From Adineta vaga (lineage: Eukaryota > Animalia > Rotifera), in assembly GCA_021613535.1 (NCBI GenBank), contig CP075495.1, positions 13,144,001-13,208,000 on the forward strand: 64,000 nucleotides of DNA, in the 5' to 3' direction. The notes under the pieces were generated by a model. It saw only the letters and a list, made by a program, of their open reading frames with translations, was not told where the DNA came from and searched no databases. Position 1 is the stretch's first letter. Every line of letters starts with the position of its first letter. Of this stretch, positions 1 to 64,000 are shown piece after piece. Made by a program: the position numbers and the translations under genes.

Positions 1-2778
1 ATTCATTTTTCTGAGAAATTATCAGATTGCCAATCATATCAATAATTTCAGACAACGATCGTAGCTCCCAATTTGTTTGGTTTTTAAAAACATGGTTCAT
101 TGATTCAATATCATTATTATAAAAAAGTCGGGGAGCACCGCTTTTATCGAGAAAATTAATGGGCAGACGAACTGCAGCTATCAGATGATTCCGAAAAACA
201 TTTGTTTGATATTGGTTGAACCATTGTAGGAAGTCGGTAGCACCATTAAATCGAGCTTGATCACGGCGCTGAAGATTTCGCCAATATTCATCTAATGCGT
301 TTAATCTATCCTGGAATTCTTCTTCGGTCTCAGATTGTATCAAAGATTCAGACGAATTAAACATAAGATCAAGCATATCTTGCCGTTCCTCAAGGGTAAC
401 ACGGGACTTTATTAATTGTCTTTCAATATTTTGGCGTACATGTCGTGTACAATAAAGGTGAGTTGAATTCGGAAAGATCGTATCGATTGCTTTTTTGACA
501 GCTTTGGCTCCATCACTCCCAATCACAAGTTTACTACAATCACCCAGTTCCCGATTCACAAAACTTAAAAGTTCTTCAAATGATTCAGCATCATCACGAT
601 AGTGAATCATTGTTGGACCAATAAAAATCGGTGTTTTCTTTGTTTTTCGATATTGAACAGCTGTATTCCGAAAAGCAATTGATGTCACATAAAATCGACC
701 AAGATTAAAGGTCGTATCAACACCTGCTTGGAGTAAAAAATATTTAATTATTCAAAAGCTTAACAAAACTTACATAGAACGGATGGTTGGGCTTCTTCTG
801 AAGAAACAATACAACATCGTTTCAATTCTTTAATCATATATGGTTGAGACAATATCAAGACTGGTGCTTCGCCTCGACTCATTGCAAAACGAGCAACCAT
901 GCTATTAGATTTCTCCAAATTTCTCATAATTGTCAAGTATTCATCAACATTTGATTCATTGTTCTTGCGAGCGTTATATACTTGATTACGGTCCCGAACT
1001 GTCATTATTGATGGGTAAGGAAGTTGCTCAACATTTTTTATGGATTCATTATATATGGTTGATGGTTTCACAAATCGTGGCTGAGACTATTTAGAAGAGA
1101 AAAGTTCTGTATTGTCATCCATATTTATTTATTTTGAACTTACTTTGATCTGATTCAGAACGGAAGGTAAAGTAGCAGTATATGGACGATCTGATTTTTT
1201 TGCATTTCCATGTGGTTTCAAACGAACATTGTCCGTATTCTTTTGGTTTTCTTCGACATATTGTAAAAATATAGGAAGATTAGATTTGGTAGATTCATTT
1301 TTGCTCGGTAGTTGACTCGTATAAGCAATCATACGACGAAATGAGGAATTTGTAGCATTTACAGCATAATATCTATTTGTTAAAATTCGAAATATGGTTG
1401 TACCGCAAATGCAGAAATATTCTACCTACCGGTGCAATACAATAACTTGTTTTGGATCTATTGAACATGATACATATTTACTACCAACTCTTTCATTATA
1501 GTATGGTTTACCATTTGCATCCAGACGTATAATTTGATAGTTGTTTGTATCTCTTTCCATAAACATTGTTTTGACAGACCTAATTTGAATCCATACTCCA
1601 TTGCCGTCTTTTCCGATCGATAAATGGTTTTCTTCTGTTCGCTTTACAAAATACATAGATGTATGTCCAACCATCCGTGGTGGTTGTTCAAATTCCGTTC
1701 CATTTTTAACAGTATCAAGCATGTTCTTAATAATTGTAGATGCTTCAAGAAATATCTGCCTTGTAGCAAATTCAGAGAGGGAACTTTTCGGTTCATTGAT
1801 ATCTTCTTCCTCCTCTTCTGTTTGGATTGAATAAGTTATTTTCGATCTACTCGGGCGACAAGTGGTTTCCGATGAAATATCGGTATGTTCAAAATACGTT
1901 ATGTCTTTATTCACGCTCTCAAATCCATTATTAGTTTCGACTAAAGGCTTTGATTGATGAGTAAAGAGTACTGGTGTAAAGTGATTAGGACGCCACATTT
2001 GATTTGTGTTTACATATGGACCAGACCACATTACACGAAGTGGTGTTTCAGATGCTGCTATCAGTTTGTTTCTAGGTATAAAAACCGTGTTTAGCAGTCG
2101 AGAATATTCATCGTTTTCATTGACACTAGGATATATCGACTCTATAGAGTGACCAGTTACCGTTGACAAAGCTGCAAGTGTTAATACACCAGTGTATTGT
2201 TGATTATTCATGATGCGCAAGACGTGATCTTGAACAGATTCGTCATCAACGAGATCGAGACCCATATTAGTTTTTATAGTCTCGTAATATTGTGAGTGTG
2301 TGCACAACTCATCTATACAACGAGCACGAAGCTCATCTATAGTGGTGGCTGGATAAAATACTTGAAATGTGTGAAATAGACAATCACCATCGCCAGCCAC
2401 GTCGACTGGAACCATTTCTGCAGTAGAGCACTCTGTATGGTTTTGAAGAAGTTCTTCGGTGTGTTCATCAACAGAATGTATATTTTTATCGAAAAACTGC
2501 ACAGGTACATCAGGTATCGTATAGCAGTTGATAGCATCATGCATATCAATACATTTAGCCTGTAATACTACATAATCGTGACTTTCATCTTTTAATCTTG
2601 TTAAAAATAGAAGATAAAAGTCATCACGGGTTTCACGTTTGCAATTATCACATAGTACAGAGTTGGATCGTAAATCACACAACGCACAAGTTGTTCTACA
2701 AACTTCTTGTAATAAAAACATCATTCTTGTTAACGTCTGGATATTATTAGTGGTTAATATAAAAAGAATCGATTTCAT
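1..2778 (-). CDS. MULE transposase fused to an N-terminal Cys4 knuckle, a vertnin-like OTU cysteine protease and a CG-1-like DNA-binding module (3' end truncated by the window)
   Basis: Four exons (2778-1430, 1372-1144, 1086-774, 723-<1) join in frame across GT-AG introns 1429-1373, 1143-1087 and 773-724. The last exon gives CVDTTFNLG (D1), VIGSDGAKA (D2), LYCTRH (CxxH) and YNNDIESMNH (E). OTU motifs are AGDGDCLF and PNHFTPVL. The CG-1-like motif is KDGNGVW...LHRYYA...FRRMI. Confidence 0.9.
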
Positions 2779-2826
2779 TTCGCTTACTTTTTTCTTATCA
2801 TTTCTTTTTGGGACGTGACTTCCAAA

Positions 2827-2853
2827 CGCTTTTCAAAACTAGTATGAAAAGCG
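2827..2853. promoter_or_regulatory. Dyad-symmetric element in the divergent promoter between transposase and ATPase
   Basis: CGCTTTTCA (2827-2835) and TGAAAAGCG (2845-2853) are perfect 9-bp inverted repeats around a spacer containing ACTAGT. The element lies midway between the two start codons. Confidence 0.5.
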
Positions 2854-2902
2854 ATGCATCTTCTTTTTATCTATCTGTATTCGATATTGTTACGTGCTGA
2901 TC

Positions 2903-4076
2903 ATGGTTACTTCTACATCGAAACGAGTAGTGATAGAAACATCTCTTTATTACAACGAAGAAATGGTGAATTATGCAGCGATTAATCCTCATGATGATAT
3001 GTTTTCACAAGCTAAACAAGTAGAAGTTTTCACGAAATATGGAGTGGTCAAATTTGTTGTTATTATAAATCCATCTGTTACAATCGGTGCAATTGCGTTG
3101 AATCGTTTTCAACGTAAAAAATATCATATGAAGATGTATCGTAGTTATGTTGTACGTTCGTATTCTCCAGCATCACCAACTCGTACATTTTTCGAAATAA
3201 TAAATGAAAAGTTCAATCTCAACGATAAAATTGGTGGAATGCAAAAGGTGCTGGAAGAAATTTTTGGTAATGTGTTACTTCCTCGTCTTTACCCACAAAG
3301 CTTTATTGCAAAAACAGATATAAACAAAACACGAGGTATTGCTTTTACACGGTAATTCGGGTGTTGGAAAAAGCTTGATAGCGAGAACTGTATGTGATGC
3401 ATTAAATGTTATTCCGAAAGTTATACGTGGTCCTGAAATTCTTTCATGTATGCTTGGTGAATCGGAAAAAAATATTCGAGATCTATTTGAAGATGCGCGT
3501 AGCGATCAACAATCCTATGGTTCGAATAGTAGATTACACGTGATTATCTTTGACGAAATGGATGCTATAGGTAAAAATCGAACAGGTAGTAATTCAGTAC
3601 GCGATACCGTTCATGATAGTATTACTGCTCAATTATTGGCTGAAATTGATGGCATGGCTTATCTTAATAATATTCTCATAATTGGTACGACCAATATTTT
3701 AGAAGCCATTGACCCCGCACTTCTCCGTCCTGGGCGAATAGAAACCGTGATTAAGGTTGATTTGCCTGATGCACGTGCTCGTTCAGCTATTTTCGATCTC
3801 CACATGAAGGCACTTCTTCGTAATGGAGCTCTCTATCGAGATGTAGATGTCAACAGTATCATCCATGGCACAGAAGGCTTGACCGGTGCTCATATAGAAA
3901 GAATTATTCGTCTGGCAATTCATGCTGCTATGCGACGAGATATACTACATAGAAATACATTCGACGTTACCGATGAACAAGCAGAGGAACTTCAGGTTCG
4001 TAACGACGATTTCATTGAGACATTAACAAAAGTCCAACAAGATCAGTCAACATGCCAAAATAATGAACAACCATAA
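2903..4076 (+). CDS. Intronless truncated NSF/Sec18-like AAA+ ATPase (N-terminal beta-barrel subdomain plus D1 only), with a +1 frameshift near 3341
   Basis: ORFs 2894-3355 and 3339-4076 join as RGILLHGNSGVGKS if one base is removed. NSF D1 hallmarks: PKVIRGPEIL, GESEKNIRDLFEDA, SRLHVIIFDEMDAI, LLAEIDGM..LNNILIIGTTN, ALLRPGRIE, AEELQVRNDDF. The N-terminus NYAAINPHD...PSVTIGAIALNRFQRK resembles the first NSF-N subdomain. First ATG is at 2903. Confidence 0.85.
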
Positions 4077-4728
4077 ATTTCTACTACGTATATATTACAA
4101 TTATTAATACATTCGTACTTTGCATTTACGTTTCCTCTATATTCAGTTGCCGCGAACAAACTCATTTAAAAACACACAGATTGTTGTTTCTTTCAAAAAA
4201 AAATCTCTTGAATAATTTTTGGAATTTAGAATAGAAATCACTGATTTATATCAAAGATTAACGTAATAGATGGATATGTATGATCGTAGTTGAAAGTCTG
4301 CCTAGATTGATAAGTATTGTATGTGGTGGTTATATTTAGTTGTCTTCAATGGTTAGCTGTGAATAGCAACAGTTGGGATTATCAAAGAATATGCACTATG
4401 GAAAATAGTTGCATGTTTTATGAATGAGATAGCTTATAAATATGGCAGTAGTCGTATAAATATAAATACAATTTCCAATAAGATCATATATATATATATA
4501 TTGCAGTTATCCTTATGATAAAGACTTTTCCATGATGCTCAACATGAGCATATGCTTTTGTAGTATTCATCAAAGCTTGAGTTATAGATCATTGGACCAC
4601 CAGAAGATCAAATCTTGGTTTGGTAGAACACTTTTACAATCGAACGTGATAGTACAAAAATTTGAGCGCATTTTCTTAATTTGAGATATTTTCTTTACAT
4701 TGGAAAATAGTGTTTGGAAAAAATAATA

Positions 4729-5018
4729 GATAAAAGCTATTCAGAGGTATCTCATATTTACATCAAAAGATAGCTTTCCGCATTCTGTGGGTGTTAGTGG
4801 GGACTCGCAACAGTGGTTGTCTTGACTGCAAGCGAGATTTTGGGTGATAGTAGATATTTACATGCAAGTTTTTCACGATATTTCATGTTTTTCGGGAACA
4901 TTTCAGGGATAAAAGTCTTTTATGGATACCACTATTTTATACCAAAAGATAGCTTTTCACATTCTGTGGGTGTTAGTGGGGACCATCAACGTCCGCTCTC
5001 ACAAAGTTGGGTGATAGT
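4729..5018. repeat. Two-copy imperfect direct repeat (period 179 nt), probable transposon subterminal repeat
   Basis: The 41-nt core CAAAAGATAGCTTT(C/T)C(G/A)CATTCTGTGGGTGTTAGTGGGGAC occurs at 4764-4804 and 4943-4983 with 2 mismatches. Flanking shared words are GATAAAAG (4729, 4908) and TGGGTGATAGT (4841, 5008). Confidence 0.85.
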
Positions 5019-5116
5019 GGTGATAGCATAGAATACTAATACCCTTCTGTTTCTCATGATGATAATGATTTCATAGTTGTTATTTTCATGAAAGCAATAC
5101 CTAACCCAACATAACT

Positions 5117-5638
5117 CTAAAAGAAAAAGTTATCTTTTATAGAAAATTCAGAGTTTTGTTTTAAATACTCAAACAGATCATCAATAACATCGTTCTTATT
5201 AGGATTCTCTTTCAAACGACTATTAGTTGATGCATTAGCAGTTTCGATTGTTGATAATGAAATTGAAGAACTAGCTGTTGTTGTTGTTGTTGTTGTTATA
5301 TATGTTAAGAATATATCTGATAAAAAATACACGAAGTTGTATTCAGATGAAATAACATCTGTAATAGTAGCTAAAGAAGTGATTAGATAATAGGTCCTAT
5401 TCGGCATGTAACAATTGATAGCTTTATAATCATTTCGAGACATCAATGCAACACAAATACAAGCATTACACGATGATCTGATATTAAATGTCATAGTTGT
5501 TATTGAAGAATTCCCGTCTTGCAGTTTACAAGGACGTATATGATTAGTTGTTATAACCATTTGACGTGTATAAGTAGAATCAAGGAAAAGAAGAATCAGA
5601 ACATAATTGAATTGACTGACAACTACAGCATTCATCAT
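5117..5638 (-). CDS. Putative secreted Cys-rich (Apple/PAN-like) protein with a Thr/Ser-rich tail, possibly degenerate
   Basis: 173-aa ORF with a hydrophobic N-terminus (YVLILLFL), a CNACIC...AINC motif and a poly-Thr run. It ends just outside the inferred transposon end. Confidence 0.4.
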   Translation of the reverse strand: MMNAVVVSQFNYVLILLFLDSTYTRQMVITTNHIRPCKLQDGNSSITTMTFNIRSSCNACICVALMSRNDYKAINCYMPNRTYYLITSLATITDVISSEYNFVYFLSDIFLTYITTTTTTTASSSISLSTIETANASTNSRLKENPNKNDVIDDLFEYLKQNSEFSIKDNFFF

Positions 5639-5954
5639 GTCTATTTTGTTAAATTAGTGTGGCAAACTAGTAGAATATAAAAGCTTGATAGAGAATAATA
5701 CAATTGTTATAATTTAAAGAAATTTTATTTTTTATTTTCAGGATAATTAAAATTTGATGATTGTTTAGAGCAAAGTATATGGTTCCGCTCCAAAGAATAC
5801 TAATTCGACTAAAATTATATATTATGTCAGTAAATAGACGCATTCCTTTGAGAATACTTTGCTTATTTTCTAGAATATTATAGTCCATATTGATTGATTT
5901 TAGTTTTATAAATTATTGTAATATCTGATGTCAACGAAACAAATTGTAGTTTCT

Positions 5955-6174
5955 GTTACTTCAAATTGAAAATACACTGCACAACATCAAGCGTCCGCAA
6001 TATTCTACAAGAACTAAATGGATACGGAAGAGACATCTAAGTTAATAAGATGAGTTGAAACTGCATAGGTTACAGAGAAAATGCGTCAGAAAATAAATTC
6101 TACTTTTTGCGGAATCTTCACATTACTCATTCATCGATCGACTTCTGTTCTGAGAGCTTTGCATTTGAAGTAAC
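5955..6174. repeat. 12-bp inverted repeat pair about 220 nt apart (possible decayed MITE)
   Basis: GTTACTTCAAAT at 5955-5966 and ATTTGAAGTAAC at 6163-6174. No clear target-site duplication. Confidence 0.3.
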
Positions 6175-6616
6175 TCCGTACCTCCAGGATCGACTTAGTT
6201 TTTATGGAATGTATTTTTATATCAACTTCTTGTCAGTGACATAGAGTATCTACCTAGAAACTTCAATGCATTCAAAAAATAGCTTTTTTTTATCTTTAAA
6301 AGAAATTTATGAGTTCGCAAATAAAAGATTTTAAAGAATAGTTCTAGACAATAAACATCAAAAAGATAATATGAAGTACACAGAGCAACGGGTGAGATTG
6401 TGACAGTGTAGGATCAAAATAGATTGGAATTTTCCAAGGAAAGAGAATATAAAAGACTAACCATTCAAATAAATTCTCTACTACTTTTCGTTTATCTCGT
6501 TTTTTCTCACTTATCATATATAATTACTTACCGTGTGTATTCAAATTTAGATATCTAAAGAACAGACTCTACAAATAAGTATAGCTCTTCCATACGCATC
6601 TTACAATAGTTATAGC

Positions 6617-7405
6617 TTGTCAGAAGACAACGCCGATGAACAAATTCACAATTTTGCATCTGAACTTATAAATAGTGATCAACCAATTCGAGAACTAGGC
6701 CCTGTTCGAGAACTTATAAATACTCATGAAAATTTGCAAACTAGTTTACAAACAATGGCTGATAGTAATCCGTTAATACAAAGAATTAATAATCAGTCAG
6801 CAGCTAATATTAATACTGTTATTGATAGTGTCGATTCTCTAAGAAGTTTAAGTAAAATATGTAGATCTCTTGAAAAAGAAACTTTATCACAAGAAGCTGT
6901 TGAAGTAATCAATACACAAGGTGGAAACGTGGTTAATAATCTGTTGAATATTTGTTCAAGAACTACAGATGAAATCCATAAAAATACAATTGTACTACAA
7001 AGAGCTATAACAGAAAATGAAAGAACAACAAATGATCCACTAACCAATGAACTACTACAACAACAGCTTCAAATTACAACAAATATTTCATATGATCCTC
7101 TACAAGCCACACAACAAATAACTGAAGCAATGACAATTAGCAATAAAATAAAAAATCGTATCGAAGAACTAGAACCAAATATAACTGCTTTTGTACGAAG
7201 AGCGGCACAAAACAATTCTCTATATATGAAATATGCCGCTGGTGTCTTCTGCTTGGCTACAGCTGTCATAGTTGCGTGTGCTGCAGGGCCATACTTAACT
7301 CCAATTGTTATTGGTGCATTGAAAAATGTACCTGCAACTACCAGTAGTGGAAGTATTGCCTTATCATCACTGCTTACTGTTATGGTGAAAACTAAGCGAA
7401 AATAA
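6617..7405 (+). CDS. Orphan helical/coiled-coil protein with C-terminal hydrophobic segments
   Basis: 262-codon open frame in AT-rich DNA. It is amphipathic and Q/N/E-rich, followed by YAAGVFCLATAVIVACAAGPYLTPIVIGAL and GSIALSSLLTVMV-KTKRK. The frame opens at TTG and the first ATG is at 6755. A TATA-like TATAAAAG lies near 6448. Confidence 0.7.
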   Translation: MSEDNADEQIHNFASELINSDQPIRELGPVRELINTHENLQTSLQTMADSNPLIQRINNQSAANINTVIDSVDSLRSLSKICRSLEKETLSQEAVEVINTQGGNVVNNLLNICSRTTDEIHKNTIVLQRAITENERTTNDPLTNELLQQQLQITTNISYDPLQATQQITEAMTISNKIKNRIEELEPNITAFVRRAAQNNSLYMKYAAGVFCLATAVIVACAAGPYLTPIVIGALKNVPATTSSGSIALSSLLTVMVKTKRK

Positions 7406-8029
7406 CTTTCTCAAACATCGCTAATTTTCAATATATATGTTACATAAAAATCAGTACGAATATTATTAATTTATATTTCAAATTCTTTTATTCATTTCTT
7501 TCTCTATGTAATTTTAATACACATTTCCAGAAATAACAAGTAACGATACAAGGTTTCAACCGAAATACATATGATATATATTGATCAAGCTTTCGCATTC
7601 TATCTAAGTAATTTGAATACTTCCAAATGTATATTAACTAATCTCTTGCTTTCTAACTCTTTCTGCATACAAAAATATCAATGACAGTGATGAATAATAT
7701 GTCAACAAATGGATGAATAAAATATATATATATTGTATATATCAAGGTATATAAGTAATGAAGACTTAAAAAAACATCAATCGTTTTATAACAGATCAAA
7801 ATATCGTGTTTTTTCTATCGTATGAATAATATATATGCTATATACTAATATCGAGGAACAAAACTCAGCTCTTTCTAAAAGCAATCGATTGATGAAAAAA
7901 AGAAGGATTCAAATAAAGAACGATATGAAGCTTATTCATAATTTGTTAAATATACTTTTTGATAAAAAGAAACAGAGATTATATATATATGTGAGTACAT
8001 AACATTTTCATCAGTACTTCAACACGAAT

Positions 8030-8744
8030 ATGCAAGGTTATACATTCGTATTTTTGATTCTTTCGATAACATTAATTGATGGACTTTTTTTTAGTTGTAA
8101 GTTATTCTTGAATGAAATTATTTTTTTGAAAATTTTCTTTTTCTCTTTCAGCTAAACCAAAATGTCCAATCAAACATTATAAATCAAGCAAATATATTAC
8201 TGGAGATCAACTTTTAGTTCATGAAGATTTCTATGAACGTGTGAAAGCTTTAGAAACAGTTGCAAAGGAATGTAAAGTCCATATTTATGTCAAAGGATCA
8301 TACTATCAATTACCAAATCCTGCTCAACAAGTCTTGGTATCTGATGCAGATCTAGTTATTGGTCATGGTTTTCAATTCGAAGTTCGAAATGAAAATAATG
8401 CACTTCTATGCAATAAATTATGTCTTTCGAAAAGTATTGTTGAATTTTGACATCCTTTCCCTATTTTGTCTAATCTCATTCTTTCAGATCCAATGGATAT
8501 GGCTGAAGTGAAATGCTTATTACAAGGTGTAGCCAATCGTGGTTTAACATGGTCTCGTTATTATTCCGATGTTATTAGTGACGGCACTTATGCATCGAAT
8601 ACATATGGATATCAAACATTGAAAACGGATATTCAAACACGATGTGAAAAAGAGAAATTTAAACGACAACTTCTTCGAACACTTCGTCGAATGTATGATG
8701 AAGAACAAGATCAAGATTCTGATGATGAAAAAAAGAAGAAATAG
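8030..8744 (+). CDS. Secreted protein, probable degenerate M15 (Hedgehog/DD-peptidase fold) peptidase homologue
   Basis: Three exons (8030-8096, 8152-8433, 8488-8744) splice in frame. Signal peptide MQGYTFVFLILSITLIDG. Motif order VHEDF..CKVHIYVKGSY..IGHGFQFE..CNKLCL..VKCLL..GLTW. The gene model is firm but the family call is tentative. Confidence 0.7.
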
Positions 8745-9117
8745 AATTCTTTTTAACAATACAGACTCATATTTCTCTTAAAGCTTTTTTTAAACTCATA
8801 CATTTTATTTTTACTTATTCTTCTTTAGATGATTTCGAGAATATATTAAATAAGATATAGAAAATAGTTGTTTTTTTCTCTCAATATATATGAGTCGATG
8901 GAACTCAGTCACTTGTTTATTTTATTGATAAAAAAAAACATTGTTTTACATGTCAAATCTCTGCTTAGCAAAAGAAAAGATCTTTGATCATCATATCAAT
9001 CGGTAACTGGAAATCCACTGACATATTTGTGCAGAAGTGTGATAAAAGAAGAAAAAACTGTGTGAAACACAAATATCAGATCTAAGTTATAAAATAAAAG
9101 AAAAACTATTCAATTCT

Positions 9118-12100
9118 TCATTCTACATGGAATAAAATCAATAATGTTTGTCGAATTTTTGTTAATTCATCTATATTCTGTTCCCAATCTGTTTCTGTTA
9201 ATAAATTCATCACTTGTTCCGAATGTTCTTCGTCATTTACATTGGAAAATAATTCATCATTAAACATAATACATGTATCATATAAATTTTGTGCTGCTTG
9301 TCGTCTCACCCACGGATAATTATGTAAGAAGAAGTTTGTTAAACACTTCAATATAAGATTTCTTAATGTTTGATTATTAAATTGTAATAATGAACAATAT
9401 AATTTGATAAAATGTGTATATAAAGCTGGATTATTATTCAATGTTTGATTCTTTTTGATTAAAATATCTTCTAATAGTTCAATAAAATTGATCCAATATT
9501 GAAGAAATTCTTTGGGATAATGTTCATAGAAATATTCAAATGTGGATTGAGATAAAAGTCGTTCCCATGCTTGGATTGATGGTATAAGAATTCTTATTTG
9601 ATGATTTTGTTTATTTGTAAGAAGTTTTTCTACATCTTGAAAAAGTAAATGAATCAAATGATGATTAGTTTTCTGAAGAATTAAAAATGAATGTAAAGCT
9701 TGACTGGCATGGGATAATTCTCCAGCTGTTATTAAACAATTCATCCAAATTGTGTAACGATAACGATCAAAGATTAATAATTGAACAAGTAATGGAAAAA
9801 CACTTTGCGAATTACGCCAATCGATATCATTCGATTGAAGAAAGATTCTTTCAAGTTCAATTTTGGAATCAATCGGTTGTTCGAATGAAATATTCAAAAA
9901 TTCAATCAATGCTGTTCCACTAATCATTCTCAAATCATCAATTTTTGAGCAAACATTTGTTAGAATTGCATTCAAACAATTGTGAAGCATAGTGGATGTT
10001 AAAAATTGTTTATTATGTTCATTGATTAATTTCAATAAACGAACTAATTGTGTACAAGCTGTTTCACGTACAAGACGACCTGAATCTCCGTAACGATCAT
10101 TTGTATAATCACGTGTACAACGAAGATATGAAGTAATTAATTTATTAATTGATTCTTGTGTTGAAAATGGTGATAAGGAATGTAAATGAAGATTTTCATA
10201 GAGATTACAAAGAGCAATCAATGTATCTTTACGTTGTTTTATTAAATGTTGTGTTGATTTTGTAATTATGATTAAATTAAATAAACAATCAAGAATTTTT
10301 GTTATACTATTACTTGTTAGAATCATTTTCGATGGAAATGATGCGAGAGCAAGTGCATAACCTTGTCGAATATATTCTTGAGATGTTGTTGTTATTTTAT
10401 TTAAATAACGATCAAGAATTTCAGATGAACTGAAAGAAAGAAAGAAAGAAAGATGAAATAGTTGATTTTTGTCGAATAAAAATACCTTGATTTAGAATAG
10501 AATGCATTTGAAAAAGCTTTCAAAGCATTTAATGCTGCTTGTCTAACATCATCATCTAAATTACTAATACATTCATCGAGAATGGTTTGCCAACATTGAA
10601 TTGTTTCATTTGGAAAACATTTTTCTTTTTCATTCAATGAAAAATATTCCATCGAACGTGAAATATTTTCAATAAATAAACAGAGTGATGGTCGAATAAG
10701 ATCACCTGAATATCCATCAAGAAATCCTAAATTTTTATAATCAATCAACAGACTGGATATTTTCTTTTGTAAAGTAACTTGGAAGTCTTCTAAATTTGAA
10801 CATTCATTTGGATTCTATGAGAAAAATAAACAAAGAATAAGAGAATTAGTGTTGTTTGTTTTTCTTTAACATACGCGTTGATAACGTTGATATAATCCAT
10901 AGATAATATGTCCACAGCTAGCAAGAAGACCATGTCTTGCAATACCATCACTTTTTCTATCTAAACATCGATCAAATAATGGCAACAGAATCTTTTCATA
11001 GATTTCTTCGATTGTTCCATAATCTATTGTTGTTTTTTCTAATAATTGACTTGTTAATAAACGTGTTTCTTTTTTCCAATGTATTATTTTATATTTTAAT
11101 AAATGTTCAATCATATAACGTCCAAAAATATCATAATATTTGATCAATGAATGTGCTAAGATTAAAAAACAATAATCAAATTTACCAATTAGATTATAAT
11201 CCGTTTGTTGTATAATATCAATTCCATGAGGAAAATATTCTCCTTGTCGACCAACATTTTCTTGTAAAGAAGCTGATGCTGCTCGACGACATTGAACATT
11301 CCAATCGAAACAAATTATACAAAGTAACATACCAGCTAAATCAGCTGTATATGAACGAAAATCAATGGGATCAAAAGCACGAGCAAATGACCAACAAACC
11401 TTCAAGAAAGAAATATTTGTTGTTATGTTTGTTTTGGGAAATTGAAATGAAAATTCAAACTTACATAACAAGCAGCATCACGCACAATATGTCCATAGGT
11501 TTGATGACCCAGTTTTTCATCATAATTCAATGATTTATGTACAATAGGCATAACAGAATCTAAACGTTCAGGTAAAAGAAGACCACGACGTGCAAGTTCA
11601 GCTAATGCTAAACATCCACCTTGTAAAGCATAATGATCACAGGCAAGAAGTGCAACTGTGGAAATACGATCACATAAGAGCGAAACTAATTGAGCAGCAT
11701 ACGATTTTCTTAAACGATTTGTAATACGACCTAGACCTTTTGCTGATGACCATCGAACATATAATTCTTTATCACTTAAACCAGTCATGAGTAATTGAAG
11801 TATAGATTCTACCAATGTTGGTACATTACTATTATCTTCAAGATCTTCTTGTTCATCATTTTCATACTGTTCATGATGATGTCCATTAGTTGTTGATGAA
11901 GATTTACTAAAGAAGAAAGAAATCAATTTTATTGTTGATAAAAAAAATGTATAACTTACATATTCATAGTTGTTGTACTAGTTGATGGATTATTCTTTTT
12001 TGATGTTAATGAATCAAGAATATTTCGAACACCACGACGATATCTCCATGCTGCACCATGTTTAGGCATTGGTAATAGAGTCATCGCAAGTTTTTGTAAT

Positions 12101-13002
12101 AATTTATAAGCCATACGTCGTATAACAATACGTTTTGCATATAAAATACGTTTATTGACTAATAAATCATATAATCCATCTACATAAAGAATTAAATTTA
12201 AACGTTGTCCAAATTTAAATATATATGAGACAGTTTGTAATGATGCTGTCATACGTAAAATAATTTGTTCGTCATTTTCTTTTTCATCATAGGATTCAAG
12301 TATTGGAAAGATTTCACTGGTTAAAAAATCATTTAAACATAGAAGTCGAATTGAATCTTGTCGAGACATGAAATGGCCAAGATTAAATGCAACCATACGC
12401 ATATAAATGGAATTATAAAGAAAACGTTTATATATAGTTAAAATTTGTGACATGGTCGTTTGTGTACGTGTTTTCGAGTCGAATCGACATAAATCAAGTG
12501 GAACCATACATGTTGTACCAAGCCAAACAAGTAGAGAATAAAGTGTAGCCCATGCATTTTCCGATGAAGAATTTTCTGTTAAGTGACGTTCAATCAAATT
12601 AAGTACAAGTATTAAATGATGAGGTTCATGAGGTAAAAAACGTGTTGTCATTACTTTGAAACCACGAAGTTTTATAATATGATGAAGAAGTGCACCGGCA
12701 ATATGATTTTTATTTGGACCATGTTCAATATAATGAAGTAATTTATTAATTATATCTGGTAAATATGAATCAAGTAATTGAGGTTGTTCTTGATATTGAT
12801 TAAGTATATATTGAAATTGATCGTAAATACGTTCGACATCGGTTGTATCTATAGGAGTGTCTGTTGTTATCACAGATTGTTCTTCATTCGTAATAGAACC
12901 TATTTGATCAATTAATTGTTTGACTTGTTCATGTTGTTCAAATTCATTTAAAGAAAAATAAACAGGATCATGATCATAAATATCGACGGAATCGGCAGTC
13001 AT
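9118..13002 (-). CDS. TBCD: Tubulin-specific chaperone D
   Basis: Multi-exon. Motifs YQEQPQLLDSYL, VRWSSAKGLGR, LAELARRGLLLP, RDAACYV/CWSFARAF, CRRAASASLQENVGRQG, DYTNDRYGDSGRLVRE and HNYPWVRRQAAQNLY. Confidence 0.93.
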
Positions 13003-13552
13003 GAGAATATCGTTTTGTATTTCTTCTAAATAATCAAAATTTCAAATCATAACCGTTCGAAAAGAAAAGAATTTATTTTAGCTGAATATATATATATTTT
13101 TTTTGTGACAGAACAACAAAAAAACACAACATAATAATATTTTCTCGTACAAATCGTTCATATTGTCTTCAATGAAAAGCAAACGCACAAAAAAGAACAA
13201 TAATCATTCTTATACAATTTGTCAAAGAAAGAATATTAACATGCAATGATTGTTTGAATTGCACAGAAACAAAAGAAAGAAAGAAAGAAAGAAAGCCTAA
13301 TTCTCTTCATTATACTATATAAAAAAAGAAGAAGAAAAGATGTCATTCAATATGTTTTCATTCAGTGAATATTAAATGCATTGTATCTGAATGCTAGAGA
13401 ATGATATTGAAGAGAAGTAGTGAAAGCGCAAAAGAAAAAGAAAAAGAAAAACAAGTACACATAAATTTGAAATTCAATTGGGAATTATGAATGTAAAAGA
13501 TTAGTATGAATTATTATTTTTTTAGATGATTAATTATTAGTTGTTGATTTTG

Positions 13553-15847
13553 TTAAGATTCAGTTTCATGAAATGGTCGTTTTGGATTTAATTTCGATTT
13601 ACGCATATTCAATAAATCACCAACTTCTTCAGCATTTTTAAGTACCTAATTTAGAGACGAATGAAAGTTAAAAGACGAAAATCATTTCGATTTACTTCAT
13701 CAAGCATTTCTTTTGTATGTGAAGCTGAAAGACAAAATCGTACACGACCAAGAACTAGAGGTGTCGCTGGAAAACCAACGGTAACAACGGCTACACCACG
13801 TTTTAACATTTCACGATTGAACGCTCTGTAAAGAAAAAGAAAAGAACAAGTTCATTCTAGAATTCATTGTAGAGAAAAAAAAACAAATGATTCATACGCT
13901 ATTTTTGATGGACTATATAATAATGCGGGTACAACAGGTGAATGAGGATGACCATAAACAATAAAACCCATTTTTGTTAAACGTTGTCGAAAATAACTTG
14001 TATTCCATGCTAGTTGATTAATTCTTTGATGGCCTAGAATTTTTTCAAATGAATAAAAATTAGCATAAAAAATGTATTTAATTTACCTTCATGTTCTTCA
14101 TCTTTATCTATTAATAAATTTAGTACACAAATAATTTGTTCTGCTACTGGAGGACTCATCGATGCCGCATAAACAGCTGAATGTGATGATATACGAATAT
14201 GATCAATTAATTCCTTGAAGCAAAACAAATAAACATTAATTGTGTTAATATAAAAAGTTCTTTCTATTTTTATTACTTTTTTTCCCGCAATATAACCACC
14301 TGCTGCAGCAAAACTTTTGGTAAATGTACCCATTAATATGTCAACATCGTTAACATTACATTTCCAATAATCTACAACGCCTCGTCCCCGTGAACCCATG
14401 GCACCAATTGAATGTGCTTCATCCAAATAAAGAAATGCTCGATATTTCTTTTTAAGTTCAATTAATTCTGGTAACTTGCATAATGAACCTTCCATACTAA
14501 AATTTGCGATGACACTAATAATGATAGAATTGTTTCTTTATTATCTTACCTATAAACTCCTTCGACAATTATCAAAATTTTTCTCCATGGTCGATGTGTT
14601 CGTGGTTGACCAGACACAATGGATTCGCGTAATAATCTTTCCAAATGATTCATATCTATAACAATTTAATTGAAATATACAATCGAAAATAATAAAATAG
14701 AAAAAAAACTAACCATTATGTTTATAAACTTTAATTACAGCACCTGATAGACGGGCGCCAAGAACCAACGATGCATGATTTAATTCATCACTCAAAATGA
14801 GACAACCCTTTAAAAAAAACGGAAACTTTTATATATAAATATTGAAAGTAATGATTTAATATTTCTTGTTTTTTTTCTATGTAAGAATAACTGTTAGATT
14901 AAATATAGCAAAAGTTAATTGTACAGAAAATAGAAAACAGACAATATACCTTTCCGACCAATGTTGGTATATTGAGTGCATTGGTTGCGAATCCCATCCC
15001 GAATGCGATAGCATCTTCGGTGCCAAGAAATTCAGCGAGTAGAGATTCAAGTTTACGATGTTGTGTTAATGTGCCTGAGACAAGTTAGTGAAATAATGTT
15101 AGACAAAAGACATTTAAACCCCATAGATTAATCCTTTTACAGATGTTTATGTACATAAAGCAAGGTGAGTATTCAAACAAAGAATTGCTACTTACCAAAT
15201 TCTTGTGTGGTACTTGCTGTTGCAAGGCCATTTGTTTTAATTGAATTAATAACATTTTCTACAATAGGTCCATTATTATTTGCAAAACCAAGATAATTAT
15301 ATGATGCAAGATTAATCGTTTTTATTTTATCACTGGTAAATCTAAAATAAAATAAAATAAAATAAACAGATTACTTTTTAGTTTCATGTGTTTAGGAAAA
15401 TAAAATATTACCTAAATGACCAATTATAATCATCAGTAACGCGTTCGAGTAGATCAAGTGTAGCACCTGGTACACTACCAATGGGTCGATTAAAACAATC
15501 AGCAATACGTTGATAAACATTCCGAGTGTAGAAACTTTCATAACTTTGATAAAGTGGAACAAAACCCTGAAAAGAAAGAATTAAAACATTTCTTATATTA
15601 AAATAGATTTACTCACAGATGGATTATTTTCCGATGAACCTTTTCGATTTTCAATTCGAGCATTTCGAAGAAGATCACGAAACCAACCAAAAATATTTAG
15701 AATAACGTAGTTTAAATACGTCCAAAATGCTTCTGAAAATGGTGTTGTTTCATAAACTTCATCTAATGATGGATGTTCAGGTACTGGCGTTGTATTAACA
15801 ACATTAGAGTATGATTTTTTCTTTTGAAATGAACTATCTTTTGTCAT
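13553..15847 (-). CDS. SPTLC2: Serine palmitoyltransferase long-chain base subunit 2 (LCB2/SPTLC2-3 type), paralogue A
   Basis: Spliced gene. Motifs [53 protein letters not shown]-lysine GTFTKSF and VGFPATPL. Stop at 13553-13555. Confidence 0.93.
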
Positions 15848-18524
15848 TTTGTTGGTTTTTACTATCTTGATCTGAAGAAAATAAACAATAAAAAAGAAAT
15901 GAAGGAATAACTATTATCAACGAAATATAGATTGAAATAAAAGTTAACTTTATTATTACTCATTCTTTCTATATTCACATGTTTTCGTATTTTACGTGTC
16001 GACTTTGTTCGTTACCTATGATGATCTCCTATCGATTTTTTTTTCACAAACGAAGAGCTAAAAACAAATATACCTAGCACATTGATTCATTCTGACGATG
16101 ATGATTATTTATCTAAAATTTCGTCGATAGAAATGAATCATATCGTTTATGACGAAAGCAGATTTCAATTGTGGAATTAATAATGATCAGGAAGAAAAAA
16201 GTGGGCTTTACCGTATTCGCTATTATTGTCTTCACAACAGACAGACGCATTAGTAACGTAACGACAACGTACGAATAGGAAAAAAACCAATCAAGTTTTA
16301 GCAGAACATGACTGATGTTATGTGTCGACATCTAATCATCAGTCAATGTGGAAAATATTTTGAAGCACGAATGTTAACTTAGCTTCTTGAAAGATTAAAG
16401 TACTGTATACATATTTGCCTATCTCATGTCAGTTTTACAGGAAACTAGTGATCAGTTTTCATTAACAGTATACTTAAAAGTATGTTGAAAAACAAAGTTT
16501 TTCATATAAATATTTGATATATTTTATTATGTCAATGGAAGTCATGACAAAATTGTAGCTTAATTTCTAAAAAAAAAACCTCGTACTAATCCTTGCTTGC
16601 ACATATCGATGTGCCATTGCATCTGAAATGTGTGATGTGATAGTTTGTGCAAATAACAATGATCGATTACTAGTTGAAAGTGCGAGATTATTGTTTCTAT
16701 ATGGGAATACAGAAATCTATTTATCGTTACTAAAGTATACGAATAATAACAATACTAGAAATAGTTAGGGAAAAGAAATGAGTCATATGTACTCGATGGA
16801 AAAAAAGTACGCCCAGGCAATGCATATCAATATAATTATTTTTTGAAAATATACGAAAAGAATTTATTTCGCGTGATTAATTTTCATCTAATTTATTTTC
16901 GTATAAAACGAATGAACCTAAACAAACACTTAAGATATGATCTATACTAGAAAAAGATTCAAAAACGGATGATCGATCAAGTTTTATTTAAATCCAAAAA
17001 AAAGATCATCTCTTCAATCGATTGACAAACTTTGTTCGTTGTAATTATCATAACAGAAGTCTTACAATTCGATAGATTATTTTGCAAAGTATCCTTTTCG
17101 TCTGTATAACCATCGATCTATCCAATATATGCCATAAATAGATAATGAATTCATTCTTGAAAAACTAATTCCACTTTGTCATTTTCTTCAATTATAAAAG
17201 AAAGTTTTTTTTTACTGAGATAGTAAATTCATCTTGTGTACATTCTTAATTTTCATTCTATTTAAAGAATGACGATGACGTCTTTCAAGAAATAACTAAT
17301 TTTCTATTTGTAGAAAGAAAACGAAGGATGCGTATGACGACTTGATATTTATCTTTAATAAGTAATTTCTCATCGTCATCATCGAGAGAGAGAGAAAATC
17401 GTCCGCTAAGTATTCATTCTTAATTGTTAGAAGAGAAAAAAATCTCATAACGTTTTTGTTTCTTGATTGAAGGTGATAATATTCTTTGACATGTTGAAGT
17501 ATCTTATCCATACATATCTATTTCATCGATGAACATGTCAAAAACGAGCAAGAAGAAAAAAAAAATTTTTCTCTCGTTCTTGTCAAATAAAAATAAATTG
17601 CGTAGAAATTATTACTTGTTCGTTTTTAGATAAACAAACTTTTCACCCTCAAGATTAATCCATCATTTATTCTGAAACTTGTTTACTGATCGAAGTAATA
17701 AACTCGAGAAATTTCACAGAGAACGTATATCTAAGCATGACCAAGTTGACGAAGAGGCAGAAGGATCATAAAATTAGAAATATTCTTTTCTTTCTTCCTT
17801 CCTTCCTTTCATTTCTCTTTCTCTTCTTCATTTTTTTCTACCTCTCTTCTCTTATTTTATTGAAGCGATTCTCTTCTCACTCTTTTTTTTATATGCATTA
17901 TTAACCGATACTAGTCAGTACGTACGGATGAAATATCTACTATGTCATGTAAATAAGTCACCTAAACATGTACACGGTCACGTTTCGCTACACTTCTGTT
18001 TCTTTCTTTTTCTTTCGTTACTATTCATCATGAACATAGATAAATGTGGAGTTGATAGCAAAAGTAAACGAGTTAGAAAGAAAAAGGTATGTTATTCACA
18101 ACTGAAATTATACTTCTTAGTTATTATGAATAAACTTGAATATTGAACTTTTAGAAATGGTTTTGATCTAATATATAGAAGAAGTAAGAAGAAGAAAATG
18201 ATTGTTACTATGTTCTGCGTTGACAACATCCATCCGTTACTAGTTATGCCGTATTCGTTGCCATTCTTTCTACATCCGGACGAGCTTTTTTCTCTTCTTG
18301 TTCTGCCTTGATTCTTGAAAAAAAAATGCGGATGCCATATACTACTCTAGTCATTATGCAAATAGTTGCGTGTAGCGTTGTTAGTCGTTCTGTTAGTAAT
18401 GTTGATGAAGCAAGTTTATAGTTGCGGAGGTGTATCGATGAAAAGAAATTTTTCGTTATTGTTCCTACCTATTTTGTATATAAATCATCTTTTATGAATA
18501 ATTTGAGATCTGTTCTTCTTCCAG

Positions 18525-20761
18525 ATGTCATCAAAAGTGGTTGTCAATCAAAATTTTAATAAAAATATATCGAACTATCAATCGAATGTAGATAATAACA
18601 AATCTCAACAACGAAATCATGAAGAATTTGAAGAAACTCCCACATGGGCTGCGGTCGTAACTGTTCTCGGTTATGCTATTTTAAGTGCATTGGGATGGTT
18701 ACGAGATTTTCTTCGACATATTGGTTTAGAACAAAAACAAACTGCTCATGACCCGAATCCTAAAGTAAACTAATTTTCATTGATCAAAAAAGCAAAAGAA
18801 GGAAAATGAATTTCTTTTCCTATAGGATTTTGTTCCATTATATCAAAGTTATGAATGTTTTTATACACGAAACTTATATACACGTATACGTGATGTTTTT
18901 AATCAACCAATAGCTAGTGTAGCTGGCGCAAAAGTAAATGTTATGGAACGTATTTCAGATGATTATAATTGGACATTTAAGTAAGAGAAACGATTTTATT
19001 AATTTTCTTCTTAAATGTTCCGTTTTGTTTTCTCTCGAATAGATTTAGTGGAAAGAAAATTTCAGCGATTAATTTAGGTTCTTATAATTATTTGGGTTTT
19101 GCAGAAAATCAAGGACCGTGCTCAGAACAAGCAATAAAATCGATTGAAAAATATGGTGTCACAACATGTAGTACACGTCATGAATTAGGTCATCAACGAT
19201 ATGTCAAAGAATTAGAAGCCTTAATGGCGGAATATTTAAGTGTTGAAGATTGTATTGCATTTGGTATGGGTTTTGCTACTAATGCATTGAATATTCCGAC
19301 ATTGGCTGGAAAAGTAATTTGGAATCTTGTTCGGAATGAAAATTATGAATTATTTTTAGGGAGATTTAATTCTTAGTGATAGACTTAATCATGTTTCATT
19401 GATACTTGGTGCACGTCTCTCCGGAGCAACGATTCAAACATTTGATCATAATGGTAAAGAATTTTTATATTATTCTAATTTTGAGAAGAGACAATTCAAC
19501 TTTTCCAACTAAACTGAAGGGTTAAATAAACAATTGACTTCTATTGATGTGTAGTAGATCAGTTTTCTAAATTTATCTTTGTTTATATGAGATTAAACTA
19601 TGGTCTTTATTTTGTTGGTAGACATGAAAGATTTGGAAGTTCATTTACGAAAAGCTATTATATCAGGTCAACCACGTACTTGTCGACCATGGAAAAAAAT
19701 TCTGATTATTGTTGAAGGAGTTTATAGGTAAGTTGAAGTATTGAAAACAAGACAAAAAAACAAAATGATCTTAAAATTACTAACCTTAGTATGGAAGGTT
19801 CATTATGTAAATTATCGGAAATAATCGAACTTAAAAAGAAATATAAAGCTTATTTATATGTCGATGAAGCACATTCAATTGGTGCAATTGGTTCACGTGG
19901 TCGTGGTGTTGTAGATTATTGGAAAGTTGATCCAAATGATATTGATATTCATATGGGTACATTTACGAAAAGTTTTGGATCAGCTGGTGGTTATATTGCT
20001 GGAAAAAAGGTAAATTTTGAAAGAAAACTTTTTATGTTTTTTTGTTCTCAAAAGTAAATGATTTCTTTATATGTAGCAAATCATCGATCATATTCGTGTT
20101 TGTTCACATTCGGCATGTTATTCATCGAGTATGTCATCGCCTATTGTTCATCAAATAATTTCTGCATTAACTATCATTATGGGTCGTGATGGCACGAATG
20201 ATGGTAAGTTTTTCAAATTTGTTTTTTGTCAATAATAAACTTTCATGAAAAACATTTAGGTCAACAACGAATTCGACAATTAGCTTGTAATGTACGATAT
20301 TTTCGTCGACAACTTGTTGATATGGGTTTTATTGTTTATGGAAATGATAATTCACCTGTTGTACCAGTTATGATCTATATGCCAGCAAAGATAGCGTAAG
20401 TTTAGAAAACTTCTGTATTAAAGGTGAATATTTGAATTTTTCTAGAGCGGTTAATCGAGAGATGTTAAAACGTGGTTGTGCTGTTGTTACTGTTGGTTTT
20501 CCTGCTACTTTATTAACAGAATCACGTGTTCGATTTTGTATTTCAGCTGGTCATACAAAAGAAATGCTTGATCATGTAAAAACGACAAACTTAATTCTAA
20601 TAAAACGGAGTATATTTATCTCTTTTATATTTATTCTTTAGGCTTTAAAGGCAATGGATGATGTGGGTCATCTCGTTTCCCTTCGTTATTCGAAGAAAAA
20701 TCCACATCGTCGTTGGATTGAACTGAATCATAGTGATTATGACAAAGAATATATCTGTTAA
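18525..20761 (+). CDS. SPTLC2: Serine palmitoyltransferase long-chain base subunit 2 (LCB2/SPTLC2-3 type), paralogue B
   Basis: Spliced gene. Motifs [51 protein letters not shown] and [16 protein letters not shown]. Stop at 20759-20761. Confidence 0.93.
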
Positions 20762-21150
20762 TTAAAACAAAAAATACAAATCATTTTTCAATTCTATAAA
20801 GCTGATTATATATGACTTTATCTCTTTAAGATAAATGAAATCGGCATATTCTTTTCTTCTACATTATATCTCATAATTTTGACTTTTTGTTTTTATTCCA
20901 TATCGATCAACATTCTTTTTGTAGCGTGTTCTTATTCTTCTAACCTGTCCGATATTGATTTAATTTACATGTCCATCTAACTGTGTGTGTTTTTCTAAAT
21001 GCTCTATTGACAATATAAATATACCTGTGATAACTAAGTTTTATATTGTCCATTGATACTACAATCTAATAAAAATTATTCAACAAATCATTTCGTTTTT
21101 TTAATTTTTACTGAAATATAAATACAAAAGCAAAGAATAAAGAAGTTTGA

Positions 21151-22727
21151 TTAAGTTAATTTGATTTGATCTTGATCCGTTTTATTCGTTTGTAAGTCGA
21201 GTAATTGTACTTGACAACTTGTAACAGTTGTTGTTCGTTGACGTTCAGGATTATTAATATCATCGTCATCATCTTCTTCGAAATGATTACGTTTATGCAT
21301 TAAACTTTTCGGTGAAAAATCGACACTACGATCTGAATGATGAGTTTCACGTGTTGGTCGATATTTACAGAAAAAATTTGAAGTAGACATTATATCGACA
21401 AGATCAAGACAAAAATTACGATTTAATAAAGCATATAGATAGGGATTTAAACATGAATTAAAATACGCTAAAGCATGTGTGACAGCACGAATTGTATAGA
21501 GAACTCGAGGATATAAATGAATAAGTAAATTAAGTCGAGATGAATGTGCACATTTCATTAATTCAAGTGCATGAATTGGTAACCAACAAACAGCAAATGC
21601 CAATGTTACAACAATAACCTAAAGATTTGTTCGTAAAGAATCAATGAACTATCAAAAAATCTTTATCAGATCATTCTATTAGCAAAATAATTTCCTCAAT
21701 AAGAATTTTCATTTCCGATTCTATATGACATATCTTAATGCGTAGAAAAAAAAATGATTAAAAATCTTTTCATTGAATTGAGAATTAGAATCAATTTTTT
21801 CTATGAAAAACTGAAAAACCTTACCATTTTCGTTACTCGTCGTTGTTTTAGCTGAACAGTTTGATGAAAACTTTTCTATGATACAAAAACAAAATGATTG
21901 ATTTTCTTGGAAATTTTGACATCCATGTCTTTACCGTATCCATATGTCCTGCCATTTTTCGACCTGTTTTTATAACATACAATGCTAATTTTGTATAACA
22001 AATAATAATGACCAGAAGTGGAATAGCATAATATGAACAAAATGGAACAAAACAAACAATCAAATTTTCATGTTCATTCATACCACATGCTGTTCGATTG
22101 GGTACTAATACACGTGATATGATATGATAAGGTATAATCATTATTAAAGAACCTATAATATGTATCAAGAAAACATTATTTCAATTCATTCATATCACTT
22201 ACAAGCCCAGATGATAATACATATAATAAAAGCATTTCGTGCTGTACGCCATCCAAGTTGAGATTTTGGTCGAACAATATATAAATAACGATCAATACTC
22301 ATCACAGCTAATATAATACAAGTTGCTTGTAAAAAACCCTAAAAACGAAATCAATATAAAACTTTATTTTGAATCTCTTGTTTATTTACATAAGCAAGAT
22401 AAGTGTAGATTTTACATATCGTATCTCCAAATGGATCTGCATTTTTGACACCTAAATATGTTGTATATGGAATTGATAATGTTAGAAATAAAAGATCGGC
22501 AATAGCTAAATTAATCACATAACAATTGGTAACATTTCGATAATTTTTCTTTCGAATAGCAACATAAATAACCATAGAATTACCTAATAAAGACAAATCT
22601 ATTTTTCAAATTCATCTCATTTTCATTTACCTAATAGACCAAAAATAAAAATCAAACAATAAAATAAAAGTAAGATTCGACCGAGCAAGACGGGTATAGT
22701 TTCTTCTTCAGTTGAATTGTGTGACAT
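21151..22727 (-). CDS. Class A neuropeptide GPCR (galanin/allatostatin-A/kisspeptin-receptor-like)
   Basis: GLLGNSMVIYV (TM1), VTNCYVINLAIADLLF (TM2), MSIDRY (TM3), FAVCWLPIH (TM6) and LAYFNSCLNPYLY (TM7). Short N-terminus with an NST sequon. Multi-exon. Confidence 0.88.
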
Positions 22728-25700
22728 TATTCTAATGAATACACATTCATCGAAATAAGAAGTTATATCTAAATAAAAATTCTCTTAGATCTATTTAAGT
22801 ATTATTAACAAGCAAGATAAATATTCTTCGTTGAACTTCATAAAATTGAATTGATCTGACTTTTTTTTTATTCAACTGTTTTGAAATTCATACGAAGATA
22901 TAATATCATGTTTTCCGTGAGGATATTTGAAGGTGGAATTAGTTCTGTTAATATTATTAAACGATTAGGAATTTTCCTTTTTTTTCTTTACGGAAATAAC
23001 ATTGATAAGAACTGTTAAATAGAACTTTCGTCAGTGAAACTCTTTCTTTTTATGTGTGACATTTTATAAAAGATATGACGTATGACATGACTCTATTTAG
23101 TCTCTCTGTCAAAAACATTTCTTTGCATAATCTTCTAGATTCTTTTGTTTTTGTTGTATTCTAAAATATCCAAAACATTGATGTGATAGAAGACATACGT
23201 CATACAATCGATAAGACTAATAAAGCCTTATTTACAATTAATCTCTTCTTTCGAAAAAGAACACGAATAGAATTGTTCATGATCTAATATTCAATTATGT
23301 CCCTTGTCGCACTTAGTTTGTTGAAAAAAGAGCATACGAAATAATATAGATTCTTCTTTTTCTCGAGAAGGAAACTTCTACTAAATAGACTGATTCTTAA
23401 TCTTACCAGGATTGAATTACATTTATATCGTTGATTTTATCTTTGATATATCTAGCAGAAAAACTTGAAATTAATACAAAAGATATCCCTAGGAAATCAA
23501 TTGAAAAAGTTTCCAGTGAATTAAAACTATTCTCAAATAAAAAAAAAGACGATAATTTATTTCTTTCACTTATGTATCTATAGCTATTAGATAGAATAGA
23601 AACATTTATTAACAATTCTCTATAAAATTTTCACAAAGAGGTGATTATTAAAAATACATTTTCTGTCTCAATATTTTATACCAAATAATGGTTATTCACA
23701 TTCATCTTTATCCTTCATTTTAGATTAAACAAAACGATCTTCTGTTCAAAATAAAAAAAACAATATTTATGCGACGACAGTGAATCTAAACTACGTATTT
23801 TGCAGATCTGTAAAATGTATAGTTGATGAATAAGTCGAACAGTAGTTTTTCTACTCGAACTGTTTAAACCATTTACTTATGCGACATATTGCTTAAAGTA
23901 AAATGAGTTTTAATCAACTGCTAAGATAGTCATTAACTGAAACGAACAGTTCAATGAATACATACTTAATTTCTGATGATAAAAGAACGTTAACACTGAA
24001 TTTCTGTATTCCTCTTTCTTGTTATGACCTGCTATAGTTATATTCTTCTCTATTCGAAATAAAGCCAATGAAACAAGAAAAAAGCTATCATTTCCCATTA
24101 AGAACAACAATACTTTTCTTTTTATAAACCATATATGTGACTACAGTCACAAAGACATTCATTTACATATATGGAATAAGATATGAAACAAACGCATATA
24201 CGTGCTGAGCTGAAAAACAGGATATGAACAAGCTCTTCTCTTTGTCTAACATAGTAAAACCAGTTATTTTTAACTAAATACGATCAGATTAACCGAACTA
24301 TGTTCTAGGTACATTAAAACAATAGGATCCTACGATCTGAACGAACATTCATCTACTTATTTTTATTTATCGAAACTTTGAGAAAACATGACTATTGTAT
24401 AATTATGTAAATGAAAGACTATGAAAAAAGATCAAAGTTTTCTTGTTTGTAACAAATCTACAAGAAAATATAAATAATTATATAAATAGAAAAGGTTATT
24501 TTACACTAGAGTAGAGTATAAACTAATTCTCAGTTTATGGTTTTGATATTTCTAAAAATATTCAAGAAAATTCTGAAGGTACAGCTAACGTGATGGCAGT
24601 TCTAATATTCTCTCTTGACATATATCAAAGATGTAAAAGTAAATTCACTTAAAAATCTCATATTCTATACAACATGCAATCTTTTCTAGGAGAAATATCT
24701 AGCTCTAAGAAAATTGTAGATATTATGAAATTAATAAAAGAAACTAACAAAATGTCGTTTGATATTATTCATTCCGAAGAATATTAAATTTGACGAGAAA
24801 TTTTCTTTTTAGTTCTTATTAAATATTAAACTTACATATGTTCATAATTGAAATATAATATTAGCAGATGGAAACAAAAAACTAAACTCTAAAGAATGAA
24901 GAATATCTCAATTTTATTCATAATACTCGTTTATAATTATCAACTATACCTAAAGGATAACACTTGCAAAGTTTATTAACGTTTATGTAAATATAATTTT
25001 GCTCTGTGAAGATGCTAACTATAAATTTGACTTCAATCAGATAATACTATTTTTCTATATTAAAAAAAAGTCCAATATCGCGAAGGTAATTACGTTAAAA
25101 CGAGACAGCACGCATTTCCTGTATATATAAGATATATTTATTTTAATGAAAAAATTTCATTCTTTTGTTTTGATTTAAGATTTTTGAAAAGATAAAGTTT
25201 TCAAATGAAATATCTTAGTTCTTGTTAATGTATTATCCATTTTGACATGCAATTATCAATCAATGTTGTTTTTCTATTTATGTTCATAACTAAAAAGAAT
25301 CAACGAATAGAAAAGATCAAGGACTATAAATTTGAAAGGAAACGTAGTTGACTAGACATGCAATACTTTGAAGTATAGAAGAATATAAAACGTACCTAGA
25401 TATCATAGAATAAGAAAACAACAGATCGTGTAGATGAACTGGAAATATTAAATAACGTACTTTGAAGATTATCAAATCAATCGGCAATAGAGAAAAGGAT
25501 GTACTTTTATTTTCTATACATACATACTCAGATGTAAAAGATAAAAAAATTCAATCTTAATGAACTCAATCAGTCAGTACATTTGACTAACATATCTGAA
25601 GTTGTGATTGCAATCAAGTTGTATTGTTAACGAAGTACATTAGGTAATCACTCAGATACTTTTCAACTCGGATTTGATATTCTAAAAGAGATAAATTTTA

Positions 25701-26260
25701 AACTCACCTATCGATAAACGATGTTGCTTTCGAGAATATTTGGGAAAGAAAAAAACAACTGTGAGGCAAATAAGTTCTCTTGTGAAAATTTTAATTCTAA
25801 TGCATTCTCTACTGTAACAATATCTATATGCAATTTTGAATATTACAGAAAAAAGAAGCTTATGTCCTATAGAAAGAGAAAGATCTTTTTAAATCTATGA
25901 CATCTGCCATTATGATAAAAAAAAGTAGAAGATTACTGTTGTTTAAAACAATCTGCTTTATTTTATTAACTAATAAGCAATTCTGACGGATTTCAATTGT
26001 CTATATATTTTCAGTTCTGTCGCTCTCGAATTAACTAGAATGTGAAGAATTACAGCAGAAACAATATTTTTCTAATCAGATCTATTATCACCGAATACAT
26101 ACATTTTCTTCTATGGAATTAACATTTATGTACAAACAAAATAGAGAAAGATTCTTTAGTAGTCATCGATACACATCGAAATAATATTTATTAGACTTGT
26201 CGTTTTATACAAAACAAAGCTGTTTAGAAAGTAGAATATTTATACAAAACGAATAAATGA

Positions 26261-26578
26261 TTAAAGATTTTTTGGACCTCCTTGAACTCGTGCTGGTGTG
26301 ATTGGATCATTATTTGTTGGTTTTCCATCTCGAACATCACTACTAGAATCAAATGTTTGTTCGATCGAGGCACGTCGAGCTTTTATTCCCGGAGCTGGTT
26401 TTGGTGCTGCTTGATAGATCATTAAATCATGACTATATGTACCATGCATAGTCGAATGATTTAATGCAAAACATCGTGCAATTAAACCGATTAACATCAC
26501 AGTACCAATGAAAGCGAAAGCAATGTATGATGCAACTGGAACAATATAAGGTTTTTCAGCTGATGACGACGAATCCAT
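26261..26578 (-). CDS. Small single-pass membrane protein of unknown function
   Basis: 105-aa ATG-initiated ORF with one TM segment (IVPVASYIAFAFIGTVMLIGLIA) and a polar tail containing RRAS, a PKA-type site. Confidence 0.65.
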   Translation of the reverse strand: MDSSSSAEKPYIVPVASYIAFAFIGTVMLIGLIARCFALNHSTMHGTYSHDLMIYQAAPKPAPGIKARRASIEQTFDSSSDVRDGKPTNNDPITPARVQGGPKNL

Positions 26579-27062
26579 ATTGACACTTGTTGGATGTGTT
26601 TTTTCTTTCTTACCTATTTTTCCGGCTTACAACAGTTTATCATCGACGTCATGCATTACATTTAATCTCTGGTTTTTCTCAACTAAAAAAGCATATATTT
26701 AAACTTGTGACATCGGAGTATTTCATGAGATTCTAATAGAACGGAAAGAAAAAGAATGAAGGCAAATATTGAAGGAAAAAACTATGTGTGCGTATTTTTC
26801 CATCCCAAACAAATAATGCGTAGATTGAAAAAAAAATTTGTGATAATATTATCAATGACATGTTCCATAAAAGGTGGATCATTCAGTATTGAAATGATTC
26901 TTTCAAACTCTATTAGATATATCAATAAATTGATGTTTGATTTATTAAAAAAACTCATAAATAGATATATGATAAGTCATGAGTAGAATATGATCACTGA
27001 GTTGAAATGTTCGAAGATATACATAAATTCGATTCTTTGAGAATATCATTTTTCTTTTGGAT

Positions 27063-27990
27063 TTATTCACCACACGGTGCAACACCTAAACAATTATCAG
27101 AAACAGAAAAATAGCAATCAAATGGATGTGGTGAATGATCTTCATTAAATAAATATACAAAAGCTCCATGTGATGATGGTTCCCATATTGATTGATCATT
27201 TGTATTAACAAAACTTTCATATGGATTAATAAATGCAAAATATCGTGCACCTTTTTCACGAAGAATTGATAAAGTTACAGGCTAAATAATAACAATCTCA
27301 TTCTCAATTCCTTAGAAATATTAAAAACTTTACTTGAAATCGATTTTGATTCCAAAGTTGTTCAACAAATTCTGCTCGCCATGGATAAGGACCTTCAAAT
27401 GTTAATCCATTTGTCGCAGATACAATCAATGCATTGACTCGAACAAGTTCAAGTGTATCATTACTTTCATTCAATTTAAAATATGCAAATCCACCTAATT
27501 TAAGTAGATTTTCTTCATATGAACTATCCAAATCAACATTATCAGAATGATGAATATTATTTGGTGGATAAAGCCAACAGAAATGTGTTGCATCTTCTGG
27601 AATACTTGCTGTTGAACGTGCAAATCCTTCGAGTGTAATTCTAGCTATTGGAGCACAATATCCGATTGCTCGTTCTTCTTGATTTAATTTTCGACCACCA
27701 ATAGTTAATATGTGATATTGAGAAGTTGGTAGAAACATTTCAAATGACATATCAACCGAATGAATATCTAAATTTAGACTAATAGCTTTAGTGTTTTCAA
27801 TCAATTGCTAATTACCAAATGGTCCTAATGTATCAAAAGGTTGAGCATATAATAAATGATCATTGTGTATTGTTGATCCTAATTGAAATACCCAACGATC
27901 ATTTTGATAAAATATCACACTTCCTCGTGGTATTCGACTTTCTTCTAGTTTTTGAGCAACACCCATTGGAAGTAAATTGATACTATTCAT
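27063..27990 (-). CDS. Uncharacterised globular protein with an internal two-fold repeat
   Basis: Three exons. A 48-nt intron at 27815-27768 removes the in-frame TAG, and a second intron follows ...NQNRFQ. The last exon reads PVTLSILREKGARYFAFINP...HGAFVYLF...VAPCGE*. Confidence 0.75.
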
Positions 27991-28714
27991 TGGAATAGGT
28001 TTTTTTCTTCTCTATACGTCTATTTCAAAGTGTAAAACAAGTGGTATTTCGCTTTTATTTTTATTTTTGACACGATAAAATCAAGGGCATTTGATAATAG
28101 GTCGCACTTAGCAACTACAGAGAAAAAAAGAAACAAAGTAAATACGAAAGTAATAATAACACACAGATCGTAAAAAATAATATTGATTCTCATCCTAACG
28201 GTTTTTTTTCTACTTGATTCGATGAAAATTTTCGAACAAACTTTAGGAATTTATTCATCGAATGTACATTCATGTGTTAAATAAATATTAAGCCATGCAT
28301 AGTTGAGTATGGAATAAATCATAACTCGAAATTTTTGTGTTATACGAATAAGAATATTCACTTTTGAATAATGTTCAAAATGAATGATGGCAACAAAGAC
28401 AAATTATGACAAGTTTACATAGAAATATTTGCCTTCTAGTAATATGATTTGTTGATAGCTTCTTGTATTCAATCATTTGTACAATAGCAATCATTGTATC
28501 ATATTACTATACACATATGTATACGAGTTCTCTTATAATGATTGATCAAAACAAATCAATCATCGTTGATCTTTATTTTTTCTTTTCAAGTATGAAAGTT
28601 GAATCATATATGAAAAATAATGTTTAACTGACTAAATATCATAAAATACAATTGAATAACACAAAAAAGAAATATCACAGTTAATAAACAAATCAAAACG
28701 TTTTTTGAAAAATT

Positions 28715-29428
28715 CTATTTGGATTTTAATGGTCGACGAAAGAGTAAAACATGTGGTTCTAAAAAGAAATAAATAGAATAATTCAATCTATGTATATTTT
28801 ATTTACAATTGTTTTATCCATATCAATCTTCATTCTTTAGATCAACAAATCGAATGGTACAAAATCAATGTTCTATTACTTTGATAACAATGATTTCATA
28901 ATCATTCGATAAGATCATGTTTGCTACTGTATTTTATCAATATTGTTTATTCTATTGATTTGTGTAAGAAAATATATCATTATTACTAAATTTCTATTTG
29001 AAGGATAAAACAATATCTTATCAATCAAGTATGAAGAAGGAACTCGTTTCTTATCTATAACCATATTCTCTAATCAAAATACCAAAATAAATACTTCTTG
29101 TCTTCCTTACATCATCGATCCAGTGCGAATGATTTTCTATTACCATAACTTTCAATCAATATTGTCAAAACTAACCTGGATTGTGTAACATAAAATGCAC
29201 CCATCCTGCTGACATTTGTAAGCCTTGGAAAAAAAAAGGAAAAGCATTTTTTCTTTACTTTTGTTTTTACATTCAAAATTTTCTCTTACCTAAATTTCGC
29301 CATTCAGTTTCAGTTAATAAATGTGTTCTTGGTACCAGTTGTGCTTGTTCGGGTGGTAAAATCACATGACGATATTCATAGATATCATCTTTATATGTTT
29401 CACTGTAGAAGATTTCTTTAACAGGCAT
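28715..29428 (-). CDS. CKS1: Cyclin-dependent kinase regulatory subunit (Cks/Suc1)
   Basis: Not in the ORF track. Three exons read MPVKEIFYSETYKDDIYEYRHVILPPEQAQLVPRTHLLTETEWRNLG / LQMSAGWVHFMLHNP / EPHVLLFRRPLKSK*. Confidence 0.93.
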
Positions 29429-29831
29429 ATTGTTTCTTAAAGAAAAACTAAAGAAATTTGATCAAATTGAATCGTTCTTTATGTTTTTATTATCTCTTTC
29501 TCTCTGTTACATATATATATATATATAAAAGAAAACCCTGAACGCAAATATGCGTACTAAATACAATACGAATAAGAAGACCAGAAAAAAACAAACAAAC
29601 GAATGAACTTCTTTCTTTTACTCTTGCACAAAATGGAAGACGAGAGATTATTCGACAAACAATGCACTGTGACAGAGAAGAAAAAAAAGTGAGAGAGAAA
29701 ATTTTATACATGAGAATAACGTTTTCATTTTCATCGAAGATAGCTTGTAATTTGATTGCCATGTAAAGTAAGCACGTGAGAATAAGATTGTTCGATTATT
29801 AATATACAAGAAAATTTTATATGCGTTTCTT

Positions 29832-30621
29832 TTAAAGAAAAACACATGAAGATTTCGAGGTTTTATTAGTTTTTGGTGATAAGACACTTCGAACAGCATC
29901 ATCAAAGACCTTTAAATAACGATATGATAATAATCATTTGAAAGAAAGTATTTCATAGTAACAAACCTGTTTAAGACCTTTTTGAGTTAAAGCTGAACAT
30001 TCAACATATTTAAAAGCACGAATTTTTTTACATAAACGTTGTCCCTGTTCACGTTTAATGGATTGAAGATTTTGTTTTTGTAACTGATTAACAAAATCTC
30101 GATCTTCACGTAAATCAATTTTTGTACCTATAATATACATATAAAGAAATGAAATTTCTTATCGAATTATGTTTTCGTTATATTACCACATAGAATAACT
30201 GGTGTATCTGGACAATGATGTCGAATTTCTGGCATCCATTTATTCGTTATATTTGTAAATGATGTGGGACTTATAACACTGAAACAAAGCACAAATACAT
30301 CCGTTTGAGGATATGATAATGGTCGAAGTCGATCATAATCTTCTTGACCAGCTGTATCCCATAAACCCAAAGAAACTTTAACATTATCAACAACAATATT
30401 CGATGTATAATTATCAAAACTAAAATAGATATGAACATGAAGAATTATTTTTAGAAAAAAAAGTCAAAGGAAATAATTGAAACTCACACTGTAGGAACAT
30501 ATTCATCAGGAAATGTATTACTTGTAAATGACATTAACATACAAGTTTTTCCAACAGTTCCATCACCTACAATCACTAATTTAATAGGTACACTTTGATG
30601 AGGATTTAATTTGTTCGCCAT
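29832..30621 (-). CDS. Mtl: Rac-subfamily Rho GTPase, Mtl/MIG-2/RhoG-like
   Basis: Four exons. Motifs [13 protein letters not shown] (Mtl/MIG-2-type P-loop), [38 protein letters not shown] and [10 protein letters not shown], ending in the CAAX box CVFL*. Confidence 0.88.
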
Positions 30622-31261
30622 AGAGTAAAATCTCTACGATGAATTTGTTGTATGTTGATTGTACTTTATTTCTCTCTCTATCTTTGACAACAAAATAGTA
30701 ACATCTAAAAATGTAATATGAACTAAATGAATCAACAATGTAAAATGAGAATATCGAATAGTAGTAACTGTATAATCATATTCTTTCTTTTTACTCGTCG
30801 ATACTGCTACTACTACTATTACTAGCGATCAACTCTTCTTTTTTTTTTCTTACTTAGGTTCATGTTCGAAGGAAGAAGAAAACAGTCGAACATTACAATG
30901 ATGATGATCATCAGCATCATCAATTATAGCTAGAAGAGAGAACTAGCAAAAGGTCTCACTCATCTATATACTTGATGATGATTCTATTCTACGAAGTTTT
31001 TTTTCTTCTGATTGACAAGTTTCAGTTGAAGAAGGAAGGAAGGAGAAAGAAGAGAAGAAAATGTGTACATAGAAATATATATATATGTATAGTAGAGTGT
31101 GTATTACTCGATTGATGATAGATACATTATGAGTTGAATGAAAACCAATAGAAATTGATCTAATCGAAATTTATTTATGAAATGAAAAATAAAAATAAAT
31201 TCTTTTTTCGAATTTCATTTCTCAAAAAAAATTATGGAAGAGGTTATGTTCTTTATTTTTT

Positions 31262-31286
31262 ATTGGACAAAATTTTGACCAATCAG
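31262..31286. promoter_or_regulatory. Paired CCAAT (NF-Y-type) boxes upstream of MRPL10
   Basis: ATTGG at 31262-31266 and GACCAATCAG at 31277-31286, about 60-85 nt upstream of the ATG at 31349. Confidence 0.45.
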
Positions 31287-31348
31287 ATGTCGATTCAGTC
31301 ATCTGAGCGAAGAAATCGTTAATAAATAAAGACGTATATTTTCTGATT

Positions 31349-32393
31349 ATGTATTCGATACTTAGATTTAGTAAGTTAATTCTTGATTAAACCTTCTAAA
31401 AAGAATATTCTTCTGATATCCTTGTTTTTATACAGTTTCTTGTCCAACGACAATAACATGTGTTCGTCATTTGAAAATCAATACAATAAGACCAAGATCA
31501 CGACCGGATTTATTAAGATTTCTAGAAGATATTGCATTACCGGTTTTAGAAAAACCAATACCTGATCCGGTTGAAGATTGTTACCGAGAACAAGTGAAAA
31601 ATAAAATTTTACTTGATCAAGAAGATATTGAATTAGTAAAAAGACTTTTGATTTCATGTTAGAAAAGAAAATCTATCATTTTATCTTACTTATAGGCTTC
31701 AGAATATGATCAATTTCGTGCTCGACGTTTTCGTGAAATGCTTGACACAAGTCGAATAGTTTTACTTTGTCAAGAAATTTGTATTGTTCCACCAAGTAAA
31801 ATAATCAATTCTTCACTAATTTAAGATTACGTTCGTTTCTTTTTTCGAACATAGTTCGATATACGATTGCCAAAATGCAATTTATGAAAAATGGATTTCA
31901 ATTTTCGAAATATCCTCGAATCGTTCCACAGTAATACTCTTTTCGTCTTTTTCTTCTCTCTGTATTCGAATGTTTCGTCCTTGCAGTTTAGCATTAGCAA
32001 ATGATAAACAATATGAACATTTTCTCCCACCAATTCTATCATTCGGTTTCGAAACCATTTATCTATCTCATCAAGATAATCAACTTGCATCTGCATTCAA
32101 ACTACTGAAAAAATATCGAAATAATCTATTACTAATCGGTAAATTGAGTAAAGCAGAGTACATACAAACTTTTTGTTTTTTTTTCTTCAGGTGGACTTGT
32201 TAATGGTCGGTTATATAATCGTGCTGGATTGGAAACACTCAATCAATTACCAAATATTGATTACTTTCAAGGTGAATTGGTTTCCATTACACAATTACCA
32301 AGCAGTCGAACATTATCATTAACAAATCATCCTGCTCGATTACTTAGTCATTATTTAGATACATATGTGAAAGCTGAACAAGGAAAAACATGA
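31349..32393 (+). CDS. MRPL10: Mitochondrial ribosomal protein uL10m
   Basis: Multi-exon with a presequence-like N-terminus. Motifs KINTIRPR, MFRPCSLALANDKQYEHFLP and LLLIG/GLVNGRLYNRAGLETLNQLPNIDYFQGELVSIL. Confidence 0.72.
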
Positions 32394-32507
32394 TTCATTT
32401 TCTATTGCTTCTGTTTTTCATTTTGTTAGGAAAAAAAGAATTAAAAAGCAAACGAAGTTTTCAGGTTTTCTTCTTCGAACGACTGTTATCTATTAGAATA
32501 TTTTCAG

Positions 32508-33302
32508 ATGGCTGGATCAGCTCTACGACGTTTAATTGCAGAATATAAACGTAAGAATTTGAAATATAGATATTTAGAACATAATAAAGAATAAAACTAT
32601 TGCTTTAGAATTAACAAATAATCCACCCGATGGAATTCTAGCTGGACCACTTAGTGATGAGAATTTTTTTGAATGGGAAGCATTAATTACGTTCGTATAA
32701 TGTAAAATAGATCTAAAAGAATGTTTTGTGTTATATTTTATACTTAGTGGGCCTAGTGGAACATCATTTGAATATGGTGTTTTTGTTACTCGACTTCATT
32801 TCCCAAGTGATTATCCATTAAGTCCACCAAAAATGAAGTTTATAAGTGAAATTTTTCATCCGAATGGTAGAGAACAATTTTTATCTTTCAGTATAATTAG
32901 TTTTATTTGATTTTAATTAGTTTATCCCGATGGAAGGGTATGTATTTCAATTTTACATGCACCTGGTGATGATCCAATGGTAAGAAAATGAAAATTTATA
33001 TTGCATTGATAGATATTCATTTCTGATCTGTTTTTCATAATTCTACGTTTTATAGGGTTATGAAACCAGTGCTGAACGTTGGAGTCCTGTACAAAGTGTT
33101 GAGAAGATTCTACTCGTCAGTTGTTTCATTACTTGCTGGTATGTGAACTTTTCTGTTGATTTGTTTTGTTTATTTTGTAATTGATTTAGAACCAAATGAA
33201 GCCAGTCCAGCAAATGTTGATGCTGCCAAGATGTTTCGTGAAAATCGTGAGAAATTTGATGAAATGGCCAAACGCAGCGTTCGAAAAACGCTCGGACTTT
33301 AA
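32508..33302 (+). CDS. UBE2G2: Ubiquitin-conjugating enzyme E2 G2 (Ubc7); one extra base near 33115-33116 breaks the frame
   Basis: [82 protein letters not shown] and EPNEASPANVDAAK. Confidence 0.93.
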
Positions 33303-33414
33303 TTGATTTCTTCTTACTTTTTACGTGTCTATGTTGATCTTTAAATCATTCTTTTTCTTCTTCTTCTTCTTCATAGTCAAATTTGCAATTGAATCTATGT
33401 CTTTTAGATAAATA

Positions 33415-35894
33415 ATGTTCTCTCGAAATTCTTTTCCATTAATCAATTATATTTCACGACGAGTAAGTATTTAAGTTAATTTTCTAGTGAAGAAAATTAT
33501 AATCAATAATTTGATAGTTTGTTCAAAATCTTCCAAAAAATATTCAACTTGAGCTTAATCCAGATGTAAATCAACAAATCACATCTGATGATAAAAAATT
33601 AGCTTTTTTCAAAGAACATAAAGGAAAATTTTACCATAAAACTGAATTACCAAAAAAATTAGAAGAAAGTATCAATAGAATTCTGTCTGGTAAATAATTT
33701 ATCACTAAATTTTCTCATATAGGAAGATATTTGATTGGTTTTATCATAGATATTGAACCACAACGTTTAAAAGCAGATATGAAAATATTACAGGATCATC
33801 TAATTGAAAGGCATTTACCAATGGAACAACGTGAATTACAAACAATCGCACAAAATGTTATTCAAAATTTCACAAATACTGAACGTAAATTCTTTCGATA
33901 GAGAATTATTCCTTTGTAACTCCTATTCATATATGTTTAGCAGCGATTAATACATTAGCAATGAGTCCAGAACAACGTGAAAAACTTCATCTTGTTCGAC
34001 AACATGCATTAGTGAAACGATTGAAATCATCTATTTATCGTTGGCAACCGTTATCGTAAGATGAACGAGAGAAATTAAAATATTTTATTAAAACTTTTTG
34101 GAATTTCTTTTAGATTCGATGAATATAAATCGAAAATATATTTAGCAACGAATTTTGCGGCACATTATGCGATGCTTGTACAAATTCTCAATGAAGTTTG
34201 TCGAAAAATATGAATCGGATAAAGACATTTTTTTCTTTTTTATCATAGATTAAACAAAGAGAACGAAATTTTCAACCTATTCGATTACTAGATTTTGGAT
34301 CGGGCACTGGTTCTGCTATGTGGTAAGTTTATTCCTTATGATGAACTTTATATGTTTCAATCTGATTGATATTTGAAGGGCGGCTTTACATACGTGGGGT
34401 AAAAGAACATTTTCTGAAATACTTAATGTTGATAAATCACGTGAAATGAATAATCTATCTCAATTAATTCTACAAAATGGTCAACAGAATAAAGCTAGCA
34501 TTATTCCAAATGTTATTTATCGACAATTTATGCCACATGGACGTGATGTATGTTGAATAGATCTCTGCATAACATATGTTTTCGAAGAGAAAAATCAAAG
34601 AAAGTTCTTTAGAATACATTTGATCTTGTCATTGCTGATCATACTCTATTCGAATTTGAAAATCGTTTTGATCGTCTCAAAGCGATCCAATCATTATGGT
34701 ACAATGTCAAACCAAATGGATTTTTAGTAAATAAACTTTTTGTTTTAGAGAATGTTTTTCAATTTACAATTGATTTTATTTTAGATTCTTGTTGAGCGAG
34801 GTACAATTCATGGCTATGCGGCAATAAATGAAGCTCGTGAAAATCTGTTATATGTATGTACGAATGAGTTAACATGTATTTGTTTTTTTGTCAGCTGTGA
34901 GTAGAGTAAAAGGCCATTGAAATCGATCTCGTATACCAAGTGATGTTAGTAATTCGATCAGATAATCAGTACTGATAGGAAAAGAAAACATGAAGCTGCA
35001 TGTTAGCAGAAATTAAATGAGAATATGTGCGTGGAGAAAATCAGCTGAGTGAGAGAAAAAAATGACATATGATATTGTAACGTTAATTTCCTGTTTTTAG
35101 CGTATTGCTTCATCCAATAACTCAAAAGAAGAGAATACCGATGGTGAAGCTGAGTCAAATAGCGAAGAATCGTTGACAGAAAATGATGATTCATCAGTGA
35201 CGAAACGTTCTTTTCCAGCACATATATTTTCACCGGTAAGAAGGATTTGATAAATATTGTGCAATATTTCACCTGATGCAATTTAGTGTCCTCATGATTC
35301 AATATGTCCAAAAAAACAACTAAATATTCCATGTCGCATATCGACTCGATATCGACCATTACAAATATTTGATTTACAGAGAGTAACAAATATCATCTTT
35401 ATTCTATTATTTCGTTGACTGTTCATCTTTCTTCTTAGAATGCACCTGATTATATAACAACTGAAATGTCATACATTGTTGTAAGAAAAGGTGAACGCGA
35501 TCAGAATGGTACATAAAAATAAAACCGAAATTATTTTTCCATAATTGTGTTTTTTTTTAAATCAAAGATGTTTATGGAGCATGGCCACGTGTTATTGAAC
35601 CAATTATTGATCGTAAACATCATCAACATGTTCGACTTTGTTGTCCAAATGGTCAATATATCAACGCGCCAATTTCGAAAAACAAACATGGCGTGTATGT
35701 ACATTGAAATTCTATTGAATAGATTAGATTTGACATATAATTTCAGTGCTCTTCATCGTTTATCACATCATGCTGCACCAGGTGATTTATTTCCCGTAAC
35801 TGGTGAATTGATTGAAGAAAAACCAATCGTTGATAAGGAAGTTTCAGTATCATCTGAACCACAACAACGACGAAGACGAGCATATAGAACTTAA
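33415..35894 (+). CDS. METTL17: Mitoribosome small-subunit assembly factor METTL17/Rsm22
   Basis: Multi-exon. SAM motif LLDFGSGTGSAMWAA, LILVERGTIHGY, Fe-S-type Cys motifs IFSPCPHDSICP..IPC and VRLCCPNG, and WPRVIEP. Confidence 0.88.
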
Positions 35895-36038
35895 ATCATT
35901 TTTGTTTTCATATAGAGATTGAACAAGAAAACACAGATATACAATGTTTAATGTTTTCTCTTGTTATTCTTCTAGATAAATTACTTGAATAAGAAAACGA
36001 GAAAAGGATCTATTCATTTCTTAAAGAACAGTTCTGAA

Positions 36039-39000
36039 ATGGATTATCGAACTCTTGTTTCTGAAGAGAACGATACTCCCGAAGGACAAGATCAAACACT
36101 TTCACCATTCATTCAATTTGATACACAAGAAGATGAAACAAATACTGAGAAACGTAGGAAGAATAACGAATTAGTAAAATAAAACCAAAATTTTATTTTG
36201 TATTCTCTCTTCTTTAGAATCACGATGGAGTCATCAAAAAGATCTCGATGATTTCTTTGCACGTGTATATCAATATCATCAACGACATGGCTTTTTTTGT
36301 ATAGTTCTTTCCGAAATATTCGGTCTTGTGTAAGTCATTTACGATGATGTTATTCTTGTGAAAATCAAACATAATTCTCATCTTCTTTTTCATCTAATTA
36401 GACAATTTGTATTTATTGTATCATTTACTCTTCTCATTTTTCAATGTATTGATTATCCACTTTTATTTCGTTCGACTCCAGCTGCAAGAAATATTACAGA
36501 GAAAATACATTTTAATGAAGTCATTCAATCACCTCAACAATGTCTTCATCAGTAAATTGAATTTTAAAGCAAAAGCACTCATTCTAAAAGAAATCTTTTC
36601 TCTTATTTAAGTATGAGTCTATTGACTCGTCTCTGTATATTATTATCAATCATCTATTGGCTTTATCGTCTATCACGTGCTATTTACAATCTTCTTTCCT
36701 ATTTTAATATTCGAGCTTTCTATGCTCAAGCATTAGATATTAAACCAGTTAGTAAAAAAACAACGAATGAAAATAAGTTTGATTTCCTATTTTATTTTTT
36801 ATTTCACCTAGAATGATCTATTAAATATGACTTGGCATGAAGTTCAACAACGATTACTAATTGCTCAACGGACACATCATTTATGTATACATAAATCTAA
36901 TTTAACAGAATTAGATATTCACAATCGATTATTACGTTTTAAAAATTATGAAGTTGCTCTAGTTAATAAAGGAATATTACCACCAAGATTACGAATACCA
37001 TTCTTAAGTGATATGTAAGTTATTTGTATTTCGAAACGTTCTTCTTTTTTTGTTACATGAAGACTTCATGTTTAGAATTTTCTTAACAACTGGTTTTAAA
37101 TTTAATCTTCGTTTGATATTATTCTGTAAGTAATTACAATTAGCTATTGTTAATAGAGAAAGAGAGAACGAACTTTATTTAGGGGGACCATATGCACCAT
37201 TTGATCAACGATGGCATTTACGACAAGAATATAAGATCTATAGTCAACGTGAAAAATTATCTAAACAGTAAGTTTGATTTGCAAATGTTTATTTTCATAC
37301 ATGCGAATATGTTTTAGATTATCACAATTTATCTTACTATATGGTCTTGCTAATTTACTTCTATCACCATTTATATTTATCTGGCAAGTTTTAAATCTAT
37401 TCTATGGTTACACCGAAGTATGTTTCTTAAGATATTGAATGTTGATTTTATGAACGATTCTTCTTCTTCTTCTTCTTTATTTCAGCTTGTACGACGTGAA
37501 CCAGGTGTATTAGGTAGTCGTCGATGGAGTAATTATGGTCGGTTTTATTTACGACATTTTAATGAATTAGATCATTCATTGAATCAACGTTTGAACCGTG
37601 GTTATAGACCAGCTATGGGTTATATGAATTCATTCGTTAATTATAGTGTTGTTGAAATGGCTAAGTAAGATGAAAAATGATAGATGTTCATCAAAATATT
37701 TTATCTTTAATTTTAGATTTATAAGTTTTACAACTGGTGCTATCTTAGCTGTTTTAATTTTATTAACAGTCTATGATGAAGATGTTCTTAATGTTGAACA
37801 TATGTTAACCACAATTACTAGTCTTGGTGTTGTTATTGGAGTTTGTCGATCTTTAATACCAGACGAAGTAGAAACAAATCATATGTCATTTTACCAAAAT
37901 ATCTAATCATACTTTGTCTAAATAGCATGCTGTCTTTGATCCTGAACAAATGTTACAACTTGTTCTTGCACAAGTTCATTATCAACCAGATGCATGGAAA
38001 GATCGTGCACACACAGATTATGTTCAAGCGGAATTTGGACAAATGTTTCAATTGAAATATGTATGATAATCACTGGAATCAAACTCCGAATGATTTGTAT
38101 GAAAAATAATGTTTATTTTTGTTTTAGGTCTATTTTCTTGAAGAACTTCTTAGTGCATTTGTTACTCCATTGGTTTTATGTTTTCATTTACCTCGTAAAT
38201 CACTACAAATTATTGATTTCTTAAGAAATTTTACTGTTGACGTACAAGGTGTGGGTGATGTTTGTAGTTTTGCACAGTTAGATGTTGCAAAACATGGAGA
38301 TCTGAAAGTAATTTTTGTTTATCAATATTTCAATTCTGAAATACAAAACAATCTTCTTGTTTATATAGTGGTTTGCGCCGATACGTCCAAAATCAAGCAA
38401 TGAAACTGATGGTGGAATAACAAATGATGGAAAACTTGAATTATCATTAATGCATTTTCATCATACAAATCCAAATTGGCAAATGCCGAAACAATGTGAA
38501 GTTTATTTAGAAAAAATACAAGAACGAGGTAGAAAATTTATTCGTCTAGAAATATATTTTGCTTATTCATTTGATTCATTAGCTTTGGAAAATGTACACG
38601 ACTCATCGATACTTCAACAATCAATGAATGATATGCAAACACTTCAAGGCCAACGAAGTTTTTATAGTGATCCATTATGTAAGTTATTTTCTATTACAAA
38701 ATTCGGATCTTTTAATGAAAACTTTTAGCAACAACATCATTACATAATCGCTCAGTCATATCAAAACCATTGATAAATACGACTCTATATTCTCCATCAC
38801 ATACAACTGTATCCGTTCAACCGAATACGTCAATGATACAAAATAGTTGTCTAAATGGTGGTATTTCAAAAGCTGATTTACCTTATCGAAGTTTAGCACA
38901 TTTCGGTGTACTTTCAAAGTAAAGACTCTTTTATAAATTGATAAAAATTTATCTGTTCCTTTATTGATTTAGACTTCAAACACAAATGTTTGATACGACA

Positions 39001-39232
39001 GATCCTCAATCATTTATGAGTTCTTTAGCACCTCTACAAAGTTTACCTGGTACAGCGCAATTAGATATGAACGTTTCATGTTTATTTATGCATGAAGTAA
39101 GATTATGAATTTTCTTGTTCTATTGAGAAATATTCTTTTCGTTTGATTTAGTTACGTCATAAATATAAATACGGTGAATATGAAGATTTAGAACATATAA
39201 ATGAAGATCAAAATGATGAATCGAAATGTTGA
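36039..39232 (+). CDS. ATG9: Autophagy lipid scramblase ATG9
   Basis: WSHQKDLDDFFARVYQYHQRHGF, TWHEVQQRL, LTELDIHNRLLRFKNY, RREPGVLGSRRWSNYGR, LRHFNEL, IIDFLRNFTVDVQGVGDVCSFA and GKLELSLMHF. Confidence 0.95.
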
Positions 39233-39598
39233 AGAATGACAAAATATGTATTTGTTCCTCTCTTTCCTTGTGTGATGGTGTTGTGTTTTTCTTTTCTTTT
39301 TAAACTTTGTACATCAGTTGTAAATAGCAAAAGCCCAGCAAAATATACGAAGACAATGACCTAAAGTTTCTCAGCTTTTTTTCCTTCCTTTACATTGACA
39401 ATGTTTATGTGTAAAACTCCTTTTGATACTGATGATGCTATTATGTATAGTTTCAACTCTCTCTCTTCTCATAACAAGAAAAGCAATTCACCTGACTCGA
39501 GTGAGACTTCCTATCGCACATATATATATATATTTTTTCTCTTTCATTTTCCTTTTTTTTCATACTTTGAAATATAAATAAGCAAAGGTCAAATGAAA

Positions 39599-41414
39599 TT
39601 ATTGAATAATTTTATCTTGAAGAAGTTTATCAAGTTGTTCATTGGTATAATCAAGTTCAGTTTGTAAAATTGATCGAGTATGTTCACCAAGAACTGGAGG
39701 AGCATGGCGAAGCATTGAAGATTTTTCAATATTTTCGAAATTGACTGATGGACCTGAAAGAATGAAATAATAATAATAAAGTTATCAAAGTGAGAAGAAC
39801 ACTAATCATCGCTGCTTTTTCCATAAACATTATTTTATCAATAAAACTATAATTACCAACAAGACGAATGGATTTTGTTCGATTTGGATTCTTCATTTCA
39901 AGAACTTGTTTGGAATATAGTACCTAAATGAACAACTAATTCATGTCGAAGTCATTCAATTTATGATTAACTAACTTGTTCATTTTCAAAAACACCTTTC
40001 ATATTATTGATAGGTCCAAATGGAACTTTATTTGATTTTTGAAAAAGTTCATTCCATTCAGATAAAGGTTTTTCCAAAAATCTATATACAGAACATCGTT
40101 TTATTCAAATTATCTGCATTGAATAAATCATACTTTTTTGATAAAATAGATATTAATTGTACTCGATTCGTAACACGAAGTTTATTACTTTTGAATAATT
40201 CATTTGTTACAAGTTCGGGCATATTGATAATCTATATCGGTATAGGAAAAGACTGATCATTAAAATTGTGTGGAATGAAATGAGAATAAATTACTGAACA
40301 GAGTTCTTTAAAAAATTGATCATTAGCAGCTGCAACAACGATTCGTTCACCATCTTGACATGTAAATGCTTGATAGGGAACGATAGATGTATGTGCTGTA
40401 CCATGACGTTGTGCTTCCCAGCCAGCATTCAAATAGTTCGCTGCAATATGTGAGAGAAGAGCCAACTGAAAAGAAACGCAAATCCTATGTTTTTCTTTGA
40501 AATGATTTTCTTATTTCAATAAATACTTGTGTTTCCAATAATGAACATTCAATTTTCATTCCTTTTCCACTCTTTTCGCGTTGATATAGTGCAGTAGTTA
40601 TTGCTCCGACACTTGATAAACCAGTAGCCAAATCAATAACTGCAACACCAACTTTCACAGGTTCCTAGGAACTTTGAATTTATATACAAACAACTGTTTA
40701 TAAGCGAACGTAACAAATCATTCTTACTGAACTTCCTGTAATACTCATCATTCCACCTAATGCTTGAACAACTAAATCATAACCTGGTCTTTTCGAATAA
40801 GGACCATGATTTCCATAACCTTCAATAAAATATGGAATAAATCAATTTCTTTCAAGTAAAGAAAAACCTGTTATTGAACAATAAATTAATCGATCATTAA
40901 TCGATTGTAGATCTTTATATTCTAAGCCAAATTTCTTCAGTTGACCTGGTAAATAATTTTCAATTAAAATATCACTTTTCGTCGCAAGCTATAATAATTA
41001 AAAGCCATCTAGCAAGGAATATTTTCTTTAGATAAAACTACTTCACGAATAATTGTCTGACCTTGTTGACTCATATCTATCGCAATACTTCGTTTATTTC
41101 GATTAATACTTAAAAAATATGCACTTTGATCTTCAACATATGGTGGACCCCATGTTCGTGTATCATCACCTTGTCCTTTTCAAATTCAATCAATAGATTT
41201 CAATATAGAATAGATCTATTCTTTCATTACCTGGCTTTTCAACCTTAATCACATCAGCACCATAATCAGCTAGTATCATACTAGCAAACGGACCTTTAAA
41301 TAGATTTTTGAACGACTTATTTTCATTAGAACAGATATGTTCTCTACCTGCTAAAACACGTGTTAAATCAAGGATTTTGACTCCATGTAAAGGAAGTTTA
41401 TTCACAGCTGCCAT
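39599..41414 (-). CDS. SUGCT: Family III (CaiB/BaiF) CoA-transferase, succinyl-CoA:glutarate CoA-transferase-like
   Basis: [77 protein letters not shown] and APPVLGEHT. About ten introns. Confidence 0.9.
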
Positions 41415-41986
41415 CGTTGCGTTGAAATGATTTAACTCGAAAAGTATTGTACCTGTCTTTTACGAATGGTGTATAGAATAGAGCAATCGTCTTTTCGTTT
41501 CAAATAAAAAAGTGTGTCAGTCGTTGTCGGTCGTCGTCATCTTCTTCTTCTTGACATGAAATCAAATTCTTACATATGCAACTATTATCTCTCTATAATC
41601 AAAACAATAGGAATACACACAAAGACTATAGAAACATCTTTTTTACTTCTTCTTCTCATTCAACTTCATATAAACATGAAATGATGAATTTCAATATAAA
41701 ATAACTCAATCTGAAATTCCATTTGAAACTTGCATGTCAATAAATAAAACTCGGATGTATGCTATATTATTTCTGCATCGTACGTGTTCATATCCTGAAA
41801 ATCAAACGAGTTTTTTTATCTATTTATTTTGTTCGTTCTTGCAAAGGGTTCTCTCTCTCTCCCTCTCTTCTTATTTTACGAAGAGAAGAGAAAAACTCGA
41901 TGTGTGTATACAATCGGGCATCGATGGTGTTCTATCAATCATTTTTCTTTTATAAAAATCGACGAAGAGAGAAAGTCAAAGACGCA

Positions 41987-43981
41987 ATGAATTCCTTCTC
42001 GTTTATGTTCATTATTTTTGTTTATCGATTGAAGAAACTTTCAGGGAAAATAATATTTGATCAAATTGACAGCAATCTTGTACGTAACAGAATAATATTT
42101 ACTAAACATTATATTTGATGAATGTCAATATTTAGAAATGGAATTATTTAACAAAATTTTCTTTTCATCCAATTTACGGACATATTCATATAAATTTTCA
42201 TGTAAGACAAACAAAAAAACACAAGAATTTGATGAAATAATAACTCTTTTTTGTTTCTTTAGTCTATTGATAATGTTATGAAATTTTTTGTTTTCAATCA
42301 ACAAGAATGGAAAGAAATAAAAGATGATTTAGAAAAAGTTTGTGAGAAAAAAGAATTCATTCTACAACAAGATATTAATCAAACAAATGTATGGACGTTT
42401 TCATCGACATTTACAACAACAAGTCGAATGTATTTTATTATAAAGAATTGTAATTCAACTTGGAATCGAACGGTGAATATGCAGTGATTACATTTCAAAT
42501 TATTTTATTTCGAAAATTTCGTAGGATTTGTTTATTACATATCAATTGATCTTAACAAATGGAAAGAGTATATTTACAGAACATTTTTCTCATGAAGAAC
42601 GAGGTAGAACAATGTTTGATTCATTTCTTTGAAATCAATTGTTAATTTACTCATAGGATTATTAGAATTATATATTGTCAATACGATTGTGTTAACAATA
42701 ATTTTACTGATTACTACTCGATTGATTTGTAAGTAATCGATTATTGAAATACAATCAAAAACAATTTCGATGTTTTATAGATTTATTAAAAATGAAATCG
42801 TTTTTAATTATGAAATTATATTTACTTGTTATCTTATGTTCATGGTTGAATAGTTTGATTCATTTTATTCATATACTTGTATTTTCAATAACGGGAAATT
42901 CAGATGCATTTATTCTACAATTCTTATTATTTCTTGCACGATTTTTTGCTTTGATTAGTCAAATTTGTTTTCTTCTTGTTTTAATTCTTTGTGCTAAAGG
43001 CTATTGGATTATGAAGGTGAAATTAAGGAAAAGAAGTGTTATAGAAATTCTATTGATAATTCTAATTTGTATTCATGTACAAATTGTTGTTTTAATTCTT
43101 ACGACGATTGTAAGTTAATGAAAATATTGATTGTTTTATTGATTTGTTTTTGTTTTTTTCTGTTTAGTTTGGTGATCGAATATTTACTAATGAAAAGATA
43201 TTTGTTGTATGTGGATATTTACAAGTAGTCTTACATATTTTAATGGGATTTTGGTTTGTGATTTCACTTTTATCGATGAGAAAACATTCGCAAAGGAAAT
43301 TCTATTGTTTTCTCATCTTTTCGATTTGGTAAGAACAAATTGGATGATTTATCTTTTTATTTTTCTTCGATACATAGGTTTGTTCTCAATGCAATTGTTA
43401 GTTTATTGACTATTCTCGATGTTTTGCCCAATCCAGAAATAACGATTCTACGAGCGATTGAGATCTGTAATCAATTTGTCGTATACTGTGTTTTTCTGGT
43501 ATGATTCATTAAAATTTCAATTGAAATCGAAATCGAATTAAAGAAATACTTATTTCTAGTTTATTTTACGAGAAAAATCATTTTTTATACGAACCAAATT
43601 GAATCAGGTAAAACTATAAAGATCTCTATTACTATGTATTTATTTCTCGATAATAAAAGATCAATGTCACTTATATCGATCCAATAGAATCCAAACTTTC
43701 GAATGAAAATAGATCAACTCAAGAACGAATAAATGAAATTAATATATGTGAATTAACAAATTTATGTTCTGTTGATGTAAGATTTCTTTTTATCTTGTTG
43801 TATCAAAGCAATTTATGATGAATATTTATAGAATACACGAACATCAAGATATCAATATGCATTTAAATCTTCGGATCCACTTCCTCGTCTTGAACCCCGT
43901 CGAGATGTAACATTCAATTCAACATCTCAAACTTCGTTATTTCTAGTTCCACGACAAGTCATACCTATAATTCAGATATAA
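41987..43981 (+). CDS. TMEM145/GPR180-family membrane protein (GOLD-like lumenal domain plus 7TM), divergent
   Basis: N-terminal hydrophobic leader, KWNYLTKFSF, and the family signature YQLILTNGKSIFTEHFSHEERGLLE. Then multiple TM segments including LLVLILCAKGYWI. Confidence 0.7.
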
Positions 43982-44090
43982 AAATTCATAATAAATACTG
44001 TTTATCTTCGTTTATTCATCTATTTTGATTTAATAAAATATTATAAAACGAAAGTTCAATATAATGAATGATCAAGTCTGTTTTACAAGA

Positions 44091-46043
44091 TCATTTACGG
44101 CTTTTTCTTGAAGATTTTTCTTTTGTTTCCGGTCTCGGTGGTCTGTCCGCTTTCCTAACGAACGAAAAAAAAATATTCATAAATATAAAATTGAAAATGT
44201 ATCAATCGTTATACTTCGAAGTAGCAGCAGTAGCAGTAGCAGGTATAAAATCAGTGTAGAGTTTATCTGGAATAGCTTTAACCGTTTTTTCGAATGTTTC
44301 TCTAAGAAAACGAAAAAAAAGAGAAACATTTTATGATTAGATAAATAGAATTTCAATCAAATACATACGGTGGTAAAAGCATTGGAGGAGGTAGTTGTTG
44401 AACAACAAGTGCTGGTCGTTTACTTGTTTGATTTGTTGGTTGTTGTGGTTTACTGCGCGATGATTTTTTCGATCTTGATTGACTTCTAGCCTTAGTTAAT
44501 TTTGCGCTTTCTTGAGGTTTAGCATCAATACTTTGATTTAAAGCATCCATATCTTCATAGTCAATAACTTCATTGTATGGATTACCTAAATTAATTGATT
44601 TCTTTGTAATAACAAAAGAAAAGAAAGAATAAATTTTACTTGGATCAGCACTTGCATGAACAGTAAAACGTTTCGGTTGTGCTTTAGGAAATGGAATTTC
44701 ATCTTTGGATTGTTTGACAATTTTAATTGCTTGTTCTAATGTTAAATAACTTGTATCAACTGGTCGATCATCTTCCGTTTTCATTTTCACACTGATTTCA
44801 AATGCTGTTTCAATACATTCAAGCTAGAAGAAAAAAGAAAGACAACTAGTAAAGATTTGAAAACAAATCGAAAAGAAATCTTCCATACTTCTTCTTCAGT
44901 TGCAATTTGAATTTTACTTTTGAAAATCTCTGCTGCATCATCAAAAATTGTATTCATTTTACTTCGAATATCTTCATAACTTTGATATTCTTTTTCGTCA
45001 AATTTATCCTCTTTTTTATTATCAGATTTTGAATTTTCACCATCACGTGGAAGACCATATGTTAAACATCTGAAATATTCATTTATTCAATTAAAATTTT
45101 CAATGGAAAATCTATATTCATACTTCGCACAATGTAATGTAAATTGTGTTAATGGTGAAATATCAATTAATTGTGGTTTATCTCCACCGAATGTAAATGC
45201 TATGACTGATTTTGCTACGCAAAATTTTTCTAATCTAACTTGAGATTTGAAATTAGGTAAATCAACGGGTAAATGTGTTGCTATTTCTATATCAAGTGGA
45301 AATTCATAACGCATCATGATTTCAGGAAATGTAAATGTTCCACTATGATTGTTATATTCCGAATGTAATTCAGTGTCTTCAATTAACGTTGCAAAACGTA
45401 ATGGTACTCCGGGTGGAAGAATAAATTCATGACCAGTCGATGGATCTTGTAAAATAAAAGCATCTTTAGGTTCACTTGCAAGTAAATCACCTTTCTCATT
45501 TTTAATACGCGATTGATATTGTTCACGACGAAGAACATTTAAACGTGCATTTTTACGTACAACAATCTTATCCCATTCATGTGTTGATGAGGCATCTTTC
45601 TTTCGAATATGTGCTGGCGTATCCGTAAGCACTCTAATCGAACGTGGCAAATCGAAACGATACAATTCAAATGTTCCTTGAAAGATCCAACAACGTTTTT
45701 TTAAAGTTGGATTTTTTGAAATTATTCGACATTCACCTTGAAACCAATCGGGTATCAAATATTTTTGTTTCGAACTTTTCGATTTTGATATTGGTGATGC
45801 TATTATTAAATAACGATCGAATAATGTTTGTAAATACATCCATTGATTTTTAATCAAATTGGTATTCCAAGTTTGTTCAATACGGATAATTTGTGGTAAT
45901 TGATAATAATCAACAAAATTATGAAAATAATATTCACCATTTTCCCACTGAAGTTTATTCAATTCTTTTATTAATTTATCTAATTTATCGTTATCATTCG
46001 ATGATAACGTTACTGAATTATTCAATATTGATGGAGACGCCAT
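44091..46043 (-). CDS. CABIT-domain adaptor (GAREM/THEMIS/Serrano-like)
   Basis: Repeated CABIT-type starts YYFHNFVDYYQLPQIIRI and FTFPEIMMRYEFPLDIEI, plus YLIPDWFQG. The low-complexity tail has Tyr motifs (SYLTL, NPYNEVIDYEDM) and PPRP. Confidence 0.62.
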
Positions 46044-46936
46044 TTCCTTTAAAGAAAAAAGAAAGAAAACTCAATCTTGTAGTCAAGCAAAGAAAAGAAA
46101 ACCTCAAATCATAGACTATTAAGCAATCATGCATGGATACTTTTGATTAGTAATACAAGGTAAATCGACGACTCTGATTGAATCGTCTATACATCAATAT
46201 ATATCTTTCTATCTTCCTTTTTTCTCGATGTTAAATCGTTTCGGTTGATAATACACAATAAACATTGAGATGAAGGAGGAGTAAAGCATTGCGCTTCATC
46301 CAGGTTTTGACATGGATCAATAAATATATACATCTGTTATGAGAAAATAATAGACACAAAAGATAATTGTGACACACTGATGAATACGAACAAAAAAACA
46401 ACATATCTCAAGTTTTGAAGTTCAAATTAATACCAATCATCGTTATTAATCACAAAATAATTCGCTATTCTTTACTTAGTGAGATTGTTTCTTTTTTTTT
46501 ATTGAATAAGAATAAGATCAAGTTTTTTCTTTTGTCATTTCTGATCGTAATTTTATATGTTGATGATCATTCAGAATAGGTTTTAATGTTACAGTTACAT
46601 GCGCGCATACATACGTACGTGAGCCAGATATATATATATGTATATTTCTTTGAGAGACGAAAAAAAGAAGAAGAAGAAGAAGAAGGCTCAGATAAATTTG
46701 AAGAAATAAAAAAAATACGCCAGAACAGAACAAAAGATGAAAAAAAGAAGTAGAAGAGAAGAAACAAGGAAGACAATTCTGTTTATGTATATTATTGATG
46801 TTAGTAATCGTCGTCATGGATATCGTATAATAACGAAGAAAATAGAAATGAATATAATCTCACAGATGATATTCGAATAATAATTTAAAAAAAACGAGAA
46901 GAGAAACAGAATCATCAAAACCGATTTTTTGTTTGT

Positions 46937-49900
46937 TTAGGCAACATAGTTGTACATTTTCCTAAAAAGTAGAGAATAGTTAATGAGATATTTCATTTAT
47001 TTATCTTACCTATCATCTGATAACCGTGATAAATAATCTCGTTCAATTAAACTTTCAATTCGTTTTTTAATAAAACCAGGACTAGGCGTAAAACGTGCTT
47101 TCAATTGATGCGTTACCTAAAAAGAACAAAAACGAAATCATATTAAATACGATGTTTTCTTTCGTAAATTATCTTTTACTTCAGCAACTAATTGCGCATG
47201 TGACATTGTTTTTCTTGTTTTCATTGTACGTACAATCGCGGCATCAATTTCATGTTTACGATCATCTTCAACTTTATTTCGAGTTTCTTGTCGTTCAGGA
47301 TCACTTTCTGTTTTAGCTGTAAGAGGATTGATTTTTACACGATAAAGTTTCGATGTAAAGGAATCATTCACAGTAAATTTATCGTTAGGTTGAATATCTT
47401 TTGTTTTCGGTTCTTTTAAGAATATACGTTGACTTGGTTTACCCATTGCTAATGGTAACAATGCACGTTGAAGATCTTTTTCACTGATATCTGTTTCATG
47501 ATGCATTTCCTAGAAGAAGAAGATGAAAAGATACAAATAAGGTGAAAAATTTCTATTCAATCAATTTACTTCATATGTCCAAGATTCTTTTGTGTTATAT
47601 AACATTAAAATAACCATCTGATATGTTGAAACTTGTAATGTATGTTTTCGTTCTTTTAGTACTGTTGTTGTTGTTGGACGAAATTCTCCATCAGCATCAT
47701 CCTCTTTTGGTTTACCATAAAAAATTGATATTAAATCAGCTGAACCTAAACTTGGTTGTAATGTTAATTGTCGTCCACTATGTTTATTTAAATAGAAACG
47801 ATGAAAACATTGATAGGCTTCACGAACAACTGCTGGTAAATTGCATTGATTATTGTTACTTTGTGTTGGCCAAAAGCCTGTTGTTAATACACGTACAAAT
47901 AAATCAATACCATTTAAATTCAACTGTAAAGAAGAAGAACAAGAATAGATTGAGGAGAAGAAGAAGAAGAAGGACTTGACTTACTCGTTTTTGTGTTACA
48001 TGTGAACGGAAATCATCTGCTGTGGAATTTGATAAGGTTATATCTTTGAACATTCCTTCTAATTTACAAGTGAACTGACAACCACATTCAGTTTTTAATC
48101 TTGATATCATATTCTTTTCTGCATCATCTGATGCGGATTTATTCAATAGTAATCGTTTTGCTAAATGTTGTTTATAGTATCGTTCAAAAACATCTTTTTC
48201 TTCTAAATATCGAAATAACATCATTGCTTTATCCAGAACAACTTCCACTTCTTGATCGCCAAGCTATTTTATTTAAAAAAGAACAAAATCAATGAATAAT
48301 TTGATTTTCATCTATTGTGATATATTCACTTACCTCTTTACCACCTTTTTTCAATTTATCGTCAATAAATAAGGATAAATATTCTGGACTACGTTGATTT
48401 AAATTGATAAAATATTCAAAATCAGAATTAATACGTTTTTTAAATGCCTATATAAATCGAAAGAAGAACATTTAATTTCGAGAAAATTTCCTTTTACTAT
48501 CAAACCTTATCTTCATTGAATGCATGTTTAAGAAAATAATCAAATGTATCTTTTAAATCAAGTAAACTCTAAATAATAGAAAAAGGATTTTATTAAGAAA
48601 ATAAAGCAAATCATTTGTTTACTTGAATATAAGTTATTGCATTTTTTCCTTCATCTGCATTTTCTGTCACAAGTGCTCGTCCTTGTTCACGTAAATAACT
48701 ACTCATACAATCTGCTATTGTTAAATGACCATTGGGTACACGTTCGAAAAGTTTATACATTGTAGCAAGATCTTCACATTTATTGAATTTAAGCATCGAA
48801 TAAACACCTGAATTTTCCATTTCAACAATTGTTTTCAAATGTTTGGTTATTAATTCATCTTCTAAAACTCGAATGATTCGTTCTTCAGTTGATTTATCGA
48901 GATAATGAACGGCTCGTTCAGCTTCTTCAGCTATACGTGCAGCTACTTTATGGATATATACAGAGGCACTATTTTCTGCTAATAGTTTTTGACTTTCAAG
49001 CTAAAAAGATACGGAGATTAGTTCGAAAGAGAAGTTCTCTTCGCAAAAAAAAACATACGCGATAAAATTCAGCAGATTGGGATAAAAATGGTGTTTCAAA
49101 ATCGTCAGCATAAATTGAGCGACTATCAATACCTAAACTCATCAACATCTGACACGCATTTTTCACTGCACTCCTAAAAAGCAAAAGGAATTTATAATTA
49201 CATATCGACTATTTGATGTTCAAATTCTTACTTTTCAATGATTTCTCCACGTCGTTCTTTGGCTACCATATCTAATAATGTTTGTCTCAAATGATCACGA
49301 ATAGCTGCAAATCGAACAACATTATCACGAAATAAAATAACACCCATATTATAAACTGGTTCAAGCTTTTGTCCACTAACATAAACCCGATCCATATACA
49401 TAAGTATATCGCGTATCATAATCATTGCTGTTCGATGATCATTCCATGCTGAATTTAGTGTTCCTAAGAAATTATTATTTAATGAATCATTAACATCTTG
49501 TCTGACCTAAAAATGATAAATATTTAATTTCATATTTGACATAAAGAAATTCTTCTTACTTTTTTTACAAGATGTTCTATAACAACTTCACGTGTTCCTG
49601 TATAAAGTTTTTCTCCATGTTTATGTAAGACCATTGTATATGCATTTCGATAAAGTTCTTCAAAACTTAAACCACTGTTATTTTTCTTTTGAATTTCTTG
49701 AATTGCCGCTTTCAATGATGTTGTCCATATATCATTGACATGGCGATCGTCCATAGTCGTCTAGGAAAATATCGACTGATCTTTATTTATTCAAAGACAT
49801 CTATGCATCTGTGGCAAAATCTTTTCTATACTTACACGTGGTGCTGCAAAAACTACTAGATTTTCTGGAGGAACTCTGAATCGAGCAACAGGAGGATTAA

Positions 49901-50245
49901 CTCTTGGCATAGAAAATTGATTCGTATGAGAAGATGATGATCTGTGATTTTGGATGTTCATGTCTATACTCTAGAGTAACTTAATTTTTCGAGTAGAATA
50001 CAAACATAATGTTGACTTGACAAAATAAAAAATGCTATCGTCATCATCATGAAGAAAAGAAAGAAAAAAAAAAGGGAAAGAGAAAAGAAAAATCCATAAC
50101 AAAAACAAAGGACTATAGCCAAGGAAGTACATTTCATTAGGAAAAAAATTGTTTGAGAAGGGATATTTCGAAATATACTTACAAAAAATTGACGAATACG
50201 CATCTTTTTATTTTTATCATCCACGTTGGTTGATGTTTTACTCAT
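46937..50245 (-). CDS. CUL3: Cullin-3
   Basis: [80 protein letters not shown], the neddylation motif [13 protein letters not shown] and [10 protein letters not shown]. Confidence 0.96.
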
Positions 50246-52147
50246 AGTATAACAGTGTTATTAAATACTAAAAGAAGAGAAAACGAATAGTTCAAATTAA
50301 ACCAATAAAATCTTCTAGTTTATAATAAGACAAAATCAATTTCTTCGATCTGACAATATTTTCTCGACTAGAATTTTTTGTCTTACATCATAAAATATTC
50401 TGGTCAATGTTTTCAAATGAATGAGTTATTTCAAACTATGTCGAAAAACTTACGTAAAAAAAGCATTTTTTTGTCGATCAAACGAAACAAATAGAAATCT
50501 TACACCACGATATAAAACTTGACAAAATAAGTGTTATAACTCAAGCAAATGTTGTATTTTCTCTTAATTAGTCATTTCTATGTTCGAATCTGTCAGTGAG
50601 ATACTAAATGCTCTTTCACAATCGAAATGTAAGATGGAGATATAAGAATGACCATATTTGGTATGAAAATCTTTCTTTCAAAATGAATCAACATGTTTTC
50701 TTCTTATCAAATTTCTAAATACGAAATAATAATGAATGATGCATACTTCATTGAAATTCTCATCTAAATGTCAAAAACAGTGTATTTTAGTTTCCACAAT
50801 CTCAAGAGTTTAATCAACTAAAAACATATCTAAATTTCATTTTAATTCTACATCTATTATCATTAATTCTGACGATGTATATTAATTGTTTTTGGTAATA
50901 TATATTAATCAATGAATCGAATCTTTCATAATTATATTTATTAAGACAAAAACTCGAGAATAACTAAGATACTATTCATTTTATTAAATAAATAATTCTA
51001 AATATATGTCATTTATCATACCAGATCGACATGTTTCGATTTGGGTCTAATATTAATGATATGAATAAAATGAATAACTTAATATTGATTCAAATGAAAC
51101 ATATAGAATTTGTCTAGAAAAAAAAGATAGATATTCATTCATTCATTCATTCATACAGGCGCTAGATAAAAAAGAAATTCGCAATTAATTTCATTTCAAA
51201 TTATAAACAATAATAATAGTAATACAAAAGCATGTTCAAATATTTTCATCAATAGAAAATTGGAGAATCAAAGTAATATGAGCTCAGTTCACTTCAAACG
51301 TTCTACACAATGGGAAAAGGTGATTTTATTTTTTTTTTCTAGATGAAAATAATCACAAACGTGACTCATTTTTATTTTGATTAGTGCATAAGTGCATTAA
51401 TGATATTTTCAAGCGAAGGAGGTAATAGAAATTTCTTCATATAAAATCCACATTGGTTAGAAAAACACCAATTAGATCGGTCGATATTTTGCACTCTTGC
51501 TTGACTCAATCTCATTGCAATACAATACTATTACTTTTGGTAATAACGATAGATTTAACTTCTCCCATGTATAAGAAACAATGGATTTGAAAAGAAATAA
51601 TAAATACGTTAATTATCTTCACTAGCTAGTCATTTTTTTCCAACATCAATCATGTTTATACGAACTGTTCTTCAATTGAATATACTACTTACTGATTTAT
51701 TCAGAGACTTCTAGATATAACCGTTAGTCTTCAAGTTTTGATTATTATAATTTAACTTCGCTTTGTTCGAAGATAATTATGTTGACTTTTGTCATTAAAT
51801 AAACTCACTGTATGTGATATAAAAGAATATTACAACGATATCAATTTCTTGTACAAGCACTGTATTAGCTCAATTAAAGTTTTTCTTAGTTGTATATCAG
51901 AAACTTTTTTTGTCTTAGATTCAATTCTTTTCATCACTTTCTTATACATTACTCAGTGAAATAAGAAAAAGATTTTTTTCTAGTGAATATTAAAACAATA
52001 AACAAGATATTTCCGTTCCTTCATATATTTTCGATAGATGTCATTCATTTCGTATGAATATGGTATTGATCAATAAAATCTAACCAATCATATAGATCGA
52101 ACAATATTTCCTTTTGTTCATTCGGTTTTAGTATTTTTTAGGCAAAG

Positions 52148-54143
52148 ATGACTTCCACGAAACGAAGAAATTCCTTAGTAGATGATGAAGAAATTGATTC
52201 TGATGAAGAAGTACCATCGAATACAATTGGTTCTAATGTACCATTGAAATGGTATGAAAATCATGATCATATCGGTTATGATTTGGATGCAAAAAAAATT
52301 GCTAAACCTATTTCGTCGGGTAAATCCGATGAAATCGATGAATTTCTCGAAAAAATGGAGAATGCTGATTATTGGCGAACGGTTTATGATGATTTAACAG
52401 GTCAAAATGTTACATTAACAAATGAAGATATCGCTACGATTCAACATATACAAAATGCTGAAACTTTTCCCGATGATCATGTTTATGAACCATGGGTAGA
52501 TACATTTTCAGCTGAAGTGATGATTCATCCGATCTTAAATACACCGGAATCCAAAGCATCATTTATTCCATCAAAATGGGAACGTTTGAAAGTAGGCAAA
52601 TATCTTCATGCAATTAAGATGGGTTGGATTAAACCTGCACCACCAAAAGAAGATCCACTTCTATCAAATAATTATGATTTATGGTCAGACGAATCGAAAA
52701 CAAATTTACCACGTTCAAATATTCCTGCACCTAAACTTGAATTACCTGGTCATCATGAATCATATAATCCATCATATGAATATTTACTTGATGATGCTGA
52801 AGTTGAAGCTTTGAAAGAAAAAATGGAATCTGATTTCGATGAAAATGAACGTCAAACGAAAACATTATTTATTCCAAAGAAATATACAAGTCTTCGTCAA
52901 GTACCTGCTTATGATCACTTTGTTTATGAACGTTTTCAACGTTGTCTGGATCTTTATCTATGTCCAAGACAAAAACGTATGAAAGCAAATATTACTGATC
53001 TTAATGATCTTATACCAGATAAACCAAAACCACAAGATTTACATCCGTATCCATTGGTTCAATCATTAATTTATGAAGGACATAAGAATATTATACGTTG
53101 TTTAGCATGTCATACATCAGGACAATGGTTAGCAAGTGGAAGTGATGATTGTACTGTTCGTATATGGGAAATTTCGACAACAAGATGTATGAATGTGTTT
53201 ACATTCGATAAACCAGTTGTGTCTATTCAATGGAACCCTGTCTTATCTTTATTAGCTGTTGCGACAGGAACACAAATTGTTATGATTAATCCTAAATTAG
53301 GTAAGAAAAGATAATTTATATCAATTGATTTTCTATTCTTTCGTATTGTTAGGTGAAAATGCCAAAGTTGTTTTTACTGATGAATTTATCAAACAATTAA
53401 CTTATGAATCATCAAGTAATGATGATTGTCAATGGACAAAAACATCCGAAGAAACAGATAAATATATTCGTTTAACAATTAAACATTCAATACCAATTCG
53501 TCAAATTGAATGGCAAGGACGTGGTGATTATTTAGCATGTGTTTCAATTCCACGTTCGGATCAATCACAATCGAAATCTATATGCATACATCATCTATCT
53601 AAAGGACGTTCACAATACCCATTTAAACAATTAAAAGGTGCTGTACAACACGTACGATTTCATCCAACAAAACCTATCTTTATTATTGCAACACAACATT
53701 CAATAAAAATTTATCATTTATTAAAACAACAATTAATTAAACGTCTCTATGTGAATACGAAATGGATATCATCAATTGATATACATCCATTGGGTGATAA
53801 TATCTTATGTGGTGGTTATGATTCAAAAATTAATTGGTTTGATTTAGATTTATCTGTTAAACCATATGAAACCTATCGTTATCATAAACGTGCCATACGG
53901 TGTGTACGTTATCATACAAAATTACCATTATTTGCTTCGACAAGTGATGATGGAACATGTATCATTTCACATTGTTCAGTTTATTCTGATTTATTGAAAA
54001 ATCCTATGATTGTACCAGTGAAAATTTTACGTGGACATCAATTTAACAATGAATTATCAATGTTAGATTGTTTATTTCATCCAACACAACCGTGGATATT
54101 TACATCAGGTGCTGATTCAACAATACGTTTATTTACAAACTAA
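52148..54143 (+). CDS. BOP1: Ribosome biogenesis protein BOP1/Erb1
   Basis: Two exons. NTIGSNVPLKWY, HIGYDLDAKKI, FIPSKWE, LPGHHESYNP and ERFQRCLDLYLCPR, then WD40 repeats ending FHPTQPWIFTSGADSTIRLF. Confidence 0.96.
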
Positions 54144-54819
54144 TTTCCTGTTTTTTTTCCTTCTCTTTGTTTGTTTTGAATTCATACAGAAAGAAAAAAA
54201 AACTAGTGAAAGAAAAACACAAAAATGCTGTTGTTAACAAACTGATTTTGTTGTCTTGTTTGTTTTAGATATTCCTATATCTTAGATGGATAAGATTCAT
54301 ATGGTGTGGACTTTGACTGTATGTATTAGTTGTAATAAGAGTATGTTTCATCTTCTTCCTTTTTCTTATCACTCATTCTTTTGTTGACAATCAACACACT
54401 TCATAACAACATATGTGTCATGGTCGGATGATTGATAAACGAGTGTGTTGTTGGTTGAATGTACAAATGCTCATTACTTGACACTTTTATTCATTCTTTC
54501 AATGTTCATTTATGTCATTGTCACTCGTATCGTTTTATCTGATTTGAGTTACTCTAATGATGGACAACCACCTAGAACTATCACTTTTTTTTCTGACGAG
54601 TGAAAAAATGTTCAATGTTAATCATTTTCCTTAGATAGTTTGTTCAGTTTGAAAAAAAATCAAAATCTTGATTGAGTGTGGATAGGAAAAGCGACTCTAT
54701 ATTTATATATTAGTTTCAACTATTGTTATTGTAGTGGCACAAACGATGATAATGATTACTGTTACAGTATTCACACCGCGAAGCGGTAACTCGAGCACAA
54801 ACAGTAGTAACAGAAACGA

Positions 54820-57800
54820 GCAAGAAGAAGAAGAAGAAGAATAATAACGGAAGAAAACGAGTGGGTGCTCGTCTAGAGAAAGAAAAGAAGAAGAAGAAGA
54901 AAACTGTCTATCGTCATAAAAAAAGTCATGTAAGTAAAAAAAGAAGATGAGAGAAAGAAAGAGAAAAGAGATGATAAGTTCAAGACCCTATCGTTCGCAT
55001 CGATCTATTTCCACGAAGAGAAAGAAGAAGAAGAATCAAGTATGCAGAATGGAAATGCATGGTTTTGCTCGTTCGTTCTTGCTTTCTTTTTTTCTATCTC
55101 TCAAGGTTGTTGTCATCATTGCTCGTACTAAGAAAAAAGTCAATAAATCCATCTTATTGCTTTTTCCTTTGCCTCTCATCATTTACGAAATTAATACACG
55201 ACTGTTTCTGTTATTTTTTGTCTTACTGAAAAAAGAAAGTAAAAAAATGTGTTTCGTTTTTTTTCAATTATAAAATCGACTTATTCTATAAAATACATGA
55301 AAGAATAGAGTGATGATAGTTGTAGTGATAGTAGCTTTTTGGTATAAGTATTTGAGTATGCGTGCTTAGTTGCTTGTGCTTGCCTACCTATGTCATTTGT
55401 TCGAAATCAGTGAAGCATGATACACACGGGGAAGGTGTCTTCTCTCTTCTTCTTCTTCTTCTTCTTTCCCTCTGTCATGATCGTCGTCCCTCATCATTGC
55501 TGCCTTCTTCTTCATTTTCGCTGTCTCGAAGAAAATATATTAAAGGACAACGATGATGATGATGATGATGATGATGATGGCGACTATAAATGGTGAGTGG
55601 TAATTTCAAGATAAAAAAATAAAGATTTATTGAGTATTACAATGAAAGATAATAAAATACGTAAACATCTTTAATTGACTAATAGTAATTTGAAGTATTG
55701 TAATTCGTTTTCTAGTTTTTTCTTTCATATTTTTAATGCGTCATTTTCATTAAGCGAACTTTGACAAATAGTAGCATGCTGTCTATTTGTTTTCTTCTCT
55801 CTATGTAGTATTCCTCACTCTCGCTTTTCTTTTCTTTTTTTCATACGCATTTTTATTCAGTCCTTCTCTCGTTCTCTAACTCACTCACTTATTTTATCCT
55901 TTGTTGAAACGAACACACCGTGGCAGCCAAAAAGTTCTATGTAATACTAACACCGTTCTTCTTTTTTCTTTCTGCTCGTGTATGATTGTGTATATATGGC
56001 ATTTTTTCTTCTGTCATCAACATTGTTTGAATTACGTTACTACCTATTCGTTCGTGAGAAACAATTTCTTTCCTGTTCATGAATGTATGAAAAGACAGAA
56101 GAAAAAACGTCTAAATGCATATGCATATATACATATACATATACAAATATATATGTATATATTGTATGCATACAGTTTTTAAACATTCACTTAGAGGAAA
56201 GAACGAAGAAAAAGAAGAAGAAGAAGGAAAAATCCTTGACGGTCCAGGTCAGACTGGTGCCGAAACACTATCTATCTATCTATCTATCCATCTATCGCTC
56301 TGTTTACATACGAGTGATGGTGTTGGGTTTCTTCATCATTTCTCCTCCTTCTCATAATATAGATAGAGAGGAAGATAGATCCTTTGCAGTACAATGATAA
56401 TAATAATAATGATGATGATGATGATCATCATCATCATCATCATCATCATCACGGTTTCTGTATACAGTATGTATCAAATTATAGTTGTACTACTAGTTAT
56501 TCGTGATGGATCATATTGTTTGATGGTGCCTACTTCATCCACTTTTCTTGTCCACTACTTCTCACACTCGACCAAGCATATTCTATTGTCGTCACAGCAT
56601 CGAGCAACAAGTATTGTCGTCATTGTATTGTCCCTCGAGGCACACGTTCCTTTTCTCCTTTTTCTCTATTTGAGCCAACCTACACTTTGAATGAGTGCTC
56701 TGCTTGGTCAACTGCGCTCGCTATGTCACACACATACACACACGTTTTTTGCCTCTCTTTTCGTTCTTGTGTTATACACCTCAGGGAGTATGGCGGCACC
56801 TCATCATCGTTTCATGGTTACACGCATTTCGAATATACATACACAAGATGCACGTCCGGAAATGAACATGTTATTAGTAAAGCAAGAGAATTTTTTGTTC
56901 TACTTTCACTTTCTTTTCAATGTCCAGGTGTTGTTTCATCAGTTATTCAATATATAGATTCTCTCATTCACTCTTTCTTTCTTTCTTTCTTTATAAAAAT
57001 TTTTTTTAGCAGGTTCATTCAACTCGAAAAATTGTCTATAATGATCATTATTGTTTTATTTAGATGTAGTATTGTATTTGTAACCATTGAATGAATTCCA
57101 TCCTTCTGTCTGTGTCTCCCTCTCTTACTCTTTTGCCTTCCCTCTTTCTTTCTTTGTTTCATTTGATTATTCTTCAATAATGTCAGTAGTATTGCTTCAG
57201 CATCTGTGAGAAAAAAGCTTTATGATGAGAACAGAGGAGAAGAAGAAGAAGACGAAGAATGTTTTCCGTTTTTTGCTCTTTCGCGTACGGTACTGCTTAG
57301 ACAAAGGAAGAAACGACAAGAACGAGAAAAGAAAAATCGATGGAAAATGGAGACATCTCAGCGCGCGCACACGCACACGCACGGAAAGGAGCACAGTAGG
57401 CTATAGTAGAGATGTTGTTTTTTACGCATCTGTTATTGTTGTTGTTATTCTTGTTCGCCTTTCGCGTGATGCAGGCCGCCGATGCTGCTTCTTCTTTGCT
57501 GTTCGTGCAGCATGCTCGAAGCATGAATGATGTTCAATGCACTCGTGCACATATACACACTCGTTGTTGATGTTGTTCTTCTTCTTCATCTTCTTTTTCC
57601 TCTTTCTCTTCTCTTTTCAGTTTGAACAGTTGTTCTGTGTGGTTGGCAAACGAACACAATGAATGGAAGAACAAGGAAAGAGAAGGAGAGGAAGAAATAG
57701 ACAGACAGACAGAGGGAACGCGTACGATCGGACGGCAGATTGAACGTAGGAAAGAGAAAGAGAGGGAGAGAGAGCCAACCCGTTATTTGTTCTTTTTTGA

Positions 57801-57900
57801 CATTCTTCTTCTCCTCCCATGATGTACGTACGTGAACGAGATGTAGTGAACGTGTCGCATGCGAACGCACTTTTGCTTGTTTGGCGTCAACAAAGAAGAG
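54820..57900. repeat. Microsatellite-rich non-coding region upstream of BCL9 ((GAA)n, (GAT)n, (CTAT)n, (CA)n and (GA)n tracts)
   Basis: Numerous short tandem repeats, for example (GAT)n near 55552-55578 and (CTT)n near 55445. The ORFs here translate to low-complexity junk. Confidence 0.75.
56409..56440. repeat. Perfect 32-bp palindrome formed by (ATG)n abutting (CAT)n
   Basis: ATGATGATGATGATGA-TCATCATCATCATCAT is its own reverse complement. Confidence 0.85.
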
Positions 57901-58174
57901 AAAAAAAATCGTCTCTTTTTATGTTAAACTCTTATGTTTATTTCAGATTGAATGCTAACAAATGTATAGGATCCATATGAATGAAAAACAATATAAAAGA
58001 AAGCCAATTTGGCTGTATTATTTTCAATGAGTTTTGTTTAACAAAGATTATTTGTTTATAAAAATTTTCAATCATCTATTACCAATAGTGGTATGTATTC
58101 TGTGTTCCCGAATGTTTTCATAATTTCTAATTTTTCCATGTGTATATTAATTAGTTGTTTTAGTAAATGATGAT

Positions 58175-61100
58175 ATGGAGAGTGGAACCTTACCGCCCGC
58201 AACAATGTTATTACATTCTAATGAATCACTTCATGCAATGCCGTCATCGGATTCTCCTCTAAATCAATTTTCTGATATATTTTCTGCAAGACAATCAATA
58301 CAAATTAATAATAAAACCAATAAACGAAAACTTGATGAACTTGGTGATCCATCACCAAATGATGTTGATTCATCATCAGCTATTAAACCTCAAAAAACTG
58401 AACAAACAGAACCTGAACGATCACTTAGTAGAACAGGAACGCGTAAGGAAATATTTTTTCATTCATATGAATAGTTAAATCTATGTACTATTTTCTTTTG
58501 TTGTCTAGCTCTATCGAATGGTCCTCCACAACATCCACCACCTTCTTTAACACCATCGCGGAATGGCAATGATAATGGTCCATTATCATATGATTTTGGA
58601 CCAGCAAGTAATACTAATATTAATAATAATAATAATAATAATACCGGTAGAGCAACACCCAATTCTTCTTTATTTACGCAACAAACACCACCACCAACAT
58701 CTTTACAGCAACAACAATCGTTACCTTCAATGCCACCATCATCTTACATGCCAATGTCACCACGAAATCAATTTATAGTGAATAATGATAGTCCATTTTT
58801 ACAAACCAATAATCAAGTGTTTGTATTTACAACACAATTGGCAAATGAAGCTGCTGAATCTGTATTAAAAAATGAACATCCAAATATTGTTGAATTTCAT
58901 AAATCACTACCATCAACTGCTCAATATCTAAATGTAAGTAAAGTATAACGAAAATAAAAAGAAGTTTTCTTTATATTTCATTTCATTTTTTTGTCACCTT
59001 AGTCTCTTTCTAATAATATGAACAATAATCATAATTCATTACTTGGTGGTCCTATGCATATGAATCATGGTCCACCACCACCACCTGGCTGTCATTCACC
59101 TCGAACTATGCAAATGATGATGGGTGGACCTCTACCTCATAATCCACATTTACCACATCATAATGGTGGTGGACCACCGCCGAATTGGCCACATCCACAT
59201 CCACATCCACATTTTCATCCACATCAACAACAACCACCGTTTGGTCGTTTAACGCCCGGTTCTGGTGGTTTACCTCCACCCAGTCATCTCTTACCGCCTG
59301 GCTCAATGATGATGAACGGTCAATCGCCATCAGATGGAATTGAAAATCTAACACCTGAACGAGCCAAACATCGAAAAAATCAATTAAATAAAATTGAAGA
59401 TTTGAAATCGAAAATTACAGGTGGACGAGCTCGTGGTGGTAGAGGTAAAGCAAATGCTGCTTCAGCAGCGGCTGCCGCAGCTGCTGCAGCAGCAGGTAAT
59501 ATGCCACCATCGATGAACGGCGGTCCACCACCTCCAGGTTCACTTGATCCACATCAACAACAAATGATGATGATGAACAGTCCACATGGTGTTGGTCCAC
59601 CACATCATATGATGGGAATTGGACCACCACCACCACATATGCTACCTCCAGGTATGCGAGGACCTGATGGAATGATACTTGACATGAACGGTATGCCGCA
59701 ACCACCGCCACCACATGGTTATATGAATGGACCAATGCCACCAAATTTCCATGGACAATTTGGACCTGGACCATGTGATCCATATGGACAATTACCTCCG
59801 CCACATCAACATTCGCAAGCAGCACGAGATTGGAATAAAATGCAAGTGGAACATATGGAAGGAAAATCTCAATTTATGCGTGGACAACCACCACCATATT
59901 CTTCAGCATCACCATCGTCATTAACACCTCCAATTGCTACAACATCGGCGGGAAGTACTCTAGGGCCCAATGGAAAATTACTTTCACCAAAAATGGAACC
60001 ATCCTCTGCTCCACGATTGTACAAAGTTGGACAACCAGAAAAATTCATTCCCGATTCCTTGCCATCATCAGCGAATAAGAAATTAACGGGCAGTATTGGA
60101 GAAGTACAACTAACAGCATCACCTACACAAATGGACTATAATGAATTCGGTATATATGTATATTTCAATGATCTATTTCTCTATTAATGTCTCTCTATTG
60201 TGTAGGAATGGACGGTGAAGAGTTAGTTATTTCAAGGCATTTGAATCGTGGTTATCGTTCATCAAATGGAGCTGGTAATGGTGGTCTACCAATACCCTCT
60301 TCTTCTTCTTCATCATTAAAAGATGAACCAATGACACCAATGACACGATCAACATCGACACCAAATAATAATATCAATCCATTATCATGTGGACAACCAA
60401 TAGGTGATCCAGGAACACCTACACATCTTTCACAAGGACCGCCGTCACATCTTACACCACAAAGTGTATCAGCTGCTTCACCACGTCCTGCAAAATTAAC
60501 TGGAAACAGTAGTTTATCATCACCATTAATGCTTTCAAACAATCCGAATTCATCAGCTAAAGATGAACCATTAGATATGAATGGTGGTCCAAAAACGCCA
60601 ACATCCAATATGGCTCCACCACTCAGTAGTATGTTACAAATGACTAACAGTTTACAATCAGCTAATTCTCCATATAATTCATCGACTAATTCGACATCTA
60701 AACCATCATCTTTACAATCGAATCTTATTGGTAATGGACCATCATTAACTAGTCAAAATTTACCACATATGAATAAATCCATAGATCAACTACCTCCGCA
60801 ATCACATATGTCTTTACCACCACATCAACAACAGCAGATGCAATTTCAAGTATTAATTATTACTAATAAACTGTTCATTTGTAATTTTAAATATTTTTAG
60901 AATATGAATCCACATCATCGAATGATGGGCATGCCAGAATCAATGCCACCACATTACCATCCACATCATGGTGGTAATTTACCACCACCACATCCACATA
61001 TGTACAAAATGATGCCTCCACATCATGGACTAGATCCATCTGGTATGATGCTTTCACATCCCGGTGGTCCACCACGTTCTTCAAAAGGTTTACCACCACC

Positions 61101-61704
61101 TTCATCCGATCCCATGCAACAACATCTTCATCATTTACCACCATCACATTATGCTAAAATGCACAATATGGATCCAATGCTAGGTCCACCACCAGGTCAT
61201 CCTCAACAGCATATGCGTTTTCCACCAATGATGGAAGATGGTTTTGGTATGGGACCACCACCACCATCATCTCATCATTCACATCATCCACATATGCATC
61301 CACACATGCATCCTCATCTACAAATGCATCATCAACTAATGCATCCTAATGATGGTCGACCACCACCACCACCACCGCCTCAATCAATAAATAATACTTA
61401 CGTATCGGCAACGATGTCTATTCAACAATTAAATATTCAAAGTCTAGGTCCTGGTGGACCGCCACCTGAACTTCAACCAGGTACAATTCATTATCATGCT
61501 TCATCAGCTAATGGTCCTGATTCTCAATCACAAGGACCACCTGGTTCTAATGGGAATAATACTATGTTTTCATCTCAACAACAATTTACTAACATGAATA
61601 ATATGTCAACAAATGATCCGTCATTTGCTTCACAATTCAATGATCTTCAACCACCACCATCTAATCTCAGTGTAGACGGTATTCAACAACCTCCTTATTG
61701 GTGA
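58175..61704 (+). CDS. BCL9: BCL9/Legless Wnt/beta-catenin co-activator homologue
   Basis: HD1 QVFVFTTQLANEAAESVL..NIVEFH, HD2 ENLTPERAKHRKNQLNKIEDL and HD3 RDWNKMQVEHMEGK. Also PPPY, Pro/Gly/Met-rich linkers and the C-terminal NNTYVSATMSIQQLNIQ. Five coding exons. Confidence 0.88.
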
Positions 61705-62291
61705 TCTCAATCAAAGAAGACGAAACCAAAATAATTGTATCTCACGTTATTTGTGAGACTTCTTTCATTATAATTTATCTCCTATTTTCGAATCTAAACC
61801 TGTACAGACAAAGAATCTCTTTTTCTTCTTCTCCTCCTGTTCGATTGTTTGTCTACGGGCATTTTTCTCTTTTTTTTCTCGACTAATTGTATTTTTTTCT
61901 CTTCTTTTGTTGTTATTGATGTTGTTCTCTATTTTTTTTTCTTTCTCTCTCTCTCTCTCTCTCTCTCGTTCTTTTTCGTACGTTTATATTCACACACACA
62001 CATGCGCACAATGTCCAACTTCTTTGTTGACTATTCTCATCGTTATCGTCATCAGCAGCATGTGCTACCATCAACAAGCAAACAAAAACTACCGTCTTCT
62101 GTCTTTTCTTTCTTCTTTGTTCTCTCCATTGGTTTTTTTTCTTTTTTTTTCCTGTGTGTGACATAAGAGATTAAAATCGAAAAATAGAGTTTATAATATA
62201 ATGAGATGACAAAATCAAAAATGCAAATGTCTGTATGTCATTTTTAGATTTTCAAGCATTGCATATTCTTTTTAAAAAAATAGTATAAATA

Positions 62292-62540
62292 ATGGCATCT
62301 AATAAACAAGGTATGGATGAACATGGTAATTCTCAATTACCAACTAAAGCAGCAGCTGAAGGTACACTTGCACCTGAAAAAGAAGCAGTTGTTGATCATA
62401 TGACAACGAAAATTCCTGTTTCAACTAGTAATTTAAATGGCATGAATTCACATGGTGATACTGTCATTCCTGAAAAAGCCGTTGAAGCAAATTTAGATCG
62501 TCATATTCATGGATTACATCCACAAACTCAACATGAATAA
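62292..62540 (+). CDS. Small hydrophilic orphan protein with an internal repeat
   Basis: 82-aa ATG-initiated ORF with host-like codon use. GMDEHGNSQLPTKAAAEGTL resembles GMNSHGDTVIPEKAVEANL. No Cys or aromatic residues. Confidence 0.7.
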   Translation: MASNKQGMDEHGNSQLPTKAAAEGTLAPEKEAVVDHMTTKIPVSTSNLNGMNSHGDTVIPEKAVEANLDRHIHGLHPQTQHE

Positions 62541-62912
62541 ATACGCAACTACAAAACAAAACTTATTCAAATAGATATTCCAGCAGTTCTTATTATTCAT
62601 TCGATCGCTTTTTTATGTCTATATCATATCAACACTTCTTCTTTCTCTTCTAAATATACTTAGAGTAAATGAGATGTTTGTTAATGTTGTGTTTCTTTTT
62701 TCATTTGATTTACATACAAAAACATTTTCTGAAATGAAAGACTTATTTCATATAATACCACCATACTAATATTGACTAATGTTTATGAAAATAATCACTT
62801 GATATTAATAAAAGGAAAGTCTAGTAGTTTAGTTCGATGATGATTTCAATGTTCAATGAATAAATACATCAATATATGATTTACTTCTCTTCTAATTCCA
62901 GATTCTGTTTTG

Positions 62913-64000
62913 ATGACCTTGTCACACGAGACAAGGATGACGACCGAAACGGAATTGATTTTTTCACCAGAACGTTCATCAACTAATTCGTTTCATATAT
63001 TTTCTAGTAAAAAAGTAAAATTAGATCATTCGTTTTTGATTTCTAATAATTTCTAAATTGATATATCTTTATTTCAGGCAAGTCGTCGCGGTGCAACATT
63101 ACATCAACCACCAAAACCTGTTTCATGTCGTGTCTTTCGATATTTTACACCAGCTGCAGCAGTTCGACCATCCAACGCTGTTTCAGTTAGTACAGATTCT
63201 TATGGTGTTGGTATGTATTTCTCATTTATTTTGATGTGTTTATTTGTTAGTTTTTCATATATTTAGCATTAGAAAGTCCTTTTTATACGAAATCGAATAC
63301 GTCTACATATTGGGATCAATGTTTCGAACATCTGGAATGTATTGGACGTGGATCATTTGCTGAAGTAAGACACAAATAAAAGAATGTAAAAATCTTAACT
63401 AATTTTTATTAGGTTTACAAAGTTCGTAATAAAGAAGATAATCAATTATATGCAATCAAACGATCATTAACTAAATTTCGTGGCAAATCTGATCGGTAAA
63501 AATCGTAATTTTTCGAAAAGCTTCTTTATTGTGAAAATAATTATTGTACTAGTGATCACAAATTAAAAGAAGTTCGTTTCCATGAAGCACTTGCTACACA
63601 TGAAAATATCTTGAAAATTATTCGTGCATGGGAAGAACGTGAACGTCTATACATTCAAACTGAACTTTGTGAAAGCAAGTAAGTGTTAAATACGAAGAAG
63701 TCTTCACTATATATCTTTCTGAAGTTTATTGGAATATGCTGCTGAACATCCAATGAATCAAACAATGATTTGGCACTTTCTCTATCAAATCAGTCAGGTA
63801 AATTGTCATTTTGTTTCAGTTCATTGAATGTAATTATTATCTATCTAGGCTCTAGATTTTCTTCATTCATTATATTATGTACATATGGATGTAAGTACTT
63901 CGAATATCATGGACATGCATACATATGCATATAGATGTATCGTTTTTATTGAAAGGTTAAACCAGAAAATATCTTGATTACACATGATGGTATTCTCAAA
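62913..64000 (+). CDS. PKMYT1: Myt1 (Wee1-family) CDK-inhibitory kinase, 5' part
   Basis: Not in the ORF track because the exons are short. YWDQCFEHLECIGRGSFAE/VYKVRNKEDNQLYAIKRS..FRGKSDR, EVRFHE, AWEERERLYIQTELC and VHMD/VKPENILI. Confidence 0.9.

What the first reader, a model, noticed from the sequence alone, without database searches (positions are those of the whole stretch)
1..5044. MULE transposon apparently carrying its own NSF-derived AAA+ ATPase in a head-to-head two-gene module
Seen: an intact spliced MULE transposase (minus strand) and an intronless NSF-like ATPase (plus strand) start only about 125 nt apart. The ATPase lies between the transposase and the subterminal repeats, so it appears to be inside the element. 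Known: prokaryotic DDE systems use AAA+ partners (MuB, TnsC and IstB for targeting; ClpX to dismantle the MuA transpososome), and NSF is a complex-disassembly machine. Eukaryotic MULEs are known to carry host fragments and proteases, but I do not know of a dedicated classic-clade AAA partner. Inference: this may be a transposon family that domesticated NSF, for example to remodel the transpososome or host silencing complexes, alongside its OTU protease.
Basis: partly seen in the sequence, partly recalled or inferred. Interest (0 to 1): 0.85.

Follow-up and report, generated by a model that had tools for sequence, protein, structure and literature searches.

The report
Rotifer MULE transposon with own NSF-like ATPase
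This is a complete 6.5-kb cut-and-paste (Mutator-like) transposon of the bdelloid rotifer Adineta vaga that carries, next to its transposase, a shortened copy of the cell's NSF protein-unfolding motor; the same gene pair is kept under selection in related elements across bdelloid rotifers, an accessory gene I found no report of in eukaryotic DNA transposons.

Summary
The window begins inside a 6,503-bp MULE of Adineta vaga (G000:C2:13142542-13149044, which is window -1458 to 5044). It has matching termini (GGGTATTAGTATTCTATGC...), 800-bp inverted arms at 99.6% identity, subterminal repeats and a perfect 9-bp target-site duplication (TTCTGTTTC).

Two genes lie inside, with starts 124 bp apart. 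One is an intact five-exon OTU-MULE transposase on the minus strand. The other is an intronless ATPase of about 390 codons on the plus strand. The ATPase consists of an NSF-type N-terminal double-psi barrel plus an NSF-D1-like AAA domain. It has no Nc subdomain and no D2 domain.

The same head-to-head pair, between inverted repeats, recurs in A. ricciae, A. steineri, two Rotaria species and unnamed assemblies. One of those elements (L033) has 930-bp TIRs and its own 9-bp duplication. The link also holds when starting from divergent transposases.

- The element ATPases form one clade beside NSF D1, apart from the host NSF.
- dN/dS is 0.07-0.18, similar to the transposase.

Passive capture is therefore rejected. 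The A. vaga copy has a one-base frame change just before the Walker A motif, which I could not check with reads. What the ATPase acts on is inference. The finding is a new variant of a known kind.

The parts
1..726 (-). Transposase exon 4 (part inside the window): MULE DDE core with DTTF, SDG, CTRH and IESMN motifs. The exon continues left of the window to about G000:C2:13143945. Exon 5 is at about C2:13143687-13143860.
   Evidence: PF10551 E=1.9e-8; PF00872 E=6.7e-4; collinear with A. ricciae and other copies
774..1086 (-). Transposase exon 3
   Evidence: open frame with GT-AG borders read from the sequence; 59-77% aa identity to the same exon in 6 other elements
1144..1372 (-). Transposase exon 2
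   Evidence: 57-nt GT-AG introns on both sides
1430..2778 (-). Transposase exon 1: N-terminal CxxC...CxxC zinc-finger-like motif, OTU-like cysteine protease (DGDCLFH ... NHF) and a conserved C-terminal block (SIGKDGNG...YNERVG)
   Evidence: OTU PF02338 E=0.016 here and 0.0011 in A. ricciae, both below Pfam's cutoff; alignment A4: catalytic Cys and His motifs invariant in 5 elements
2779..2902 (.). 124-bp divergent intergenic region between the two start codons (presumed bidirectional promoter)
   Evidence: the two genes' starts lie about 150-220 bp apart (370 bp between the called genes in Rotaria sp. Silwood2) in the other elements
2903..3340 (+). ATPase, first reading frame: NSF-type N-terminal double-psi beta-barrel (about residues 5-86), plus the linker and first helices of the AAA domain
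   Evidence: The fold was tested on the A. ricciae orthologue: model pLDDT 81, best match NSF N domain 1qdn_A Z 12.2, Foldseek E 1e-5
3341..3341 (+). Position of the frame change. Relative to the family reading RGILLHG, the A. vaga sequence has one base too many here, directly before the Walker A motif.
   Evidence: The NCBI model P0001 bridges it with an intron that removes the Walker A. All 13 other aligned family members read through.
3342..4076 (+). ATPase, second reading frame: NSF-D1-like AAA domain and lid (Walker A GNSGVGKS, pore loop CMLG, Walker B IIFDE, sensor-1 TTN, arginine fingers RPGR), ending in the stop codon
   Evidence: (PF00004 E=1.8e-30; AAA_lid_3)
4186..4983 (.). Right arm of the long inverted repeat (99.6% identical to C2:13142770-13143569)
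4716..4990 (.). Subterminal direct repeats (179-bp period) holding the motif TGTGGGTGTTAGTGGGGAC. There are two copies on the right arm and three on the left. They are candidate transposase-binding sites.
4984..5044 (.). Right terminus of the element (...GCATAGAATACTAATACCC), mirror of the left terminus at C2:13142542
   Evidence: (first 80 bp of the terminal alignment, 77 identical)
5045..5053 (.). Right copy of the 9-bp target-site duplication TTCTGTTTC (the left copy is at C2:13142533-13142541)

Best explanation
A full-length, recently inserted Mutator-like (MULE) cut-and-paste transposon of Adineta vaga. It belongs to a MULE family found, in these searches, only in bdelloid rotifers and in unnamed assemblies. 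The standard gene set of the family is two divergently transcribed genes:

- an OTU-protease-fused DDE transposase;
- a protein of about 380 aa derived from NSF, made of the N-terminal double-psi barrel and the D1 AAA motor only.

Shown here:
- the element's boundaries and target-site duplication;
- the ATPase lies inside those boundaries;
- the pair recurs across the family;
- the ATPases form one clade next to NSF D1 and apart from host NSF;
- the ATPase is under purifying selection, and most copies keep the catalytic and pore-loop motifs.

Inferred:
- The protein works as an ATP-driven, ring-forming protein remodeller for the element. The most likely job (about 40%) is acting on the transposase or transpososome, for example releasing the very stable post-integration complex, as host ClpX does for phage Mu. 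The retained N barrel would be the substrate or adaptor handle.
- A role against host chromatin or silencing proteins, possibly together with the OTU deubiquitinase, is the next option.

In the reference A. vaga copy the ATPase frame is broken just before the Walker A motif. That copy probably no longer makes an active ATPase, although its transposase is intact.
For: Boundaries:
- The termini match, and 800-bp arms are 99.6% identical.
- A 9-bp TSD, TTCTGTTTC, flanks the element.
- An 854-bp non-autonomous derivative with the same termini and its own 9-bp TSD lies on another chromosome.

Transposase:
- MULE domain above the Pfam cutoff.
- Five open exons, collinear with other copies.

ATPase origin:
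- NSF D1 is the best single-domain PDB hit.
- The family HMM scores NSF D1 at 282-294 bits and Cdc48 domains at 150-186 bits.
- The N-terminal model matches the NSF N domain (Z 12.2; Foldseek E 1e-5).
- In the tree, the element ATPases form one clade (SH-aLRT 98). NSF plus element ATPases are separated from Cdc48 (100). The host NSF exons sit within NSF.

Recurrence:
- The same pair is found in A. ricciae, A. steineri, Rotaria sp. Silwood1 and Silwood2, and ENA assemblies.
- The L033 element is 6,246 bp with 930-bp TIRs, GGGTATT termini and the TSD AAAGTTACA. A second copy sits at another locus in L032.
- Reciprocal test: transposase homologues 40-47% identical also have an AAA gene of 384-387 aa head-to-head.

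Selection:
- dN/dS is 0.07-0.18 for the AAA part and 0.15-0.31 for the N part.
- The transposase gives 0.05-0.12 for the MULE exon and 0.20-0.26 for the OTU exon.
- Walker A and B, sensor-1, the arginine fingers and a hydrophobic or aromatic pore loop are kept in most copies.

Co-inheritance:
- Pairwise distances of the ATPase and the transposase correlate (r=0.94; Mantel 52 of 5,040 permutations), and the two trees are broadly alike.
Against:
- The A. vaga ATPase has a frame change at about 3341 and an unusual Walker A motif (GNSGVGKS).
- Several other copies have degenerate motifs (P0013, P0015, P0129, L048).
- Two family ATPases (L036, L037) have no transposase nearby.
- dS is mostly saturated (1-3), so the dN/dS values are rough.
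- Several 'independent' loci come from assemblies of the same species. L020 and L021 share about 800 bp of flank and are probably one locus.
- NSF needs D2 to form hexamers, and this protein has no D2.
- The interaction test between transposase exon 1 and the ATPase gave no answer.
- Nothing here shows what the ATPase acts on.
Confidence: 0.85

Rival explanations
1. The ATPase serves the element by acting on host proteins rather than on the transposase. It would be an anti-silencing or chromatin-extraction factor, working with the transposase's OTU deubiquitinase in the manner of Cdc48/p97 with Otu1. This would parallel the anti-silencing VANC protein of Arabidopsis VANDAL MULEs.
For: - The element couples an OTU-like protease with invariant catalytic Cys and His motifs to an N-D1 ATPase of the NSF/Cdc48 type.
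- Additional MULE ORFs with anti-silencing function are known (vanC, reviewed in PMC6446971).
Against: - The ATPase is closer to NSF D1 than to Cdc48.
- It lacks the Nc subdomain. In p97, by general knowledge, Nc forms half of the cleft that binds UBX and UBX-like domains.
- OTU scores below Pfam's cutoff.
- There is no interaction evidence (one search gave no answer).
Confidence: 0.25
2. The ATPase is a target-selection or target-immunity regulator that binds DNA and recruits the transposase, like MuB, TnsC or IstB in prokaryotic DDE systems.
For: - The genetic logic is analogous: a DDE transposase with a co-inherited P-loop ATPase in one element.
Against: - The protein belongs to the classic AAA clade (NSF D1), with a pore loop and double arginine fingers typical of protein translocases.
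- Pfam gave only AAA, AAA_lid_3 and generic P-loop hits, and no IstB-type family.
- No DNA-binding domain was detected in the N part, which is an adaptor-binding barrel.
Confidence: 0.08
3. Passive cargo: a host NSF fragment captured once, Pack-MULE style, and carried along without function.
For: - The A. vaga copy is frameshifted, and some copies have degenerate motifs.
- MULEs are known to capture host sequence (PMC6431247; PMC6446971).
Against: - Full-length open frames persist in many lineages that are 47-75% identical.
- dN/dS is 0.07-0.18, and the catalytic residues are invariant.
- The gene is present across the sampled diversity of the family, including subfamilies whose transposases share only 40% identity.
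- It is only 45-46% identical to host NSF, whereas host NSF is 68-71% identical to another NSF.
Confidence: 0.03
4. This is not a mobile unit. It is a domesticated transposase next to a host ATPase gene, or an assembly artefact.
For: - The full-length element is single-copy in this genome.
Against: - Intact TIRs and perfect 9-bp TSDs are seen in A. vaga and in an independent element, L033.
- A second copy lies at a different locus (L032).
- A MITE-like derivative lies elsewhere in A. vaga.
- Low copy number is usual for bdelloid DNA transposons (PMC7943196).
Confidence: 0.02

Closest known systems
Two-gene MULEs: maize MuDR (mudrA + mudrB), yeast Mutyl (mutB), Arabidopsis Hiun/VANDAL (vanA + vanB/vanC)
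   Same: - Mutator-superfamily DDE transposase.
- Long TIRs of several hundred bp, with subterminal repeats.
- 9-bp TSD.
- An additional element-encoded ORF that the family keeps.
   Different: - The accessory gene here is a recognisable enzyme, an NSF-D1-type AAA ATPase with an NSF-type N barrel. The review of MULE diversity I read (PMC6446971) lists mudrB, mutB, vanB and vanC, but no ATPase and no rotifer elements.
- The transposase is fused to an OTU-like protease.
NSF / Sec18 (vesicle-fusing ATPase)
   Same: - D1 is the closest AAA domain by sequence, profile and tree.
- The N-terminal 86 residues fold as the NSF/p97-type double-psi beta-barrel.
- Walker A and B, sensor-1, the arginine fingers and the DGM motif are conserved.
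   Different: - There is no Nc subdomain and no D2 (hexamerisation) domain, so the protein is about 380 aa rather than about 745 aa.
- The pore-loop residue is M, F or Y rather than the NSF tyrosine.
- The gene has no introns, whereas host NSF has introns inside D1.
- It is 45-46% identical to host NSF and lies in a separate clade.
- It is encoded inside a transposon.
Phage Mu MuA with host ClpX (transpososome disassembly), and the transposon-encoded ATPases MuB, TnsC and IstB
   Same: - A DDE transposition system that depends on a P-loop or AAA+ partner. ClpX is a ring unfoldase that remodels the strand-transfer complex.
- MuB, TnsC and IstB are encoded by the element itself.
   Different: - ClpX is a host protein of another AAA+ clade.
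- MuB, TnsC and IstB are DNA-binding regulators of other AAA+ clades.
- Here a classic-clade eukaryotic unfoldase is element-encoded. Functional equivalence is only a hypothesis.
Cdc48/p97 with the OTU deubiquitinase Otu1/YOD1
   Same: - An N-D1-type AAA motor and an OTU-family protease occur in one functional unit.
- The N barrel of the element ATPase superposes on p97 N domains, including those solved with OTU1 UBXL (4kdi, 4kdl).
   Different: - The ATPase is nearer to NSF than to Cdc48.
- It lacks the Nc half of the cofactor-binding cleft.
- The OTU domain is fused to a transposase.
- No binding has been shown.
Pack-MULEs and KI-MULEs (MULEs carrying host gene fragments or ULP-like proteases)
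   Same: - MULE elements containing sequence of host origin.
   Different: - Here the host-derived gene is complete and under purifying selection.
- It sits in autonomous elements, and the whole family shares it.

Membership tests
Mutator-like element (MULE / MuDR superfamily) | DDE transposase with the MULE catalytic domain | tested here: met
   PF10551 E=1.9e-8 (35.1 bits, cutoff 27.6). PF00872 E=6.7e-4 (19.1 bits, below its 21-bit cutoff here; 24.8 bits, above it, in the A. ricciae copy). The D (DTTF), D (SDG), CxxH (CTRH) and E (IESMN) motifs are visible in the translation.
Mutator-like element (MULE / MuDR superfamily) | Terminal inverted repeats, typically long (up to hundreds of bp) | tested here: met
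   Matching termini plus 800-bp arms at 99.6% identity. L033 has 930-bp TIRs at 99.6% identity.
Mutator-like element (MULE / MuDR superfamily) | Target-site duplication of 8-11 bp | tested here: met
   Perfect 9-bp TSDs: TTCTGTTTC, AAAGTTACA in L033 and CAAAAAATA at the 854-bp derivative.
NSF (vesicle-fusing ATPase) orthologue | D1 AAA domain of NSF type | tested here: met
   One-stretch hits to NSF residues 209-488 at 229-230 bits. The family HMM scores NSF D1 at 282-294 bits and Cdc48 domains at 150-186 bits. The NSF plus element clade has support 100.
NSF (vesicle-fusing ATPase) orthologue | Complete N domain (Nn barrel plus Nc subdomain) | tested here: not met
   Only the double-psi barrel (residues 5-86) is present. 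The D1 helices start at about residue 96 in the full model.
NSF (vesicle-fusing ATPase) orthologue | Second AAA domain (D2) that holds the hexamer together | tested here: not met
   The proteins end after the D1 lid at 375-386 aa.
NSF (vesicle-fusing ATPase) orthologue | Groups with the host's own NSF | tested here: not met
   Host NSF exons (C2:13679266-13679622 and C5:6336957-6337319) fall within the NSF clade. The element ATPases form a separate clade (98) and are 45-46% identical to host NSF.
Pack-MULE-type passive gene capture | Captured sequence is a fragment evolving without constraint, usually in non-autonomous elements | tested here: not met
   The gene is full-length, dN/dS is 0.07-0.18 and the catalytic motifs are conserved, and it sits in elements with an intact transposase.
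Transposition AAA+ regulators (MuB / TnsC / IstB) | Membership of those AAA+ families, or a DNA-binding ATPase architecture | tested here: not met
   Pfam reports AAA (PF00004) and AAA_lid_3, and no IstB-type hit. The nearest relatives are NSF and Cdc48.
OTU cysteine protease (domain in the transposase) | OTU profile match with catalytic Cys and His | tested here: inconclusive
   PF02338 E=0.016 (A. vaga) and 0.0011 (A. ricciae), both below the gathering cutoff. The DGDCLFH and NHF motifs are invariant in 5 elements. Precomputed OTU hits exist on several homologues.

The most novel reading that the evidence does not exclude
The element encodes its own protein-extraction machine. The NSF-derived N-D1 motor, possibly with the OTU deubiquitinase fused to the transposase, would pull apart the post-integration transpososome or strip ubiquitin-marked host factors from it. 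That would make this MULE family a eukaryotic, self-contained counterpart of the Mu/ClpX step. I found no earlier report of a classic-clade AAA unfoldase serving as a dedicated transposition cofactor of a eukaryotic DNA transposon.
Probability: 0.3. Interest if true: 0.85.

Novelty: new variant of a known kind. Interest (0 to 1): 0.72.

Why it matters
Eukaryotic cut-and-paste transposons are usually described as a single transposase gene between inverted repeats. How their very stable post-integration complexes are taken apart is largely unknown, and the job is assumed to fall to host factors.

A MULE family that has kept an NSF-derived unfolding motor under selection through deep divergence (transposases down to 40% identity, in at least three bdelloid genera) suggests that ATP-driven protein remodelling is a rate-limiting step worth encoding. 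It also gives a compact two-gene system in which to test this.

The family is a clear case of a core membrane-traffic ATPase being cut down (no Nc, no D2) and reused by a selfish element. It shows that automatic annotation currently labels these transposon genes as 'vesicle-fusing ATPase'.

If the pair proves to be an efficient transposition module, it could interest people who build transposon tools.

Tried and rejected
- **Sequencing runs.** There is therefore no read-level check of the frame change at about 3341 and no RNA evidence for divergent transcripts.
- **Complex prediction.** Complex prediction of A. ricciae transposase exon 1 (442 aa) with its ATPase (380 aa) returned 'no answer' (score 0.00). 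This is not evidence either way.
- **Empty site.** Searches of the own genome with 1 kb of each flank found only the locus itself.
- **A. ricciae loci.** L020 and L021 looked like two insertion sites. They share about 800 bp beyond the TIR and are probably one locus in two assemblies, so I did not count them as independent. The TSDs of L020, L023 and L024 could not be read because assembly gaps, an N or contig ends sit at the termini.
- **YN00.** dN/dS by YN00 failed for most pairs because synonymous sites are saturated. NG86 values are reported as rough.
- **Exon-1 distances.** The exon-1 distance column was spoiled by a frame error in one of my coordinates, and I ignored it.
- **Literature.** Six searches and four papers read in part found no description of a MULE, or any eukaryotic DNA transposon, with an NSF-like AAA gene. 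Repbase could not be consulted.
- **Joined sequences.** Every search used single exons or pieces by reference. Host NSF entered the tree as single-exon rows.

Full report
**Organism and place.** The window is G000:C2:13144001-13208000 of a 100.8-Mb, six-contig genome. The protein database names the locus product 'hypothetical protein I4U23_009852 [Adineta vaga]'. The host is therefore the bdelloid rotifer Adineta vaga.

**The observation.** ORF listing and six-frame translation show a minus-strand gene.
- Its first exon (2778-1430) carries a CxxC...CxxC motif and an OTU-like protease motif (DGDCLFH ... NHF).
- Later exons (1372-1144, 1086-774, and 726 leftwards) are separated by GT-AG introns of 47-57 nt, read directly.
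- Exon 4 holds the MULE domain (PF10551 E=1.9e-8, above its cutoff; PF00872 E=6.7e-4, below its cutoff), with the DTTF, SDG, CTRH and IESMN motifs.
- Exon 4 runs off the window. With the leftward sequence fetched as L010, exon 4 ends at about C2:13143945, and a fifth exon lies at about C2:13143687-13143860. All five exons are open.

On the plus strand, an intronless ATPase gene starts at ATG 2903, 124 nt from the transposase ATG, and stops at 4076. It has Pfam AAA (E=1.8e-30) and AAA_lid_3.

**Element boundaries.** Self-comparison of the extended region shows three things.
- An 800-bp inverted repeat at 99.6% identity (C2:13142770-13143569 against window 4983-4186).
- 179-bp subterminal direct repeats carrying GTCCCCACTAACACCCACA, three copies on the left and two on the right.
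- Matching termini that begin GGGTATTAGTATTCTATGC, at C2:13142542 and at window 5044.

Both ends are flanked by TTCTGTTTC, a perfect 9-bp target-site duplication. The element is 6,503 bp, and both genes lie inside it.

The full-length element is single-copy in this genome. An 854-bp derivative with the same termini and its own 9-bp duplication (CAAAAAATA) lies at C1:460238-461091. A lone MULE-exon fragment lies at C1:11146678-11147216.

**What the ATPase is.** Against PDB sequences, the AAA part matches NSF D1 in one stretch (188-189 bits for the A. vaga piece; 229-230 bits for the intact A. ricciae protein, residues 97-375 against NSF 209-488). p97 ranks first only because two of its domains are summed, at 96 and 117 bits.

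A family HMM scores NSF D1 domains at 282-294 bits and Cdc48 domains at 150-186 bits.

The first 100 residues have no Pfam hit. An AlphaFold model built from the family alignment (pLDDT 81) is a double-psi beta-barrel. Its best match is the NSF N domain (1qdn_A: Z 12.2, rmsd 2.9 Å over 93 residues; Foldseek E 1e-5, TM 0.67-0.72), followed by the Cdc48/p97, Sec18 and Pex1 N domains.

The full-length model (pLDDT 85) goes from this barrel (residues 5-86) straight into the D1 helices. The Nc subdomain is missing, and the protein ends after the D1 lid, so D2 is missing too.

**One defect in the A. vaga copy.** The family reads ...KTRGILLHGPPGTGKT... In A. vaga the reading frame changes after RGI, with one base too many at about 3341. 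The upstream frame then stops at 3353-3355, and the Walker A motif (GNSGVGKS) lies in the other frame. The NCBI model (P0001) bridges this with an intron that deletes the Walker A. I could not check the base with reads.

**Recurrence.** A search with the AAA piece found a family of proteins of about 375-386 aa, 54-72% identical. They occur in Rotaria sp. Silwood1 and Silwood2, R. sordida, R. magnacalcarata, A. ricciae, A. steineri and unnamed ENA, JGI and Logan contigs. More distant members occur in Didymodactylos carnosus.

Genomic contexts, checked by tBLASTn with each A. vaga exon, show the same five-exon transposase head-to-head with the ATPase in each of these:
- A. ricciae;
- A. steineri;
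- all seven Rotaria sp. Silwood1 contigs;
- Rotaria sp. Silwood2;
- two contigs of assembly ERZ26165376;
- by called genes, the divergent P0030 contig.

Inverted repeats enclose both genes in four elements:

| Element | Left repeat | Right repeat | Notes |
|---|---|---|---|
| L020 | 6188-6343 | 11352-11507 | |
| L023 | 6666-6733 | 11197-11264 | |
| L034 | 2871-3280 | 8581-8982 | |
| L033 | 3846-4775 | 9162-10091 | 99.6% identical |

The L033 element is 6,246 bp. It begins GGGTATTTGTAATTTATGC and is flanked by the 9-bp duplication AAAGTTACA. L032 is a second copy at another locus, with an unrelated 5.4-kb insertion in its transposase.

For the reciprocal test, a search with transposase exon 1 found only 24 proteins. 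All are from Rotaria species or unnamed assemblies. The two divergent ones I looked up (47% and 40% identity) both have an AAA gene of 384-387 aa, 160-180 bp upstream and head-to-head. L048 also has enclosing inverted repeats.

There are exceptions. One D. carnosus locus is decayed (L035). Two ATPases (L036, L037) have no transposase in the few kilobases available.

**Origin and selection.** In a tree of AAA domains:
- the element ATPases form one clade (SH-aLRT 98);
- NSF D1 sequences, including single-exon pieces of both host NSF genes, form the sister group (82);
- the two groups together are separated from Cdc48 D1 and D2 (100).

The host NSF genes lie at C2:13678324-13680195 and C5:6336608-6338251. 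They have introns inside D1 and are 68-71% identical to another NSF. The element ATPase is 45-46% identical to them. This is therefore an old acquisition, not a recent capture of the host gene.

Pairwise NG86 dN/dS:

| Region | dN/dS |
|---|---|
| ATPase, AAA part | 0.07-0.18 |
| ATPase, N part | 0.15-0.31 |
| Transposase, MULE exon | 0.05-0.12 |
| Transposase, OTU exon | 0.20-0.26 |

dS is about 1-3, which is saturated, so these values are rough.

Walker A and B, sensor-1, the arginine fingers, the DGM motif and a hydrophobic or aromatic pore loop (M, F or Y) are kept in most copies. A minority of copies are degenerate, as expected for a transposon family.

Distances between ATPases and between transposases correlate across seven elements (r=0.94; Mantel 52 of 5,040), and the two trees are broadly alike. 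This fits inheritance as one unit. The element tree does not follow the host tree: the A. ricciae element is nearer to the Rotaria sp. Silwood2 element than to the A. vaga one.

**How it probably works.**
- Shown: the element is a two-gene MULE, and its second gene is a selected, NSF-derived N-barrel plus D1 motor.
- Inferred from what is known of NSF, p97 and other classic-clade AAA proteins: it forms ATP-dependent rings and remodels or threads a protein substrate recruited through the N barrel.
- The most economical substrate is the element's own transposase complex, as with ClpX and MuA. I give this about 40%.
- Action on host chromatin or silencing factors, perhaps with the OTU protease, gets about 25%.
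- A MuB/TnsC-like DNA-targeting role is unlikely, given the clade and the lack of any DNA-binding domain.
- The complex prediction gave no answer.

**Novelty.** The review of MULE diversity lists mudrB, mutB, vanB and vanC as the known extra ORFs, and includes no rotifer elements (PMC6446971). The giant-transposon review and the bdelloid TE survey do not mention such an element. Other searches found nothing. I could not consult Repbase. I therefore class this as a new variant of a known kind.

**Limits.**
- There are no read or RNA data.
- Exons and the two ATPase frames were never joined. All searches were run on single pieces by reference.
- The taxonomic identity of the ENA, JGI and Logan contigs is unknown.

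Noticed in passing
G000:C1:460238-461091 (L005:1501-2354): An 854-bp non-autonomous (MITE-like) derivative with the same termini as the element (GGGTATTAGTATTTTATGC...) and a perfect 9-bp TSD, CAAAAAATA. It is evidence that the family has moved within A. vaga.
   Followed up: partly
G000:C1:11146678-11147216 (L003): A lone fragment matching transposase exon 4 (71% DNA identity, 68% aa identity), with no other exons and no ATPase nearby. It is a relic of a related subfamily.
   Followed up: partly
window 3340-3400 (NCBI model I4U23_009852, P0001): The public gene model bridges the frame change with an intron that removes GILLHGNSGVGKSLI, which is the Walker A motif. Homologues in other rotifers are annotated as 'vesicle-fusing ATPase' although they are transposon genes.
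   Followed up: yes
G000:C2:13678324-13680195 (-) and C5:6336608-6338251 (+): These are the two host NSF genes (ohnologues), with introns inside D1. One lies only about 530 kb from the element on the same chromosome, which is probably coincidence.
   Followed up: partly
L032:706-6072 and 10091-10286: A second copy of the L033-type element carries an unrelated insertion of about 5.4 kb in transposase exon 3 and a duplicated 196-bp terminus.
   Followed up: partly
L036:908-2062 (P0272 cluster, 8 members in several metagenomes) and L037:1024-2058 (Didymodactylos carnosus): Family ATPases with no transposase detectable in the flanks available. L036 sits next to a Ras gene, has an intact Walker A (GPSGTGKT) and an odd pore loop. 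They could be decay products or a domesticated copy.
   Followed up: partly
L048:5664-6818: A divergent subfamily in the same assembly as L033. The gene pair and TIRs are conserved and the ATPase frame is open, but the Walker A (GPSDAEKT) and one arginine finger (RPGQ) are degenerate.
   Followed up: partly
L020 / L034 compared with the window: The A. ricciae element is closer to the Rotaria sp. Silwood2 element (dS 0.85-0.97) than to the A. vaga element (dS 1.4-2.2). The element tree does not follow the host tree, which points to old parallel lineages or transfer between bdelloids.
   Followed up: no
window 6617-7405 (+): A 262-aa ORF just right of the element, with a long polar, Q/N-rich region and a C-terminal hydrophobic segment (tail-anchor-like). 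Its only Pfam hit is a weak DUF6880 match (E=8.8e-4).
   Followed up: no
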